Shown here one piece after another: positions 1-64,000 of a stretch of 64,000 bases of DNA; position 1 is the first letter of the stretch, and every line of letters begins with the position of its first letter. The DNA is taken from positions 1 through 64,000 of the forward strand of contig JAGWFT010000002.1 in the NCBI GenBank assembly GCA_028867755.1, read 5' to 3'. The position numbers and the translations under genes were made by a program. The notes under the pieces are model-generated. The model was not told where the DNA came from. It was given only the letters and a program-made list of their open reading frames with translations, and searched no databases. Source of the DNA: Nitrososphaerota archaeon (lineage in GTDB: Archaea; Thermoproteota; Nitrososphaeria; Nitrososphaerales; Nitrosopumilaceae).

Positions 1-598
1 ACGGTGTATTTGAAAAGTGAAATGACCATACTATGTTTCCATTTCTATCTACTTCAATAACCTCCGGATCAGTATATGGCCATGGTGAATAATCTTCAGC
101 GTGTGCAGCGTCAATTAGAGTATCGCCATTTGGTAGTCGTACAGCATCATGGGCAACGTCTCTGTTTACATACTGCCATACAATTTGACCGTCACGATTT
201 ACTTCATATGCACCTCGGTATTGTTCAGGATCGGCTACTGCAAACAGTATATCATTATTAGGTAATACCATGAGTCCCAATATTGCTGCTTGAAAGGGAA
301 ACTTGTACTGCCAAACTGCCTTGCCTTCCATGTTGACCTCAATTATTTTGTGGTTGTTGATGTTGTCAAAGATTGTCGTACCATTCCATGTTTTACTAGG
401 GTCCCATTTTGAAACTGAATATGTGGGATTTGCAACTCCGCTAGGTATGTTTTGGAAAGGTGTTGCACCAAACGGTGGCATATTAGGTAGTGGTTCCTGT
501 GCTGATACTTGCTTTTGGTGAAAAGGAATTATGGAAGCTGGCAAAATTAATATCAAAATCAACACTAAGCTTAAAAGAATTTTTCCAACCCAGATCAA
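1..598 (-). CDS. Secreted beta-propeller protein, aryl-sulfate sulfotransferase (ASST)-like; runs off the left window edge
   Basis: Absent from the ORF track because it has no stop in the window. Manual minus-strand translation from TTG at 598: MIWVGKILLSLVLILILILPASIIPFHQKQVSAQEP... (signal peptide), then repeats KIIEVNMEGKAVWQY / AYEVNRDGQIVWQY / HDAVRLPNGDTLI / VIEVDRNGNIVWSF typical of ASST-like propellers. Start codon uncertain. Confidence 0.7.
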   Translation of the reverse strand, partial: MIWVGKILLSLVLILILILPASIIPFHQKQVSAQEPLPNMPPFGATPFQNIPSGVANPTYSVSKWDPSKTWNGTTIFDNINNHKIIEVNMEGKAVWQYKFPFQAAILGLMVLPNNDILFAVADPEQYRGAYEVNRDGQIVWQYVNRDVAHDAVRLPNGDTLIDAAHAEDYSPWPYTDPEVIEVDRNGNIVWSFHFSNTP

Positions 599-1020
599 TT
601 TAGCTACGTCTGTTGTTGTGTGATTTAAGGATAGTGAGATAGATTCATTCGTAACTATAACATCAGTACATAAAAATCCTAGCAGTCAGATTCTCATAGG
701 TCTGAACCCTAAATTTTAATCCTGTAAGACTTGCTACAAAACTCCTTCCATTCTCATTTTATCGAAATTAGGTATTCATTTGCAGTAGTGGATTTGTGCA
801 ATCCAAATCTTGACGGACTACAATTATTTTTTTAATACTGCATACTGGTAATATCTATTTTTTTTAAATGAAATTGCATATTCTTCTAAAAAGAGATAAT
901 TGGCCATTTTTAGAAATTGTAAAGTATCTTTCTCGATTTTTTAGAAAATTTGGGGGATCTATAATTTTATGGAATCTAAATACAGAACATTTTTATAGAA
1001 TATTTTTTCATGTAAAAGAG

Positions 1021-3075
1021 TTGAAATCAGTTTTAGCACTTGTTTTGATCTTTTCTGCTGTTGTAATGTCTGCTGGAACAATTTCTGGTTTATCGTATAA
1101 TCAAAATGCTTTTGCAATTTCCTCACCGCCAGATGTTACAGTTACATCTCCTTCCAACGGTGCCGCATTATCTTCAAGTACTGTAACAATAACAGGTACC
1201 GCATCTTCCTCATCAAATACAATATCAACAGTCCAAGTATCAATTGATGGTGCACCATATGTTGATGCTACAGGAACAACAAGTTGGTCTTATACTGCAA
1301 ATGGACTTGCAAATGGAGTCCATTCTATTACTGCCAAGGCAATAGATAGCCAAGGACTGATTGGGTATAGCACAAATGTGCTCACAGGCACCACAATACC
1401 TACAGGTAATGGACAGGAACTAGTCTTTGATCCTGCAAATGGGAATATCTATGTTGCAAATATTGCTCAAGGTACAATCTCTGTAATTAGCAGCACTACA
1501 AACCACGTAACAAACACGATATCTGGAGTCCCTGGACCCACAGGTATTGCTTATGACTCTGTAAACGGTTACCTTTACACAGCAAATTATAATTTTAATA
1601 GTATTTCTGTGGTAGATACAACAACCAATCACGTTGTGACCACGATTAGTGCAGGTGGTATTCAGCCATTTGGTGTGGCATATGTTCCAAACGGCAAGAT
1701 CTATGTTGCCAATACAGGGAGTAACACAGTCTCTGTAATCGATCCTTCTTCAAACACTATTGTTGGAACCATTCCTACTGGTGCTCATCCACAAGATTTC
1801 ACATACGACTCTGTACACAATCATCTTTACATGACAAACCAAGGATCTAATACAGTCTCTGTAATTGATCCTTCAACAAATACTATTGTTAACACTATAG
1901 GTGTGGGTGGCTCACCAAGAGGTCTAGTATATGATCCTGCAAATGGCGAAATCTATGTTGCAAATAATGCAGCTAACACTGTCTCTATAATAGATACATC
2001 AAACAACAGCGTCACTAATATCCCAACTGGTTCAAGCGGTGGTCCAAATGGTGTAGCATTTGATCCATCTAACGGATTTGTTTATGTACCAGACTTTTCA
2101 GGTACAAGACTAAATGTGATAGATTCTGCAACCAACGCTTTCATCAATCCGGTCATACTCCCAAGTGCTCCTTACTATTACTATGCAATATTTGATCCAA
2201 TAAACTCTGATATCTACATAACCAGTGGTACTAACGTTGCCGTAATTCAGACTCAGACACAATTTACAGTTACAGTGCAGGATACAACACCACCTGTTGT
2301 AACAGTCCCAGCGCCAATTACCACACCAGCTACTGGTCCATCCGGTGCTACAGTGACATTTGCCACATCTGCAACAGACCCAGATGACACTGCAGGTCCT
2401 GTCCAATGCAATCCTGCCTCTGGTTCAACATTCCCAGTAGGTACAACAACAGTAACATGTACTTCTACAGATACTCACAGTAACACTGGTACTGCATCAT
2501 TTACAGTTACAATATTGTCATTCCTTCAAGAAAAACAAGGTGTAATCCCAAGCCTCCAAGCCATTACACCTGTAAGCCATGATGACCAACAAGACCTCAA
2601 GCAGGCAATAGAAGCAGTACAAGACAGTGTTAACACAAGCCTCTGGCAATCCGATGGTACTCATCTTGTAGTAAAGACAGGTGACAAGGTATTTGATGAT
2701 GAAAAGAAAGCAGTACAACAACTAAATAATATGATTGAGGATAAGAAAGAGTCCTCGTCAATTGTAACAACATTACAAAATGGCATATCAACATTAACTG
2801 ATGTTGACCAAAAGCTTGCTAATACTGCGATCTCAGATGCCAATACTGCTGCCAGTGGATTGACTGGAGATCATGCAAAAGATGCACAAAATGATATTTC
2901 ACAAGCACAAAAAGAGATGAACCAGGCATCAGACGAAAGTAACAAGGGACATTATGATGCTGCAATAGACCACTACAAGAACGCATGGCATCATGCTGAG
3001 GATGTAATCACAGATATCACTCATAACCCTAGTGATCACCAAGGCAATGATGATAATCGCGGAAACGACAAGTAA
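1021..3075 (+). CDS. Secreted/surface protein: Ig-like domain + 7 YVTN-type beta-propeller blades + HYR domain + helical C-terminal domain
   Basis: The ORF track starts at 868, but TTG at 1021 gives a clean signal peptide (MKSVLALVLIFSAVVMSAG...NAFA). Seven ~42-aa repeats (e.g. IYVANTGSNTVSVID), followed by a HYR-type DTTPPVVTVP...FPVGTTTVTCTSTD. Confidence 0.8.
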   Translation: MKSVLALVLIFSAVVMSAGTISGLSYNQNAFAISSPPDVTVTSPSNGAALSSSTVTITGTASSSSNTISTVQVSIDGAPYVDATGTTSWSYTANGLANGVHSITAKAIDSQGLIGYSTNVLTGTTIPTGNGQELVFDPANGNIYVANIAQGTISVISSTTNHVTNTISGVPGPTGIAYDSVNGYLYTANYNFNSISVVDTTTNHVVTTISAGGIQPFGVAYVPNGKIYVANTGSNTVSVIDPSSNTIVGTIPTGAHPQDFTYDSVHNHLYMTNQGSNTVSVIDPSTNTIVNTIGVGGSPRGLVYDPANGEIYVANNAANTVSIIDTSNNSVTNIPTGSSGGPNGVAFDPSNGFVYVPDFSGTRLNVIDSATNAFINPVILPSAPYYYYAIFDPINSDIYITSGTNVAVIQTQTQFTVTVQDTTPPVVTVPAPITTPATGPSGATVTFATSATDPDDTAGPVQCNPASGSTFPVGTTTVTCTSTDTHSNTGTASFTVTILSFLQEKQGVIPSLQAITPVSHDDQQDLKQAIEAVQDSVNTSLWQSDGTHLVVKTGDKVFDDEKKAVQQLNNMIEDKKESSSIVTTLQNGISTLTDVDQKLANTAISDANTAASGLTGDHAKDAQNDISQAQKEMNQASDESNKGHYDAAIDHYKNAWHHAEDVITDITHNPSDHQGNDDNRGNDK

Positions 3076-3093
3076 CTAATCTGATCAATCGAC

Positions 3094-3155
3094 TAGAAAT
3101 CTGTAAGATTCAAACCCTTGCAGGTTTGAATCCAATTTACTCGTAGAAATCTGTA
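3094..3155. repeat. 12-bp direct repeat flanking a 10-bp-stem inverted repeat
   Basis: TAGAAATCTGTA at 3094-3105 and 3144-3155; GATTCAAACC (3107-3116) / GGTTTGAATC (3123-3132) is a perfect inverted repeat with a 6-nt loop. Confidence 0.85.
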
Positions 3156-3174
3156 GTTGTCTAATTTATTCAGA

Positions 3175-3342
3175 ACAATAAACCTCGACAGCACACCAAC
3201 GCTTGAAAACGAACGTGTGCCAAACGCTGGAGAGATCTCAGAGATGCTCAATAGGTCATCGCTCAGGGAATCTGCAATAATTTCCTTGATTGCCAAGTCA
3301 GGACCCAGACCTCAAGTGATAGGAAATCACAACGGGACTGGG
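3175..3342 (+). pseudogene. Fragment of a tyrosine recombinase/integrase next to the tRNA-Ala 3' end
   Basis: Translation TINLDSTPTLENERVPNAGEISEMLNRSSLRESAIISLIAKSGPRPQVIGNHNGT resembles the box-I region (SGLR-like catalytic Arg) of thaumarchaeal integrases, recognised from memory. About 56 codons, truncated at both ends, ending ~20 nt from the tRNA. Confidence 0.7.
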
Positions 3343-3363
3343 GTTCCAAACCGTCTGTGTAAG

Positions 3364-3436
3364 TGGACCGAGGGGGATTTGAACCCCCGACATCCGCGTT
3401 GCGAACGCGGCATCACTACCACTAGACTACCGGCCC
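3364..3436 (-). tRNA. tRNA-Ala(CGC)
   Basis: Reverse complement GGGCCGG..., anticodon arm CCGCG-TT CGC AA-CGCGG, T arm GGGGG TTCAAAT CCCCC; 73 nt. Confidence 0.95.
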
Positions 3437-3512
3437 TTCTGTTACCAAGAATAGTATCCGCTTTTATTCATTTACTCAAAAGAATAATACTGGGATTTTA
3501 GCAAAGTTTACG

Positions 3513-4907
3513 ATGACTTTTGATAACATCATACTAAACTCCCATGTTGTCCTGCCAAGTGGTATAGTTGATAAAAATATTGTAATTGATGAAGGAAAAA
3601 TTGTTGGTCTAACAAACGACATTCCACAATGTGATACAAAAATTGATGGAAGAGGTCTAGTTGCGTTACCAGGAGTAATTGACCCTCACGTGCATTATGG
3701 AGTATATTCTCCAATAGAACAAGCTGCAGTAACAGAGTCAAGAGTTGCAGCAGTTGGTGGAGTCACCACAATGATGCGAATGTTACGCTTGAGTGGCTCC
3801 TACAAACGTAACCTTGACTTGCATCTTGAAGAGAGTGCTCGATCTCACTATATCGATTATACAATACATGCCTCAATTCTTCAAGAAAGTCAAATTGACG
3901 AGATGGAATTTTGTGCAAAAAAAGGAATCACGTCATTCAAGCTGTACATGAATCTAGGAGATGAGGTAGGCCATGTCTACATGGACATGAAGCCAAGACA
4001 GAATTTACTAATAGAAGAAAAAGTAGAAGTTAATACAAAAATTGTCGAACGCGTTATAAATAATGCATCTTTGCTTGGATGTACAGTTCTGATACATGCA
4101 GAAGATTACCAAATGTGTTCCTGTGGAATACGTGAAGCAAAGACAAAAAATAAGAACGGGCTTGGGGCATGGTCGGAAAGCAGACCAGTAGAATCCGAGG
4201 TCAAGTCAATAACAACAGCATCTCAGATTGCAAAAAAAACAGGATGCAAACTCTACTTTGTGCATATTGGTTCACATGTTGCAATGGATGCAATCTCAAA
4301 GGAAAAGAAAAACGGTACTACAATCTTTGTAGAAACTTGTCCACACTATCTAACTTTGTCATACGAGTCTCAGCAAGGATATCTTGCAAAAGTAATGCCT
4401 CCGATTAGATCATCAAAGGACACTGCAAGAATATGGCAAGAGGTGCAGAATGGAAATGTTGATACAATTGGCACAGATCATGTGGCAAATCGACTTGATC
4501 TAAAACTTGGGGGAGATACAGTCTGGGATGCACTCGCTGGATTTCCAGGCATAGGAACAATGATGCCAATCTTGCTAAGCGAAGGGGTGAACAAAGACAG
4601 GATAACATTACCACAACTATCAAATCTTACCAGTTTGAATACAGCAAAAATCTTTGGAATGTATCCCAAGAAAGGGATACTCCAAAAGGGCTCTGATGCT
4701 GATATTGTACTAGTTGACATGAAAGCAGAAAAAAAAGTAAGCACTGAGCTCTTGAATGGTTACTCTGACTATACTGTATATGATGGATGGAGTCTAAAAG
4801 GCTGGCCTGTGAAAACCCTTGTCAGGGGCTCAGTTGTGGCCGAAGATTTTAAGGTAGTAGGAAAGCCAGGATATGGAAAATTCATCCAAAGACCTGTCTC
4901 AACGTAA
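3513..4907 (+). CDS. Cyclic amidohydrolase (dihydroorotase/hydantoinase/allantoinase family)
   Basis: DPHVH, SFKLYM (carbamylated Lys), HAED, FVH and GTDH metal-binding motifs. Substrate cannot be assigned by eye. Confidence 0.85.
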   Translation: MTFDNIILNSHVVLPSGIVDKNIVIDEGKIVGLTNDIPQCDTKIDGRGLVALPGVIDPHVHYGVYSPIEQAAVTESRVAAVGGVTTMMRMLRLSGSYKRNLDLHLEESARSHYIDYTIHASILQESQIDEMEFCAKKGITSFKLYMNLGDEVGHVYMDMKPRQNLLIEEKVEVNTKIVERVINNASLLGCTVLIHAEDYQMCSCGIREAKTKNKNGLGAWSESRPVESEVKSITTASQIAKKTGCKLYFVHIGSHVAMDAISKEKKNGTTIFVETCPHYLTLSYESQQGYLAKVMPPIRSSKDTARIWQEVQNGNVDTIGTDHVANRLDLKLGGDTVWDALAGFPGIGTMMPILLSEGVNKDRITLPQLSNLTSLNTAKIFGMYPKKGILQKGSDADIVLVDMKAEKKVSTELLNGYSDYTVYDGWSLKGWPVKTLVRGSVVAEDFKVVGKPGYGKFIQRPVST

Positions 4908-5573
4908 TACTTCAAACTTGCCGTTTTCTTTTGCCTTGTAAATGATATCAGGTTTTGAAAATATTCCAACCTCAATCACGCCAGGAATCTCTATTATTTT
5001 TGTTGCCAACTCTTTAGGGTTGGAAATTGTACCAAACTCACAGTCTAGTATTATGTTTCCATTCTCAGTTACGTATGGGTATCCACGGTCTAGCAATCGT
5101 ATGTGTGGTTTTCCGCCAAGTTTTTTGATTTGAATCAAAGCAACATTTCTTGCAAACTGATGAACCTCTACTGGTATACTTCGGTTTAGTTTTTTTACAA
5201 ATTTCGATTCATCAGCTATGATTACTGTTTTTTTTGCCATGCTTATGAGTATCTTTTCTCGTAGGAGTGCCCCACCTCCTCCCTTAACCATGTATCCCTT
5301 TACATCTATCTGATCCGCTCCGTCAAAAACTAGATCCACATGATCTATCTGATCAGGCTCAATTATTGATACTCCTCCTCTCTCTGCTTCCATTTTGATC
5401 TGTAATGATGTTGGAATAGCTCTTACAGAAAGATTATTTTTCTTCAGGTATGATGATAATAACCTGACAATTGCTGTTGCAGCCCTGCCACTGCCTAGCC
5501 CTATGACATAATTGTTCTTTACCATCTTTAACGCTTGAGGCGATAATGCCTTTATGGCATCATCCACTGTCAA
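4899..5573 (-). CDS. rpiA: Ribose-5-phosphate isomerase A
   Basis: GLGSGRA, DGADQ and KGGGGALLREK motifs. Confidence 0.95.
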   Translation of the reverse strand: MTVDDAIKALSPQALKMVKNNYVIGLGSGRAATAIVRLLSSYLKKNNLSVRAIPTSLQIKMEAERGGVSIIEPDQIDHVDLVFDGADQIDVKGYMVKGGGGALLREKILISMAKKTVIIADESKFVKKLNRSIPVEVHQFARNVALIQIKKLGGKPHIRLLDRGYPYVTENGNIILDCEFGTISNPKELATKIIEIPGVIEVGIFSKPDIIYKAKENGKFEVLR

Positions 5574-6542
5574 CTATTCTACCTCTACTTGTTCTAGCTT
5601 GGACAGGGCTTTCATTATCTCGCTTTTTATTTTATCTAAATCCTTATCATCATCTTCAATTTTTTCTTCTTCTGGTATCTTAATAGGAGTTGGTAACTGT
5701 ATCTTCTTTTCAACATGTTCAACTACTTGTGGTTTTGGTATCTCTATCGTTACAACCTCTTCTTTTGGTACAAGAGGAGTGGATTCTACTGGAACAATTG
5801 CTTTTGGTATCTCAAGTGACTCTTTGATTGGTTCTTCAATAATTTTTGCAGGCTCGACATGAATTTGTGCTGGTCGCATCAATTCAGCTGGAAATTCCGG
5901 CATTCTGCTTGGAATTTCTGTCAATGTGCTAAGCTCAACTGATCTGCGCCTTTCAGTAACAGGAATCTCAATTGGAGGCATGTATACAGGAATCTCTTCT
6001 TTTCGAATTTCTACTCTTTGTTGTTGGACCTCAATCTTTGGTTCTACTTTTTCAACTCGCGGTCTTTCCTGTACGATTTGTTTTTGCTGCTCTTGCTGTT
6101 TAGCACTAGTCTGCACTGTCGTTTGTACAGTTGGCTGTACAGGATTCACCGATATCTTGGACGAGATCTCATGTAGCCTCTGGTCCATCTTGGATAGTTT
6201 GTTATCCATGAGACTAATCAGACTGTCACCTATTGGTCCTAGGTCTGCATACTTGCTTGCAGTCTCCAATTTTTCTATCTTGGCAATTATGGCTCCAATC
6301 TGATGTTGATATCTTATGAGAAGTTTATCTCGCTGAACGCTTGAAACGTTCGAGTCTTCATGGTGTAACCTTGTAATCGTTTTTGCTAGTATTTCCTTTT
6401 CAATTTTCAAGGAATGTAACTGGTCCCCTACTGCAGAACTTACCGTAACAGTTTGTTTGTATTTTCGCTTTGGTATTTTATCTAAAGCAACTGCAGTACA
6501 AGCGCCCGCCAGAGAAGTAAAAACGAGAGCTATTTCTTCCAA
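5574..6542 (-). CDS. Hypothetical protein: N-terminal hydrophobic segment, coiled coil, long Q/P/E-rich linker, short helical C-terminus
   Basis: 322-aa ORF abutting rpiA and rpl37e with 0-1 nt gaps (operon-like). Confidence 0.75.
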   Translation of the reverse strand: MEEIALVFTSLAGACTAVALDKIPKRKYKQTVTVSSAVGDQLHSLKIEKEILAKTITRLHHEDSNVSSVQRDKLLIRYQHQIGAIIAKIEKLETASKYADLGPIGDSLISLMDNKLSKMDQRLHEISSKISVNPVQPTVQTTVQTSAKQQEQQKQIVQERPRVEKVEPKIEVQQQRVEIRKEEIPVYMPPIEIPVTERRRSVELSTLTEIPSRMPEFPAELMRPAQIHVEPAKIIEEPIKESLEIPKAIVPVESTPLVPKEEVVTIEIPKPQVVEHVEKKIQLPTPIKIPEEEKIEDDDKDLDKIKSEIMKALSKLEQVEVE

Positions 6543-6543
6543 T

Positions 6544-6711
6544 TTATGTATACCATTTGATCCAGTTGTACTTTCTTATTCTTGCATCTGGATAACCACA
6601 GCTTGCACATTTCTTGTGTCTTACATGCAAAGAATTTTTTCCACATCTTCTGCATCTTATGTGAACGTGTTTCCTTGTGTATCCTCCCATGGAGGTTGTG
6701 CCTTTAGTCAT
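6544..6711 (-). CDS. rpl37e: 50S ribosomal protein L37e
   Basis: Missing from the ORF track (55 aa). Manual translation [55 protein letters not shown], with the CRRCG...CASCGY zinc finger. Confidence 0.95.
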
Positions 6712-6718
6712 TGTGCTA

Positions 6719-6949
6719 TCACTTTGGTGGAGGAGATATGATAACCACGTTATCTCCTCTAACTACTATGGTTCCTAGACTCTTTGTCTCTCCTTCAGAA
6801 GGGATCTCTTCCGAAGAATCAAGTAGCAGGTTCATGTGCTGATCAAAGCCATGAAGATTTCCTCTTATCACTTTGCCACCTTTTAGCTTGATAAGAACAA
6901 CCTTGTTGAGGCTTTCATCAAGTACTTTTACTGCCATATCAACTGACAT
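6719..6949 (-). CDS. Sm-like (LSm/SmAP1) RNA-binding protein
   Basis: Sm1 ([14 protein letters not shown]) and Sm2 (VVRGDNV) motifs; directly upstream of rpl37e, as is common in archaea. Confidence 0.95.
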
Positions 6950-6994
6950 CTATTTCACTTATTACCCACTCTATCGAGGGTATATATTAAAATT

Positions 6995-7723
6995 TCATTG
7001 GTGTAATTTTCGACTTTTCCCGGTAAGGCAAGTTTGACTCTCTTTTACGATAGATGTGACAATTTCACCCAAGATCTTCCTTCCTTCCTTTGCAGTTGCG
7101 CAGGTGGGGTCTCCCCACACTCCATTTCCTGTTGCAGCAATAAACGACTTGCTTGCCATCTTGCTTAGTCTATATAGATCCTTTTTTGTCAAGTTCTCTT
7201 CAATCAATCCCTTCTCTGCCTTGCTCATCTTGACCTGTCTTGATATTGCAAGCATGATGGATGTCTCCACAAATCCAGCATGATCAAACCTTCGCTTCAT
7301 AAAGTGCCAGTATGAATAGACAAAGACTCTTGGTCTGGTACCATGGATTTTAGCAACCTTGGACGGTATATCCTTTATCGCTTTCTGGTTGCCATGGTGA
7401 CCGTTGAGTATTATTATCGTCTTGACACCATTTTTCCAAAGTGATGCACAAGTATCGATAACATATCTTTGCAACGTGTTTGATTTTATACTCAAGTTGA
7501 AGAATGGATGGTGTTCAAACGAGACGCCATACTCGATTGTAGGTAAAAGAAGAAACCCAGTCTTTTCTGATACTTTCTTTGCTATGAATGACACAATGTC
7601 AGAATCAGTTGATACCGGCAAATGTGGGCCGTGTTGTTCAGTAGACCCTATTGGTATTATGACAACAGGCTTCTTTCTTATTTCGTTGATTATGTGTACG
7701 TTTGAGAGATCTCTTAGTATCAT
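6995..7723 (-). CDS. Creatininase-family amidohydrolase (ArfB-like deformylase candidate)
   Basis: PIGSTEQHGPHLP..TD, NGHHGN and HAGFVETS motifs. Confidence 0.85.
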   Translation of the reverse strand: MILRDLSNVHIINEIRKKPVVIIPIGSTEQHGPHLPVSTDSDIVSFIAKKVSEKTGFLLLPTIEYGVSFEHHPFFNLSIKSNTLQRYVIDTCASLWKNGVKTIIILNGHHGNQKAIKDIPSKVAKIHGTRPRVFVYSYWHFMKRRFDHAGFVETSIMLAISRQVKMSKAEKGLIEENLTKKDLYRLSKMASKSFIAATGNGVWGDPTCATAKEGRKILGEIVTSIVKESQTCLTGKSRKLHQ

Positions 7724-8577
7724 TTAGATCGTCTTGGCTTGACGTGTACTTTGCCCCAGTATACTTCAAGTCTTCCATCCAAGTGCATTTTTACTGCCTC
7801 AAGAAGTGTTCTTGCCTCTAGTCTTTGGCCTTTCTTCTTCAGGGATTCTAGGGTTTCATCTTCGTCAATTGCAAAAGCGTCTTGAAATATTATTGGTCCT
7901 TGATCCAAATCTTCAGTCACATAGTGTGAAGTACATCCCACTATTTTTGCCCCCCGCTCATATGCTTGAACATATGCAAAGGCTCCTGGGAATGCAGGCA
8001 ACAGTGATGGATGTATGTTAATTATCCTATTTGGATATCTCCACACAAAATTTGGAGAAAGTATCCTCATGTATCTTGCAAGAACTATTAGATCGACATT
8101 GTATTTTTTTGCAATCAAGATTATTTTTTCCTCTGCATTACTTTGTTCTTTTTCATTAACAAGCACAAAGGGAATCTTTGCTTTCTTGGCTAATGTTGCT
8201 AGTGTATTTTCTGTACCGATAACTACGGCAATCTCTCCCCTTAGCTGGTTTTTTGCTCTGGCATCTAGTATTGCTTCTAAGCAATGTGATTCTTTTGTTA
8301 CCAGGACTGCAACTCTTTTTCTCTTTGAGACTTCATAGTGAATGCTAACTTCCATTTTGAGATTCTTTGCAAGTCTTTCTGCTTCTTGATTGAATTTTTT
8401 AATGTCAATTTTTTTGGTAAATGATGCTTCCAAATACATGCCAAATAAGCTTTTGATAACATTTTGATTTATTTTTTCAATATTCCCTCCGTTCTGAAAA
8501 ATAAAATTAGTAAAACCTGCAACTACCCCTTCGTGGTCCTTTCCAACTATTGTAATCTCTACAACTATTTTTTCCAT
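7720..8577 (-). CDS. purU: Formyltetrahydrofolate deformylase
   Basis: N-terminal ACT domain; LARYMRILS and INIHPSLLPAFPGA formyltransferase motifs. Confidence 0.9.
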   Translation of the reverse strand: MEKIVVEITIVGKDHEGVVAGFTNFIFQNGGNIEKINQNVIKSLFGMYLEASFTKKIDIKKFNQEAERLAKNLKMEVSIHYEVSKRKRVAVLVTKESHCLEAILDARAKNQLRGEIAVVIGTENTLATLAKKAKIPFVLVNEKEQSNAEEKIILIAKKYNVDLIVLARYMRILSPNFVWRYPNRIINIHPSLLPAFPGAFAYVQAYERGAKIVGCTSHYVTEDLDQGPIIFQDAFAIDEDETLESLKKKGQRLEARTLLEAVKMHLDGRLEVYWGKVHVKPRRSK

Positions 8578-8730
8578 TTTAATTGGTACATATCTCGTGC
8601 TTTATTAATGCTTAAATAGCCTCTTGAAATATGACGTATTATCAAATGCTAGTAGAACTAGGTATCTCAATTCTGTAATGAGTGATTGAATGGAAACAGA
8701 TTTTTCAATTTTGTACTTTGAGGAAAAATA

Positions 8731-8916
8731 ATGGATAGATCAAGAAATTCTAACAAAAGCCGCGGTAGAGTAAATAGTTATGATCATAATAACCCCGTGA
8801 AGACCTGCAAGGTTTGTTTCACTATTGGTGACTGGCATTGTTACGAGTGCTCAAATAACTTTTGTAGCACTCACTTTCACAGCCATAAAGAAATGCAATT
8901 ATGCATAATACATTGA
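8731..8916 (+). CDS. Small B-box-like zinc-finger protein
   Basis: 61 aa with CxxC...CxxC...CxxH..H pattern; fills an otherwise empty gap. Confidence 0.55.
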   Translation: MDRSRNSNKSRGRVNSYDHNNPVKTCKVCFTIGDWHCYECSNNFCSTHFHSHKEMQLCIIH

Positions 8917-8919
8917 AAA

Positions 8920-9004
8920 TGCGGGAGGTGGGATTTGAACCCACGAACTCCTAAAAGACAGGGTCCTAAGCCCTGCGCCTTTGACCAGGCTTGGCAACTC
9001 CCGC
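8920..9004 (-). tRNA. tRNA-Leu(TAG)
   Basis: GCGGGAG acceptor stem, CAGGG-CT TAG GA-CCCTG, long variable arm, GGTTCAAATCC. Confidence 0.95.
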
Positions 9005-9051
9005 ATGCACCATGACTTTTAAGACAAATTTATCTATTGTTGATGGTACAA

Positions 9052-10398
9052 ATGGCAAGATTATTTGGCACTAATGGAATAAGAGGGGTCTTCGGAGATA
9101 CCCTGACCCTAGATTTTGTATCAGATATTGTATCATCACTTGCAGCTTTTTTCAGAAAAGGCCCAATACTTGTTGGATATGATGGCAGAAAATCAAATGT
9201 AATAATGTCAAAGATAGTATGTGCATCTCTTAGCGCATCAGGGCTTGATTCTTCGATATGTGGTTTGGTACCAACCCCGTGTCTACAGTTTGCTACCAAA
9301 AAGCTAGGCTACAATGGAGGATTAATGATCACAGCCTCACACAATCCTCCACAATACAACGGACTGAAACCTACTGCAAGAGACGGCGTTGAGATCTCAA
9401 GAGAAGATGAGCTAAAAGTTGAAGATATTTATTTTAAGAAAAAATGGCACACAATAAAGAAACCAAGTTCAATAGGACAAGAAACCCGAGTCATTCGTAC
9501 ATATCTTGATGGAATTAAATCTCATGTAAATGTGAACAAGATCAAGTCTGACAGATTCAAGGTTGTGCTTGACTTGGGCAATGGCGCACAGGCAGTAACC
9601 GCTCCATTTCTTTGCAAAGAGCTTGGATGTAAAATAATTACCATAAATGAAAAAATAGATGGTTCATTTCCAGGAAGAGGATCAGAGCCAACACCGCAAA
9701 ACTTGGACAAATTATCAAAGGCTGTGGTAAAGTCCAAGGCAGACTTTGGTATCGCATTTGATGGTGACGGTGATAGGAGCATCTTTTGTGATGATACTGG
9801 AAAGATTCTGACAGGTGACAGGTCAGCTCTTCTAATATCGAGATTTATCTTAAATAAACATCACAAGTCAAAAGTTGTGACTACACTCAACTCCACTTCG
9901 GCAATTGAGACAATCGCACAGCAAACCAAGTCTAAAGTATTGAGGACAAGAGTAGGTAGTGTGGAAGTCTCGCGCAAAATGGTCGAGCAAGACGCACTAA
10001 TAGGTTTTGAAGAAAATGGAGGATTCATGTATGGAAGACATAACCAAGTAAGAGACGGTTCAATGACAATGGCTCTTGTGCTTGATTTATTGTCAAAAAC
10101 TAGCAAATCCCTGTCAGAGGAGCTTGATAGCTTACCTCAATCATTTACTACAAAAGGCAAGATTGAATGCTCTAAAGATGATTTCAAAAAAATACTCCAA
10201 AGCCTAAAAAATGAACCATACAAAAAAGACCTAACAGATGGAATCAAGATCTTTGTTGACAAATCAAGTTGGGTCATGGTAAGACTAAGCGGTACAGAAC
10301 CGATAGCAAGAATATATGCCGAATCAAACACCGAAGATAACTTGGATGAAATTTTCAGCAAATATATGTCAAAAATAAAGCGGGCATCTGGCAGATAA
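9052..10398 (+). CDS. Phosphohexomutase (PGM/PMM/GlmM family)
   Basis: RLFGTNGIRG, TASHNP (phosphoserine) and DGDGDR motifs. Start at 9052 preferred over 9037. Confidence 0.9.
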   Translation: MARLFGTNGIRGVFGDTLTLDFVSDIVSSLAAFFRKGPILVGYDGRKSNVIMSKIVCASLSASGLDSSICGLVPTPCLQFATKKLGYNGGLMITASHNPPQYNGLKPTARDGVEISREDELKVEDIYFKKKWHTIKKPSSIGQETRVIRTYLDGIKSHVNVNKIKSDRFKVVLDLGNGAQAVTAPFLCKELGCKIITINEKIDGSFPGRGSEPTPQNLDKLSKAVVKSKADFGIAFDGDGDRSIFCDDTGKILTGDRSALLISRFILNKHHKSKVVTTLNSTSAIETIAQQTKSKVLRTRVGSVEVSRKMVEQDALIGFEENGGFMYGRHNQVRDGSMTMALVLDLLSKTSKSLSEELDSLPQSFTTKGKIECSKDDFKKILQSLKNEPYKKDLTDGIKIFVDKSSWVMVRLSGTEPIARIYAESNTEDNLDEIFSKYMSKIKRASGR

Positions 10399-10458
10399 CA
10401 CTTTTAAAACCAATTGAAAGCACCCAAGGAATGGAAATGATCCCAATGGGTGATACCT

Positions 10459-10845
10459 ATGACTAAGGCTTATTACGTAAAGTTTCAAGTCCCCGCTGAC
10501 CTAGTTAGCCCTATCTACGAAGCAGTGAGGGTTGCTCATCAGAGTGGTAAAGTAAAGAAAGGTACAAACGAAGTCACAAAGGCAATAGAGAGAGGAATAA
10601 GTAAACTCGTAGTTATAGCTGAGGATGTCGAACCACCAGAGGTAGTAGCACATCTGCCAATACTCTGTGAGGAACATAATCTACCGTATAGCTTTGTGCC
10701 AAGCAGACAAGAATTGGGCAAGGCATTAGGAATTGATGTCACCTCTGCAGCAGCTGCGATAATAGATTCAGGAGATGCTCAACACATAGTTGACCAAATT
10801 GTGGCATCGCTAGCGCAGATAAAGGGTGGTCAAGCTAGCAAATGA
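10459..10845 (+). CDS. rpl7ae: 50S ribosomal protein L7Ae
   Basis: [14 protein letters not shown]...[14 protein letters not shown]. This is also the K-turn/box C/D binding protein. Confidence 0.97.
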
Positions 10846-11048
10846 GTTCTGAAGTACCCATTCCCGCCGAAGTAATACAAATTGTTGGCCGAACAGGCAT
10901 TGCGGGAGAAGTTATACAAGTTAGAGTAAAGATACTGGATGGAAAAGACAAAGGCAGAGTTCTAACAAGAAACGTAAAGGGTTCTGTTAGAATGTCAGAC
11001 ATACTCATGTTACGTGAAACAGAACGTGAAGCAAGGAAGATAAAGTGA
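10842..11048 (+). CDS. rps28e: 30S ribosomal protein S28e
   Basis: [14 protein letters not shown]...RNVKG...LRETEREAR. Confidence 0.97.
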
Positions 11049-11055
11049 TTAAAAA

Positions 11056-11259
11056 TTGAGCGTTCTAGTTAAACCGTGCAGTTTTTGCAACAGACCAGTA
11101 GCAAAAGGTTCTGGCACCATGCTTGTAAAAAATGACGGTACAGTATTTTGGTTCTGTTCTTCTAAATGCAAAAAGAACATGCTTGTTCTCAAGCGTGATC
11201 CAAGAAGACTCAAGTGGACAAACAAGTATGTAAAAGGCGGAATAAGGGTCAAAAAGTAA
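11056..11259 (+). CDS. rpl24e: 50S ribosomal protein L24e
   Basis: CSFC...G.G...FCSSKC...RDPRRLKWT. Confidence 0.97.
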
Positions 11260-11260
11260 A

Positions 11261-11662
11261 ATGACTGAACAGACATTATTTATAGTAAAACCTGACGGTG
11301 TAGAAAGAAAAATTGCAGGAGAAATTATTTCAAGATTTGAAAAGAAAGGTTTCAACGTTGTAAAACTAAAGATGTTCACTTTCACAAAACAAATGGCTGA
11401 GGAATTTTATTCTGATCACAAATCCAAGCCATTTTTTGGTGAGCTTGTTTCTTTTATTACGTCAGGAAGAGTTGTTGCGGCAGTAATTGAGGGAAATAAT
11501 GCAATATCTACAACGCGACTCATGATAGGCTCTACCAAGTCCTTTGAGGCAGCTCCGGGAACAATTAGGGGTGACTTTGGACTTGGAATCTCAGATAACA
11601 TAATTCATGCCTCTGATTCTAAGCAAAGTTTTGAAAAAGAGGTAGCTGTAATATTCAAGTGA
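11261..11662 (+). CDS. ndk: Nucleoside diphosphate kinase
   Basis: [13 protein letters not shown] and NIIHASDS motifs. Confidence 0.97.
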
Positions 11663-11668
11663 AAGAGG

Positions 11669-13453
11669 TTGCAAATACGACAGCCAATAGTGGCAGTTCT
11701 AGGTCACGTCGATTCTGGTAAGACCTCGCTATTAGACAAGATAAGAGGTACAGGTGTCCAGGCCCGTGAAGCAGGTGGAATTACACAACACATAGGAGCT
11801 AGTTTTCTCCCTACTGATGTAATCAAGAAAGTATGTGGACCACTGTTTGCAAAGATGGCAGGCGACAGCCAAGAAATTCCTGGATTGTTAGTAATTGATA
11901 CCCCAGGGCATGAAATTTTCACAAACCTGAGAGCACGTGGAGGCTCTGCAGCAGACATTGCTATTTTAGTAGTAGACGTAAATCGAGGTTTTCAACCACA
12001 AACCAATGAAAGCCTGAAAATATTGCAGAGTAGAAAAGTTCCATTTGTAATTGCTCTCAATAAAGTAGATATGGTTTCAGGCTGGAAAAAAAACCCTACA
12101 ACACAATTTATCACTCAATCCATAAAAGAACAAGATCTTTTCGTGCAAACCTCACTTGATGAGCTTCTGTATAACGTTGTGGGAACGCTATCCATACTTG
12201 GTTTTAGTTCTGAAGCATTTTACAGAGTCAAGGATTTTACAAAAGAAGTTTCAATTGTTCCTGTTAGTGCTAGGTCAGGGGAAGGAATCCCAGAACTGCT
12301 AGCAGTCCTTGTAGGTCTTACCCAACAATACCTGCAAAAGAAACTTGACCAGACAGAGAAACCCACAAGAGGCATAGTTCTTGAAGTAAAAGAAGAGACT
12401 GGCCTTGGAGTAACTGCCAACATTATTTTGATTGATGGCAATCTCAAAAAGAATGATTCCATAGTTCTTGCCAAAAGAGATTCTGTAGTAATTACAAAAC
12501 CCAAAGCAATACTCTTGCCAAAACCATTGGATGAAATGCGCGATCCAAGAGACAAATTCAGACCAGTAAATGAAGTCTATGCTGCTGCTGGAATAAAGAT
12601 TGCATCTCCAGACCTAGAAGGCGTCTTGCCTGGAAGTCCAGTTTATGCCTCTACTGACGAATCCAAGATTGAAGAATTTAAAAAATTAATCGAATCAGAA
12701 ATGAAGTCAGTCTTTGTAAAGACTGACAAAAAGGGTGTGATTCTAAAATGTGACACCATTGGATCTCTTGAGGCCATCACTGACATGTTAAAACGACAAA
12801 ATGTTCCGGTGTCAATGGCTGACATCGGTCCAGTAACTAGGCGTGATGTTGTAGAAGCCCTTGCAATAAAGGAAAATGATAGACATCTTGGAATAGTGAT
12901 TGCATTTAACGTAAAAATTTTACAGGATGCTCAAGAAGAAGCAGAAGCAAACCACATTAGAATTTTCCATGATCAAGTCATCTACAGCTTGATTGATAAT
13001 TATGTCAACTGGGTTCAAGAGGATACAGCCAATGAAGAAAACGCCATATTTCAGGAACTAACTCCTATTTGCAAAATGACATTTCTGAAGGGATACATAT
13101 TTAGAAAAAGCAATCCAGCTGTTTTTGGAGTCAGAATAGACATTGGCACCCTCAAACAAAAAATTACCATCATGAATGCAGATGGTAAAAAAATTGGTCT
13201 TGTTCACCAGCTTCAAGATAATGGAAAGAGTATAGATTCTGCCAAGAGAGGCCAAGAAGTAGCCATATCTATTCAAAATGTCACAGTTGGAAGACAGGTT
13301 TCAGAAGAAGATGTATTTTATTCATTACCTTCATCTAGGGAAGCCAGGCTTTTACTCAAGGAATTTTCGCACAAGTTGAACCCAGAGGAGCTTCTGACCT
13401 TGAAGAAAATAATAGAGCTTCAGAGAAAATCAAATTCTGTTTACGGCTACTGA
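11669..13453 (+). CDS. infB: Translation initiation factor aIF5B (IF-2)
   Basis: GHVDSGKT, EAGGITQHIGA, DTPGHE and NKVD; no intein. Confidence 0.97.
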   Translation: MQIRQPIVAVLGHVDSGKTSLLDKIRGTGVQAREAGGITQHIGASFLPTDVIKKVCGPLFAKMAGDSQEIPGLLVIDTPGHEIFTNLRARGGSAADIAILVVDVNRGFQPQTNESLKILQSRKVPFVIALNKVDMVSGWKKNPTTQFITQSIKEQDLFVQTSLDELLYNVVGTLSILGFSSEAFYRVKDFTKEVSIVPVSARSGEGIPELLAVLVGLTQQYLQKKLDQTEKPTRGIVLEVKEETGLGVTANIILIDGNLKKNDSIVLAKRDSVVITKPKAILLPKPLDEMRDPRDKFRPVNEVYAAAGIKIASPDLEGVLPGSPVYASTDESKIEEFKKLIESEMKSVFVKTDKKGVILKCDTIGSLEAITDMLKRQNVPVSMADIGPVTRRDVVEALAIKENDRHLGIVIAFNVKILQDAQEEAEANHIRIFHDQVIYSLIDNYVNWVQEDTANEENAIFQELTPICKMTFLKGYIFRKSNPAVFGVRIDIGTLKQKITIMNADGKKIGLVHQLQDNGKSIDSAKRGQEVAISIQNVTVGRQVSEEDVFYSLPSSREARLLLKEFSHKLNPEELLTLKKIIELQRKSNSVYGY

Positions 13454-13830
13454 GAGTATTTCTGGGCAAGCATGTGAAGGCCTGGTTCTCCTACTGCCCC
13501 TACTGCTTTATCGACAAGTTTGCCTCCCTTGAAGACCAAGAATGCAGGTATTGCATACACTTGGTACCTCTGAGAAATTCCTTGTGCCTCATCCACATTT
13601 ACACGAGCAAACTTGATGCCCTTGTATTTTTTTGCTATTCTGGTAAATATGGGCAACATAAACTGACAGGGTCCACACCATGTGGCCCAAAAATCAACTA
13701 TTACCGGAATGTCACCAGCTACTCCCTTGTCAAAACTTGTATCGTTTAGTTCTAAAATTTCCTGTTCTTTGTGAGAAGCCATCTCGGCTAATTTCTTTTT
13801 CATTATCTTCTCAATTTCTTCGTCTGCCAA
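13447..13830 (-). CDS. trxA: Thioredoxin
   Basis: DFWATWCGPC active site. Confidence 0.93.
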   Translation of the reverse strand: MADEEIEKIMKKKLAEMASHKEQEILELNDTSFDKGVAGDIPVIVDFWATWCGPCQFMLPIFTRIAKKYKGIKFARVNVDEAQGISQRYQVYAIPAFLVFKGGKLVDKAVGAVGEPGLHMLAQKYSQ

Positions 13831-13869
13831 CTTGATAAAATGAATTTGAACGGTATTTAATAATTTGGC

Positions 13870-14286
13870 CTAGAGATCAAGAAGAAATCTCATCACAATT
13901 GGTTTTTCCTGTTTTATTTCCATGAGGTGAAAAGTAGGGGCTTTGATTTCTAATTTAAAATGGTGTTTTTCAAAATCAATCTCTTCCCCATTTATCGTTG
14001 CATTCAATACATATTCTTGTGATTTAGTTATGAAAACTTTAAAGCTGGCTCCAACAAATCCATCTGTTATCGTAAGTATGATTATTTCCTCAAGCCAGCT
14101 ATACAGCAAGTTGTTCAGATCCCTTGCCTTTATCTCAATTTCTTTTTCAGTTTTTTTTCCAACAGATTTGATATCAAAAATTGTATCAACCACAGCCATT
14201 CCAGCTGTTTCAAAGGCTTCTTCCAAGGTTTGTCCAGTTACCTCAATGAACGCATCTGTCATGTGTTCTAAATGGCGATATGTCAT
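13870..14286 (-). CDS. Archease
   Basis: YRHLEHMTD N-terminus and EIKAPTFH C-terminal motif. Confidence 0.93.
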   Translation of the reverse strand: MTYRHLEHMTDAFIEVTGQTLEEAFETAGMAVVDTIFDIKSVGKKTEKEIEIKARDLNNLLYSWLEEIIILTITDGFVGASFKVFITKSQEYVLNATINGEEIDFEKHHFKLEIKAPTFHLMEIKQEKPIVMRFLLDL

Positions 14287-14385
14287 ATGGTAGACCTTTA
14301 GTAGGTTTCACTTGTGTTATTAATTTATCACAATTGCAATTTTGTAAAATCAGAAAGTCTAAATGCATTGGAACAAAAGTGAGTC

Positions 14386-15669
14386 TTGAATTTGGACTTA
14401 CCGCGTGGGATGAGAGACATAGAACACAAGGAATCTGCCATAATAGAATACATACGACAAAAATTCATGGAAACATCAAATCTATTTGGATTTCAATTCA
14501 TGGAGCCATCTCCTATAGAACTTGTCTCAGTGATAGAAACAAAAAGCGGACCTTCTATAAAAAATGAAATTTACTATTTCACAGACAAGGGCGACAGAGA
14601 AGTTGCTCTACGCTTTGACTTTACTATAGGTCTTACTAGATATGCAACATCTCAAAAATCAATGAGACTTCCTGCAAAGTTCTGTACTTTTGGAGGAGTA
14701 TGGAGATATGACGAGCCACAAAAAGGACGATACAGATTCTTTCATCAGTGGGATGTGGAAATATATGGAGAACCAAATACCGAGTCTGACGCGGAAATAA
14801 TAGATTTTACTTCAAAGTTTTTCTCAAACCTGAAACTTGAAAATATTGTAATCGATGTCTGTGATCGAGGACTAGTTGAATCATATGTAAAAAGCATTTT
14901 CAAGACTGATTTGCCTGATGTAATAGGTGATATTCTAAGGGCTGTAGATAAGATACAAAAGAAAAGAAAACAGGAAATAATTAAGGAATATCAAGAAAAG
15001 GGATATTCTATTTCTGACTTGGAATTAGTTTTGGAATTTTCTCAAATGAAGGGGGCTCCACAAGAAATTGAGAAAATGATTGATACAAGTAAGCTCAAAA
15101 ACTGGGACAAGATATTGCAACTGTTTGAATCATTAAAAAATAGAGGCGTAGAAAATGTCAGAATAAACTTTGGTATTGTGCGAGGCCTTGATTATTACTC
15201 TGGAATTGTTTTTGAAGTATTTGACAGCAGCTCAGACCTAGGGGCACTTGTTGGTGGAGGTCGTTATGATACACTGACAAAAGCATTTGGCCGAGATGAT
15301 ATGGGTGCAACCGGTGCTGCAGGGGGTGTGGAACGCATAGTAAATTCCCTAGAGAAACAAGGAATAGTAAATTTGTCAAATAATGAAGAACATGTATGGG
15401 TAGCATCTGTCAATGATGAAATGAAGAAAATTGCCATTAACATTGCATCTGTACTCAGGCTCAAAGGTATACCGTCTGAGGTAGATCTAGTAGGCAAGTC
15501 GCTTAGGAAACAAATGGACATGGCATCAAATTCCAAATACGTGATAATAATAGCTCCAAAGGAGTATGGTGAAAAATCAGTCCTAATTCGCAATATGAAG
15601 GATGGTTCTGAGAAACAAGTTAAGCTTGATTCTCTTCTAAATGATCCACGATCTAGTCTTCAACTTTGA
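14386..15669 (+). CDS. hisS: Histidyl-tRNA synthetase
   Basis: PRGMRD, LRFDFT, RYDEPQKGRYRFFHQ, RGLDYYSG and GGGRYD motifs. Confidence 0.96.
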   Translation: MNLDLPRGMRDIEHKESAIIEYIRQKFMETSNLFGFQFMEPSPIELVSVIETKSGPSIKNEIYYFTDKGDREVALRFDFTIGLTRYATSQKSMRLPAKFCTFGGVWRYDEPQKGRYRFFHQWDVEIYGEPNTESDAEIIDFTSKFFSNLKLENIVIDVCDRGLVESYVKSIFKTDLPDVIGDILRAVDKIQKKRKQEIIKEYQEKGYSISDLELVLEFSQMKGAPQEIEKMIDTSKLKNWDKILQLFESLKNRGVENVRINFGIVRGLDYYSGIVFEVFDSSSDLGALVGGGRYDTLTKAFGRDDMGATGAAGGVERIVNSLEKQGIVNLSNNEEHVWVASVNDEMKKIAINIASVLRLKGIPSEVDLVGKSLRKQMDMASNSKYVIIIAPKEYGEKSVLIRNMKDGSEKQVKLDSLLNDPRSSLQL

Positions 15670-16324
15670 ATGCTTTTGTAAGCATCACTAGCTCAGGACC
15701 ATTTGTAAGTGAACCAACTACCATGGATTTGTTGTTTGCCAGTATTCCTGAAGAGACAAAAGGGGATCCACCATTGATGGTAGCAGGTTCAATCTCTACT
15801 CCTAGAACTTGGGATATGGTTTTGACATCCTCTTCTTCAGTTTCAGGATGTATGATTCCACCATGGGAATTGGCCTTTGCCATGGCACCGCTTTGATAGT
15901 ATCCAGCAACTTTCTTTCTTATCACTTCTATTCCTAGAACATCTTCAACTTTTTTTACGTATTCAGATGGAATTAGAGGTGACATTATCCCGCCTTTGTC
16001 ATTCACACATAGCAAATTGCCTATAGCTGTATGCTTTGTATCAAGTATGTCAACATTAAGGCCAGTTGATTTTTTTAGATGAGCTACCTCTTCCTCAAGA
16101 GAATTTCGTGGTAGCAATATTCCATTGTTGTTCATCACCATCAAAACTCCAAGAAGTCTAGTGTTAGCTACTGATGTGAAGACATGATCAGTTTTGAGGA
16201 ATTCGCACAAATTTTTAACTTTTGTTATAGCAAAACCATTTGGAATAAAGACAAAACTGTCATTACATTTTGCATAAATGCCTACATTAGGGCTACGATA
16301 TACATCATACTTGAAAATTCCCAT
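15653..16324 (-). CDS. eif6: Translation initiation factor aIF6
   Basis: SPNVGIY, GNLLCVNDKG, TINGGSPFVSSG and ANNKSMVVG. Confidence 0.93.
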   Translation of the reverse strand: MGIFKYDVYRSPNVGIYAKCNDSFVFIPNGFAITKVKNLCEFLKTDHVFTSVANTRLLGVLMVMNNNGILLPRNSLEEEVAHLKKSTGLNVDILDTKHTAIGNLLCVNDKGGIMSPLIPSEYVKKVEDVLGIEVIRKKVAGYYQSGAMAKANSHGGIIHPETEEEDVKTISQVLGVEIEPATINGGSPFVSSGILANNKSMVVGSLTNGPELVMLTKAFKVED

Positions 16325-16481
16325 TGCTTACAACCAATTTCTGAAAGATATGAATTTATCTTGTATGACTAGAAAATTGTAGGAACATAAACTCACCATC
16401 TGCCAAGTTGAGTGGTCAAGTCAGACTGCTTGCCAATTTCTTGTACACACTTTAAATAAGTAACAACATTTCTGCAATATT

Positions 16482-16928
16482 GTGCCAATAGATCCAAATT
16501 TTCCTAAGAGCCATAAAGTGGAAGAAAAATTCAAGGATCCATCAAGTGAGAGTTATTATCTAGTTTGGGGGCCTGGGCGTCTTGCAGAGGCAGCATCAGA
16601 TCCTAAAGTCATAGCTGATTACAAGGCAGCAGGCAAAGAAATCAAACCGATGGGAGTCCATGGAACATATGTCGCAGTAGATTGGGATTCTTGTGTTGCT
16701 GACGGAATATGTCTATTGAGCTGTCCAGTAAAAGTATTTGAGTGGTACAAAAATCCAGGAGAAACAGGAAGAAACGATAGAAAGGACTTTACTGATAAGG
16801 CAAGTCCTGTGCAGGAAGCTAATTGCATTTGGTGCATGGCATGCGTAGAAGTTTGTCCCACAAAAGCAATCAAAGTTGATCAGGCAAATCAAGAAATTCA
16901 CGAAAAAGAGATCGCTAACCTACCTTAG
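16482..16928 (+). CDS. Dicluster ferredoxin with N-terminal extension (zinc-ferredoxin-like), paralog 1
   Basis: CVADGICLLSCP and [12 protein letters not shown] motifs; GVHGTYVAVD. Confidence 0.9.
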   Translation: MPIDPNFPKSHKVEEKFKDPSSESYYLVWGPGRLAEAASDPKVIADYKAAGKEIKPMGVHGTYVAVDWDSCVADGICLLSCPVKVFEWYKNPGETGRNDRKDFTDKASPVQEANCIWCMACVEVCPTKAIKVDQANQEIHEKEIANLP

Positions 16929-16954
16929 TTTAAACTAACTTTGTCTAGGTTTAA

Positions 16955-17512
<558 letters not shown>

Positions 17513-17541
17513 AAATTTTTCGTCCTTTTTATTTTTCTTAA
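17513..17541 (+). terminator. Oligo-T tract, probable archaeal terminator of the ferredoxin pair
   Basis: TTTTTCGTCCTTTTTATTTTTCTT directly after the stop codon. Confidence 0.45.
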
Positions 17542-17631
17542 TTACCTAGAGATATTGTATAATGCCCTGTTATTTGACAAATAGCGTTTATTCTTAAACA
17601 AATTTTAACGAGTCTCTTCTGAAAAAGAATT

Positions 17632-17715
17632 GCAGAGGTCGCCTAGCCCGGCATGGCGTGGGCCTTGAGAGCCTATGTGCGCAAGCACCCGGGGGTTCAA
17701 ATCCCTCTCTCTGCG
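17632..17715 (+). tRNA. tRNA-Ser(TGA)
   Basis: GCAGAGG acceptor stem, TGGGC-CT TGA GA-GCCTA, long variable arm GTGC-GCAA-GCAC. Confidence 0.95.
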
Positions 17716-17718
17716 CTT

Positions 17719-18672
17719 TTACTTTCCTATCTTTCCTAACTCTGCCAGAAGGGCAGAAAGTTGAATCTCAGGATTTGCGCCTATTATGAGTCGGTAATCA
17801 TACTTGGCTATAGATTCAAGAATCTCTGAAAGATTGTCTGTTTTTAGCTTGTAGCATTCCTCATTAAGATATTTTAGAAAATCTGATTCTGACATTCCAT
17901 AAACTTTGATGAGCTCAATCATTTTGTTTCTTGCATCTGTCAACTTGCCTGCAAGTGCTAGTTTCAAGATCTCTCCTACATCGCTCTTTTTTGTAAGTCC
18001 TGCAGATGCTTTTACATTGTCTTCACTTACTGTGCCAAGACTTGCAGCTGCTTGTAGCATGTTAATGGAATGTCGCATGTCTCCTTCAGAATATGAATAT
18101 AATGATTTTAGGCCCTCCTTATTGTATTTGATTTTCTCTTTTTTACAAATTTCTTCCAAGTAACCTATTATCTCTTCTTCAGAGATTCTAGTAAATTTGA
18201 ATACAGCACATCGGCTTTGTAGTGGTTCTATTATTTTTGATATATTATTTGCAATCATGATAAACCTACAATGGCCTGCTGTATCTTCTATGATTCTTCT
18301 AAGAGCGGTCTGAGCATCAGATGTCATCTCGTCTGCTTCATCTAATATGACAAGCTTAAACGGTATGCTGGTATCAAGACCTGAAAACCTTGCAAATTTT
18401 TTTACTCTATCTCTTACCATGTTTATTCCTCTTTCATCTGAAGCGTTCAATTCTAGAGTATATTCTCGCCACGAGTCTCCGAGAATTTCTCTTGCAAGGC
18501 ACAGGGCAGTAGTTGTCTTGCCAACTCCGGCAGAGCCAGAGAACATTAAATGCGGCATCTCTGATATATTTTTCAAAAGTGATTTCAAACTACCAACAAC
18601 CTCTTTTTGATTTATTATGGATGATAGTTTCATCGGGCGGTATTTTTCAACCCACATGGAAGATTCAGTCAT
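17719..18672 (-). CDS. rfcS: Replication factor C small subunit
   Basis: WVEKYRP, GSAGVGKT, ELNASDERG, LDEAD and SRC motifs; no intein. Confidence 0.96.
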   Translation of the reverse strand: MTESSMWVEKYRPMKLSSIINQKEVVGSLKSLLKNISEMPHLMFSGSAGVGKTTTALCLAREILGDSWREYTLELNASDERGINMVRDRVKKFARFSGLDTSIPFKLVILDEADEMTSDAQTALRRIIEDTAGHCRFIMIANNISKIIEPLQSRCAVFKFTRISEEEIIGYLEEICKKEKIKYNKEGLKSLYSYSEGDMRHSINMLQAAASLGTVSEDNVKASAGLTKKSDVGEILKLALAGKLTDARNKMIELIKVYGMSESDFLKYLNEECYKLKTDNLSEILESIAKYDYRLIIGANPEIQLSALLAELGKIGK

Positions 18673-18983
18673 AGGCTCTTACCTCTTTGTCCTACTAATA
18701 AAATTAAGTTCTGGAAACTTTGGATAAATTGCTTCTGGGATTAGATCCAACATAGAAACGCTAGGTATTATGTAATTACCTGTTGCTATTAAGATTGAGA
18801 GACCACTCGTATCTATGGAAGACATTCACCAGATTAATCTTATATTAAATAGGAAAATTAAGAGTTCAGTTATGAGAGAGGGAAATTTGACACAAATAAA
18901 GCCTGGATCAAATGATCAACGCAAATTGTTAACAGAATTGATCGATCGATCCCTATTATAGGACTGAGGAGGATCATCGTAAA

Positions 18984-19499
18984 TTGGATATTTCAGAACT
19001 AATACAGATACACAGTATAGGATATCGCTTACAGGACGTCAAGGTCAACTTTGGATATGATCTAAAAATAGATGCACCAGAAGTGTCAATTGAAGCCAAA
19101 CATGGTGAGATTCTTAGTATTCCAAGATGGGTAGCTGAGGTATTATCGTCAGAAAAACTTGCTGAAGTGCAGGATACTGATATGGTAGTAGCCTTGAAGC
19201 AAGCTATTGTGAAAGAAAATGTCCAGGGAGACTTTGATCTTTCGACATTAGAGCCAGAATTTTATATAAAAATGAATTCATTCATGCAAAGACTTCCACA
19301 ACAAGATCGTGATAAAATAGAAAGCATGCTAAATTCTCTTGTCCGTAAGAGACAAGGAAAGGTTATCCGATTAGCAGATTCATCCAAGATGACTTCTGAG
19401 TTGGCAAAAAAATTGACAGTTGAAGAAAGATCTCTATTTGATGATATTCATGGTGACAGTGCAGAATTTAGAAGACAAGTTATAGGTGACAAGAAATGA
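18984..19499 (+). CDS. GINS complex subunit (Gins23-like)
   Basis: IPRWVAEVL B-domain followed by a helical A-domain; stop overlaps the mcm start. Confidence 0.8.
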   Translation: MDISELIQIHSIGYRLQDVKVNFGYDLKIDAPEVSIEAKHGEILSIPRWVAEVLSSEKLAEVQDTDMVVALKQAIVKENVQGDFDLSTLEPEFYIKMNSFMQRLPQQDRDKIESMLNSLVRKRQGKVIRLADSSKMTSELAKKLTVEERSLFDDIHGDSAEFRRQVIGDKK

Positions 19500-21577
19500 C
19501 TGTACAATCTGAATCTATTTCATCGAGCAAACTTCAGGATCAGGTAAAGGAATTCCTAAGTCAATTCAAAGACAAGTCAGGCTTGTACAAATATGTTGAT
19601 GAAATTGACCAGATGATGGCAAAAAAAATTCAGTATATCGTAGCAGACTATAATGATCTAGTAGTGTACTCAGAAATTGAATCTGTCTTTAATGTAGATC
19701 CAGATGCAATTTTACGTGCCTTCAGTGGTGCAATCCAAGATATTCTCAAGGAAAGATTTCCACAATATGCAGAAAAAATTCGTCATGATATTAGAGTCAG
19801 AATCTCAAATTATCCATCACAACGAAGTCTGCGTGAAGTAAATGCTGAAGTCATAGGAAAAATGATAAGTGTTTCAGGAATGGTAGTAAGATCTTCTGAG
19901 ATTAAACCACTTGCAAAAGAACTAGTCTACATCTGTCCAGAGGGACACCAAACAAAAAGAATTCAGGAAAAAGGTCTTGAATTCAAAGAACCTCTAAAAT
20001 GTGATAATGGCAAGTGTACTCACAGGGATTTAGAATTAAATCCAGAACAAAGCAAATTCATCGACTTTCAAATGGTAAGACTTCAGGAATTGCCTGAAGA
20101 CTTACCTCCTGGCCAATTACCTCATTATCTAGATGTAACAGTACTACAAGACTTGGTTGATAATGCAAGACCAGGAGATCGTGTAATTCTTACAGGAATT
20201 GTAAGAATTGAACAAGAGCACATACCGTCCATGAAGGGAAAGAGTGGGATTTACAGATTAAGAATTCAGGGAAATAACATTGAATTTCTAGGAGGCAAGG
20301 GCAACAAGAGTTCTAGGAGCACTGAACGAGAAGAAATTTCTCCAGATGAAGAAAAGATAATCAAAGCGCTTGGGCAAAACACAGACATTTACGACAGGCT
20401 TGTGGCCTCATTTGCTCCTCATGTTCATGGTCATGATATCATAAAAGAGTCAATCTTACTGTTAATTGTAGGCTCAACTCAAAAGCTTCTTGCTGACGGT
20501 GCAAAGATTCGTGGAGACATTAACGTCTTTTTAGTGGGTGATCCTGGTACGGCAAAAAGTGAGATGTTAAAATTCTGTGCAAGAATTGCACCTAGAGGGC
20601 TATATACCTCAGGAAGAGGTTCTACTGCAGCAGGTCTGACAGCAGCTGTTGTGCGAGATAAAATTGGTATAATGATGCTTGAAGCAGGAGCAGTTGTTCT
20701 GGGAGATCAAGGACTTGTTTGTATAGATGAATTTGACAAAATGAAACCAGAAGACCGAAGTGCACTACATGAAACCATGGAACAACAATCTGTCAGCATC
20801 GCAAAAGGTGGTATTGTTGCAACACTGAACGCAAGAACTTCGATCTTGGCAGCTGCTAACCCTATGTATGGAAAATATGATCCATTCAAGAATATTACCG
20901 AAAACGTTAACCTTCCAGTGCCACTTCTTACACGTTTCGATTTGATTTTTGTTGTTAGAGATATTCCATCAAAAGAAAGAGATACAAGAATAGCAAAGCA
21001 CATACTAACTCTGCATAGGACTTCGACAACTGACACAAAATCACTAATCGACGTGGATATTCTTACAAAATATTTGACATATGCGAAAAAATTTGATCCC
21101 ATACTTACACCAGAAGCAGAGGATAAAATTCTAGAATATTATATGACCATGAGAAATGTAGAATCTGAAGGAATGATCACAGTAACTCCAAGACAATTAG
21201 AAGGACTTGTAAGACTAGCTACTGCTAGAGCAAGACTATTGATGAAGACGCAAGTTGAGGGTGAGGACGCAGAAAGGGCAATATTTCTAATACAAAGCAT
21301 GCTACAAGATGCAGGTGTTGATGTGAACACTGGAAAGGTAGACCTTGGAGTTCTTCAAGGCAGACCTCACAGCGAAGTCTCAAAGATGCAACTATTCATG
21401 GATGTGATGAAGTCACTTGAAGGCGATGAGAAAAGACCTGTTGAAGAAAAGACCTTTGTAAAAGAACTAGTTAAGACAGGTAAATTTACTGAAGAAGAGT
21501 CACGAAAATATATCAAGAAGTTGCAGCGAGAGTCAGCTATTTATGAATCAAAACCTGGTCATTATAACCGGGTATGA
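19496..21577 (+). CDS. mcm: Replicative helicase MCM
   Basis: Zn finger, GDPGTAKS, IDEFDKM, AAANP and SRFD-like TRFD; no intein. Confidence 0.97.
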   Translation: MTVQSESISSSKLQDQVKEFLSQFKDKSGLYKYVDEIDQMMAKKIQYIVADYNDLVVYSEIESVFNVDPDAILRAFSGAIQDILKERFPQYAEKIRHDIRVRISNYPSQRSLREVNAEVIGKMISVSGMVVRSSEIKPLAKELVYICPEGHQTKRIQEKGLEFKEPLKCDNGKCTHRDLELNPEQSKFIDFQMVRLQELPEDLPPGQLPHYLDVTVLQDLVDNARPGDRVILTGIVRIEQEHIPSMKGKSGIYRLRIQGNNIEFLGGKGNKSSRSTEREEISPDEEKIIKALGQNTDIYDRLVASFAPHVHGHDIIKESILLLIVGSTQKLLADGAKIRGDINVFLVGDPGTAKSEMLKFCARIAPRGLYTSGRGSTAAGLTAAVVRDKIGIMMLEAGAVVLGDQGLVCIDEFDKMKPEDRSALHETMEQQSVSIAKGGIVATLNARTSILAAANPMYGKYDPFKNITENVNLPVPLLTRFDLIFVVRDIPSKERDTRIAKHILTLHRTSTTDTKSLIDVDILTKYLTYAKKFDPILTPEAEDKILEYYMTMRNVESEGMITVTPRQLEGLVRLATARARLLMKTQVEGEDAERAIFLIQSMLQDAGVDVNTGKVDLGVLQGRPHSEVSKMQLFMDVMKSLEGDEKRPVEEKTFVKELVKTGKFTEEESRKYIKKLQRESAIYESKPGHYNRV

Positions 21578-23700
21578 AAGTAGCGGAATTAGATATTCCA
21601 AAAACTGCAATTGAATTTCTTTGTGATAGTGGCTTTGTTACACTCTATCCTCCGCAAGAAAAGAGTGTAAAGGCTGGACTATTGGATGGAAAAAGCATCA
21701 TTGTAGCAGCCCCCACTGCAAGCGGAAAAACGCTAATTGCCATGCTTGGAATAATAAAACACCTCTCTGAAAAAAGAGGAAAGATAGTTTATCTCAGCCC
21801 TCTCAAAGCACTAGCATCTGAAAAATTTTCTGAATTTAAGAAATTAGAATCTGTAGACTTTGGTAGAAAAATTAAGATTCAGATCTCAACAGGTGATTAT
21901 GACCAGGCTGACAAAAACTTGGGATTAAATGATATTCTTGTCCTTACCAATGAGAAGATGGACTCTGTCATAAGACAGGGTGCAGAATGGTTAAACGAGA
22001 TCAGTCTTGTTATTGCAGACGAGATACATTTACTGGGAGACGAGGATAGGGGACCAACACTTGAAATCGTGCTCACAAAACTAATGTTACTTCAACAAAA
22101 ACCACAGATGTTAGCACTTAGTGCAACTGTAACCAATGCAGATGAGATATCAAAATGGCTAGACTGTAAACTTGTAGAAAGTAACTGGAGACCAGTGCCT
22201 CTATGGGAGGGAGTATACGATCAAGGTATGGTAACAATGCAGAACCAGAAGGATTTTCAAATTGAAACAAGCATTAGAGGAGCACCAGTTGATTTGGGCC
22301 TTGATTCTTTAAAAAACGGAGGACAAGCAATTTTATTTGCTGAGACTAGAGCACGATCTGTCTCTCTTGCAACAAAGGCATCTGACGCAGTTTCAAAACG
22401 TATCACAGACGAAGAGAAGAAAACATTAGAACAAATTTCGCAAAAAATTCTTGAGGGAAATGAACATACCGAACTAATCAAAAGTCTTGCAACCCTCGTG
22501 AAAAAAGGTGTTGCATTTCATCATGCTGGATTGAATCAGAATTGTAGAGATATTATTGAATCAGAATTTAGAAATAGAAGAATAAAGATTCTCGCTTCTA
22601 CGCCAACGTTGGCTGCAGGAGTAAATCTTCCAGCAAGGAGAGTGGTGATTTCCAATATCAATAGATATGATGGAAAATACGGGATCAACAAACCTATCAG
22701 TATTCTTGAATACAAGCAGCTTTCTGGTAGAGCTGGAAGACCACAATATGATGAGTATGGTGAATCTATCATTGTTGGAAGCTCTAACAGTAGTGATCTC
22801 TTTGATTATTACATCAATGGTATGCCGGAGCCAATTTCTTCAAAACTCACAGATGACAAGGCATTAAGAATACACGTGCTAAGCTTGATCTCAACTACTC
22901 CAGGAATAAAAAATGAAGAAGTTGTAGACTTTTTCTCAAAAACACTTTCAGGATCTCAGGAAAGAAAATCAACTATAAAATTTAAGATTCAGATAGCACT
23001 GCGTTATCTAGAATTAGAAGAACTTGTAAAACAAAAAGGAGGCCGACTAATTGCAACAGATCTTGGAAAAAAGACTTCTACTCTGTATATAGATCCGCTC
23101 ACAGCCGTATCTTTCCGAAAAGCATTACAAAAAATCTCAAAGGGTAGAAAACACACACTTGGTATATTACATGTCATAACAAGCTGCGAAGATTTTTTCC
23201 CCAAATTTTCATTGAGAAACAAAGATTATGAATTAATCAGTACACTCATTGAAAATTATGCTGATCAATTAATTGAAAGCATCTCAGAATATGATTGTAA
23301 TCGAAGCCTACTTGCAATGCATTCATGGATTACCGAATCAAGTGAAATTTCACTTTCTGATAACCTAGGAATAGAATCAGGAGATATGCATAGGATGTCT
23401 GAAACCGCAGATTGGCTTATTTACGCATTTTATGAGTTTGCCAAGCTAGAAAAATTAACCAACGTAATAGATGAGATGAATGCCTTGCGAACCAGAGTTG
23501 CTTACGGAATAAAGGAGGAACTTGTTGATCTTGTCCAAGTACGAGGTATTGGAAGAATACGTGCTAGAATTCTATACAAAAATGGAATCAAGAATCTGGA
23601 TGAATTAAGGTCAATTCCTGTTGAAAAACTTGCCAAAATTGATAAGATTGGGCCTGGAATTGCAGAAAACATAAAGACACAACTAAAAAAGATAAGGTAA
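21574..23700 (+). CDS. hel308: Ski2-like DNA helicase Hel308
   Basis: APTASGKT, DEIH, FHHAGL, TLAAGVNLPA, GRAGRP and a C-terminal HhH. Confidence 0.93.
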   Translation: MKVAELDIPKTAIEFLCDSGFVTLYPPQEKSVKAGLLDGKSIIVAAPTASGKTLIAMLGIIKHLSEKRGKIVYLSPLKALASEKFSEFKKLESVDFGRKIKIQISTGDYDQADKNLGLNDILVLTNEKMDSVIRQGAEWLNEISLVIADEIHLLGDEDRGPTLEIVLTKLMLLQQKPQMLALSATVTNADEISKWLDCKLVESNWRPVPLWEGVYDQGMVTMQNQKDFQIETSIRGAPVDLGLDSLKNGGQAILFAETRARSVSLATKASDAVSKRITDEEKKTLEQISQKILEGNEHTELIKSLATLVKKGVAFHHAGLNQNCRDIIESEFRNRRIKILASTPTLAAGVNLPARRVVISNINRYDGKYGINKPISILEYKQLSGRAGRPQYDEYGESIIVGSSNSSDLFDYYINGMPEPISSKLTDDKALRIHVLSLISTTPGIKNEEVVDFFSKTLSGSQERKSTIKFKIQIALRYLELEELVKQKGGRLIATDLGKKTSTLYIDPLTAVSFRKALQKISKGRKHTLGILHVITSCEDFFPKFSLRNKDYELISTLIENYADQLIESISEYDCNRSLLAMHSWITESSEISLSDNLGIESGDMHRMSETADWLIYAFYEFAKLEKLTNVIDEMNALRTRVAYGIKEELVDLVQVRGIGRIRARILYKNGIKNLDELRSIPVEKLAKIDKIGPGIAENIKTQLKKIR

Positions 23701-24692
23701 TGCTTGACAAAACAATAGTTGCTATAGTAGTTTCAGCCATCGCATTCATTGTTGTTTATACCATTACCCCTATTCTAATCAAAACACTAGAAAAAAGAAA
23801 ACTGGTAGTAAAAGATTACAACAGAGTCGGAGGTGCAATGGTGGCAAGGCCTGGAGGTCCATCAATTCTTGCAGGGCTTGTAATATCAGAATTTGTTCTT
23901 TATGCATTCTTTCCTTCGATAGATGTATTGGCAATAATTCTCACTACTTTTCTAGCGTTTCTTGTGGGTTTAGCAGATGATAGAAAAGTATTGGGTGGAT
24001 GGTTCAAACCTCTTGCTCTGGCAGCCACTTCTATTCCAATAATTTTGTTAGGTGCACACGGTTCACATTTGGACTTTCCACTATTTGGGTCTGTTAGAAT
24101 TCCTGAACTATATTTAGGATTGATAGTTATTATGATTCCAATTACCGGCAATACGGTAAATTCTATTGATGTGCTCAATGGTGTTGCAAGCGGTTTTATG
24201 ACAATTGCTAGTTTTGCACTCACTATATCATTATTTATTGTTCATCATTATGATATTGCAATAGCTAGCTTGCCTTTGGGTTTTGTATCGCTTGCCTTTT
24301 ACAAATACCACAAGTTCCCTAGTAGAATATTTCCAGGTGATTCTGGAGCACTCACCTTAGGTGCCATGTATGGAACAATTGCTATAGTTGGCCATGTGGA
24401 AGTGATTGCTGCAATTGCTTTGTTACCTGCTGTCATAAACTCATTTCTATTTCTGTCAAGTGTAAAACGAATAATCGAACACAGACAACTAAAGTCAAAT
24501 CCTGTTGAACATACTGAGGATTTCAAATTAAAGGCTACAACACATAAAGACGCACCAGTTACACTGGTGCGTTTGATTGTAGCTAATAGACCTATGACAG
24601 AAAAAGAAGTAGGGTTTGTAATTTTTAAACTAGCATTATTCTCGGCCTCACTTGCAATCATTACGGCATTTATGATGGGTGTAAAGATATGA
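23700..24692 (+). CDS. UDP-GlcNAc:dolichyl-phosphate GlcNAc-1-phosphate transferase (AglH/MraY-GT4 family)
   Basis: Polytopic membrane protein with GLADD, NSIDVLNG and FPGDSG motifs. Confidence 0.88.
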   Translation: MLDKTIVAIVVSAIAFIVVYTITPILIKTLEKRKLVVKDYNRVGGAMVARPGGPSILAGLVISEFVLYAFFPSIDVLAIILTTFLAFLVGLADDRKVLGGWFKPLALAATSIPIILLGAHGSHLDFPLFGSVRIPELYLGLIVIMIPITGNTVNSIDVLNGVASGFMTIASFALTISLFIVHHYDIAIASLPLGFVSLAFYKYHKFPSRIFPGDSGALTLGAMYGTIAIVGHVEVIAAIALLPAVINSFLFLSSVKRIIEHRQLKSNPVEHTEDFKLKATTHKDAPVTLVRLIVANRPMTEKEVGFVIFKLALFSASLAIITAFMMGVKI

Positions 24693-24919
24693 AAGCGCAG
24701 ATCTTTGTGTATGTATTCATAATGTGGCTAATGATAATAGCTGGTGGGGGACTTCTTATCGCAGTAATCGCACCAATTTCAATAAATGGTTTTGGAAAAT
24801 ATAGTGGATTTTTAGATTCAGGCATAAAAGCAGCTGTTGCTATTTTTCTTGTAGCACTATGGGTCTTCATAATGTCCAAGATAAAGAACTGGATATTTAA
24901 CAAACAAATTCAGAATTAG
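24689..24919 (+). CDS. Small two-TM membrane protein
   Basis: 76 aa, two hydrophobic helices, ATGA-type overlap with the upstream gene. Confidence 0.7.
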   Translation: MKAQIFVYVFIMWLMIIAGGGLLIAVIAPISINGFGKYSGFLDSGIKAAVAIFLVALWVFIMSKIKNWIFNKQIQN

Positions 24920-25392
24920 CTATTTTCCCAATTAATCTTCTTTTTATCGTATTCTTCACGAGAATACTTGATTTTGGCTGGAACTCCGGCAACTACTGTA
25001 TTTGCAGGAACATCTTTAGTAACAACGGCTCCCATTGCAACTACACTGTTCTTGCCAACTGTTACTCCTGCTTTTATGACAGCTCTTGAACCTATTACTG
25101 CGCCATCTTCTATGGTAACACCGATCATTTTTTTACTTGCTGGATATGGATCATTTGTCAACGCAGCAGCTGGTCCTATGAACACATTTTTTCCAATTCT
25201 GGAGAGAGGGGGAATGTACACCATGCCTTCTATCATGGTGTTGTCTCCAATCTTTACATTGTAATCTACATGAGCAAGAGAACCAATCTTTACATTGTCT
25301 CCAATCTCTGTATCATCACCTACATATGCAAAATGCCATATTCTTACATTCTTGCCCAGTTTTGCTTTTTCTGATATGAAATTTGTAACCAT
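24916..25392 (-). CDS. Hexapeptide-repeat N-acetyltransferase (WbpD-like)
   Basis: IWHFAYV, repeated I/V-G-x-N/D hexapeptides, TND and VVAGVPAK. Confidence 0.85.
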   Translation of the reverse strand: MVTNFISEKAKLGKNVRIWHFAYVGDDTEIGDNVKIGSLAHVDYNVKIGDNTMIEGMVYIPPLSRIGKNVFIGPAAALTNDPYPASKKMIGVTIEDGAVIGSRAVIKAGVTVGKNSVVAMGAVVTKDVPANTVVAGVPAKIKYSREEYDKKKINWENS

Positions 25393-25399
25393 TCTTTCA

Positions 25400-25669
25400 T
25401 CACAAATGCCACGGAGAGCTATTGTTAATGACTTTTTCAGGCAAGCTACCTTTGTATTTTTTCAAGAATTCTATATCTTGATTTTTGTCCCTTAGTTCAT
25501 CTGGTAACATGATTGGAATCTCATCTATTATGGGGTAGAATCGAGAACACTTGGAACAAAATATCACACCCTCTGAAACAGTTTCATCTTTTGATGAAAG
25601 CTCAAAAATGTCAAGTGGAAAATGTTTGTCTATGGGACATGCAAGAATTTCCATCATTTTTTTGTTCAT
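25400..25669 (-). CDS. Trm112-family methyltransferase activator
   Basis: LACPIDK...CSKCSRFYPIIDEIPIML. Confidence 0.9.
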   Translation of the reverse strand: MNKKMMEILACPIDKHFPLDIFELSSKDETVSEGVIFCSKCSRFYPIIDEIPIMLPDELRDKNQDIEFLKKYKGSLPEKVINNSSPWHL

Positions 25670-26601
25670 TTGAGATCTAGATAAATTGGAGTTCCTTTCT
25701 GACTAGATAAAAGTGCTGCTTCAGCTATCTTTGTTGTATTCAACGCATCTTCAGGTCTGACCCTAATGTTTTCTTTGCCTTCTGATGCAGCAATAAAATT
25801 TTTAATTTCTAAAAGAAGTGGTTCTTCTACATCCTTGCGAGGGCTCTCAGATCCACTATTAGTTTCTATTTTTACCTCTTGTGTGATAAAATCAGATGAA
25901 ATCATTGCATCACCGCAGACAGCATTAAATTTTCTAACTCTAATGGGTGTTATCCAATTTGATGAAATAATAGCCACTCTATTTTCTTTAAAGCCTAACA
26001 TTATTGTAGCAAAATCTTCATGCTCGTGCCTTATTCTGCCAGATCTTGCAAAGACAACTTCTGGGGCATCATCAAAAAGCCACATGGCTGTATCGATATC
26101 ATGAACTGAAGTATCATAAATTATTCCTACATCTTTTATATGAGGGGGCATTCTGTTTTCTCGATGAAATTCTAGCATTATTAGCTCGCCATATTTTTTC
26201 GTCCTGACATATTCTTTGACTAGTGATACTGCTGGATTGAACCTTTCAATGTATCCCGATGTAAGAACTACTTTGTTCTTTTTTGCTAATTCTAATAGTT
26301 CTTCTCCCTCGCGAGACAAATATGTCATAGGCTTCTCTACGAAAACATTCTTTTTCTTTTGCAATAAATTTCTGGCAATCTCAAAATGGGTAGAAGTAGG
26401 AGTACAAACAAAGGCAGCATCAAATTGTTCTGACCCTAAAAGAGAATCAACACTTGAATAGTGATTAACAGAGTATTTTGTTCCAAATTCCTTTGACTTT
26501 GCCAAATCAGCATCACACACTGCTGAAAGAATCCCAAGTTGGGAAAGTATTCTTGCATGATTCTTGCCAAAACCCCCGACTCCTATTTGTGCAATTTTCA
26601 T
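25666..26601 (-). CDS. Gfo/Idh/MocA oxidoreductase (WbpB-like)
   Basis: GVGGFGKNH, VEKP, ERFNP and DTSVHDID motifs. Confidence 0.88.
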   Translation of the reverse strand: MKIAQIGVGGFGKNHARILSQLGILSAVCDADLAKSKEFGTKYSVNHYSSVDSLLGSEQFDAAFVCTPTSTHFEIARNLLQKKKNVFVEKPMTYLSREGEELLELAKKNKVVLTSGYIERFNPAVSLVKEYVRTKKYGELIMLEFHRENRMPPHIKDVGIIYDTSVHDIDTAMWLFDDAPEVVFARSGRIRHEHEDFATIMLGFKENRVAIISSNWITPIRVRKFNAVCGDAMISSDFITQEVKIETNSGSESPRKDVEEPLLLEIKNFIAASEGKENIRVRPEDALNTTKIAEAALLSSQKGTPIYLDLK

Positions 26602-26602
26602 T

Positions 26603-27520
26603 TCAATACACTGGAGTTATCCAACGAGAGTATTTTTTGTTTCTTCCTACGACAATTTCGGAATAAGCATTTTGAATCTGACGTGTTATCTTCCCAATTT
26701 TTCCATCTCCAACTTTTTTACCATCAACTGCAACAATAGGTGTTATCTCAGCAGCAGTTCCTGTCAAAAATACTTCATCAGAAAAATAAATTTCTGTTCT
26801 TGGGATATCGCGCTCTATTGTTTCGTAACCTAGATCTCTTGCTATCTTAATTACAGAATCTTTCGTGATTCCTTCTAATGCTGAAGAACTGGATGAAGGT
26901 GTAAGTAATTTTTCATCTCTTAATATGAATATGTTCTCTCCAGGAGCTTCACTGATGTTTCCGAGATGATCTAAGAGTATTGCTTCATCGTATCCATTTC
27001 TCTTACATTCCTGAGTAGCAAGTATTGAATTCAAATAATTGCCACCCATCTTTGCAAGCGGAGGAGTAGAAATATCATGAATTCTTCTCCACGATGAAAT
27101 GCCTGCTTTAATTCCATTTTTATTGAACAAATCTCCAAAGGGAAACATTACAACTGCAGCATGAGTTGGACTATTTTCTGTCACATGAAGATTTATTCCA
27201 TATCGTCCCACAAAATAAAATGGTCGTATGTAGCATGACTCTCTTACGTTATTTTTCTTGCAGAGCCCTATTATTGCATCAGCTATTTGTTTATCTGTAA
27301 ATTTTAGTGAGACAGAATAGACCTTTCCAGAATTTCTAAATCTTTTGATATGATCATGCAATCTGAAAATATACAAGTTTTTTGAATTCCAATAACCTCG
27401 CAATCCTTCAAAAACCGAAGTTCCATAGTGTATAGCATGTGTCATTACAGAAACTTTTGCCTCATCGTCTTTTACAAATTTACCATCAAACCAAACAAAC
27501 TTGGGAACAAAAGTTTTCAT
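26603..27520 (-). CDS. ilvE: Branched-chain amino acid aminotransferase
   Basis: HYGTSVFEGLR, AKMGGNY, EAPGEN, LEGIT and GTAAE motifs. Confidence 0.95.
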   Translation of the reverse strand: MKTFVPKFVWFDGKFVKDDEAKVSVMTHAIHYGTSVFEGLRGYWNSKNLYIFRLHDHIKRFRNSGKVYSVSLKFTDKQIADAIIGLCKKNNVRESCYIRPFYFVGRYGINLHVTENSPTHAAVVMFPFGDLFNKNGIKAGISSWRRIHDISTPPLAKMGGNYLNSILATQECKRNGYDEAILLDHLGNISEAPGENIFILRDEKLLTPSSSSSALEGITKDSVIKIARDLGYETIERDIPRTEIYFSDEVFLTGTAAEITPIVAVDGKKVGDGKIGKITRQIQNAYSEIVVGRNKKYSRWITPVY

Positions 27521-27556
27521 ATGAAAAACCCATCTCTGTCTATAATTAATCTATTT

Positions 27557-28153
27557 CTACCAAAATCCAGTGCTTGGAAATTTCATACCAAGTATTCTGT
27601 ACGTAAGATCAGGTGAATTTGCAAATTTCTTCACAACATCCCAATTTGCGTGTATGATCTTTACAATTTCAGGCTCTACATAATTCTCCCAATCGGTATC
27701 CTTTCCAGCTGCTGACTCGAACATCTTTTGTTTTACAAATGAAGCCGATGTCTCTTTTCTCTGGCCAACCTTTGGATTCAATCCATAAAGCCTTAACACA
27801 AAAGCTTCTGCCTTATCTCCTGTATATGTAAAATAATCAGTTTTAATTCCATCTAAAATCTGCCTTTTGATGTTCCATGAATAATGTGAAAGTAATGGCG
27901 GCATGTACTTTGCAAATGGTGAGTAAAATGTGTAATTTGGCATTATGGATATGGAATCTCCAAATACTGATTCGAGCATCTTTTTTCTTAACTCGTAACT
28001 AAATGGAAAGCTCCTGCTATTGACTTCGTTGCCGTCGATTCTGAATATGACTGGAAGTACTCTTACCTCTGTGTTGCTTTTTAATTCATTGATGATTTCA
28101 ACATGGGCCTTAGTGACAGGATTTAGATGAGCAAGGTAGATTGAAAGTGTCAA
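27557..28153 (-). CDS. HIGH-superfamily nucleotidyltransferase, divergent
   Basis: N-terminal HLNPVTKAH (HxGH variant), PFSYELRKKM and C-terminal TSASFVK. Confidence 0.65.
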   Translation of the reverse strand: MTLSIYLAHLNPVTKAHVEIINELKSNTEVRVLPVIFRIDGNEVNSRSFPFSYELRKKMLESVFGDSISIMPNYTFYSPFAKYMPPLLSHYSWNIKRQILDGIKTDYFTYTGDKAEAFVLRLYGLNPKVGQRKETSASFVKQKMFESAAGKDTDWENYVEPEIVKIIHANWDVVKKFANSPDLTYRILGMKFPSTGFW

Positions 28154-28223
28154 TTGAATTCTGTATTTGTTCGGGGATATTTCAATCCTTGATTAAATTC
28201 ATGGAAACATTTCAATCTAAATA

Positions 28224-28297
28224 TGGGGACGATGGGACTTGAACCCACGACATCCAGCGCCCGAGGCTGGCAGTCTGCCAAGCTAACCTACGTCCCC
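28224..28297 (-). tRNA. tRNA-Pro(CGG)
   Basis: GGGGACG acceptor stem, CCAGC-CT CGG GC-GCTGG, GGTTCAAGTCC. Confidence 0.93.
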
Positions 28298-28345
28298 GTA
28301 GTTTCGCGAGAATGATGGAATATTATCTTTTCAAATGAAATCTGA

Positions 28346-29185
28346 CTAGCCGTATGACTCGTATTTTATCTCGAAGCTTTTATCAGCTCTCTTATTTCTC
28401 TCAGTCACAAATCCCTTTGGAGTTAACACATCAAGACATCCATCTATGGTACCTTGCCAGCCACAAATGAAAAATACTGTATTATCCTTGGTAATTTTAT
28501 CTCCAACCAATTTCTCAAGTGTCGATGTCTCTCCATTTTTTGATTGCAAGAAACTCTCCACTCTTCCTTTTTGTCCATTCCAAGTTCTGTTGAACCACTC
28601 GTCTGGTCTGCTGACTGTTGCTCTGTATCTGAAATTCCACTTGTCTTTTCCTCGGTCTAGGCTCTCCTCTTCAAGTCTAGTCAGTTCCTCTCTGTAACCA
28701 AGTTCATCGACATAACTTGCTCCATGTAAAACGATTATCTCTCTCTTGCTTCCTGTGGCATGAAGATGTCGTGCATAACTCACAAATGGAGCCAAGCCTG
28801 TACCTCCTCCTAAGCAAACAATCCTTCTGTCATCTGGTTCACCATTTGGTTTCTTCTCTTCAATGGTAAAAGCACCAGTAGGCTTTACCCAAGTGATCTC
28901 ATCGCCTTCTTTGGCACTAAACAGAACTGTTGTAAGACGACCTGGCAGTGGTTTTCTAACCCATCTTATGTATAATTCCATATACTTTCTGTTTTCTGGA
29001 TGTGAAGCAATAGAGTAAGCTCTTCTAATTACTTTATTCTCTGACTGCACATGAGCACCTAGAGTTACAAACTGACCTGATTTGTATTGGGGCATTTCTC
29101 CTTCTTTTGGTACGAACCTGAAAACTGCCAAATCTTCTTTTTGAATTTGAACGTAAGAAACTATCGCTTTACTTTCTACGACCAC
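28346..29185 (-). CDS. Ferredoxin-NADP(+) reductase (FNR-like)
   Basis: RRAYSIAS, GRLT, GGTGLAPF, CG and terminal ESYG motifs. Confidence 0.9.
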   Translation of the reverse strand: MVVESKAIVSYVQIQKEDLAVFRFVPKEGEMPQYKSGQFVTLGAHVQSENKVIRRAYSIASHPENRKYMELYIRWVRKPLPGRLTTVLFSAKEGDEITWVKPTGAFTIEEKKPNGEPDDRRIVCLGGGTGLAPFVSYARHLHATGSKREIIVLHGASYVDELGYREELTRLEEESLDRGKDKWNFRYRATVSRPDEWFNRTWNGQKGRVESFLQSKNGETSTLEKLVGDKITKDNTVFFICGWQGTIDGCLDVLTPKGFVTERNKRADKSFEIKYESYG

Positions 29186-29317
29186 GCGAAGAATTCTATT
29201 CTTGATAGTTAAATATCTTATGCTATTTTGGTCAAGCTAATTTTTTGGGTTACGCTAAACGTTAATAACCTCACAAAAAAAGTTAATGCAAATCAGATTT
29301 GCCCTCTGATTAAAACC

Positions 29318-29391
29318 GGGCCGGTCGTCTAGCCTAGTAGGATACGCCCTTGGCATGGGTGAGATCGTGGGTTCAAATCCCACCCGGTCCA
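29318..29391 (+). tRNA. tRNA-Ala(GGC)
   Basis: GGGCCGG acceptor stem, CGCCC-TT GGC AT-GGGTG. Confidence 0.95.
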
Positions 29392-29402
29392 CTTTTTAAA
29401 AA

Positions 29403-29810
29403 TCAAGTTACAGTTATGTTAAATGTAGATATGGGAGCAAGCGGATCTATGTCTCGTAAATTATCCCACACTAATACCTGAATCTTGTATGTTCCGCTTG
29501 CATGTGGAGTCCAAGAAAGAGCCGCAGTAAGAGTTTGATTGGAAACAAGGGAACCTGTAGCATAATTTAGATCTGATGTAGCTCCATCAGAATCAATTAC
29601 TTGTACAATATATGCCCAGTTGACGTTATTTTGGCTTACATTTTTCAGTGATGTTTGTAGGTTAAGTTGTTGATCTACTACTGGAGAATTGATTTCTTCT
29701 CCAAGAGAGTCAACTATCTTAAAATCTGATGCAGAAATTTCACCATATCCGTATGCAGAATTAATTCCAATTATTGCAAGAGCGAAAGGCAATACGAGGA
29801 AAAACCTCAT
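29403..29810 (-). CDS. Secreted hypothetical protein with an Ig-like beta-sandwich
   Basis: Signal peptide; AYIVQVID...LSWTP..SGTYKIQVLVWD pattern. Confidence 0.7.
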   Translation of the reverse strand: MRFFLVLPFALAIIGINSAYGYGEISASDFKIVDSLGEEINSPVVDQQLNLQTSLKNVSQNNVNWAYIVQVIDSDGATSDLNYATGSLVSNQTLTAALSWTPHASGTYKIQVLVWDNLRDIDPLAPISTFNITVT

Positions 29811-29863
29811 CGCAACGATTCTTGCATTCTTAGATTTAAATTATCCCAAGGAACAGAGCACAC

Positions 29864-30148
29864 ATGTCCGAATCTAGAGAAACTATCTACATAGGAAAGA
29901 AGCCACTGATGGCGTACGTTACTTCTTCGCTCATACAGTTGGCAAATCAACCAAGAATATCTATCAAGGCAAGAGGACTAAGCATTGGTCGTGCAGTTGA
30001 TGTAGCTCAAATAATTGCACGAAAGACAGAAAATGCTGGTTACTCAATTGGAAGCATCAAGATTGGATCAGAACAACTTCAATCACAAGATGGACGCTCT
30101 AGGAATGTTTCTACTATAGACATAGAAGTAAAGAGAAACTCTTCTTAG
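29864..30148 (+). CDS. albA: Chromatin protein Alba
   Basis: IYIGKKPLMAYV...IKARGLSIGRAVDVA...VSTIDI. Confidence 0.95.
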   Translation: MSESRETIYIGKKPLMAYVTSSLIQLANQPRISIKARGLSIGRAVDVAQIIARKTENAGYSIGSIKIGSEQLQSQDGRSRNVSTIDIEVKRNSS

Positions 30149-30176
30149 GAAGCCTTGACGAAATCTTCCTTTTTTG

Positions 30177-31049
30177 TTATTTTTTGTGAGACTTTGTCTC
30201 GTATTTGTGTTCCATCTTCTTGAATTTTGATAATTCTACAATTTCATTGAACTGATCAAAATTAACAAGATTATTTTTTAGCTTTAAAGTAGTCCCACTT
30301 TTCTTTAGCTCTTTTAGAATTTGTAGTGTTGCAAATGTATTGGCATACAATACAGAAAGTGGATAGAGAATGAGATTGAATCCCATCCTGTGCAGCTCAT
30401 TTGAGGAAAGCATAGGTGTAGCTCCGCCTTCTATCATGTTTGCTACTAGAGGTACCTTTATCGCTTTTCCTATCTTCCTCATCTCGTCAATTGATTTGGG
30501 GGCTTCGATGAATATTGCATCAGCACCAATTTCCTTATACAAAAGACCTCGTTCGATTGCAGCATCAATTCCCTCTGTTGCACGAGCATCAGTTCTTGCT
30601 ACGATTATGAAGTCATTATTTTTTCTGGCATCTACTGCAGCTCGGAGTTTTTCAGCATACTCTTCTTTAACAATCACTTCCTTTCCAGACATATGTCCAC
30701 ATCTCTTTGGCCATTTCTGATCTTCTAGGAAGATACCCGCAGCCCCAACTGCTTCTAATTCATTGACAAGCTTCCATACACTCAAAGGATTTCCATAACC
30801 AGTATCGGCATCCACTATGACTGGGACTGAAACAGACTTGCAAATTCGCCTTGCATTTTCAATAGTTTCTGTAGATCCAATAAAGCCATAATCTGGCATA
30901 CCAAGTAAAGCTGCAGATGTCCCGTATCCAGTTTGAAACATGGCCTCAAATCCTGCTTTTTGGGCTATTCTGGCTGTTATTGCATCGTAAACGCCAGGAA
31001 ATACGAGTGGCCTTGATTTATCATATACTAATTTTCTAATATTTGTCAA
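30177..31049 (-). CDS. Isocitrate lyase/PEP mutase superfamily enzyme (methylisocitrate-lyase-like)
   Basis: DADTGYG, EDQ..PKRCGH and ARTD motifs. Confidence 0.85.
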   Translation of the reverse strand: MTNIRKLVYDKSRPLVFPGVYDAITARIAQKAGFEAMFQTGYGTSAALLGMPDYGFIGSTETIENARRICKSVSVPVIVDADTGYGNPLSVWKLVNELEAVGAAGIFLEDQKWPKRCGHMSGKEVIVKEEYAEKLRAAVDARKNNDFIIVARTDARATEGIDAAIERGLLYKEIGADAIFIEAPKSIDEMRKIGKAIKVPLVANMIEGGATPMLSSNELHRMGFNLILYPLSVLYANTFATLQILKELKKSGTTLKLKNNLVNFDQFNEIVELSKFKKMEHKYETKSHKK

Positions 31050-31081
31050 CTGTCGCTATACTGTTTTGCAATTATTTATTG

Positions 31082-31594
31082 CTAATTGATCTTGATTTCC
31101 TTGCCCTGTGATTTTTTTTCAGCAGCTTCCATCTTTCGCAATTCCGATTCAAGGAATTTCCTATATCGTTGGGTCTCGTCCTTAGTCATGTATAAGACGT
31201 TAGAACTAAGTGAACTTCCAATGATATTGATTCGTTCTATTAGGTCCATGGCTACAAACTTACCCACCTCTCCCATTCTAAAAATCACATCAAGTTGGTT
31301 CTTGACTATCTTATCCAAGGCCTCAAGGTCCTCTGAAACTACTCTTCCTTTCTTAGTAATCTGATATTTGCCGTCTTTTGTCTCCTCTATCAGGCCTTCA
31401 TCTAACAATCTTCCAAGTAGAGGATATATCAGTCCAGGCGAGGGCTTCCACTTTCCTCCACTCTGAACAACTGCCATATCGATTATTTCCTTTCCAGTAC
31501 TTGGCTTCTTCTTTAGAGCTTCTAAAATGAAATATCTTGAAAAACCGCGTGGGATTGAACTTCCTACTCTCTGTAACCACTCAGAAATCATCAC
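31082..31594 (-). CDS. PadR-family transcriptional regulator
   Basis: TGKEI...WKPSPGLIYPLLGRLLDEGLI...YQITKKG. Confidence 0.9.
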   Translation of the reverse strand: MMISEWLQRVGSSIPRGFSRYFILEALKKKPSTGKEIIDMAVVQSGGKWKPSPGLIYPLLGRLLDEGLIEETKDGKYQITKKGRVVSEDLEALDKIVKNQLDVIFRMGEVGKFVAMDLIERINIIGSSLSSNVLYMTKDETQRYRKFLESELRKMEAAEKKSQGKEIKIN

Positions 31595-31690
31595 TAGTGA
31601 TATCGCTAGCGATATATATTAATGATTCTGACCTTGGTCTAGTCCTTCACAAGACATATTTATGAAGTCTGAAAAGAAAGATGTCGAATC

Positions 31691-33403
31691 ATGGTTAATA
31701 GCATCGAAAATGATCTTCTGATCGTAGGTTCTGGTCTTGCTGGTCTGAGAGCAGCGATTCAAGCAGCAAAGGTTGCTCCGCATATCAAAATTGCTGTCAT
31801 TTCAAAACTACAAGTAATGCGCTCGCATTCTGTTTCTGCAGAGGGCGGTACTGCAGCTGTTCTTTATCCTGAAGATGGTGATACAATAGAATCACATGTC
31901 TATGATACTGTAAAAGGAAGCGATTTTCTCGGTGATCAAGATGTGATTGAAAAACTTGTCAACGAAATGCCATCCGAAGTCTATCAACTTGAACATTGGG
32001 GAATGCCATGGTCAAGAAGAGATGACGGAAGGATTGGTCAGAGAAACTTTGGTGGATATAGTTTTCCAAGGGCAACATATGCTCAGGATAAGGTAGGATT
32101 CTACGAAATGCAAACTCTGTATGACACATGTCAAAAATTCGATAACATCGAATTCTATAACGAATGGTTTGTCACATCGATAGTCCATGATGGTCAAAGA
32201 TTCTGTGGTATCACTGCAATAGAAATGTCAAGTGGTACTTTTTACACATTCAAGGCAAAGGCACTGATTATTGCTACAGGCGGAGCAGGAAGGGTATACA
32301 GTTTTTCAACTTATGCATTAGCTTCGACTCCAGACGGTTTGGATATGGCATACCGAGCTGGGATGGCTCTAAAGGACATGGAGTTTGTCCAATTCCACCC
32401 TACTGGTATACTACCTTCGGGAATTTTGATTACTGAAGGTGCCAGAGGCGAGGGCGGATATCTTCTTAATAACAAAGGAGAACGTTTTATGAAAAAATAT
32501 GCCCCAAGCAAACTAGAGCTAGCATCAAGAGACGTTGTATCACGTGCTATGATTACTGAAATAAACGAAGGACGTGGATTCAAGCATGATACAGGTGTAG
32601 ATTGCTTGAAATTAGATTTGAGGCACTTGGGAAAAGAGTTGATTATAAGAAAACTTCCTGCAATACGTGAGATATCATTAAAATTCTCAGGAATTGATCC
32701 ATCTAATGAACCAGTTGATGTCAGACCTGTATGCCATTACATGATGGGAGGCATTCATAGTAACATAGACGGGGCAACTGAAATTCAAGGAATATGGACA
32801 GCTGGAGAAGCTGCATGCAATAGCGTTCATGGAGCAAACAGATTAGGCGCAAACTCTACCGCAGAGTGTCTTGTATGGGGTAAGATCACAGGTGAGCTTG
32901 CGGCAAAATATATTTTAGAAGATAAATCTTCTCCACCATTCCCATTACATTTGGTTGCAACTGAGGAAAAAAGAATCTATGATGGCATATTCAGAGGTAC
33001 AGGCAGCGTAAATCCATATGAAGTTAGACAGGAATTAACCGAGGTAATGAATAACAAAGCTTACGTTTTTAGAAATGAAAATGATCTTGTAGAAGGCCTC
33101 AAGTTGGTAAGGGGATTAAGACAAAAAACATGGAAACATGTAGACGACAAAGCTAAAGAATACAATACCAATTTCACAAATGTGATGGAACTTGATTCCA
33201 TGTTTCGCATCGCTGAAGTAATTCTAATGGGTGCAATTTGGAGAAAAGAATCTCGAGGAGCTCATGCAAGAACAGATTATCCAGACAGGGATGACAAGAA
33301 CTTTTTGGCTCACACTCTAGTTTATTATGATACAAAAGAGCCTGTCATCAAGACTCACCCTGTCACTATTACTAAATACAAGCCAGTGGAGAGAAAATAC
33401 TGA
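31691..33403 (+). CDS. sdhA: Succinate dehydrogenase flavoprotein subunit
   Basis: GSGLAGL, RSHSVSAEGG (covalent FAD His), QFHPTG, SVHGANRLG and ESRGAH. Confidence 0.96.
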   Translation: MVNSIENDLLIVGSGLAGLRAAIQAAKVAPHIKIAVISKLQVMRSHSVSAEGGTAAVLYPEDGDTIESHVYDTVKGSDFLGDQDVIEKLVNEMPSEVYQLEHWGMPWSRRDDGRIGQRNFGGYSFPRATYAQDKVGFYEMQTLYDTCQKFDNIEFYNEWFVTSIVHDGQRFCGITAIEMSSGTFYTFKAKALIIATGGAGRVYSFSTYALASTPDGLDMAYRAGMALKDMEFVQFHPTGILPSGILITEGARGEGGYLLNNKGERFMKKYAPSKLELASRDVVSRAMITEINEGRGFKHDTGVDCLKLDLRHLGKELIIRKLPAIREISLKFSGIDPSNEPVDVRPVCHYMMGGIHSNIDGATEIQGIWTAGEAACNSVHGANRLGANSTAECLVWGKITGELAAKYILEDKSSPPFPLHLVATEEKRIYDGIFRGTGSVNPYEVRQELTEVMNNKAYVFRNENDLVEGLKLVRGLRQKTWKHVDDKAKEYNTNFTNVMELDSMFRIAEVILMGAIWRKESRGAHARTDYPDRDDKNFLAHTLVYYDTKEPVIKTHPVTITKYKPVERKY

Positions 33404-33837
33404 TGGCTGAACAATTCTCTAACCGCGAAGGCATCAAGGGAATGATAAACCCAACTCGTTATGGATTAGAGCGAGTTGCATATTGGATGCAAAGACTAAG
33501 CGGACTTGGCCTTCTCGCATATTTGATTGGGCATATTTATGAAACAAGCACTATTCTCAACGGAAAGGCTGCATGGAACAACATGTTATCATTGACACAA
33601 ACTCCGGGAGGTCACCTCGTACTTGTAATCGTAATAGGAATGTGTGTTTTTCATACGGGAAATGGAATACGACTAATGATAAGTGAAGGAGGAAAGGGAA
33701 TAGGAAGACCTGGTCAGCCTGAATATCCATATCGCGCTTCTTCGTTGAACTATAAGCAAAGACTTTGCATTTGGGTGTCAATAGCACTTGCAGCATTAGC
33801 AATGATGTATGGTGCTGGCGTATTGCTTGGTGATTAA
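33403..33837 (+). CDS. sdhC: Succinate dehydrogenase membrane subunit C
   Basis: QRLSG...HIYET and HTGNGIR; position in the operon. Confidence 0.88.
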   Translation: MAEQFSNREGIKGMINPTRYGLERVAYWMQRLSGLGLLAYLIGHIYETSTILNGKAAWNNMLSLTQTPGGHLVLVIVIGMCVFHTGNGIRLMISEGGKGIGRPGQPEYPYRASSLNYKQRLCIWVSIALAALAMMYGAGVLLGD

Positions 33838-33838
33838 G

Positions 33839-34183
33839 ATGAGAGAAAGCATAATCATGAAGATACATTATGGAACTGCGCTTGGAGCAGTGGCACTTGT
33901 AGCTATACATATTCTCATGAGGATGTCGCAGAAATATTCTGATTCGTTACAATATCAAAATGTAATCGCAAACTATCACCTTCTACCATATGCACTCATG
34001 CTTGAAGTGATACTGGTCTTGTTATCAGTTCATGGATTTAATGGACTACGTGTTATTCTATTGGAGCTAAAGCAAGGTGTTGCATATGAAAGAGCAATTA
34101 ACTATGGCTCGATTGCAGCAATGGCTGCTCTAGTAGCATATGGTTCAAGAACTATATTGATGGCTGGAATGGGAGTTTCATAA
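33839..34183 (+). CDS. sdhD: Succinate dehydrogenase membrane anchor D
   Basis: HYGT..., HGFNGLR; three TM helices. ATG at 33839 preferred over 33809. Confidence 0.85.
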   Translation: MRESIIMKIHYGTALGAVALVAIHILMRMSQKYSDSLQYQNVIANYHLLPYALMLEVILVLLSVHGFNGLRVILLELKQGVAYERAINYGSIAAMAALVAYGSRTILMAGMGVS

Positions 34184-34185
34184 CA

Positions 34186-34971
34186 ATGGCAACAGTAGAG
34201 GTTTCAACAGAAAAAAAAGCAGAACCACCTCAGACATCTGTGCCTGCACCTTCCAAACCAAAAACAATAACACTTAGAATATCTAGGTTTAACCCGTCAG
34301 AGAACGCAGAAACAAAATTTGAGGAATTCAAGATTCCAGTACAAAAATGGACTACTGTACTAGAAGCAATTCTGTATGTGAAAGAGAATCTTGATCATTC
34401 TGTTGCTGTTAGATATTCATGCAGACAAGCATCATGTGGCTCATGTGGAATGAAAATTAATGGCAAACCTAGACTTGCTTGCTATACAAAAATTTCTGAG
34501 CTTGAGTCAAACGTTGTCACAGTAGAACCAATGAATAATTTTCCTATAATTCGAGATTTAGCAGTTGACTTTAAGCAACTCTTCTCAACTCACAAGAAAA
34601 TGAAGCCATTTATCATAAATGAAGAGTCTGAAGTGCAGCCTGGAGCTAAGGAATTTATTCAGACCCCACAAGATCTTGAAAAATTCCTACAATTTTCATA
34701 TTGTATTAAATGTGGCCTGTGTAACTCTGCCTGCCCAACCATGGCAACAGACAAGTCGTTTGTCGGACCTCAAGGCCTTGCACAAGCCTACAGATACACT
34801 GCCGATAACAGGGATCAAGGAAAGAAGGATAGGCTCAAAATCGTAGATCAATCTCATGGTATATGGAGATGTCACTTTGCCGGTTCTTGCAGTAATGTGT
34901 GTCCAAAGGGAGTAGATCCTGCAATGGCAATACAATTACTTAGGGGATATCTGCTAGGATTTAGAAAATAA
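34186..34971 (+). CDS. sdhB: Succinate dehydrogenase iron-sulfur subunit
   Basis: SCRQASCGSCG, CIKCGLCNSACP and CHFAGSCSNVCP. Confidence 0.96.
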   Translation: MATVEVSTEKKAEPPQTSVPAPSKPKTITLRISRFNPSENAETKFEEFKIPVQKWTTVLEAILYVKENLDHSVAVRYSCRQASCGSCGMKINGKPRLACYTKISELESNVVTVEPMNNFPIIRDLAVDFKQLFSTHKKMKPFIINEESEVQPGAKEFIQTPQDLEKFLQFSYCIKCGLCNSACPTMATDKSFVGPQGLAQAYRYTADNRDQGKKDRLKIVDQSHGIWRCHFAGSCSNVCPKGVDPAMAIQLLRGYLLGFRK

Positions 34972-34977
34972 GTCTCT

Positions 34978-35298
34978 CTAAGGCTTTTTAGGATTTTTGC
35001 TTGAATTTACCTGATTATTGATAGCTTCTGCCATGAAATGATTTGAGACATTCAGCTTCACATCGTCTACTCCATCTATCTTCAACAAGCCATCATGAAC
35101 ATCTTGAGCAATCTTAAATCCAAATATTGCAGGACAGAAAGGACTAGTCAGATGCAAATCTACTTTGACATCTGAACCGTTAATGTCAATATTATCTATC
35201 AATTCAAGCTCCATTATTGAGACATTGATTTCCGGATCAACTATTTTTGTCAGCTCATCGAAGATTTGTCTTCTTAAATCAGTGGATGCCTGTGCCAT
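34978..35298 (-). CDS. DUF59/MIP18-family Fe-S cluster assembly factor
   Basis: VDPEINVSIMELELI and LTSPFCP motifs. Confidence 0.9.
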   Translation of the reverse strand: MAQASTDLRRQIFDELTKIVDPEINVSIMELELIDNIDINGSDVKVDLHLTSPFCPAIFGFKIAQDVHDGLLKIDGVDDVKLNVSNHFMAEAINNQVNSSKNPKKP

Positions 35299-35315
35299 AA
35301 ATCAAAAAAGCGTCT

Positions 35316-36818
35316 ATGCTATATATAACCATTTTATTTCCTAAGTTGATGTACAGGTCTAGATTAGACGGAAAATTAGACGACGTTACATTAGAATTTC
35401 TTTCATCCATTTCTGACGACTTTGAAATTGTTTTGTATGATATTCTAGGAAGTCAAGCCCACACACTGATGCTTTTAGAAAATAAAATCATCAGCAGGAA
35501 TGAAGCAATCAAGATTTTAAGTGCACTTGAAAAATTAAAAAAAGAAAACATTTCAAAAAAATCTGAAGCCGAAGATATTCACGAGCTCATAGAATCCATG
35601 GTCATAAAGAAAGCAGGAAAGGAAGCTGGAGGAAAGATGCATACGGCAAGATCAAGAAATGATCAGGTTGCACTTGACATTAGGATGAAAATTCGTGATG
35701 ATATCAATATGGTTTGCTTTTGTCTGAATCAGACAATAGTGACTCTCATTGATTTGGCAGAGAAAAACCAACGTGTTATAATGCCATTGTATACTCACAC
35801 ACAGCAAGCGCAAGTAGGGCTATTTTCCCACTTTCTTCTTGCATACGCAGACGCTCTTTTCAGGGATCTTGACAGGTTCTATATGGCATATGGGCGAGTC
35901 AACGAGTCGCCACTAGGAGCAGGCCCTGTAGGAGGAACAAGCATTCCTATTGATAGACAGTTCACAGCTAAGATGCTTGGTTTTAAAGGTCTGGTGGAAA
36001 ACTCTATTGATGCAACAACCTCTCGCGACTTTGTTGCTGAATACCTTGGAAACGCAGCAATACTTATGACAAATTTGAGCCGAATAGCAGAGGACTTTAT
36101 TATCTGGTCTACCTTGGAATTTTCTTTCATTGAACTCTCTGATAGATTTACTTCCACTTCTAGCGTGATGCCACAAAAGAAAAACCCCGATGTATTGGAA
36201 TTAATTCGTGGCAAGACATCTCAGGTCATTGGATATCAGATGTCAGTATTGTCAAACCTCAAAGGATTACCATCTGGATACAATAGGGATTTGCAACAAA
36301 TCAAGGTCTCAATATGGCCCACATCCAAAATAATAATCTCGTCACTCTTGGTTGCAAACTCACTCCTTAAGACAATGAAAGTAAATGAAAAGAAACTACG
36401 TCAAGCAATAGATGGTGGATATTCAATATCACTTGACATAGCAGAAGCCCTAGTACGAAAAGGAATTCCTTTCAGAGATGCTCACAAAATTGTTGGTCAT
36501 CTAGTACAACTTGGTGTAAATTCAAAAAAACCCCTTTCATCTCTTTCATCTAATGAGATAAAGACTGTGATCTCAAGCAATGAAATAGACTCAAAGGAAT
36601 TGCATAAAATAATCCAGTCAACTACACCTGAATCTTCACTTGAAACTAGGACATCTCAAGGATCTGCAGGTAAACATGAACAACAACGTATGATTGCTGA
36701 CAGGAAACGCAAAGTTCAAGCTTACATGACAGGAACCAACAAAAGAACTAACGAGATAAGGCAATCTCTTGAAGCGTTGAATAGCAAGGTAATGTCATTA
36801 ATAAAAAACAAAGTTTAG
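35316..36818 (+). CDS. argH: Argininosuccinate lyase
   Basis: HTARSRNDQ, YTHTQQAQ, SSVMPQKKNPD and GYNRDLQ. Start may be a Met ~11 codons downstream. Confidence 0.95.
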   Translation: MLYITILFPKLMYRSRLDGKLDDVTLEFLSSISDDFEIVLYDILGSQAHTLMLLENKIISRNEAIKILSALEKLKKENISKKSEAEDIHELIESMVIKKAGKEAGGKMHTARSRNDQVALDIRMKIRDDINMVCFCLNQTIVTLIDLAEKNQRVIMPLYTHTQQAQVGLFSHFLLAYADALFRDLDRFYMAYGRVNESPLGAGPVGGTSIPIDRQFTAKMLGFKGLVENSIDATTSRDFVAEYLGNAAILMTNLSRIAEDFIIWSTLEFSFIELSDRFTSTSSVMPQKKNPDVLELIRGKTSQVIGYQMSVLSNLKGLPSGYNRDLQQIKVSIWPTSKIIISSLLVANSLLKTMKVNEKKLRQAIDGGYSISLDIAEALVRKGIPFRDAHKIVGHLVQLGVNSKKPLSSLSSNEIKTVISSNEIDSKELHKIIQSTTPESSLETRTSQGSAGKHEQQRMIADRKRKVQAYMTGTNKRTNEIRQSLEALNSKVMSLIKNKV

Positions 36819-36879
36819 TGATAGTAAAATATCTCTTTTAGATTTAGTTTATTGAATGATATTTAGTTGGTTTCAAGAT

Positions 36880-36996
36880 CTAAAGTTCGAATCTGCTTTT
36901 TACAGTTTTTGATTTCATAATTTGAGCTTGCATTAGTCCAGACATTCTATTTCGTAGCATCGTACTCATAGATTGAGTATCAATTTGATGTTCCAT
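36880..36996 (-). CDS. Candidate small protein (38 aa)
   Basis: Manual translation MEHQIDTQSMSTMLRNRMSGLMQAQIMKSKTVKSRFEL; a TTATAT box lies ~25 nt upstream of the ATG (leaderless-promoter geometry). Confidence 0.4.
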   Translation of the reverse strand: MEHQIDTQSMSTMLRNRMSGLMQAQIMKSKTVKSRFEL

Positions 36997-37262
36997 TTAC
37001 TTATATGAATAACATTCAGAAATATAAGATTGGTCTGCCATTTTTGGAAATGACACCATCTTTTGATGCTCTGGGGGCTTAGTTAACTGGGGAACAACTA
37101 ATAATGATACAGAACCAAAAAAATTGATAAAGCTAAGTTTTACTGAAATTTTTTGCAAATTATGATGCCTAAAGGAGCAATTTTAATGGAGTAATCTTGA
37201 CTTTTTCATTGATTTTACTTCACATTGCTATAGATAAAAAATCCCTGCAATGAGATGCAAGT

Positions 37263-37475
37263 ATGTACCAATTCGTACAACCACAATCGGACAACAAACC
37301 TAACTACACTGCGGGTCAAACGTGGGGAGCTTTGAAGAAGGCATGGCGAGGATACAAGATTGCCAAAGTGCAAAGTGATCACGCCAGAATGTCAGAATAT
37401 GCTACAAAAATCAGAACCCTTCAGAATGACTTGGGAATAAAACAAGCAGAATTTCCAGAACTACACCTGCATTAG
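37263..37475 (+). CDS. Small helical hypothetical protein
   Basis: 70-aa ORF with a TATA-like TATAGATAAA ~30 nt upstream. Confidence 0.7.
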   Translation: MYQFVQPQSDNKPNYTAGQTWGALKKAWRGYKIAKVQSDHARMSEYATKIRTLQNDLGIKQAEFPELHLH

Positions 37476-37573
37476 TTAGAACTCCCTTCTTTTTAGAGAC
37501 AATCTGCCAGTAGTAACTATTAGAAAAAATTCACAATTTTAGGATAATGCCAAGTATTAATCAAGTGAAGATA

Positions 37574-37650
37574 TGGCGGGTTCGCGGGGATTCGGACCCC
37601 GGACAGCCGGATTAAAAGTCCGGTACTCTACCTGGCTGAGCTACGAACCC
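37574..37650 (-). tRNA. tRNA-Lys(TTT), CCA encoded
   Basis: GGGTTCG acceptor stem, CCGGA-CT TTT AA-TCCGG, ends ...GAACCCG-CCA. Confidence 0.95.
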
Positions 37651-37748
37651 ATAGCGGAGGGTCATCGTTGTGTATAATTTAGTCCTTTACAAAATTTTTA
37701 GATGAAAAGAAAGCTTTAAACTCAGATTTTTGTTCACAATACTTCAAC

Positions 37749-37857
37749 GCCCTTGTAGTATAGAGAGGATATGGGGTAAAATCCAGTCCTTGTATAGCCC
37801 GGTCTAGAATGGGGCCCTGTCACGGCCTCGACGCGAGTTCAAATCCCGCCAAGGGCG
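37749..37857 (+). tRNA. tRNA-Asp(GTC) with a 34-nt D-loop intron (15/16; 37764-37797)
   Basis: Removing 37764-37797 gives a 75-nt tRNA: GCCCTTG TA GTAT AGCCCGGTCT AGAA T..., anticodon loop CT GTC AC, 3' CAAGGGC G. Confidence 0.88.
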
Positions 37858-37902
37858 CTTACACTTTTTATATTCAAAACTAGGTGTTAGATGTTTTATT
37901 AT

Positions 37903-38709
37903 TCAGTTTGGTAAATTCAATTTCTTGAGAGTTTCATTGAGGATTTCCTGACTGGCTGCTGCGATAAAAGAAATTCTTTGGTCGTAGCCAAGAGCTGAAT
38001 CAAGATGATTTGCATTCTTATCTACTATGATTCCGCCTGCTTCTAATGCAATAAGATATCCGGCAGCAACATCTGTGATTCTTAGCTTTTCTCTAAGGTC
38101 TACAAATAGGTCTACCATACCACGAGCAAATATTGCAAGCTCTAGTGCAACAGCACCAAAATGTCTGATGTGGTTAGATGCTGAAATGATAGGGGATAAT
38201 TTCTGCAGGGAATCAGGAGATATTCCAGACAAATCCACTCCTACTACAAAGTAAAGTGGCTTCTCTTTGTGAACCATGATCTTTTTTCTATTCATAAAAG
38301 CTCCATGACCTTTTGATGCAGAATACATATCACCAGTATACAAATCAATGATGACTGCATCAGTAACGGAACTAAGTTTATCTTTTGTAGCAAATGCAAG
38401 AGAACAACAAGAAAAGGGAATACCTCTTACTGCATTTGTGGAACCATCAACCGCATCCATTATTATAAAACCCTCTGGATTTTTTGAAAGCTCAACCTTG
38501 CCGCATTCTTCTCCAAGAACTATGCAGGGAAAACTAATTTCCCTTAGATAGTCCAAAACTGTTTTTTCTGCTACTATGTCTATTCGTCGTGATATATCTC
38601 CGCCTGCACCTCTGCCAAAATCTCCTGCAGATTCTTCTGTTCCTGGAAGATGTTTAACATTATCATAAACTCTCTTTGCAGCTTCCTCTAAAACCTCAAT
38701 TTTTTTCAA
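37903..38709 (-). CDS. Bifunctional inositol monophosphatase/fructose-1,6-bisphosphatase
   Basis: GEE, DAVDGSTN and DVAAGYLI motifs. Confidence 0.9.
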   Translation of the reverse strand: MKKIEVLEEAAKRVYDNVKHLPGTEESAGDFGRGAGGDISRRIDIVAEKTVLDYLREISFPCIVLGEECGKVELSKNPEGFIIMDAVDGSTNAVRGIPFSCCSLAFATKDKLSSVTDAVIIDLYTGDMYSASKGHGAFMNRKKIMVHKEKPLYFVVGVDLSGISPDSLQKLSPIISASNHIRHFGAVALELAIFARGMVDLFVDLREKLRITDVAAGYLIALEAGGIIVDKNANHLDSALGYDQRISFIAAASQEILNETLKKLNLPN

Positions 38710-38784
38710 GGATTTTTTTATTCACAATCCTAATTTATTTCAAGTAATCAAGAAAATAGCTCAATGCATAAATAGCAAAAGAAG

Positions 38785-39915
38785 TTGTGCCAATATGTGA
38801 GTAGCAAAGACGAGTCAATTTTTAGCAAAGAAGCCTTGATGTCAACAAAACCGGGAAAGGATATAGTAAAACAAGCTTTGTTCAAAAGTAAGGGTTACAA
38901 ACAGTTTGACAAATACAAAAAGGAAGCAGAAGATGAACTTCCGAAATTTACAAAGAGATTTGCTGAAGATCTATTAAGGCAAATAAAATCTGATGATAAC
39001 CCCAATGAAACTCAAGAAAAATTTGCTGCTGAAGTGGGTTCAAGCGAGATAACTCTAGAGAAATCTCAAATAGATTCGGTCAAAAAGAGGCTAGAAAACT
39101 ACGATACCTTGTTTGATAGGGTGACCAGAATTCTTAATTCTAACTTTGTTAAAATGACATTTCCAGTTTTTAGCGCTCTTTATGATGCTTCATCGCAATA
39201 CTTTGGAGATCCAAATGATGTCAAAAAGAAAACTGACATCATAGACGGGCACATTATTGCAATAGATCTAAGTGAGCCAATGGATAGGATAATGGACAAA
39301 GATGAGGATGTGGAGTACCTTGATGACTACAAACTAATGAATCCATACATTCTACAACTTGCCAGAGCTAAGATTGCAAGTGGAGGGCAACATGTGTTGG
39401 AAGAATTTGAGCGAGGTTTCAAGGATGCAAGAATAGGTCAATATGTTGATTTTAAACTGAAAATGAAACCAAAGAACATAACAGAAGAATCTATGATTGA
39501 ATGTTATAAAAAATACAGAGCTGTCATGGGCACGGCAGGAAAGAACATGGCACTTGCCCGTCTTCCACTAGGTGAAATTTTCTACCTGGGAATGGCAAAA
39601 GCAGCAGAGTCAGTAGGATGTGGCAATGAGATAGAAGACTCGATCAAGAACAAGTTTGTTAAAGTTCCTTCTTGGCCACTTTATTATACAATTCTTAGAA
39701 ATGATGTACAAAAGGGATTTGAATTTACTATGAAAAAAAGCGAATTATATCTAAGTGAAGCAAGGCTTGCCTTGGAACTTTTGCCTGAAAACTTTTCACA
39801 TAGAGACTTTCTTGAATTCTTATTTCTTACTGTTGAACATTATAACTCATTCTGGTTTAACCAACTCCAAAAACAAAAACTTTGGTCAGAATTTGATTCA
39901 AAGCTTCACAAGTGA
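38785..39915 (+). CDS. Hypothetical all-helical protein, possibly a divergent isoprenoid-synthase fold
   Basis: 376-aa ORF (start may be ATG ~38839); DRIMDKD, GQYVD and GCGNEIED motifs (see findings). Confidence 0.75.
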   Translation: MCQYVSSKDESIFSKEALMSTKPGKDIVKQALFKSKGYKQFDKYKKEAEDELPKFTKRFAEDLLRQIKSDDNPNETQEKFAAEVGSSEITLEKSQIDSVKKRLENYDTLFDRVTRILNSNFVKMTFPVFSALYDASSQYFGDPNDVKKKTDIIDGHIIAIDLSEPMDRIMDKDEDVEYLDDYKLMNPYILQLARAKIASGGQHVLEEFERGFKDARIGQYVDFKLKMKPKNITEESMIECYKKYRAVMGTAGKNMALARLPLGEIFYLGMAKAAESVGCGNEIEDSIKNKFVKVPSWPLYYTILRNDVQKGFEFTMKKSELYLSEARLALELLPENFSHRDFLEFLFLTVEHYNSFWFNQLQKQKLWSEFDSKLHK

Positions 39916-39921
39916 TAGAAA

Positions 39922-41082
39922 ATGATGTGGTCTGAAAAATATAGGCCAAAAAATCTTCTTGAAATGATTGGCAATGAAGAAGCAAAGGAATCGTTTGTCA
40001 AGTGGATTGCCAAGTGGGTCAAGGGAACAAAACCGCTACTTTTGGTTGGGCCTCCAGGAATTGGAAAGACTACAATGGCTATGCTCTGTGCAAGACAATT
40101 TGGATATGATCTGATAAGTCTCAACGCAAGCGATGTCAGAAACAAACAGCGTATACAAGATATACTTAATCCGGTTCTGGGAAACCTCAGTGTACTTGGT
40201 AAAGCCATGATCTTTGTGGATGAAGTAGATGGAATCCACGGAAGATCTGATTTTGGTGGAGTGGGGGCACTTGTAGATATTCTAAAGGAACCAACAGTTC
40301 CAATAATCTTGGCTGCAAATTCTGATAATTCTGATAAAATGAAGGACATTAAGAAAGCTACAACAACGATAAGAATGAGACCCATACCGCCCAGGCTTTT
40401 ACGATTTTATCTGGAAGAGATTTTACGACGAGAGGGTGCCTCACTTAAGATTGGGACCATGATAAAATTAGTTCTTGATTCTAGAGGAGACATTAGATCA
40501 ATTCTAAATTCTTCTCAGGCCCTTGTATCTGGATTTGAACCACAAACTGACAAGTCTTTTGAAACAACAGACATAGAGTCTGCAATCAATGCATTTTTCA
40601 AGGCAAAATCACCAGAAGAAGCACTGTTAATACTTTATTCTTTAAGGATTGATCCACAAGAAAAGATAAACGCATTTTATTCAAGTGTGATAACAAGTTC
40701 ACTTTCAAAAGAAGAAATGAAAATGATGTTGGATGTGATATCAGAAGCTGATATGCTTTATGGAAAGATAATGAGAGAACAACAATGGAGGCTTTTACGA
40801 TATCTAGATTCGATTCTTGTTAGACTTTATAAAATAGGAACTACGGTCAGATATTCGCAATATAACCTCTCTTGGCCATTGATAACTCGATTGAGATGGG
40901 ATGGCAAAGCAATAAAGGAATTGGAAGCAAACCTGGCAAAACGAATGCATGTCTCTCGAAGTACGTTTGCAACTTTTTATCTTCCCTACATGTTGGCATG
41001 TATCAAAAACAAGACCTTGGTAATGGATCTCAATGAGAATGAAAATGCGATCATCCAAAAGGAGATGGCTATTACAAAATGA
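39922..41082 (+). CDS. rfcL: Replication factor C large subunit
   Basis: WSEKYRP, GPPGIGKT, LNASDVR, DEVDG and GDIRS. Confidence 0.92.
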   Translation: MMWSEKYRPKNLLEMIGNEEAKESFVKWIAKWVKGTKPLLLVGPPGIGKTTMAMLCARQFGYDLISLNASDVRNKQRIQDILNPVLGNLSVLGKAMIFVDEVDGIHGRSDFGGVGALVDILKEPTVPIILAANSDNSDKMKDIKKATTTIRMRPIPPRLLRFYLEEILRREGASLKIGTMIKLVLDSRGDIRSILNSSQALVSGFEPQTDKSFETTDIESAINAFFKAKSPEEALLILYSLRIDPQEKINAFYSSVITSSLSKEEMKMMLDVISEADMLYGKIMREQQWRLLRYLDSILVRLYKIGTTVRYSQYNLSWPLITRLRWDGKAIKELEANLAKRMHVSRSTFATFYLPYMLACIKNKTLVMDLNENENAIIQKEMAITK

Positions 41083-41396
41083 GCTGGCGTGCAATACCGA
41101 TGAAATTTCCTGGAACTTGCATAGTTTGCAAGAAAAAGATCGAAATAAGTGAAGTTGCCTTATGGGCAAAAGGACTAGGAGTCAAACATCAAGCATGTTC
41201 TGAAGTTGTGGATCTAAAATGTGTTATCTGCGGAGGACCAGCAGGATGCCAACAATGTGAATTTACAGATGACTGTGACAGAAACAAAGTTTCACAGATG
41301 TGTATATGCAAAAAATGCCAGGAGGGAAAAGAATCCTTTATTTTGTATCAAAAGGCCATTTCAAAGCATTTCCCAATTCTGAATCTGAAAGATTGA
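41079..41396 (+). CDS. Cys-rich double zinc-finger hypothetical protein
   Basis: CIVC...HQAC plus CVIC..CQQC...C...CICKKC; overlaps the rfcL stop. Confidence 0.75.
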   Translation: MSWRAIPMKFPGTCIVCKKKIEISEVALWAKGLGVKHQACSEVVDLKCVICGGPAGCQQCEFTDDCDRNKVSQMCICKKCQEGKESFILYQKAISKHFPILNLKD

Positions 41397-41464
41397 ATTT
41401 ATCGATTAGTTTCTTGGCAAATAAGAGTAGAAAGTTAAAATTTACCCTCAATAGAGTGTGATCA

Positions 41465-41737
41465 ATGCCAGAAGGGACCACGAAGATTACTCCGATCGAT
41501 CCGATATTCCATGGAGAGTCCAACTATGAAGTAGGACTTGAAACCTTACTTGCCGAGACAAGAGATAAGGTCAGAAAATTACAATCCGATCCGAATACAA
41601 GCAAAGAGACTATACAAGACCTAACTGAACAATTGCAGGTCCTGGAAACCTTGTGGGAGAATTATCACATAGGAATGAACGTTTTCAGAAATGCAAAGGG
41701 TGGTCGTGACGGAATCCGAGAAGTCAAACCTGAGTAA
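41465..41737 (+). CDS. Hypothetical coiled-coil protein
   Basis: 90-aa ORF filling the gap upstream of the carboxylase operon. Confidence 0.65.
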   Translation: MPEGTTKITPIDPIFHGESNYEVGLETLLAETRDKVRKLQSDPNTSKETIQDLTEQLQVLETLWENYHIGMNVFRNAKGGRDGIREVKPE

Positions 41738-41773
41738 ATTAATATAGGTTGAGAGTCGCTTCTAATTCGAAAC

Positions 41774-43321
41774 ATGCACTCTGAAAAATTGAAAAATTTT
41801 TTGCATAAGAGGCGACAAGCAGAGCAGAGTGGTGGAGAAGAAAAAATTCAATCTCAGCATGAGAAAGGGAAACTTACTGCAAGAGAGCGAATAGATCTTT
41901 TACTTGACGAAAGTAGTTTTACAGAAATAGATGCTCTTGTGACTCATCATTATTATGAATTTGACATGCAAAATAAGAAATTCTTTGGAGATGGTGTAGT
42001 AACAGGTTACGGAACAATAAATGGTCGCAAGGTCTTTCTCTTTGCCTATGATTTTACTGTTCTTGGGGGAACACTAAGCGAGATGGGTGCCAAAAAAATA
42101 ACCAAAGTCATGGAACATGCAACTCGTGTGGGTTGCCCCATAATTGGAATAATAGATTCGGGAGGAGCTAGAATTCAAGAAGGAATTCTAAGTCTGGATG
42201 GATTTGCTAGCATATTTTATCACAACCAACTTGCCTCTGGAGTAGTTCCTCAAATTACCTGTAGTATAGGCCCATCTGCTGGCGGTGCAGTCTATTCTCC
42301 TGCAATGACCGATTTTGTTATAATGGTAGACAAGATTTCAACTATGTTTGTAACTGGTCCAGAAGTAGTAAAGACTGTTCTTGGAGAAGAAGTCTCATTT
42401 GACGAGCTTGGAGGTGCAATGTCACATGGAAAAATCAGTGGCGTCTCCCATTTTGTTGCAAAGAATGAATATCAATGCATGGACACTGTCAAATCTTTAT
42501 TGTCATACATGCCTCAAAACAATACTGAAGAACCACCTATAGTAGATACTGGTGATGATCCAAACAGACTTGATAATAATTTGATAAACATAGTTCCAGA
42601 GAATCCATTACAACCTTATGACATGAAAGAAATCATACATTCAATTGTTGATAATCATCAATTCTTTGAGATCCATGAACTATTTGCACAAAATGTCATT
42701 GTAGGATTTGGCAGATTGCATGGCAAAACTGTGGGGATTGTTGCAAATCAACCAATGGTATTGGCAGGTGCACTTGATATAGACTCATCAAACAAAGCGT
42801 CAAGATTTGTAAGACTCTGTGATTGTTACAATATACCAATTGTCACTCTTGTTGATACTCCGGGATATATGCCTGGAACCCATCAAGAACATGGAGGTAT
42901 AATTCGACATGGAAGCAAACTTTTGTATGCATATTGCGAAGCAACTGTACCCAAGATCACTATTATAATAGGAAAGGCATATGGAGGCGCTTACATTGCA
43001 ATGGGCAGCAAGAATCTGGGTACAGATATGAACTATGCCTGGCCAACAGCTCAAATCGCAGTATTAGGTTCAGAGGCAGCAGTAAGAATCATGAATAGGA
43101 AGGAAATTGAAACAGCAAAAGATCCCATATCTCTGAAAAAACAACTAGTTGATAATTTTACTGAAAAATTTGCAAATCCATATGTTGCTGCATCATATGG
43201 AACAATTGATACCGTGATTGATCCAGCTGAAACCCGACCTGTTATTATTCGTGCTTTAGAAGGTCTTACAAACAAGAGAGAAAGAAGAATTCCACGCAAA
43301 CACGGAAACATAAACCTCTAA
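41774..43321 (+). CDS. pccB: Acetyl-/propionyl-CoA carboxylase, carboxyltransferase subunit
   Basis: GKLTARERI, GDGVVTG, DSGGARIQEG, GGAVYSP and KAYGGAY. Confidence 0.95.
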   Translation: MHSEKLKNFLHKRRQAEQSGGEEKIQSQHEKGKLTARERIDLLLDESSFTEIDALVTHHYYEFDMQNKKFFGDGVVTGYGTINGRKVFLFAYDFTVLGGTLSEMGAKKITKVMEHATRVGCPIIGIIDSGGARIQEGILSLDGFASIFYHNQLASGVVPQITCSIGPSAGGAVYSPAMTDFVIMVDKISTMFVTGPEVVKTVLGEEVSFDELGGAMSHGKISGVSHFVAKNEYQCMDTVKSLLSYMPQNNTEEPPIVDTGDDPNRLDNNLINIVPENPLQPYDMKEIIHSIVDNHQFFEIHELFAQNVIVGFGRLHGKTVGIVANQPMVLAGALDIDSSNKASRFVRLCDCYNIPIVTLVDTPGYMPGTHQEHGGIIRHGSKLLYAYCEATVPKITIIIGKAYGGAYIAMGSKNLGTDMNYAWPTAQIAVLGSEAAVRIMNRKEIETAKDPISLKKQLVDNFTEKFANPYVAASYGTIDTVIDPAETRPVIIRALEGLTNKRERRIPRKHGNINL

Positions 43322-43322
43322 C

Positions 43323-44822
43323 TTGGATATGATCAAAAAAATTCTTGTCGCAAACAGGGGAGAAATTGCCATTCGTGTAATCAAGGCATGTAATGCTTTA
43401 GGGATAAAATCAGTTGCAGTCTATTCTGATGAAGACGTAAATTCAAAACATGTGAAAATAGCCTCCGAGTCATATCACATAGGACCACCATCCCCTGGAC
43501 AAAGCTATCTTAACATGGAAAAGATAGTTGAATCAGCACTAAGCTCTGGTGCTGATGCAATTCATCCAGGATATGGTTTTCTTTCAGAAAATGCTGACTT
43601 TGCTGATCTTTGTGAGAAAAATAAGATCAACTTTATAGGTCCTTCTGGAAAGTCCATGCGACTTTGTGGAGATAAGATGTTATGCAAAGAAGCAATGATA
43701 AAAGCCAAAGTACCGACTGTCCCAGGAAGTCTTGGTATTGTTGAAGAAGTAGAAAAAGCTCTTGATATAGCAAATAAAATAGGATATCCAGTTTTACTCA
43801 AGTCAGTATTTGGTGGTGGAGGTAGAGGAATTAGACTTGTACATAATGAAAAAGAACTGAAACAAGCATTTGAACTTGCATCAGGAGAATCAAAAGCTGC
43901 CTTTGGCAAGTCTGCACTTTTTGTTGAAAAGTTTTTGCCAAAAATAAGACATATTGAATTTCAATTAGCAAGAGACAAACATGGAAATGCTGTACATATT
44001 TTCGAAAGAGAGTGTTCTATTCAAAGACGACATCAGAAATTAATCGAAATGTCACCATCTCCTGTGGTTGATCAAAAAACCCGTGATGAAATAGGTCAGA
44101 TGGCTGTAAATGCAGCGATTGCAGTAGATTATCTTAATGCAGGCACTGCAGAATTTCTTAGACTGGATGACGGTACTTTTTACTTTATTGAAATAAATGC
44201 CAGGCTTCAAGTTGAACATCCTGTAACAGAATTTGTCTCTGGACTTGATCTTGTAAAACTACAAATTGATATTGCAAATGGAAAAGAAATACCATTCAAA
44301 CAAAAAGACCTCAAGGTAAATGGTTGTGCCATAGAATGTAGAATAAATGCAGAAGATACATTTCTTGACTTTGCTCCCTCGACAGGAAGAATTTATGACG
44401 TAAATATTCCATCAGGTCCAGGAGTTAGGGTTGACACTTATCTATATCCTGGATGTACTGTTTCGCCATACTATGATTCATTGATGGCAAAACTTATCAC
44501 GTGGGGACAAAACTTTGAGGAAGCACGACAAAGAATGCAAATCTCGCTTTCAGACTTTTATATCGAAGGGGTAGAGACTTCAATTCCACTCTATAGGACT
44601 ATACTTGATACTAAAGAATTCATTTCAGGAGATTTATCAACAGACTTTCTTGAAAGATTCAAGATTCTTGACAGGCTACGTGACGATATCAAAAAAGAGG
44701 CATCACAGAAATCTGATGCTGCCCTAGCTGCTACACTGATACATTCTGAGTTTCTCAAGAACAAAATAAGATCGCACAAGGAACAAAATCTTCGCTGGAA
44801 GGCACAATTGGATAGGAATTAG
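43323..44822 (+). CDS. accC: Acetyl-/propionyl-CoA carboxylase, biotin carboxylase subunit
   Basis: ANRGEIA, HPGYGFLSEN, GGGGRG, ERECSIQRRHQK and RLQVEH. Confidence 0.96.
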   Translation: MDMIKKILVANRGEIAIRVIKACNALGIKSVAVYSDEDVNSKHVKIASESYHIGPPSPGQSYLNMEKIVESALSSGADAIHPGYGFLSENADFADLCEKNKINFIGPSGKSMRLCGDKMLCKEAMIKAKVPTVPGSLGIVEEVEKALDIANKIGYPVLLKSVFGGGGRGIRLVHNEKELKQAFELASGESKAAFGKSALFVEKFLPKIRHIEFQLARDKHGNAVHIFERECSIQRRHQKLIEMSPSPVVDQKTRDEIGQMAVNAAIAVDYLNAGTAEFLRLDDGTFYFIEINARLQVEHPVTEFVSGLDLVKLQIDIANGKEIPFKQKDLKVNGCAIECRINAEDTFLDFAPSTGRIYDVNIPSGPGVRVDTYLYPGCTVSPYYDSLMAKLITWGQNFEEARQRMQISLSDFYIEGVETSIPLYRTILDTKEFISGDLSTDFLERFKILDRLRDDIKKEASQKSDAALAATLIHSEFLKNKIRSHKEQNLRWKAQLDRN

Positions 44823-44824
44823 AA

Positions 44825-45337
44825 ATGAAATTCAAACTAGAAAATACAGATGAAACTTTAGATGGTGAGATAGTAAAGTCTCTTGGAAATGCTGAATTTG
44901 TTATAAAAATCAAGAATAGTGAGCGCAATCTGAAGATCCTAAACATGAGTCATGAAAAAATTGAATTCATGTTAGATAATTCATTTCATATTGTAAAGTA
45001 TCTAGAAAACAGTACGTCCAGAATTACCATAGTGGTTGATGGTGTCAAACTTACATTCAACAAACGCCCAGATTTGGACAAAGTTGTTTACAAAAATTCT
45101 GGTATGGAATCAGCCGCAGATTCGCAGGTAAATTTGAAAAGCCAAATTCCTGGAAGGGTTGCCTCGATAAATGTATCACAGGGTGATAATGTAAAGAAAG
45201 GTGATGTAATCTGCGTTTTAGAATCAATGAAGATGCAAGTTTCAATTAAATCACATAAAGATGGTGTGATAAAGTCTTTGAAAATAAAACAAGGTGCATC
45301 AGTTGCAAAAAATGATATTCTTGCAGAAATAGAATAA
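44825..45337 (+). CDS. accB: Biotin carboxyl carrier protein
   Basis: ESMKM biotinylation motif in the C-terminal domain. Confidence 0.93.
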   Translation: MKFKLENTDETLDGEIVKSLGNAEFVIKIKNSERNLKILNMSHEKIEFMLDNSFHIVKYLENSTSRITIVVDGVKLTFNKRPDLDKVVYKNSGMESAADSQVNLKSQIPGRVASINVSQGDNVKKGDVICVLESMKMQVSIKSHKDGVIKSLKIKQGASVAKNDILAEIE

Positions 45338-45382
45338 CGCAGCATCTGTTAAAAATAAGAAAATAAAAATATTGAAGGAAAA

Positions 45383-45853
45383 TTACTTTCCTTTCTTTAG
45401 AAAATTCATTATCTCTTGGTAGTTTGGCTCTATCAAAGGGTTATCAGAAACCCACTTGTACACAATCTCTCCTTTCTCATCTACAATAAAGACAGATCTT
45501 TTTGCTGCATCGTATCCTTTAACATGAAGCAAATCAGGCATTAGTATACCATAGTCGCGAATAGTTTGGCTCTTGTAATCGCCAAGCACCGGAAAATTGA
45601 GGTGATGTATTTCTGCAAATGCCTTGTTGGCAAATGGTCCATCGTTGCTTATGCCAATCACCTGAGCTCCAAGTTTTGAGATTTCATCCCAACTATCTCT
45701 AAAAGTACACATTTCTTTGGTGCATACTGGAGAACTTGCTGCGACAAAAAAAGAGAGAACCACTTTCTTTCCTTTAAAGTCGTCCAAATTTCTCATTTTG
45801 AGTTCTGTGTCTACCAAGGTAAAAGATGGTGCTTTGTCTCCAACATTTACCAT
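45383..45853 (-). CDS. Peroxiredoxin (Bcp/AhpC-TSA family)
   Basis: VGDKAPSFTL, SPVCTKEMC and KRSVFIVD. Start at Met 45853 preferred over 45883. Confidence 0.9.
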   Translation of the reverse strand: MVNVGDKAPSFTLVDTELKMRNLDDFKGKKVVLSFFVAASSPVCTKEMCTFRDSWDEISKLGAQVIGISNDGPFANKAFAEIHHLNFPVLGDYKSQTIRDYGILMPDLLHVKGYDAAKRSVFIVDEKGEIVYKWVSDNPLIEPNYQEIMNFLKKGK

Positions 45854-46011
45854 AAAGGGAGTTTTGCTATAGTCATATATCAATCATTTTCAAGAATGCA
45901 AGTGCTTGCTTAATTTTAAAATTTTTGTACAATTAATCAAATAAAAATTTTGATTAACTTGTAGAAAATTGATGAAAAATTACTTTCAGCTAAAAATAGT
46001 GATCGCAGAAT

Positions 46012-46428
46012 GTGCATAGCTTTTTATACTCTCCGATTGGCTTGTTAGCTACTTTGGTAGGAGAAGCTGCGAGTAGTTTTAGTCCAGTTTTACTAATGTT
46101 CGGATTTGCAGTCGTAGCAACAGGACCGGCTTTGATTCTTTCTCGAATGATTGCACCTCGAAGAACTAGCAGCCCTGTGAAGTTCCTTCCTATGGAATCA
46201 GGTCAAGTTCCAAAAGAAGAAGGTCGTACGCATTTCATGATGCAATACTATTCCTATGTCTTGATGTTCGTTGTCTTTGATGTGATGTCAATTTTTCTCT
46301 ATGCTTGGGGTAGCAGTATTATAGGTTTACCAAAAGCGGCAACTCTTCCAATTATTGCTTTTCTTGGGATAATGTTTGCAGCTTTTGCTTATGCCTTGTA
46401 TCAAGCAGGGAGGAAAAACGTTTGGTAA
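46012..46428 (+). CDS. nuoA: Complex I subunit A
   Basis: MESG and YY..LMFVVFDV; first gene of the nuo cluster. Confidence 0.9.
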   Translation: MHSFLYSPIGLLATLVGEAASSFSPVLLMFGFAVVATGPALILSRMIAPRRTSSPVKFLPMESGQVPKEEGRTHFMMQYYSYVLMFVVFDVMSIFLYAWGSSIIGLPKAATLPIIAFLGIMFAAFAYALYQAGRKNVW

Positions 46429-46471
46429 CTTTTAAATCAAATATTGGAAGAACTCGGGATAGGGAAAAGAG

Positions 46472-46999
46472 ATGCTAAAGGAGTTCTTTAATCAAGAAAC
46501 TGCACCACATGCTACTAATGTACTAGTTGGAAAACTAGGTGAAGTACTTGTGAGAGCAGTTGGAAAACCTCTTGATTATGCAATAAATTGGGGTAGAATT
46601 TGGTCATTGTGGCCTGTGCACCTTGAAACTGCATGCTGCAGTGTAGAGTTTGGTGCTGCTTCTAGTCCGAGATATGATGTAGAGCGATTTGGAATTATAG
46701 AAGCATTTGGTTCTCTCCGACAATGTGATCTTATTGTTGTAATGGGTACAATTACCAGAAAGATGGCTCCTAGATTAAGAATGGTTTACGATCAAATGCC
46801 TGATCCTAAATATGTGATAGCCATGGGTGCATGTGCGATTACTGGTGGATTATACTTTGATTCATACAATGTACTTCCAGGTATTGATGGAGTTCTTCCA
46901 GTTGATATCTACGTTCCAGGTTGTCCGCCAAGACCTGAAACTCTCATTCAAGGATGTATGCTACTTCAGGAAAAAATTAAGCGGATGAAGGGTGCATAA
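46472..46999 (+). CDS. nuoB: Complex I subunit B
   Basis: ACCSVE, GACAITGG and PGCPPRPE. Confidence 0.95.
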   Translation: MLKEFFNQETAPHATNVLVGKLGEVLVRAVGKPLDYAINWGRIWSLWPVHLETACCSVEFGAASSPRYDVERFGIIEAFGSLRQCDLIVVMGTITRKMAPRLRMVYDQMPDPKYVIAMGACAITGGLYFDSYNVLPGIDGVLPVDIYVPGCPPRPETLIQGCMLLQEKIKRMKGA

Positions 47000-47001
47000 C
47001 C

Positions 47002-47649
47002 ATGAGCTCAGAAAATGAAAAGGACGAACAGCCAAGTGATACTGTGGCAGCACATTCTGAAGATACCGAGTCTTTATCAAAAGACGAAGCAAAAAAATTT
47101 TATGAAGAAAAAGGTATAGATTTTTCTCCAGACTCGCCTATTCACCCTAAACCAATTCCTCCATTTGAAAAATCTATTTCTGACAAAATCGCCTCAAAAT
47201 TTAATTCAAAAATAAATGTAGATTATGTAAGAGAAAGCAGAATTCGTGTCTCTACAAAAAAAGAAGATATTCTAGATGTAGCATTTTTCATTCGTGATGA
47301 ATTAGGTTATGATCATGCAGTATCAGTTTCTGGTGTAGACTATCCAGATTCAAAAGAAATCGAAGTTGTTTATCATCTTGGTTCGTACACTGATGAAAAG
47401 CTGGCTAGTCAGGTTCTAACACTTGCTACTCGAGTACCACGTGAAGAAATTCCAAATCCAGGAAAAGACAGTTCAAGAATGACATCTCTGAGAGAGGTTT
47501 TTTACAGCGTTGAATTTCACGAAAGAGAATGTTTTGAAATGTTTGGTGTGTACTTTGAAGGTCATCCAGACAATAGACGACTGCTTTTACCGGAAGATTG
47601 GGCAGACATTCCACCATTTAGAAAAGATTTCAAGATAAAAGGAAGATAA
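47002..47649 (+). CDS. nuoC: Complex I subunit C (acidic N-terminal extension)
   Basis: ERECFEMFGVYFEGHPDNRRLLLP...PPFRKDF. Confidence 0.93.
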   Translation: MSSENEKDEQPSDTVAAHSEDTESLSKDEAKKFYEEKGIDFSPDSPIHPKPIPPFEKSISDKIASKFNSKINVDYVRESRIRVSTKKEDILDVAFFIRDELGYDHAVSVSGVDYPDSKEIEVVYHLGSYTDEKLASQVLTLATRVPREEIPNPGKDSSRMTSLREVFYSVEFHERECFEMFGVYFEGHPDNRRLLLPEDWADIPPFRKDFKIKGR

Positions 47650-47650
47650 A

Positions 47651-48784
47651 ATGACAACACCATTGCCACCAGGAATACAACTTGAGAAAGTAGATGATAG
47701 AATAATGACGCTCAACGTTGGCCCACAACATCCAGGATCAGGCCATATGAGACTTATCATAAAAGTAGATGGCGACTACATTGTTTCATGTGATCCAGAT
47801 CCAGGCTATGTACATCGTGGTGAAGAAAAAATGGCAGAGTACAGAAACTACATTCAAAACATTCCTCACTTGGAAAGACCAGTAATTCACGATTCTTCAA
47901 ATATTCTTTATCCGTATTGCCTTGCAGTAGAAGAACTACTTGGAATTGAAGTTCCGGAGAGAGCAAAATACATTCGAGTCATAGCAGCTGAACTCAACAG
48001 ATGCATCTATACCCTTTACTGGCTTGCAATCTATGGAATCTTTTTGGGTCACTCTACAATGTTCATGTGGCCTGCAGGAGATCGTGAGCTATTCATTGAT
48101 CTTTTGGAGGCAATGTCTGGTGCACGAGTTACTCATGCATATCTTGTGCCAGGTGGAGTAAGAAATGATTTACCTGCTAACTTTGAAGAAAGATGTCTCA
48201 GACAAGTAGATTATTTTGAAAAGAGATTGAAAGAATATCAAGCAATATTCTATAAAAATCCAATTTTAATAAGCAGAACCGAAGGAACTGGTATACTATC
48301 AAGAACCGATGCAATACGACTTGGCACTACTGGTTCTGTTCTTAGGGCTTCTGGTGTGAATTATGACATAAGAAAGAAGGAACCTTATGACGTCTACGAA
48401 AATATGGATTTTGAAACCGTAGTGATGAAGGAAGGTGATAGCTATGCAAGGTCTTACATCCCGTATCTTGAGATGTTTGAAAGCTGTAGAATAATTAGAG
48501 ATGCAATAAGAAAGATGCCAAAATCAGGTTCTGTACGTACAAAACTAAAACCAAATCCCAAAGGTGGAAATGATGAAGTGTACAAAAGAGTGGAATCTGG
48601 TAGGGGGGAGCTTGGATATTACATAGTATCAAACAATAGACCAGAACCGTACAGAGTTAAGATTAGTGTTGGTTCCTTTAGAAATTTGATTTGTATGCCA
48701 TACTTGTTAAAAGGAGAGCTGTTAGGAAACATGCCATCTGTTTATTGGGGACTTAATTATTGGCCTGTGGAGGCAGATAGATAA
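47651..48784 (+). CDS. nuoD: Complex I subunit D
   Basis: NVGPQHPGSGH, GYVHRGEEK and ESGRGE; no NiFe CxxC pairs. Confidence 0.95.
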   Translation: MTTPLPPGIQLEKVDDRIMTLNVGPQHPGSGHMRLIIKVDGDYIVSCDPDPGYVHRGEEKMAEYRNYIQNIPHLERPVIHDSSNILYPYCLAVEELLGIEVPERAKYIRVIAAELNRCIYTLYWLAIYGIFLGHSTMFMWPAGDRELFIDLLEAMSGARVTHAYLVPGGVRNDLPANFEERCLRQVDYFEKRLKEYQAIFYKNPILISRTEGTGILSRTDAIRLGTTGSVLRASGVNYDIRKKEPYDVYENMDFETVVMKEGDSYARSYIPYLEMFESCRIIRDAIRKMPKSGSVRTKLKPNPKGGNDEVYKRVESGRGELGYYIVSNNRPEPYRVKISVGSFRNLICMPYLLKGELLGNMPSVYWGLNYWPVEADR

Positions 48785-50086
48785 ATGTCAACAATTGCTC
48801 CACAGTTTAGACTAAGCAGATTCATCGCTTCATTATTTGATATCATCTTTTGGGTTCTTCTGATATTCTCACTAGTCGGACTTCCAATCGTCTTTATCAT
48901 ATTATTTTACATCAAAATGCCAATTGTCAATCACCAATTGTTGACACCATATCTAGCCATGACATGGATGGCTGATCCATCGCGTACATTACCTATAATC
49001 AAGACGCTACTTCATACAACGTTCTTCCATGTTGTTGCATTTCCTGGATTCGGATTTGCGGCACTTCTTGCAGCAGCCACAATCTTCGTTGAACGAAAAT
49101 TCTTAGCCAAAATTCAGCTTCGGGTCGGTCCACTTTACTGTGGTAAAATCGAGGGCATACTTCAGCTGATGGGTGACGGTCTGAAATTGATCTCAAAAGA
49201 AATTATAATTCCAGCAAAGGCCGATAAACCAATCTTCTGGGTTGGACCATTGTTATTTGTTGGCACTGCTGGTGCTTTTGTCTCTCTAATCCCAGTTGCG
49301 CCTGGATGGGTTGTTGCAAATCCTAATGTGGGGTTGCTTGCAGTCTTTGCCACAATTGGCTTCTTTCCAATAATATCAGTTCTCTCTGCTTGGGCTGCAA
49401 ATAACAAGTGGACATTCATTGGCGGCCTAAGGGCACTACACCAAATGATTGCATTTGAAATCCCATTGATTTTGTCTTTGCTCAGTATTGTTATTATGAC
49501 AGGAACACTGAATCTTTCACAAATCGTTGAATCGCAACAGCACTATTGGTGGATTGTCTTTGCTCCTGTTAGCGCCATTGTATTTTTCATTTGTATAATT
49601 GCGGAACTTGAGAGAGTACCGTTTGATCTTCCAGAAGCAGAAAGTGAGATTGTAGCAGGATGGCTAACTGAATTCTCAGGCATGATGTATGGGCTCATTC
49701 AACTTGGAACTTATCTGAAACTCTATGCATTTGCTGGATTATTTACTGTGTTATTCCTTGGTGGGTGGAACGGACCAATGGTTTGGCCTGCCTTTCCAGC
49801 AGATATAGTGACTCAAGGAATTACTATAGGACCAATAACAGCAAAGATAGCAGGTCTTCCCTTATTTGATCAAGACATGCTCAACGGAACTTTATGGTTT
49901 GTAATAAAAACTGTTGGAGTTATACTTTTGATTCTTTTGCCACGTGGTGTATTTCCAAGAATAAGAATAGACATGTTATTGCACACTGGCTGGTACAAAC
50001 TGATAGGTTTGTCTTTCATTAACATCTTTATAGCTCTTGGATTGTTATACGCAGGTGTCTTGGGGCCTGGAGGATTAATTCAATGA
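48785..50086 (+). CDS. nuoH: Complex I subunit H
   Basis: ERKF..IQLRVGP, DGLKLISKE and ERVPFDLPEAESE. Confidence 0.95.
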   Translation: MSTIAPQFRLSRFIASLFDIIFWVLLIFSLVGLPIVFIILFYIKMPIVNHQLLTPYLAMTWMADPSRTLPIIKTLLHTTFFHVVAFPGFGFAALLAAATIFVERKFLAKIQLRVGPLYCGKIEGILQLMGDGLKLISKEIIIPAKADKPIFWVGPLLFVGTAGAFVSLIPVAPGWVVANPNVGLLAVFATIGFFPIISVLSAWAANNKWTFIGGLRALHQMIAFEIPLILSLLSIVIMTGTLNLSQIVESQQHYWWIVFAPVSAIVFFICIIAELERVPFDLPEAESEIVAGWLTEFSGMMYGLIQLGTYLKLYAFAGLFTVLFLGGWNGPMVWPAFPADIVTQGITIGPITAKIAGLPLFDQDMLNGTLWFVIKTVGVILLILLPRGVFPRIRIDMLLHTGWYKLIGLSFINIFIALGLLYAGVLGPGGLIQ

Positions 50087-50580
50087 GCACTGCTGGCGGA
50101 ATTATAAGAGCACTGAATTCGGGAATAAAACATCTTGCAGTTAGAAGATTTACGCTACGCTATCCTGAACAAAAGCTAAAATTTGTTGGAGATGGTTTCC
50201 AATTTAATCCAGAGACAGGAGTAGGAATAGCTGGGCTGCGAGGTCGACATATACTATATCATGATCATTGTACAGGTTGTCAACTTTGTGCTGTGGCATG
50301 TGAAGGTATAGCAGAGGCCATCGGCATGGTCAAGGTAAACGAGACATGGAAACAAAATAAGAAAGCAATAATGCCACAGATAGATTATGGTAAATGTGTA
50401 TTCTGTGGTCTATGTGTAGATGCATGTCCATTCTATGCATTATACATGACAAATGACTATGAGCTTTCTTCCTTTACTAAATCTGCTTTAATTTATACCC
50501 CTGCTCAGCTTGCTGTCAAGCCGAAGATCTCACAGGATGTAGAAATAAAAATCGATGACAGGGGTGCAACACATGGTTGA
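50083..50580 (+). CDS. nuoI: Complex I subunit I
   Basis: CTGCQLCAVAC and CVFCGLCVDACP. Confidence 0.95.
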   Translation: MSTAGGIIRALNSGIKHLAVRRFTLRYPEQKLKFVGDGFQFNPETGVGIAGLRGRHILYHDHCTGCQLCAVACEGIAEAIGMVKVNETWKQNKKAIMPQIDYGKCVFCGLCVDACPFYALYMTNDYELSSFTKSALIYTPAQLAVKPKISQDVEIKIDDRGATHG

Positions 50581-51085
50581 TACAGTATTCTTAGCCCTCT
50601 CTGTTTTAACAATTGGTAGTGCTATAGTCGCACTTGAGATTCGCTCACTGATTTATGGTTCAATAGCATTAATGATAACATTATCTGGCATAGCTGGATT
50701 TTTCTTGTTACTGGATGCACCTTTTGTAGCAATGTTCCAACTTTCAGTTTATGTTGGTTCTATTGCAGTACTTATTCTGTTTACTGTAATGTTGGTAAGA
50801 CGCGAGCTGATATTCAACAAGATAGAAGATAAGCGAAGAAGATATGCAGGAATAGGGCTAATGCTTGCGCTAATGCTTGGCATTGGCATGATAATTATTG
50901 GTTCTGGTATGAAGTCTATGGAGACAAACTCTCCAACAGTAGACTACAAGAAAATAGGTGCAGACTTTCTCACATATTATTCACCAGCTCTTATAGTAAT
51001 GGCACTGATTCTAGCCTCATCGGTAGTTGGTGCTCTAACTTTGGCAAGAAGGGAGGATATAACAAATGACCAACGGGCTGATTGA
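50573..51085 (+). CDS. nuoJ: Complex I subunit J
   Basis: LDAPFVAMFQLSVYVGSIAVL. ATG at 50573 preferred over 50555. Confidence 0.9.
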   Translation: MVDTVFLALSVLTIGSAIVALEIRSLIYGSIALMITLSGIAGFFLLLDAPFVAMFQLSVYVGSIAVLILFTVMLVRRELIFNKIEDKRRRYAGIGLMLALMLGIGMIIIGSGMKSMETNSPTVDYKKIGADFLTYYSPALIVMALILASSVVGALTLARREDITNDQRAD

Positions 51086-51371
51086 TTTTGTTCTAGTTTC
51101 AGTGGCTCTTTTGGCCATTGGGATTTATGGATTAGCAGTAAAGAGAAACGCAATCAGGATGCTATTTGGGGTAGAAATGATAATCAATTCTGCAAATCTA
51201 AATCTAGTAGCATTTGCAAGATTTATTCCAAACAGTCAAGGACAAACATTGGCTCTTTTTTCAATTGCAATTGCTGCCGCAGAAGTTGCAGTAGGACTTG
51301 CACTAGTTATTGTAGCATATAGAATGTATCAGAATATTGATATCAAGGACTTTAGGAGCCTGAAAGGATGA
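51066..51371 (+). CDS. nuoK: Complex I subunit K
   Basis: EMIINSANLNL and AAAEVAVGLAL. Confidence 0.93.
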   Translation: MTNGLIDFVLVSVALLAIGIYGLAVKRNAIRMLFGVEMIINSANLNLVAFARFIPNSQGQTLALFSIAIAAAEVAVGLALVIVAYRMYQNIDIKDFRSLKG

Positions 51372-52930
51372 TGCAATACGTCTTACTTCAGGCAATTTTT
51401 CTGCCACTGTTATTGTCACCAGTAGCATATTTCCTTGGAAGAAAATCAGGACCTAATGCTGCAACTTGGTTTAGTTTTGGAATATTGGCTTATTGTACTG
51501 CAATAATCATACTAGCGTCAATGTCTGGAACATATGAAGAACACTATCAGTGGACTCAGCAATTTGGAGAGTTTGGTCTAATGTTAGATGGTCTAGCATC
51601 GCCATTTGCAATAATAATTTATGTCATTTCTACAGTAGTTGTACTATTTTCAAAACCATACATGGTTGCTAAGATCACAGCACAGTATGAGGAAAAAATG
51701 GGTGCTCAAAAACAAATGGTCGGTGATGGACCTACTGCAATGGTAGAATCATCATCAATGAAAAGCTATGTGAATAATCAGATAGGCGTTTACTTTGCAC
51801 TATATCTTGTCATGGCTATGGGTATGCTAGGATCTGTACTTGCAACCAATCTAATAGAATTCTATGTCTTTTTTGAGGTTATGTTGATTCCAGGATTTTT
51901 CATTATTGCATTCTGGGGCTATGAAGCAAAGAGAAGGGTTGCTCTACTGTTCTTCTTCTGGACTCACGTTGGAGCAGTAATTCTACTTCTTGGTTTTCTT
52001 ACAATAGGGTTCAATGCAGGCAGCTTCAACTATGCTGACATTCATGAACATGCAATATCGCATCGTCTTTTGGCGCTTGCTGCAGTGGCAATAATTGTAG
52101 GACTTGGCGTAAAGATGGCTGCATTTGTTGTGCATATATGGTTACCACATACGTATAGAGCAGCTCCGACACCACTTAATGCGTTATCGTCTGGAGCAAT
52201 GCTAGGTGTTGGTGCTTACGGTTTCTTCAGACTGATAGTAATGCTCTTGCCAGGAGAGTATGGTCATTTTGCTTTGTTTTTGAACCTGTGGGGAGTTGGA
52301 ACCATGATCTATGGTGGTGTGATGGCACTAGTTCAAGATGACATCAAAAAATTCTTTGCCTATTCAAGCATTAGTCAAATGGGATACATTCTATTTGGTA
52401 TAGGCTCTGCATCTGCTCTGGGTCTTTCTGGCTCTGAGATGTTATTTGTATCCCATAGTATAGGTAAAGTAATTCTCTTCATGATGGTTGGTGCAATTAT
52501 TCTTCAAGTAGGAACAAGAAGCATTACAAAGATGGGTGGACTTGCAGGAAAAATGCCAATCACTGCAACCTGTGCAATGATTGGAGTGCTTACCATAGTT
52601 GGAGTTCCTCCAACAAGTGGATTTATGGCTGAATGGACCATGTTTAATGGTGCACTACAAACAGCAATTCAAGAGGGATCTACAATCAGAATGATTTCAT
52701 TTGCTCTTGGACTGATTGCGACTGTTATTACTATGGCATATTCTTTGTGGATGATAAAAAGAGTCTTCCTTGGAAAACTTCCACAACATCTTGAAAATAC
52801 TAAAGAAGCAAACTGGTACGTAACAGGCCCAATGATGGTATTAGCAGGATTTACAGTTGTTATTGGAATAGATCCGGATATTTTCTTTAATCAAATAATT
52901 CCTTTCATGAAAGGATTGGTGGGAGTTTAG
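51368..52930 (+). CDS. nuoM: Complex I subunit M
   Basis: FYVFFEVMLIP, VKMAAFVVHIWLPH, KKFFAYSSISQMG and PPTSGF.AE. Confidence 0.9.
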   Translation: MMQYVLLQAIFLPLLLSPVAYFLGRKSGPNAATWFSFGILAYCTAIIILASMSGTYEEHYQWTQQFGEFGLMLDGLASPFAIIIYVISTVVVLFSKPYMVAKITAQYEEKMGAQKQMVGDGPTAMVESSSMKSYVNNQIGVYFALYLVMAMGMLGSVLATNLIEFYVFFEVMLIPGFFIIAFWGYEAKRRVALLFFFWTHVGAVILLLGFLTIGFNAGSFNYADIHEHAISHRLLALAAVAIIVGLGVKMAAFVVHIWLPHTYRAAPTPLNALSSGAMLGVGAYGFFRLIVMLLPGEYGHFALFLNLWGVGTMIYGGVMALVQDDIKKFFAYSSISQMGYILFGIGSASALGLSGSEMLFVSHSIGKVILFMMVGAIILQVGTRSITKMGGLAGKMPITATCAMIGVLTIVGVPPTSGFMAEWTMFNGALQTAIQEGSTIRMISFALGLIATVITMAYSLWMIKRVFLGKLPQHLENTKEANWYVTGPMMVLAGFTVVIGIDPDIFFNQIIPFMKGLVGV

Positions 52931-52933
52931 AGC

Positions 52934-55012
52934 ATGGATTTTAGTTCTCTTGGTTTTAGTGCTAGCGCATTAAATGTGTGGGCAATTTGGATATTGCCAT
53001 TTGTTGGCGCATTGGTAATACCTGCTGTAGCAAAAATCTCAAAAAAATCTCCAGGATATGTGGCAGTAGCATTTGCTCTGGTCAGTGCTCTTTCAGCTGC
53101 AACACTTCTTCCACTTGCATTACATAATCAAGAAATTCATAATCAAATTCCATGGATATCATCAATTGGACTAAAAGCTGGTATCTTGGCCGACCCATTG
53201 GCAGCATTGATGACCAACATAGTTGCCTGGATATCACTTCTGATTTTCATATATAGCACAGGTTACATGAAGGGCGACAAAGACCTGATGAGGTTCTTTT
53301 TCTGGATGTCGTTCTTCATTGGCTCCATGCAGCTAATTGTATTATCAGATAATTTCCTGCAGCTCTTCTTTGGTTGGGAGGGTGTGGGTCTTGCATCGTA
53401 TGCACTGGTAGGATTTTGGTATAAAGACAAAAAGAAGGATCATGTTGGAACAGAAGGACGTACCGTCCTTGGCCTGTTGGATTATTACTCTCCTACTCAA
53501 GCAGGAATGAAGGCATTCATCATGACCAAAGTTGGAGACATCATGATGTTGGCTGGAATGTTCCTAATCTTTGCATTTGCAGGAACGTTTGGATTTAAAG
53601 AATTGGCAGCAAATACAAGCTGGGCAACTGCAATGTCTTCTCAAAATTTGTTGATCCCAGCTGCAATCTTGTTATTTGGAGGAGCTATAGGCAAGTCAGC
53701 ACAATTTCCACTAAATGAGTGGTTACTGGAGGCAATGACTGGTCCTACTCCAGTTTCTGCACTCATTCATGCAGCCACAATGGTAAAGGCTGGTGTATTT
53801 TTGGTTGCAAGATTAGGCCCATTATTCTTTGCCTTGGCTGCAGCTGGTCTAAACATGGATCAGTTCTTTGAAGTGGTGGCTTGGGTTGGAGCAATCACTG
53901 CATTCTTGTTAGCTACTCAAGGAATGGTTCACACAGAAATAAAGAAAGTACTTGCATATTCAACAGGTTCGCAGATTGGTTACATGATGATGGCACTTGG
54001 CATAGCTGGACTTTCAAGGCAATTTGTCGATGGTTATACTGCAGGTTTCTTCCATCTGATATCACATGCAATGTTCAAAGCTTCATTATTCATGGCAGCA
54101 GGCTCATTACTGCATATAGTTGGATCTAGGTTTATGACTGACATGGGAGGACTACGAAAAGTCATGTCAAAGACATATGTCTTCATGTGGATAGCAGGAC
54201 TTGGATTGATGGGCGCTCCATTTATCACAACAGGCTTTTGGAGCAAGGATGCTATTTTTGGAGCTGTTTACCAGTCAGGCAACACTTGGGCTCTGCCAAT
54301 ATTTATCATGGCAGTGATCACTGCAGTGATGACTACATTCTATACAACTAGGATGATTGGTATGGTCTTCTTTGGTAACAAGAGTAAACATGTTGAACAT
54401 TTGGAAAAAGAGGGTTATCACATACACGAAGCAAGCCCAGTAATGTGGATTCCATATGGAATTCTGGCTGCCCTTACAATTGGAGTTGGTGTTCTAGGCT
54501 TGGCATTTGAACACAAAATACATGACATTTTCACTAATTATCTATCCTCAACATTTGGAATCCAGTCTCAAGTGGGAATGGTTGCTACAGAATCTCAACA
54601 ACTACTTGGAGGGTTCCTAACAGGCATTAATCCAATCGCACTAATCGCTTCTCTTTCAGCGTTCGCAATTGGCTTTGTGCTAGGGTACATTTTCTATATT
54701 GGAAGATTTGCAGATCCTACTAAATTTGTAAACTCAAATATTTTCTTTTATGCAATACACAAGTTTTTCCTTAACAGATGGTATCTTGATGCATTAATCA
54801 ACTGGACATTTGTTGTAGGTCCACTGTATGTAGCACGAGGAATTTATCGATACTTTGAGGATAGAGTCATGGAAGGCTTTAACCTAGTGCCAGAAAAAAC
54901 AATGGCTGGTGGAGCAAGAATATTACAATCTACACAAACAGGAATATCTCAATCTTACTTGTATGTATTTGGTGCAGGAATATTGATAGTGGTACTACTG
55001 TTATTTATTTAG
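52934..55012 (+). CDS. nuoL: Complex I subunit L
   Basis: GWEGVG, KSAQFPL.EWL.EAMTGPTPVSALIHAATMV and HAMFKA. Confidence 0.95.
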   Translation: MDFSSLGFSASALNVWAIWILPFVGALVIPAVAKISKKSPGYVAVAFALVSALSAATLLPLALHNQEIHNQIPWISSIGLKAGILADPLAALMTNIVAWISLLIFIYSTGYMKGDKDLMRFFFWMSFFIGSMQLIVLSDNFLQLFFGWEGVGLASYALVGFWYKDKKKDHVGTEGRTVLGLLDYYSPTQAGMKAFIMTKVGDIMMLAGMFLIFAFAGTFGFKELAANTSWATAMSSQNLLIPAAILLFGGAIGKSAQFPLNEWLLEAMTGPTPVSALIHAATMVKAGVFLVARLGPLFFALAAAGLNMDQFFEVVAWVGAITAFLLATQGMVHTEIKKVLAYSTGSQIGYMMMALGIAGLSRQFVDGYTAGFFHLISHAMFKASLFMAAGSLLHIVGSRFMTDMGGLRKVMSKTYVFMWIAGLGLMGAPFITTGFWSKDAIFGAVYQSGNTWALPIFIMAVITAVMTTFYTTRMIGMVFFGNKSKHVEHLEKEGYHIHEASPVMWIPYGILAALTIGVGVLGLAFEHKIHDIFTNYLSSTFGIQSQVGMVATESQQLLGGFLTGINPIALIASLSAFAIGFVLGYIFYIGRFADPTKFVNSNIFFYAIHKFFLNRWYLDALINWTFVVGPLYVARGIYRYFEDRVMEGFNLVPEKTMAGGARILQSTQTGISQSYLYVFGAGILIVVLLLFI

Positions 55013-55022
55013 GTGAAAAAAT

Positions 55023-56510
55023 ATGATAGACTTTACCTCTACACCAATAATTCTAACTCTGATGCTGGGAGCAGTTGGAGTAATTATTCCAGTAATTAGT
55101 GCAGCACGAAAAGAGAAGAACGATTCGCTTTATGGTGGAATTGCGTTTAGTGCACTAGCGGCTGCAATTGGATTTGTTGTATATCAAATAATATCAAAGC
55201 ATGTTACACCTGCAGCAATTTTCTCAAAGGATGTTCTTGCAAATGATATGTTTGGATCTTTCTTTGCAATTGCAATGCTAATTGTTGGTATAATGACAAC
55301 AGTTGGTTCGTTTAATTACATGAGAGGACGATCAAATCCAGCTGTCTACTATTCTCTGATAGTATTATCATCAATAGGAATGGTGCTGATTGCATATTCA
55401 ACTGATCTAGTAATGTTGTTTGTCGCTTGGGAGTTGATGAGTATTCCAACTTATGTTCTTGCAGGATATCTCAAAAAGGATCCATCTTCTAACGAAGCAG
55501 CTATCAAATACTTCCTATTTGGCGCACTGTCTTCGGGAATAATAATCTGGGGCATCTCAATAGCGTATGGTATTACTGGTTCAACTAACATAGAACAAGT
55601 GATAGCTGGCTTTTCACATCTGAGTCCAGATATGACACCATTAGCCATACTTGCAGTTGGAATGTTTATCGCAGGATTTGGATTCAAAATTGGCCTAGTG
55701 CCTTTCCATATGTGGCTTCCAGATACGTATGAGGGAGCCCCACCAACAATCTCTGCGTTGCTTGCTGCAGGAACAAAAAAAGCTGGTTTTGCTGCAGCCT
55801 TACGTGTAATAATAATGGGCGCAATAGCCCTTAATCTCAACTGGTCACTTGCTCTTGCTGTAATAGCTATAGTCACTATGACCTTTGGAAACTTGGCAGC
55901 TATAAGGCAAAAAAATCTCTCAAGAATGCTTGCGTATTCTAGCATTGGCCATGCTGGGTACATTCTGATTGGTTTGAGCATTGCTCCATTTTCTGCAATT
56001 GGTATAGCAGCTGCACTATTTCATATTCTAAATCATGCAGTTATGAAGGCAGCAGCGTTTATAGCTGTAGCTGGAATAGTTGCAACATTATCAATATCTC
56101 ATATTGATAAGCTTCGTGGTCTTGGCAGGAGAATGCCAATTACTTCGCTTGGACTAGTTATATCGCTTTTAGCATTGGCAGGAGTCCCACCCCTCAATGG
56201 ATTTTGGAGTAAACTCATGCTATTTGGTTCTGCAATAAATGCTGGCTCAGCTATCCCATGGGCACCGTATCTGGCAGTAGCAGGTGTACTGAACAGTGCA
56301 TTATCTCTTGCATATTATGGTTGGATAATACGAAAAATGTACTTTGAAGAAGGTGAATCTGAAAAGAGAGTAAAAGAACCAAAATCAATAATAGCTGTAA
56401 TGATATTTTCGATAATCTTTATGGTTGGAATCGGAGTGTATCCAGATCCCTTTATTGCATTTGCAAAATCAGCTGTTCCAGTTCTAACAAATCTTTCTAC
56501 GATACATTAA
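55023..56510 (+). CDS. nuoN: Complex I subunit N
   Basis: EAAIKYFLFG, FKIGLVPFHMWLPDTYEGAP and RMLAYSSIGHAG. Confidence 0.95.
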   Translation: MIDFTSTPIILTLMLGAVGVIIPVISAARKEKNDSLYGGIAFSALAAAIGFVVYQIISKHVTPAAIFSKDVLANDMFGSFFAIAMLIVGIMTTVGSFNYMRGRSNPAVYYSLIVLSSIGMVLIAYSTDLVMLFVAWELMSIPTYVLAGYLKKDPSSNEAAIKYFLFGALSSGIIIWGISIAYGITGSTNIEQVIAGFSHLSPDMTPLAILAVGMFIAGFGFKIGLVPFHMWLPDTYEGAPPTISALLAAGTKKAGFAAALRVIIMGAIALNLNWSLALAVIAIVTMTFGNLAAIRQKNLSRMLAYSSIGHAGYILIGLSIAPFSAIGIAAALFHILNHAVMKAAAFIAVAGIVATLSISHIDKLRGLGRRMPITSLGLVISLLALAGVPPLNGFWSKLMLFGSAINAGSAIPWAPYLAVAGVLNSALSLAYYGWIIRKMYFEEGESEKRVKEPKSIIAVMIFSIIFMVGIGVYPDPFIAFAKSAVPVLTNLSTIH

Positions 56511-57351
56511 GCATAGTAAGATCTAGCAAACTTTCTAGTCTTCTTCTTGCTGGGCCGTCATTTATTTTCCTAAGTGCAGTTTTAGCTTTCTTTGAATAGC
56601 TATTTAGTAACATGTCCATGTGATCAAAAACATGACGCGGATCTGGACTTTTCTTAATCAAGATATTGAACAGTTTATCCTCGTTATTCCAATCTTGTAA
56701 ATCGTCACGAATCTGGTACGCAATTCCCATGTTTTTGCCATACTCGGCAAATGCCATTACCTGCTCCTCATTACCGCCTCCTAGAATGGCGCCAATCTTT
56801 GTTGCTGCCTCAAACGCAGTTGCAGTCTTGTATTCCATGACCTTGATATAGTCATCAAAGGTGATGTCTTCGCTTGTTTCCAATCTAGTCTCTATCATTT
56901 CTCCATCACTCATCATCATGGCTGTGTTGGCAAGTTCTCTTGATATTCTTGAATTGTCAAGTCGAGAAGATATGTTCAGGATTAAACCTAGAACAAAATC
57001 CCCCGTGATTATGCTCGTATTGTATCCATACTTGATATGGAATGGATCCTTTCGTCTCCTTAGAATTTCATTATCAATTATATCATCATGAATCACAGAC
57101 TCGGTATGCAACAGCTCAACTGCACATGCAGCAGTGAAAGCGTTTCCATCACATCTGCCAACGCTTTCAGCAGCTAAAATTAAGATGATAGGCCTTATTC
57201 TCTTTCCTCCCTCTAATGCATATTGTAGAGGCTCAAAAAATTCTGATGCAGAATAAAGTTCTAATTCTTTTTTGAGTGCTTGATCGATTGTATCGATATA
57301 ATTCTTGTAATCCTTGATTAATGGGTTGATCTCAAAGTTTTTTCTATCCAA
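56497..57351 (-). CDS. Polyprenyl diphosphate synthase (GGPP synthase family)
   Basis: GGKRIRP, HDDIID..RR, YKT and GIAYQIRDDLQD motifs. Confidence 0.93.
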   Translation of the reverse strand: MDRKNFEINPLIKDYKNYIDTIDQALKKELELYSASEFFEPLQYALEGGKRIRPIILILAAESVGRCDGNAFTAACAVELLHTESVIHDDIIDNEILRRRKDPFHIKYGYNTSIITGDFVLGLILNISSRLDNSRISRELANTAMMMSDGEMIETRLETSEDITFDDYIKVMEYKTATAFEAATKIGAILGGGNEEQVMAFAEYGKNMGIAYQIRDDLQDWNNEDKLFNILIKKSPDPRHVFDHMDMLLNSYSKKAKTALRKINDGPARRRLESLLDLTMLNVS

Positions 57352-57404
57352 AAATTTGCACTAACGTGCGTAACCAATGGTAAGGATATTAATGCTTTTG
57401 TAGG

Positions 57405-57495
57405 TGCTCCAGCCGGGATTTTCATCATATAGAATTTGAACCCGGGTCGGAGGATTGAAAGTCCCCCATGCTTGACCGGTCTACACCACTGGAGC
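57405..57495 (-). tRNA. tRNA-Glu(TTC) with a 16-nt T-loop intron (59/60; 57419-57434)
   Basis: Reverse complement GCTCCAG..., anticodon loop CT TTC AA, CCGGG TTCAAA[TTCTATATGATGAAAA]T CCCGG CTGGAGC A. Removing the intron gives 75 nt; a full bulge-helix-bulge is present. Confidence 0.92.
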
Positions 57496-57567
57496 CCGAC
57501 CTGCATCCTGTTTCCTGTCCATAAAATCCTTTTGGAGTCATTCAAAAGATTTTTTTAGTGCCGAATT

Positions 57568-58218
57568 TTGATAAATCGCATGAACTCCATCATTCAAAGA
57601 ATTGATAAAATTATTGAGGACCAAAGCCTTCTCAAACACAAATTCTATGTAATGTGGAACGAGGGAAAATTATCGCTCGAGTCCCTCAGTGGTTATTCTA
57701 AAGAATACTTTCAACTGGTAAAATCGGTTCCTTCCTTTGTAGGTGCAATAATGGAAAATAGCCAATCAAATCTCACAGGTACGATAGCTGCCAATCAAAA
57801 GGAGGAATATGAGCATATTGAACCGTGGACAAAATTTGCAGGTTCTTTGGGCATATCACGTGAAGAGATGCAGCATTATACTGGACTAGATAAAACAAGA
57901 AAAGCCGTATCAAATCTTTCTACCCTGATGAATTCATTTGAGGGTGGTGCTGCCGCCATGTATGCATTAGAACAAGAAATTCCAAAGATCAGCCTTTCAA
58001 AGATAGATGGTTTGAGGAAATTCTATGGTGTAACAGACGATGATGCAATTGAATATTTCAGAATTCATGCAGAGGCTGATATCAGACATGCAGCACTCTG
58101 GAGGAGAGTTCTTGAGAAATCCCAGGCAATCAAAGAAGATGACCTAGTTCAAATTGCCGGCGAATCGCTAGCAGCTCAAAATCTCTTACTTGATAGCTGC
58201 TATGAAGCGTATTGTTAA
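57568..58218 (+). CDS. CADD/PqqC-like heme-oxygenase-fold di-metal protein (putative pABA synthase)
   Basis: LLKHKFY..W..G.L, EE..H, YALE and H..AD.RH ligand pattern. Start may be Met at 57580. Confidence 0.75.
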   Translation: MINRMNSIIQRIDKIIEDQSLLKHKFYVMWNEGKLSLESLSGYSKEYFQLVKSVPSFVGAIMENSQSNLTGTIAANQKEEYEHIEPWTKFAGSLGISREEMQHYTGLDKTRKAVSNLSTLMNSFEGGAAAMYALEQEIPKISLSKIDGLRKFYGVTDDDAIEYFRIHAEADIRHAALWRRVLEKSQAIKEDDLVQIAGESLAAQNLLLDSCYEAYC

Positions 58219-58260
58219 CTCTATACCATTTTATACTGCATACCAAATTGTTCTGTCGTT

Positions 58261-58334
58261 GGGCCCATAACTCAGCTTGGTAGAGTAACCGGCTCATAAC
58301 CGGTGAGCCAAGGGATCGAAGCCCTTTGGGCCCA
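58261..58334 (+). tRNA. tRNA with CAT anticodon, most likely tRNA-Ile2 (elongator Met not excluded)
   Basis: GGGCCCA acceptor stem, ACCGG-CT CAT AA-CCGGT; lacks the initiator A1-U72 pair and the three G-C anticodon-stem pairs. Confidence 0.85.
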
Positions 58335-58460
58335 TCTATCTTAAATTTTGATTAGTCTAATAATTTCTATAATTATTATTTGGATCGTAAATGAAATTTT
58401 ATCTTGTAATGTTCCGCATGTCATAAAACCAATTTTAAAATAATCAGTTAACTATCTTGA

Positions 58461-58530
58461 TTTGGCTGCAATGAAGAATCAGAGTTATGGCTGAAATTAT
58501 GATGTAAAGGCATTTGTCTGAGCTGCCAAA
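58461..58530 (+). ncRNA. Box C/D methylation-guide sRNA (dual guide)
   Basis: C box ATGAAGA 58471-77; 13-nt guide; D' CTGA 58491-94; C' ATGATGT 58499-505; 12-nt guide; D CTGA 58518-21; terminal stem TTTGGCTGC (58461-69) / GCTGCCAAA (58522-30) with 8 of 9 pairs; TTTTAAAA TATA-like box at 58433-40. Confidence 0.85.
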
Positions 58531-58591
58531 AATCTAAAAAAGATTTGATAAATTTGACACAAAGAACATCATCATGAAACGGTACAGAGTA

Positions 58592-58612
58592 TATATAAAG
58601 CCCATATATAAG
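58592..58612 (+). promoter_or_regulatory. Two tandem TATA-like boxes upstream of tbp
   Basis: TATATAAA at 58592-58599 and ATATATAA at 58604-58611, within 30 nt of the ATG at 58620. Confidence 0.5.
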
Positions 58613-58619
58613 CAGCAGA

Positions 58620-59183
58620 ATGCCTCAAACAAAACCAATCGTAAGTATTGAAAATGTTGTGGCATCAGCTTCAGTTGATCAACGCATTGATCTTAATGTT
58701 ATCACGCAAACTTTTCCTGATGTAGAATATCATCCTGATCAATTTCCAGGTTTAGTCTTTAGACTAAAATCGCCAAAGACTGCAACACTGATCTTCAGCT
58801 CAGGCAAAATGGTTTGCACCGGAGCAAAATCTGAAGAGCAAGCAATCAAAGCAGTGAGAAGTGTAGTACAAAAATTAAGAAAAGGTGGAATTAAGATCAA
58901 AAAAGATGCAGTTATAGTAATACAAAACATAGTAGCTTCTGCTAGTCTTGGAGGAAAAATACATCTAGAACAGGCTGCAAGAAGCTTGCCTAGAAGTATG
59001 TACGAACCAGAACAATTTCCAGGTTTGATACATCGAATGCTTGACCCAAAGACTGTTATCTTGTTATTTGCATCGGGAAAACTCGTTTGTACGGGGGCAA
59101 AGAAAGAATCTGAGGTATATCGTGCAGTACATAATCTACATACATTACTTGAGGAAAAAGAACTAATGATATACGAGAGCTAA
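58620..59183 (+). CDS. tbp: TATA-box binding protein
   Basis: Two repeats: IENVVAS / IQNIVAS, YHPDQFPGL / YEPEQFPGL, IFSSGKMVCTGAK / LFASGKLVCTGAK. Confidence 0.97.
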   Translation: MPQTKPIVSIENVVASASVDQRIDLNVITQTFPDVEYHPDQFPGLVFRLKSPKTATLIFSSGKMVCTGAKSEEQAIKAVRSVVQKLRKGGIKIKKDAVIVIQNIVASASLGGKIHLEQAARSLPRSMYEPEQFPGLIHRMLDPKTVILLFASGKLVCTGAKKESEVYRAVHNLHTLLEEKELMIYES

Positions 59184-59195
59184 ATCTGTTGGCCC

Positions 59196-59804
59196 TCAGT
59201 TAGCACTCATTTGTTTTTTGATTCGTTCAAAAGTTTGCTCATCAAGTAACCCTTCGTTGTATAATATACTTGAAATTTTTACCACGTCTGTAACTTCATG
59301 CAATTTTACACCCTCGGAAGCCAAAAGTTCCCTTGCTCCCTCAAATCTATTTATTATTACAACTGCATCAATTACAATCATTTTGGCATCCTTTAGTGCT
59401 TTAATAGCATTGGCCAGAGACAGCCCTGTCGTTCCTACGTCATCGACAAGCAATATCTTTGTTCCCTGTTCTATCTTTCCTTCAATTAAGCTGCCTGTGC
59501 CATAGTCTTTTGGCTTTTGTCTGATATATACAAGAGGTTTCATTGTTTCTATTGCTAAAGCAGAAGCTATCACAAGACCAGATGTTGGCACTGACGCGAT
59601 GCAGTCAAAACTATCAAGACCAATCTTCTCAGATATTGTATTTTGAAGGTATTTTATCATATTTCTGAATTGATGTGGAAAACTTGGTACTATTCGAAGA
59701 TCTACATAATATGCGCTTTCTTTTCCGCTAGAAAGTCTGAAATTTCCAAACTTTATGGCAGTACTTTCCTGTAAAAATATCGCAAATTCTTTGACAAAAC
59801 CCAC
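59196..59804 (-). CDS. pyrE: Orotate phosphoribosyltransferase
   Basis: FRLSSGKESAYYVDLR, KDYGT and LLVDDVGTTG. Confidence 0.93.
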   Translation of the reverse strand: MGFVKEFAIFLQESTAIKFGNFRLSSGKESAYYVDLRIVPSFPHQFRNMIKYLQNTISEKIGLDSFDCIASVPTSGLVIASALAIETMKPLVYIRQKPKDYGTGSLIEGKIEQGTKILLVDDVGTTGLSLANAIKALKDAKMIVIDAVVIINRFEGARELLASEGVKLHEVTDVVKISSILYNEGLLDEQTFERIKKQMSAN

Positions 59805-59853
59805 AGCAAAATTTACCGAACTAGATTTATTTTAACTGTCTCATCGGTACTGT

Positions 59854-60942
59854 ATGCCTGAGATTTGGCTTAGCTATGGCCCAACAGAGGTTGTTTTGGA
59901 TATAAAGGCTGAAAACCTTGAGAGGCAAATAACGGCTGAAGGTACAAATCTGAGCGATTCTGAAATCGCCTCGAAATTACAGTCAATAGATCTTACCAAA
60001 CCAACAGAGATTGTTATTTTGGAATCCACAAAAGCTGTTCAAAAGGTAATCTCAGTTTTGTTAGAAATCTGCAATCAAAAATCACTTCCTACACCAAAAA
60101 TTCTTGTGGATAAATCAAACTTACATCTTGTTAAAAACATGTTTTCTGATCCTTTGATATCTATCTCTGAATTTGATAATTCTCAGTTAACAGGCACAAA
60201 TCTAATGTTTGTCGGTGAGATGGAATTTGATGGATTGTTTGGATACAGTACCATATCTACAAAATTATTACGAAAATTTGGAAAAGAGCAAATGTTAGAA
60301 GCTTATGAAAAGAAAAATGGAAATCTCCCGCATCCTGGAGAAGACTTGTCAACTATTGAGGTGGCAAAAAAATTTACAGATGGGTTTGAAATATCTGCAC
60401 TTGAAGTTATTGCAAATTCGTCCGGAATAACTGATGTATCTACAGGACATCCATCCTCCACACTATCGCTTTCAAAATCTCTACCTCTGTTAACAATAAA
60501 TGATGTGGGCAAACATAGAATATTGTTTATCAGTACTGGTAAAGAATCTAGTAATGAAACACTAAGTAGATCGCTTTCTGCATTATGGAATTGTGCTAAT
60601 GCTGTAAAAGAAGAAGGTCTTGCAATACTTTTGGCTGAATGTAAAAATGGTTTAGGATCTGAGGCCATTCTTCAATATGCAGAAGGTAGAATGAGCTTGG
60701 ACAGATTAAAAAATCCTGCTAAATATGTTGACGGAATGGAAAACTTGCTTTTTTTAACTGAAATGCAAAAACAATTCCAAATTGGTATTGTCTCAATACT
60801 GCCGCATTATTATACAAAAGACAAACTTACAATGATTCCATTTGGCGGTACCAAAGAATCTATGGAATATGTACTAAAAACATATGGTGAGAGACAAAAA
60901 GCTGTAATAGTATCAGACGGTACGCACGTTCTACTCAGGTAA
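59854..60942 (+). CDS. LarA/DUF2088-like protein, degenerate
   Basis: IWLSYG N-terminus; AVKEEG.AILLAECKNGLG and GIVSILP pattern of the LarA C-terminal domain. Confidence 0.6.
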   Translation: MPEIWLSYGPTEVVLDIKAENLERQITAEGTNLSDSEIASKLQSIDLTKPTEIVILESTKAVQKVISVLLEICNQKSLPTPKILVDKSNLHLVKNMFSDPLISISEFDNSQLTGTNLMFVGEMEFDGLFGYSTISTKLLRKFGKEQMLEAYEKKNGNLPHPGEDLSTIEVAKKFTDGFEISALEVIANSSGITDVSTGHPSSTLSLSKSLPLLTINDVGKHRILFISTGKESSNETLSRSLSALWNCANAVKEEGLAILLAECKNGLGSEAILQYAEGRMSLDRLKNPAKYVDGMENLLFLTEMQKQFQIGIVSILPHYYTKDKLTMIPFGGTKESMEYVLKTYGERQKAVIVSDGTHVLLR

Positions 60943-62013
60943 TATAGAAAATGGGAGCGGTGCACAAAGAAAAGCTAGGCCCATGACAAGTGCAAACATA
61001 TTTTTTCTTTTTGGAGACAGTGGTGATATATCATCAAGGGGTCTTACATCTTGACTTCTCATACTTAGCATCAACACAAAAAATGCCATTATGAAATATC
61101 CTGTTACAAAAAGTATTCCTATACTGGCATAAGTGAGAATTCTATGCCATTTTATTCCAAATGTTGCACGTGCTACATGCCCTCCATCGAGCTGCCATGC
61201 TGGAAGAAGATTCAAAAAAGTAATAAGAAATCCAAACCATGCTGCTAACAAAACAGGTGACATCACAAGTTCCTCTCCTGATACATGTTTTCCTGCAAGC
61301 ATAATTGTCACATCCATGAGAATGCTTGAATGCACCTCTTCAAGTCCTTGTTTTGCAGATAGTTCCTGAGCAACCGAAATTGGTATCAAAGGAGATAGGT
61401 ATGCGCCGTAGGTTGAGACTAGTATAGCTACGATAAGGCCAGCTATGGGTCCTGATATTCCTACATCAAAGAGTATGTTTCTATTTGTGATTAGACCACG
61501 TGACATGATAAGAGCACCAAATGTGGGAATGAATCCAACTATTGGAATTCCTGGAATAAAATATGGCCAGCTCACCTTGAGTTTGTGTTTTTTTGATGCA
61601 ATTATGTGGCCCAATTCATGGATGCCAAGAATTCCCATCAATGATATTGTATAAAGAATTGCTGTGATGAGTGGATCTCCAATCTTTGCGATAGAATTTG
61701 TAGCTACTGCACGATAGTAACCATCTATCATGACTGTTGTAATAGTTCCAACAAACAATATGCGAGGAACCCATGACTTTCTTGCAGTAGGTGGATTAAA
61801 TCTTGATATTGTGATAAACATGCCTTCGAAATCTTTCTCCAACCTAGCTATGAGATTTTTCTGCTCCATTTTTTGAGCAAGTTTTTGAAATTTTTCTGTT
61901 ATTTCTGTTTCACTTATCTCAATTTTCAGAGATTCGGTAGTCTGGTTTATTCCTTTTATGGTGAAAAAAGTAGAAACAATAGATATGACCTCATCTGTAG
62001 TAGGTATGCTCAA
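60931..62013 (-). CDS. Site-2 protease (M50 family)
   Basis: HELGH, AGL and NLLP..QLDGGH motifs. Confidence 0.93.
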   Translation of the reverse strand: MSIPTTDEVISIVSTFFTIKGINQTTESLKIEISETEITEKFQKLAQKMEQKNLIARLEKDFEGMFITISRFNPPTARKSWVPRILFVGTITTVMIDGYYRAVATNSIAKIGDPLITAILYTISLMGILGIHELGHIIASKKHKLKVSWPYFIPGIPIVGFIPTFGALIMSRGLITNRNILFDVGISGPIAGLIVAILVSTYGAYLSPLIPISVAQELSAKQGLEEVHSSILMDVTIMLAGKHVSGEELVMSPVLLAAWFGFLITFLNLLPAWQLDGGHVARATFGIKWHRILTYASIGILFVTGYFIMAFFVLMLSMRSQDVRPLDDISPLSPKRKNMFALVMGLAFLCAPLPFSILPE

Positions 62014-62093
62014 CTGACATTTCCAAGAGTTTCTTCACATTAATTCTTTTATTTGCTTAAAGTTAAATAATTAATAATTCTAGTATTCTCGGA

Positions 62094-62594
62094 ATGCAGG
62101 TGGCTCTTAGAGAAATTGGTAGTTGCATAATCAGAAGATGTGACTCTTCAGATATAATCCCTGTAATGGAGATTAACCTGAAAACCTTACCCGAACACTA
62201 TTCTGATTATTTCTATGAAAGTCTGCTTGCTGAGTTACCTGAAGCATTTCTTGTGGCTGAAATTGAAAGGAAATTAGTGGGATATATAATGTGCAAAATT
62301 GAATATGGTTTTTCAAACTTCAAAAAGCTAGGATTTGTAAAAAAGGGACATGTTGTCTCTGTTGCAGTTCTGCCTGACTACAGACAAAAAGGGATCGGTA
62401 GGGCTCTAGTTGAAGAGGCCATGACAGGTGTAAAACTAAAGAAATCAGATGAATTGTATCTAGAGGTAAGATGTAGTAATAATGAAGCAATAAGACTGTA
62501 TGAAAAGCTCGGTTTTATAATAAAACAGAGGCTAAAGGCATACTACAGAGATGGCGAAGACGCTTATCTTATGGCGATTGAATTCACGTACTAG
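62094..62594 (+). CDS. N-terminal acetyltransferase (Ard1/RimI family)
   Basis: LPEHY, GHVVSVAVLPDYRQKGIG, LEVR.SN and AYYRDGEDA. Confidence 0.93.
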   Translation: MQVALREIGSCIIRRCDSSDIIPVMEINLKTLPEHYSDYFYESLLAELPEAFLVAEIERKLVGYIMCKIEYGFSNFKKLGFVKKGHVVSVAVLPDYRQKGIGRALVEEAMTGVKLKKSDELYLEVRCSNNEAIRLYEKLGFIIKQRLKAYYRDGEDAYLMAIEFTY

Positions 62595-62629
62595 ATTAAA
62601 ATAAATAAGTCTGGAAAAGGTTTAGCGTT

Positions 62630-62854
62630 ATGACAAAACGACGTACTGTCGGAATAACGATCTTTGGTTTATCCATCGGAGGATTCTTTGTATATGCATA
62701 CTTGCTAATGCTTTCGGAGTGGAGTCCTATAGTACTTCAACTCTCAGTACTTATGGCGGTAGGGGGAATTTTGGGAGTTATATCTTGGATAGGTTATAAC
62801 ATGGCAACATCCAAACCGCCACCTTCTTCTTTTATAACTGACGACAAAAAATAA
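62630..62854 (+). CDS. Small two-TM membrane protein
   Basis: 74 aa, two TM helices, IGYNMAT motif. Confidence 0.7.
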   Translation: MTKRRTVGITIFGLSIGGFFVYAYLLMLSEWSPIVLQLSVLMAVGGILGVISWIGYNMATSKPPPSSFITDDKK

Positions 62855-63691
62855 TTATTTAGATATTACGGCATCTACAACTGCCTGATAAAATCTTGGA
62901 CCCACTGGTCTGACAATTTTTGAACCAAGAACTTTAGCTCCAACTGTAATGACTGATTGAAAATGACTGGTGGCCACTGCTGAGACCTGATTTTTTTTAT
63001 CTGAATGTACATGGCAATAATAATGCAGGGTTCCTTTTTGTTTTAGTGCCTTTATAGCAGAATCTAAAAACTCGTCTGATCTCTCAGGTAACAACATCAA
63101 GACTCTGTCGCCTTTTCCAGATAATTCTTTTTCTATAATGTCTGCTGCATCTCCTTCGATTGAATCAATCGTACCCTTTAACTTGTTAAGAGCGATGTTT
63201 TCTGAACAAAGCTTTGCAGCATATGGATTTATGTCTACATTATACACATGGCATTTCTTCTTTTTTGCAGCTACAATGGAAAACATTCCAACCCCGCCAA
63301 ACATATTGACGATTACATCTCCATCATTTACTAAATCCGCTATTCTAAGGCGTTCGGTTGCAAGCCTAGGTGAAAAAAATGTTTTTTCAACATCTACTCT
63401 GAATCTACATCCATGTTCTTTGTATTCTGTCTCTGTACTGTCTTCACCAGCAAGTAATTCTAGTTGACGAATTCGGTAATCTCCCTCTACTGGAGATGAC
63501 TGATAAAATATTGACTTGGCGGTCTTTACCTTTTCTAAGAGAACCTCGCCAATTGTCTTTCTTTTAGAAAGTAGAGAATCTGGAATTCTTAATATTATTA
63601 TATTTCCTATCTGATCAAATGCACCGTACATCTCCTCAGCTTCCTCTGACGTCAATATGCTTGCCATTGCTTGTTTTAGCATCTTTGTCAA
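62855..63691 (-). CDS. tRNA methyltransferase, Trm5/Taw2 family
   Basis: EHGCRF.VD, FFSPRLATER, NMFGGVG and DINPYA. Confidence 0.9.
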   Translation of the reverse strand: MTKMLKQAMASILTSEEAEEMYGAFDQIGNIIILRIPDSLLSKRKTIGEVLLEKVKTAKSIFYQSSPVEGDYRIRQLELLAGEDSTETEYKEHGCRFRVDVEKTFFSPRLATERLRIADLVNDGDVIVNMFGGVGMFSIVAAKKKKCHVYNVDINPYAAKLCSENIALNKLKGTIDSIEGDAADIIEKELSGKGDRVLMLLPERSDEFLDSAIKALKQKGTLHYYCHVHSDKKNQVSAVATSHFQSVITVGAKVLGSKIVRPVGPRFYQAVVDAVISK

Positions 63692-64000
63692 TTTCTATAA
63701 TAGAAATGCCCAGATTGTTTCTGTCCCCTATCGAGCCTACTTTCTGATTTGTTTACTCGTGGCCTCATGCTTGTCTCATCTCTTCGATAAGTAATATCAA
63801 GTGATCTCAAAAACTGATTCATTCCTTGAGCTTTTGACATTGGAGATGTAGCATGTCCTTCTCTACTGGGGCTACCATGAAAAATTACAAGAGAATCCGA
63901 AATTAAATCCATCAACTGTATGTCATGATCAATTATTATTGCTGATTTTCCATAAGAGCGAACAAACCTTTGGATTAATTTTGCTATTGCAATTCTATCT
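63688..64000 (-). CDS. rli: Ribosome recycling ATPase ABCE1/Rli, C-terminal part (starts beyond the window)
   Basis: The frame is open to the window edge: DRIAIAKLIQRFVRSYGKSAIIIDHDIQLMD...ITYRRD...RPRVNKSESRLDRGQKQSGHFYY. Confidence 0.9.
   Translation of the reverse strand, partial: DRIAIAKLIQRFVRSYGKSAIIIDHDIQLMDLISDSLVIFHGSPSREGHATSPMSKAQGMNQFLRSLDITYRRDETSMRPRVNKSESRLDRGQKQSGHFYYRN

Follow-up and report, generated by a model that had tools for sequence, protein, structure and literature searches.

A conserved dual-guide box C/D sRNA with predicted target sites in helices 69-71 of the large-subunit rRNA of Nitrosotalea and other Nitrososphaerales

The window investigated here comprises 64,000 nucleotides of a Nitrososphaerota archaeon (assembly GCA_028867755.1, contig JAGWFT010000002.1, positions 1 to 64,000 of the forward strand). 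Judged from its sequence, the locus at 58464-58527 (+) is a genuine, well-formed and deeply conserved box C/D sRNA. The analysis supported a dual guide aimed at helices 69-71 of the large-subunit (LSU) rRNA, with 2'-O-methylation predicted at A1912 and A1938 in E. coli numbering. As a whole, the locus is very probably best explained by a box C/D sRNA with a length of about 64-70 nt that would be transcribed from its own TATA-type promoter and would guide methylation at helix 69 and at A1938.

An earlier sequence-only reading had described a C-D'-C'-D layout with 13- and 12-nt guides, a terminal stem and a TATA-like box in the gap between tRNA(CAT) and tbp, and all of these elements could be read directly in the sequence. 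The stretch 58464-58527 (+) showed the complete layout of an archaeal dual-guide box C/D sRNA, with terminal stem, box C, 13-nt guide, box D', 4-nt loop, box C', 12-nt guide, box D and stem in 5' to 3' order, all on the plus strand. The 5' half of the terminal stem, GGCUGC (58464-58469), is separated by a 1-nt linker from box C, AUGAAGA (58471-58477), which departs once, at position 5, from RUGAUGA. The 13-nt D' guide AUCAGAGUUAUGG (58478-58490) contains the core UCAGAGUUA, which pairs with the helix 69 loop of the 23S rRNA. Box D', CUGA (58491-58494), and box C', AUGAUGU (58499-58505), both assigned by sequence reading, are joined by the k-loop linker AAUU (58495-58498). The 12-nt D guide AAAGGCAUUUGU (58506-58517), which pairs with the 23S strand entering helix 71, is followed by box D, CUGA (58518-58521), likewise assigned by reading, and by the 3' half of the stem, GCUGCC (58522-58527). 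Five of the six stem pairs between 58464-58469 and 58522-58527 are formed, with a U-U mismatch at the centre, and in the species of the window only, the stem is lengthened by three A-U pairs between UUU (58461-58463) and AAA (58528-58530).

All sequence-level criteria of the archaeal box C/D class were found at this locus. Box C near the 5' end and box D near the 3' end allow a kink-turn with tandem sheared G-A pairs, and the GA dinucleotides of this turn were unchanged in all homologues. The C' and D' boxes with their short loop, spacers of about 12 nt and the short terminal stem also agree with the class. The genes for all three core proteins were detected in the same genome, as expected for this class. 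The gene for L7Ae, the kink-turn-binding core protein, lies within the window at 10513-10785 (+) (Pfam Ribosomal_L7Ae, 104.7 bits), and the genes for fibrillarin (169996-170649; Pfam, 292.1 bits) and Nop5 (170852-171490; Pfam, 233.3 bits) lie outside the window on the same contig (C35).

A strict C-D'-C'-D regular expression matched twice in the 1.64-Mb genome and once in the reversed-sequence control, and among the strict-pattern matches in the genome rRNA-complementary guides were found at the sRNA locus only. A looser half-motif scan of the whole genome for further C/D sRNAs gave 48 matches against 27 in the reversed control and was too noisy. The minimum free energy fold of the single sRNA sequence was unremarkable (z = -1.0), which is expected because the structure depends on non-canonical kink-turns. 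Comparison of the sRNA stretch with Rfam yielded 25 weak matches, 24 of them to C/D-box families. No Rfam family attained its gathering score on this stretch, and the sRNA thus lies outside every curated Rfam C/D family tested, among them sR14, SNORD15 and snoZ266.

The sRNA locus is flanked by tRNA(CAT) at 58260-58336 (+) and by the tbp open reading frame (ORF) at 58620-59183. A putative promoter element, the TATA-like TTTTAAAATAA, is located at 58433-58443 (+), about 31 nt 5' of the first stem base. Across the genus and in most other genera of the family this box was found at a fixed distance from the stem, even inside the short gap between tRNA and sRNA, which argues for an independent promoter; the sRNA would then have its own transcription start, near 58461-58464. 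Contigs assembled from RNA libraries of relatives in two metatranscriptome studies span the tRNA and the sRNA with word depths of 86 and 56, values to which DNA carry-over might have contributed. These contigs give a weak hint of expression, since they carry no information on ends, strand or size. The contig of one run ended at 58532 and continued as a run of A. This position was set aside as a 3' end of the sRNA, as it may be a tailing artefact.

Downstream of the sRNA, in the gap before the tbp promoter, a 19-nt motif (58542-58560, +) was near-invariant in the genus, with variable flanks. It may be a regulatory element of tbp or a signal for 3' processing or termination of the sRNA. The tRNA upstream was the only CAT-anticodon tRNA detected by ARAGORN in the assembly. 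With its GGGCCC acceptor stem, we take it to be closer to the archaeal tRNA-Ile2 (CAU, agmatidine-modified) than to an initiator or elongator tRNA-Met.

The rRNA genes of the window's own genome were represented in fragments. The Rfam LSU and SSU models had no match in the assembly, and BLAST recovered only positions 2482-2996 of the 23S gene and two 16S fragments. The rRNA operon is split over contigs C15, C60 and the end of C35 (271859-272017), with roughly the last 515 nt of the 23S gene present and with one 16S fragment at the extreme end of the contig that carries the window. As the helix 69-71 stretch of this genome is absent from the assembly, pairing of the guides was investigated on the 23S genes of relatives; 15 genomes in which 23S was matched and three more regions supplied these. 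A 60-nt stretch containing both target sites was identical in every one of the 11 23S genes read, which span the order and include four from the same genus.

The D guide formed 10 Watson-Crick pairs with CAAAUGCCUU in all 11 of these genes, using guide positions 2-11. This target lies directly 3' of GGUAGC and before helix 71, just where the earlier reading had placed it. The D' guide formed 10 base pairs (nine Watson-Crick and one G-U) with GUAACUCUGA in the helix 69 loop, using positions 3-12 counted from D'. The duplex begins with the G-U pair at position 3, and the three nucleotides next to D' have no Watson-Crick pairing to this target. In the sequence-only reading, the D' guide had been matched to the sequence CCAUAACUCUGAU; the pairing with the loop was correct, but the assumed sequence was wrong at both ends and reads GAGUAACUCUGAC in relatives, so that 10 positions pair and not 13. 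Its proposal of a dual guide for helices 69-71 was otherwise upheld by 10-bp complements 26 nt apart in 23S genes of the same genus, and the complementarity of at least 9-10 nt on which it had made itself depend was found as 10 bp for each guide, on the 23S of relatives in place of the cognate gene.

Alignment to the annotated E. coli 23S gene assigned the fifth nucleotide of the D' guide, U58486, to A1912 and that of the D guide, U58513, to A1938. The numbering given earlier for the predicted sites, which are 26 nt apart, was confirmed in this way, with some uncertainty between A1912 and A1913. Within the prediction, the D-guide site A1938 is secure, the guide having a canonical 12-nt spacer and being paired at positions 2-11. 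For the D' guide, both the site and the efficiency of methylation are less certain, because its spacer has 13 nt instead of the canonical 12 and pairing sets in at position 3, with G-U. With shuffled guides, a 10-bp run over the fifth position was obtained in 95 and 88 of 3000 trials, respectively (about 3% each). Both guides had such a run in 4 of 3000 trials, and in none of the 3000 were both runs within 100 nt. No run of at least 8 bp was found for either guide in the 16S rRNA of one relative of the same genus. A pair of guide-complementary words 69 nt apart on contig C24 was rejected as a chance occurrence, as the words are in the wrong order and the stretch is otherwise unrelated; its longest open frame has 181 codons on the minus strand.

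In the 23S genes of some relatives, an intron of about 690 nt was observed between AAGGUA and GCCAAAUG (E. coli 1932/1933), exactly between both target sites. Examples are L041 (23S gene of genome G012, same genus), with the intron at about 960-1650 and an ORF at 1054-1545 (-), L039 (from the unpublished genome G010) and L004 (G021). The intron product is a LAGLIDADG endonuclease of 163 amino acids (Pfam, 84.6 bits). In one genome of another family, an insertion of about 750 nt was present a few nucleotides upstream, directly after helix 69. A putative 23S intron is mentioned in the genome paper of N. devanaterra.

The TBP encoded in the window was 95-98% identical to Nitrosotalea records, and both Ca. 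Nitrosotalea sp. TS and Nitrosotalea metagenome-assembled genomes (MAGs) have the sRNA upstream of tbp. Going by these named records, the window belongs to the genus Nitrosotalea. Within this genus, a DNA match to the sRNA was obtained in all 34 genomes scored under a loose limit, and 28 loci were aligned in full. The unpublished genomes G010, G011, G029, G038 and G044 count in the genus tally, and loci L018, L012, L014 and L016 of the genus alignment derive from the unpublished G010, G029, G038 and G044, respectively. G010 was the sole support for a genome with a GG-type guide and the same helix 69 sequence, and for the intron in its own 23S gene; the covariance model and all other conclusions were based on published genomes only. 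The covariance model detected exactly one copy in 143 of the 151 genomes of the order (116 of the 118 high-quality genomes; 55 of 59 genera). Matches were obtained, among others, in Ca. Nitrosotenuis chungbukensis MY2, a Cenarchaeum MAG, a Ca. Nitrosopelagicus genome and a Ca. Nitrosomirales MAG. Outside the order, 68 of 130 sampled genomes of other Thermoproteota families were matched, with the same guides and with covarying stems. In a few distant matches (rows L100, L101 and L103) the D' guide is replaced and its target lies a few nucleotides further 5' in helix 69.

Conservation differed between the segments of the sRNA. The columns of box C were invariant except for position 5, which is A, G, U or C in relatives and faces position 2 of box D in the kink-turn. 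The core of the D' guide was invariant across the order, and positions 1-2 beside D' were free to vary (GG, AA, AU, GU, AC). Box D' was invariant in the family and NUGA or CNGA in more distant lineages; box D was CUGA in the family, and some other families have CNGA. The UGA core of box C' was invariant, the remainder being partly degenerate in relatives. The loop between D' and C' varied more than any other segment, in its sequence as well as in its length (3-5 nt in the genus and more elsewhere), as expected of an unconstrained k-loop linker. The central position of the stem was a constant mismatch within the genus, although its sequence varied. In other families the guide cores were unchanged and the stem was altered by compensatory substitutions. 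Such changes affected three of the six pairs across families, with a covariation score that none of 500 shuffles attained, and stem cells were paired in 87.7% of cases, compared with 19-57% when the partner column was slid. In these alignments, the conservation pattern is that of a guide RNA, with fixed boxes and guide cores, a variable loop and variable nucleotides next to D', and a covarying stem. The conservation of boxes and guides in relatives, which had been set beforehand as a test of the sequence-only reading, was confirmed by the alignments and by the covariance search. Within the genus, the sRNA was always found between tRNA(CAT) and tbp, in unchanged order. Many other genera of the family retained the tRNA alone as a neighbour, with a gap of about 35-40 nt, and other families retained neither.

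In the established model of the archaeal C/D RNP, methylation by fibrillarin falls on the nucleotide that pairs with position 5 of the guide (PMC7229835). In the proposed mechanism, 58464-58527 (+) would be transcribed from its own TATA-type promoter to give an RNA some 64-70 nt long. With the terminal stem closing them, boxes C and D would fold into a kink-turn and boxes C' and D' into a k-loop; L7Ae would bind to each motif, a Nop5 dimer would bridge both, and two copies of fibrillarin would be placed over the guides. The D' guide would pair with the loop of helix 69, which forms intersubunit bridge B2a, leading to 2'-O-methylation of A1912, or alternatively of A1913 if the extra spacer nucleotide is skipped in the count. 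The D guide would pair with the strand leading into helix 71, resulting in methylation of A1938. Because the targets are 26 nt apart, it is plausible that the sRNA also holds the helix 69-71 region together during folding of the pre-rRNA.

The choice between A1912 and A1913 concerns the length of the D' spacer. The D spacer has 12 nt, whereas the D' spacer has 13 nt, one above the norm, and this length was constant across the family. By the fifth-nucleotide rule, A1912 is predicted in 42 homologues with a 13-nt D' spacer, whereas in the 20 parsed homologues with a 12-nt D' spacer, some of them from outside the family, the core lies one nucleotide closer to D' and A1913 is predicted. In both spacer forms the guide core keeps its distance from box C, and the extra nucleotide adjoins D'. 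We consider A1912 somewhat the better supported as the D' site. That the same RNA methylates A1913, which we take to be the equivalent of yeast Am2256 (own numbering), is possible but rather unlikely; the extra nucleotide of the family would then be looped out or ignored and the ancestral site retained. Such a retention would agree with the prediction of A1913 in the homologues with the shorter spacer, including lineages outside the family, with the 12-nt spacers of Sac-sR113 and IHOsR91, with the same position of the core relative to box C in both forms and with the three nucleotides beside D' that form no Watson-Crick pairs to the target. It is, however, at odds with the established rule, which counts from box D or D', and archaeal RNPs are still active with longer spacers (PMC7229835). 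With A1912 as the preferred site, we tentatively propose, at a little less than even confidence, that in the Nitrosopumilaceae a fixed 1-nt insertion beside D' moved the helix 69 methylation from A1913 to A1912 while the guide sequence was unchanged. If this is true, the spacer shift would constitute a natural, lineage-wide test of the ruler that counts from D', and retargeting would have been brought about by a change of spacer length instead of a change of guide. The contrast between 12- and 13-nt spacers poses a clean, testable question on site choice by the RNP.

Three further explanations of the locus were considered. The RNA might act chiefly as a folding chaperone that clamps the strands of helices 69 and 71 in the pre-23S rRNA, with methylation being secondary, or absent at one or both sites; in intron-bearing genomes it would clamp the two exons. 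The distance of 26 nt between the targets would suit such a function, bridging or chaperone roles have been proposed for dual guides in reviews (PMC7994747), and in genomes of the same genus the LAGLIDADG-encoding intron of about 690 nt is inserted exactly between the target sites. Nevertheless, this explanation is improbable, given that an adenosine faces the fifth position in both guides, that both duplexes are of canonical length, that a complete methyltransferase machinery is encoded and that the same sites are predicted or known to be methylated in other archaea and in eukaryotes. The sRNA was, moreover, conserved equally in genomes without the intron.

The sequence-only reading had also suggested A9 of the neighbouring tRNA(CAT) as a second physiological target of the D' guide. 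A Watson-Crick match of 9 bp does exist between guide positions 1-9 and tRNA positions 5-13, and tRNA(CAT) was the only tRNA in the genome with a run of at least 8 bp. This match, however, requires the GG next to D'. Relatives with AA, AU, GU or AC at this site have the same acceptor stem, and their match is reduced to 7 bp. In addition, guide position 1 is normally not used for pairing, the matched tRNA residues are near-universal among tRNAs, and the sRNA is unlinked from tRNA(CAT) in other families. A second target at A9 is therefore very unlikely and found no support in conservation; as a conserved target, tRNA(CAT) was ruled out by the variable dinucleotide beside D' and by the loss of linkage outside the family. 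Finally, the motif might have arisen by chance, or might act in cis within the tbp leader or the tRNA trailer without being an independent RNA gene; the linkage of tRNA(CAT), element and tbp, which is kept throughout the genus, would fit this. We give this explanation hardly any credence, since 143 of the 151 genomes of the order carry one copy of the element, which in most other families has no adjacent tbp or tRNA, and since it has its own conserved TATA-like box, a covarying stem and guide-target statistics far above chance.

The sRNA is an unexceptional representative of an RNA class that is well known, and the same guides and the same hotspot have already been published for Crenarchaeota. 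Nothing in these results would surprise a specialist. With the covariance model, one gene per genome, which no Rfam family captures, would be annotated in almost all genomes of the order. The dual guide for helices 69 and 71 was found as a single copy across the mesophilic Nitrososphaerales and in much of the Thermoproteota, in contrast to the rapid turnover of guides in archaea that reviews emphasise. That one dual guide has been kept so widely in a single copy suggests that the modifications of these two riboses belong to a core set. The D-guide site also coincides with a conserved eukaryotic Am site. Its equivalent in yeast is presumably A2281 of the 25S rRNA (own numbering), and snR13 is, we assume, the yeast counterpart of SNORD15.

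Helices 68-71 are a documented hotspot of archaeal methylation, with predictions dense around A1912. The searchable literature yielded no account of box C/D sRNAs in ammonia-oxidising archaea, nor were methylation data for the lineage of the window found in searchable papers; the genome paper of Nitrosotalea devanaterra mentions seven unnamed small RNA genes. The best-scoring Rfam family was Pyrococcus sR14 (RF01145), with 30.8 bits against a gathering threshold of 38. sR14 shares the general archaeal C/D layout, the box sequences and the spacing, but its guide sequences differ, and membership was rejected on account of the score below threshold and the different guides. In vertebrates, the consensus of SNORD15 (U15, RF00067) before box D equals the D guide of the window over 10 nt plus CUGA. 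For the D guide of SNORD15A, the assigned target is human LSU-3764, which precedes G3771, at the base of helix 71, by 7 nt (PMC5027482); human LSU-3764 (28S A3764) corresponds to E. coli A1938. The earlier suggestion that A1938 matches a conserved eukaryotic Am site was borne out by this agreement of the D guide and D box with the SNORD15 consensus. SNORD15 differs in that it is a eukaryotic snoRNA, is about 146 nt in length, and has long spacers and a D' guide directed to G3771 instead of helix 69, and the sRNA of the window scored 17.2 bits with this family against a threshold of 75. As the target is conserved, the shared guide is no proof of common descent.

The closest counterparts were found in the Crenarchaeota. 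The D guide of Sac-sR125 of S. acidocaldarius is identical to that of the window over all 12 nt (Dennis et al. 2015, PMC4644070), and the D guide of Sac-sR113 from the same organism carries the same helix 69 core with one further matching base (PMC4644070, supplementary file 1). Both sRNAs were detected by RNA-seq and agree with the sRNA of the window in RNP class and in the targeted rRNA region. In Sulfolobus, however, each of the two guides has its own sRNA and is combined there with a different second guide, whereas in the window both are on one RNA. The helix 69 guide is placed upstream of box D in Sulfolobus but upstream of D' in the window, and its spacer of 12 nt predicts A1913 in Sulfolobus, compared with 13 nt and a predicted A1912 in the window. 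In Ignicoccus hospitalis, two further sRNAs detected by RNA-seq share the guides: the helix 69 core precedes box D in IHOsR91, with a 12-nt spacer, and the helix 71 guide likewise precedes box D in IHOsR109 (PMC4644070). IHOsR109 differs in its D' guide, whose helix 69 target lies a few nucleotides further 5', like that of the minority of distant matches of the covariance model. The occurrence of these guides on different sRNAs in Sulfolobus and Ignicoccus fits the reshuffling of guides that has been described in a review.
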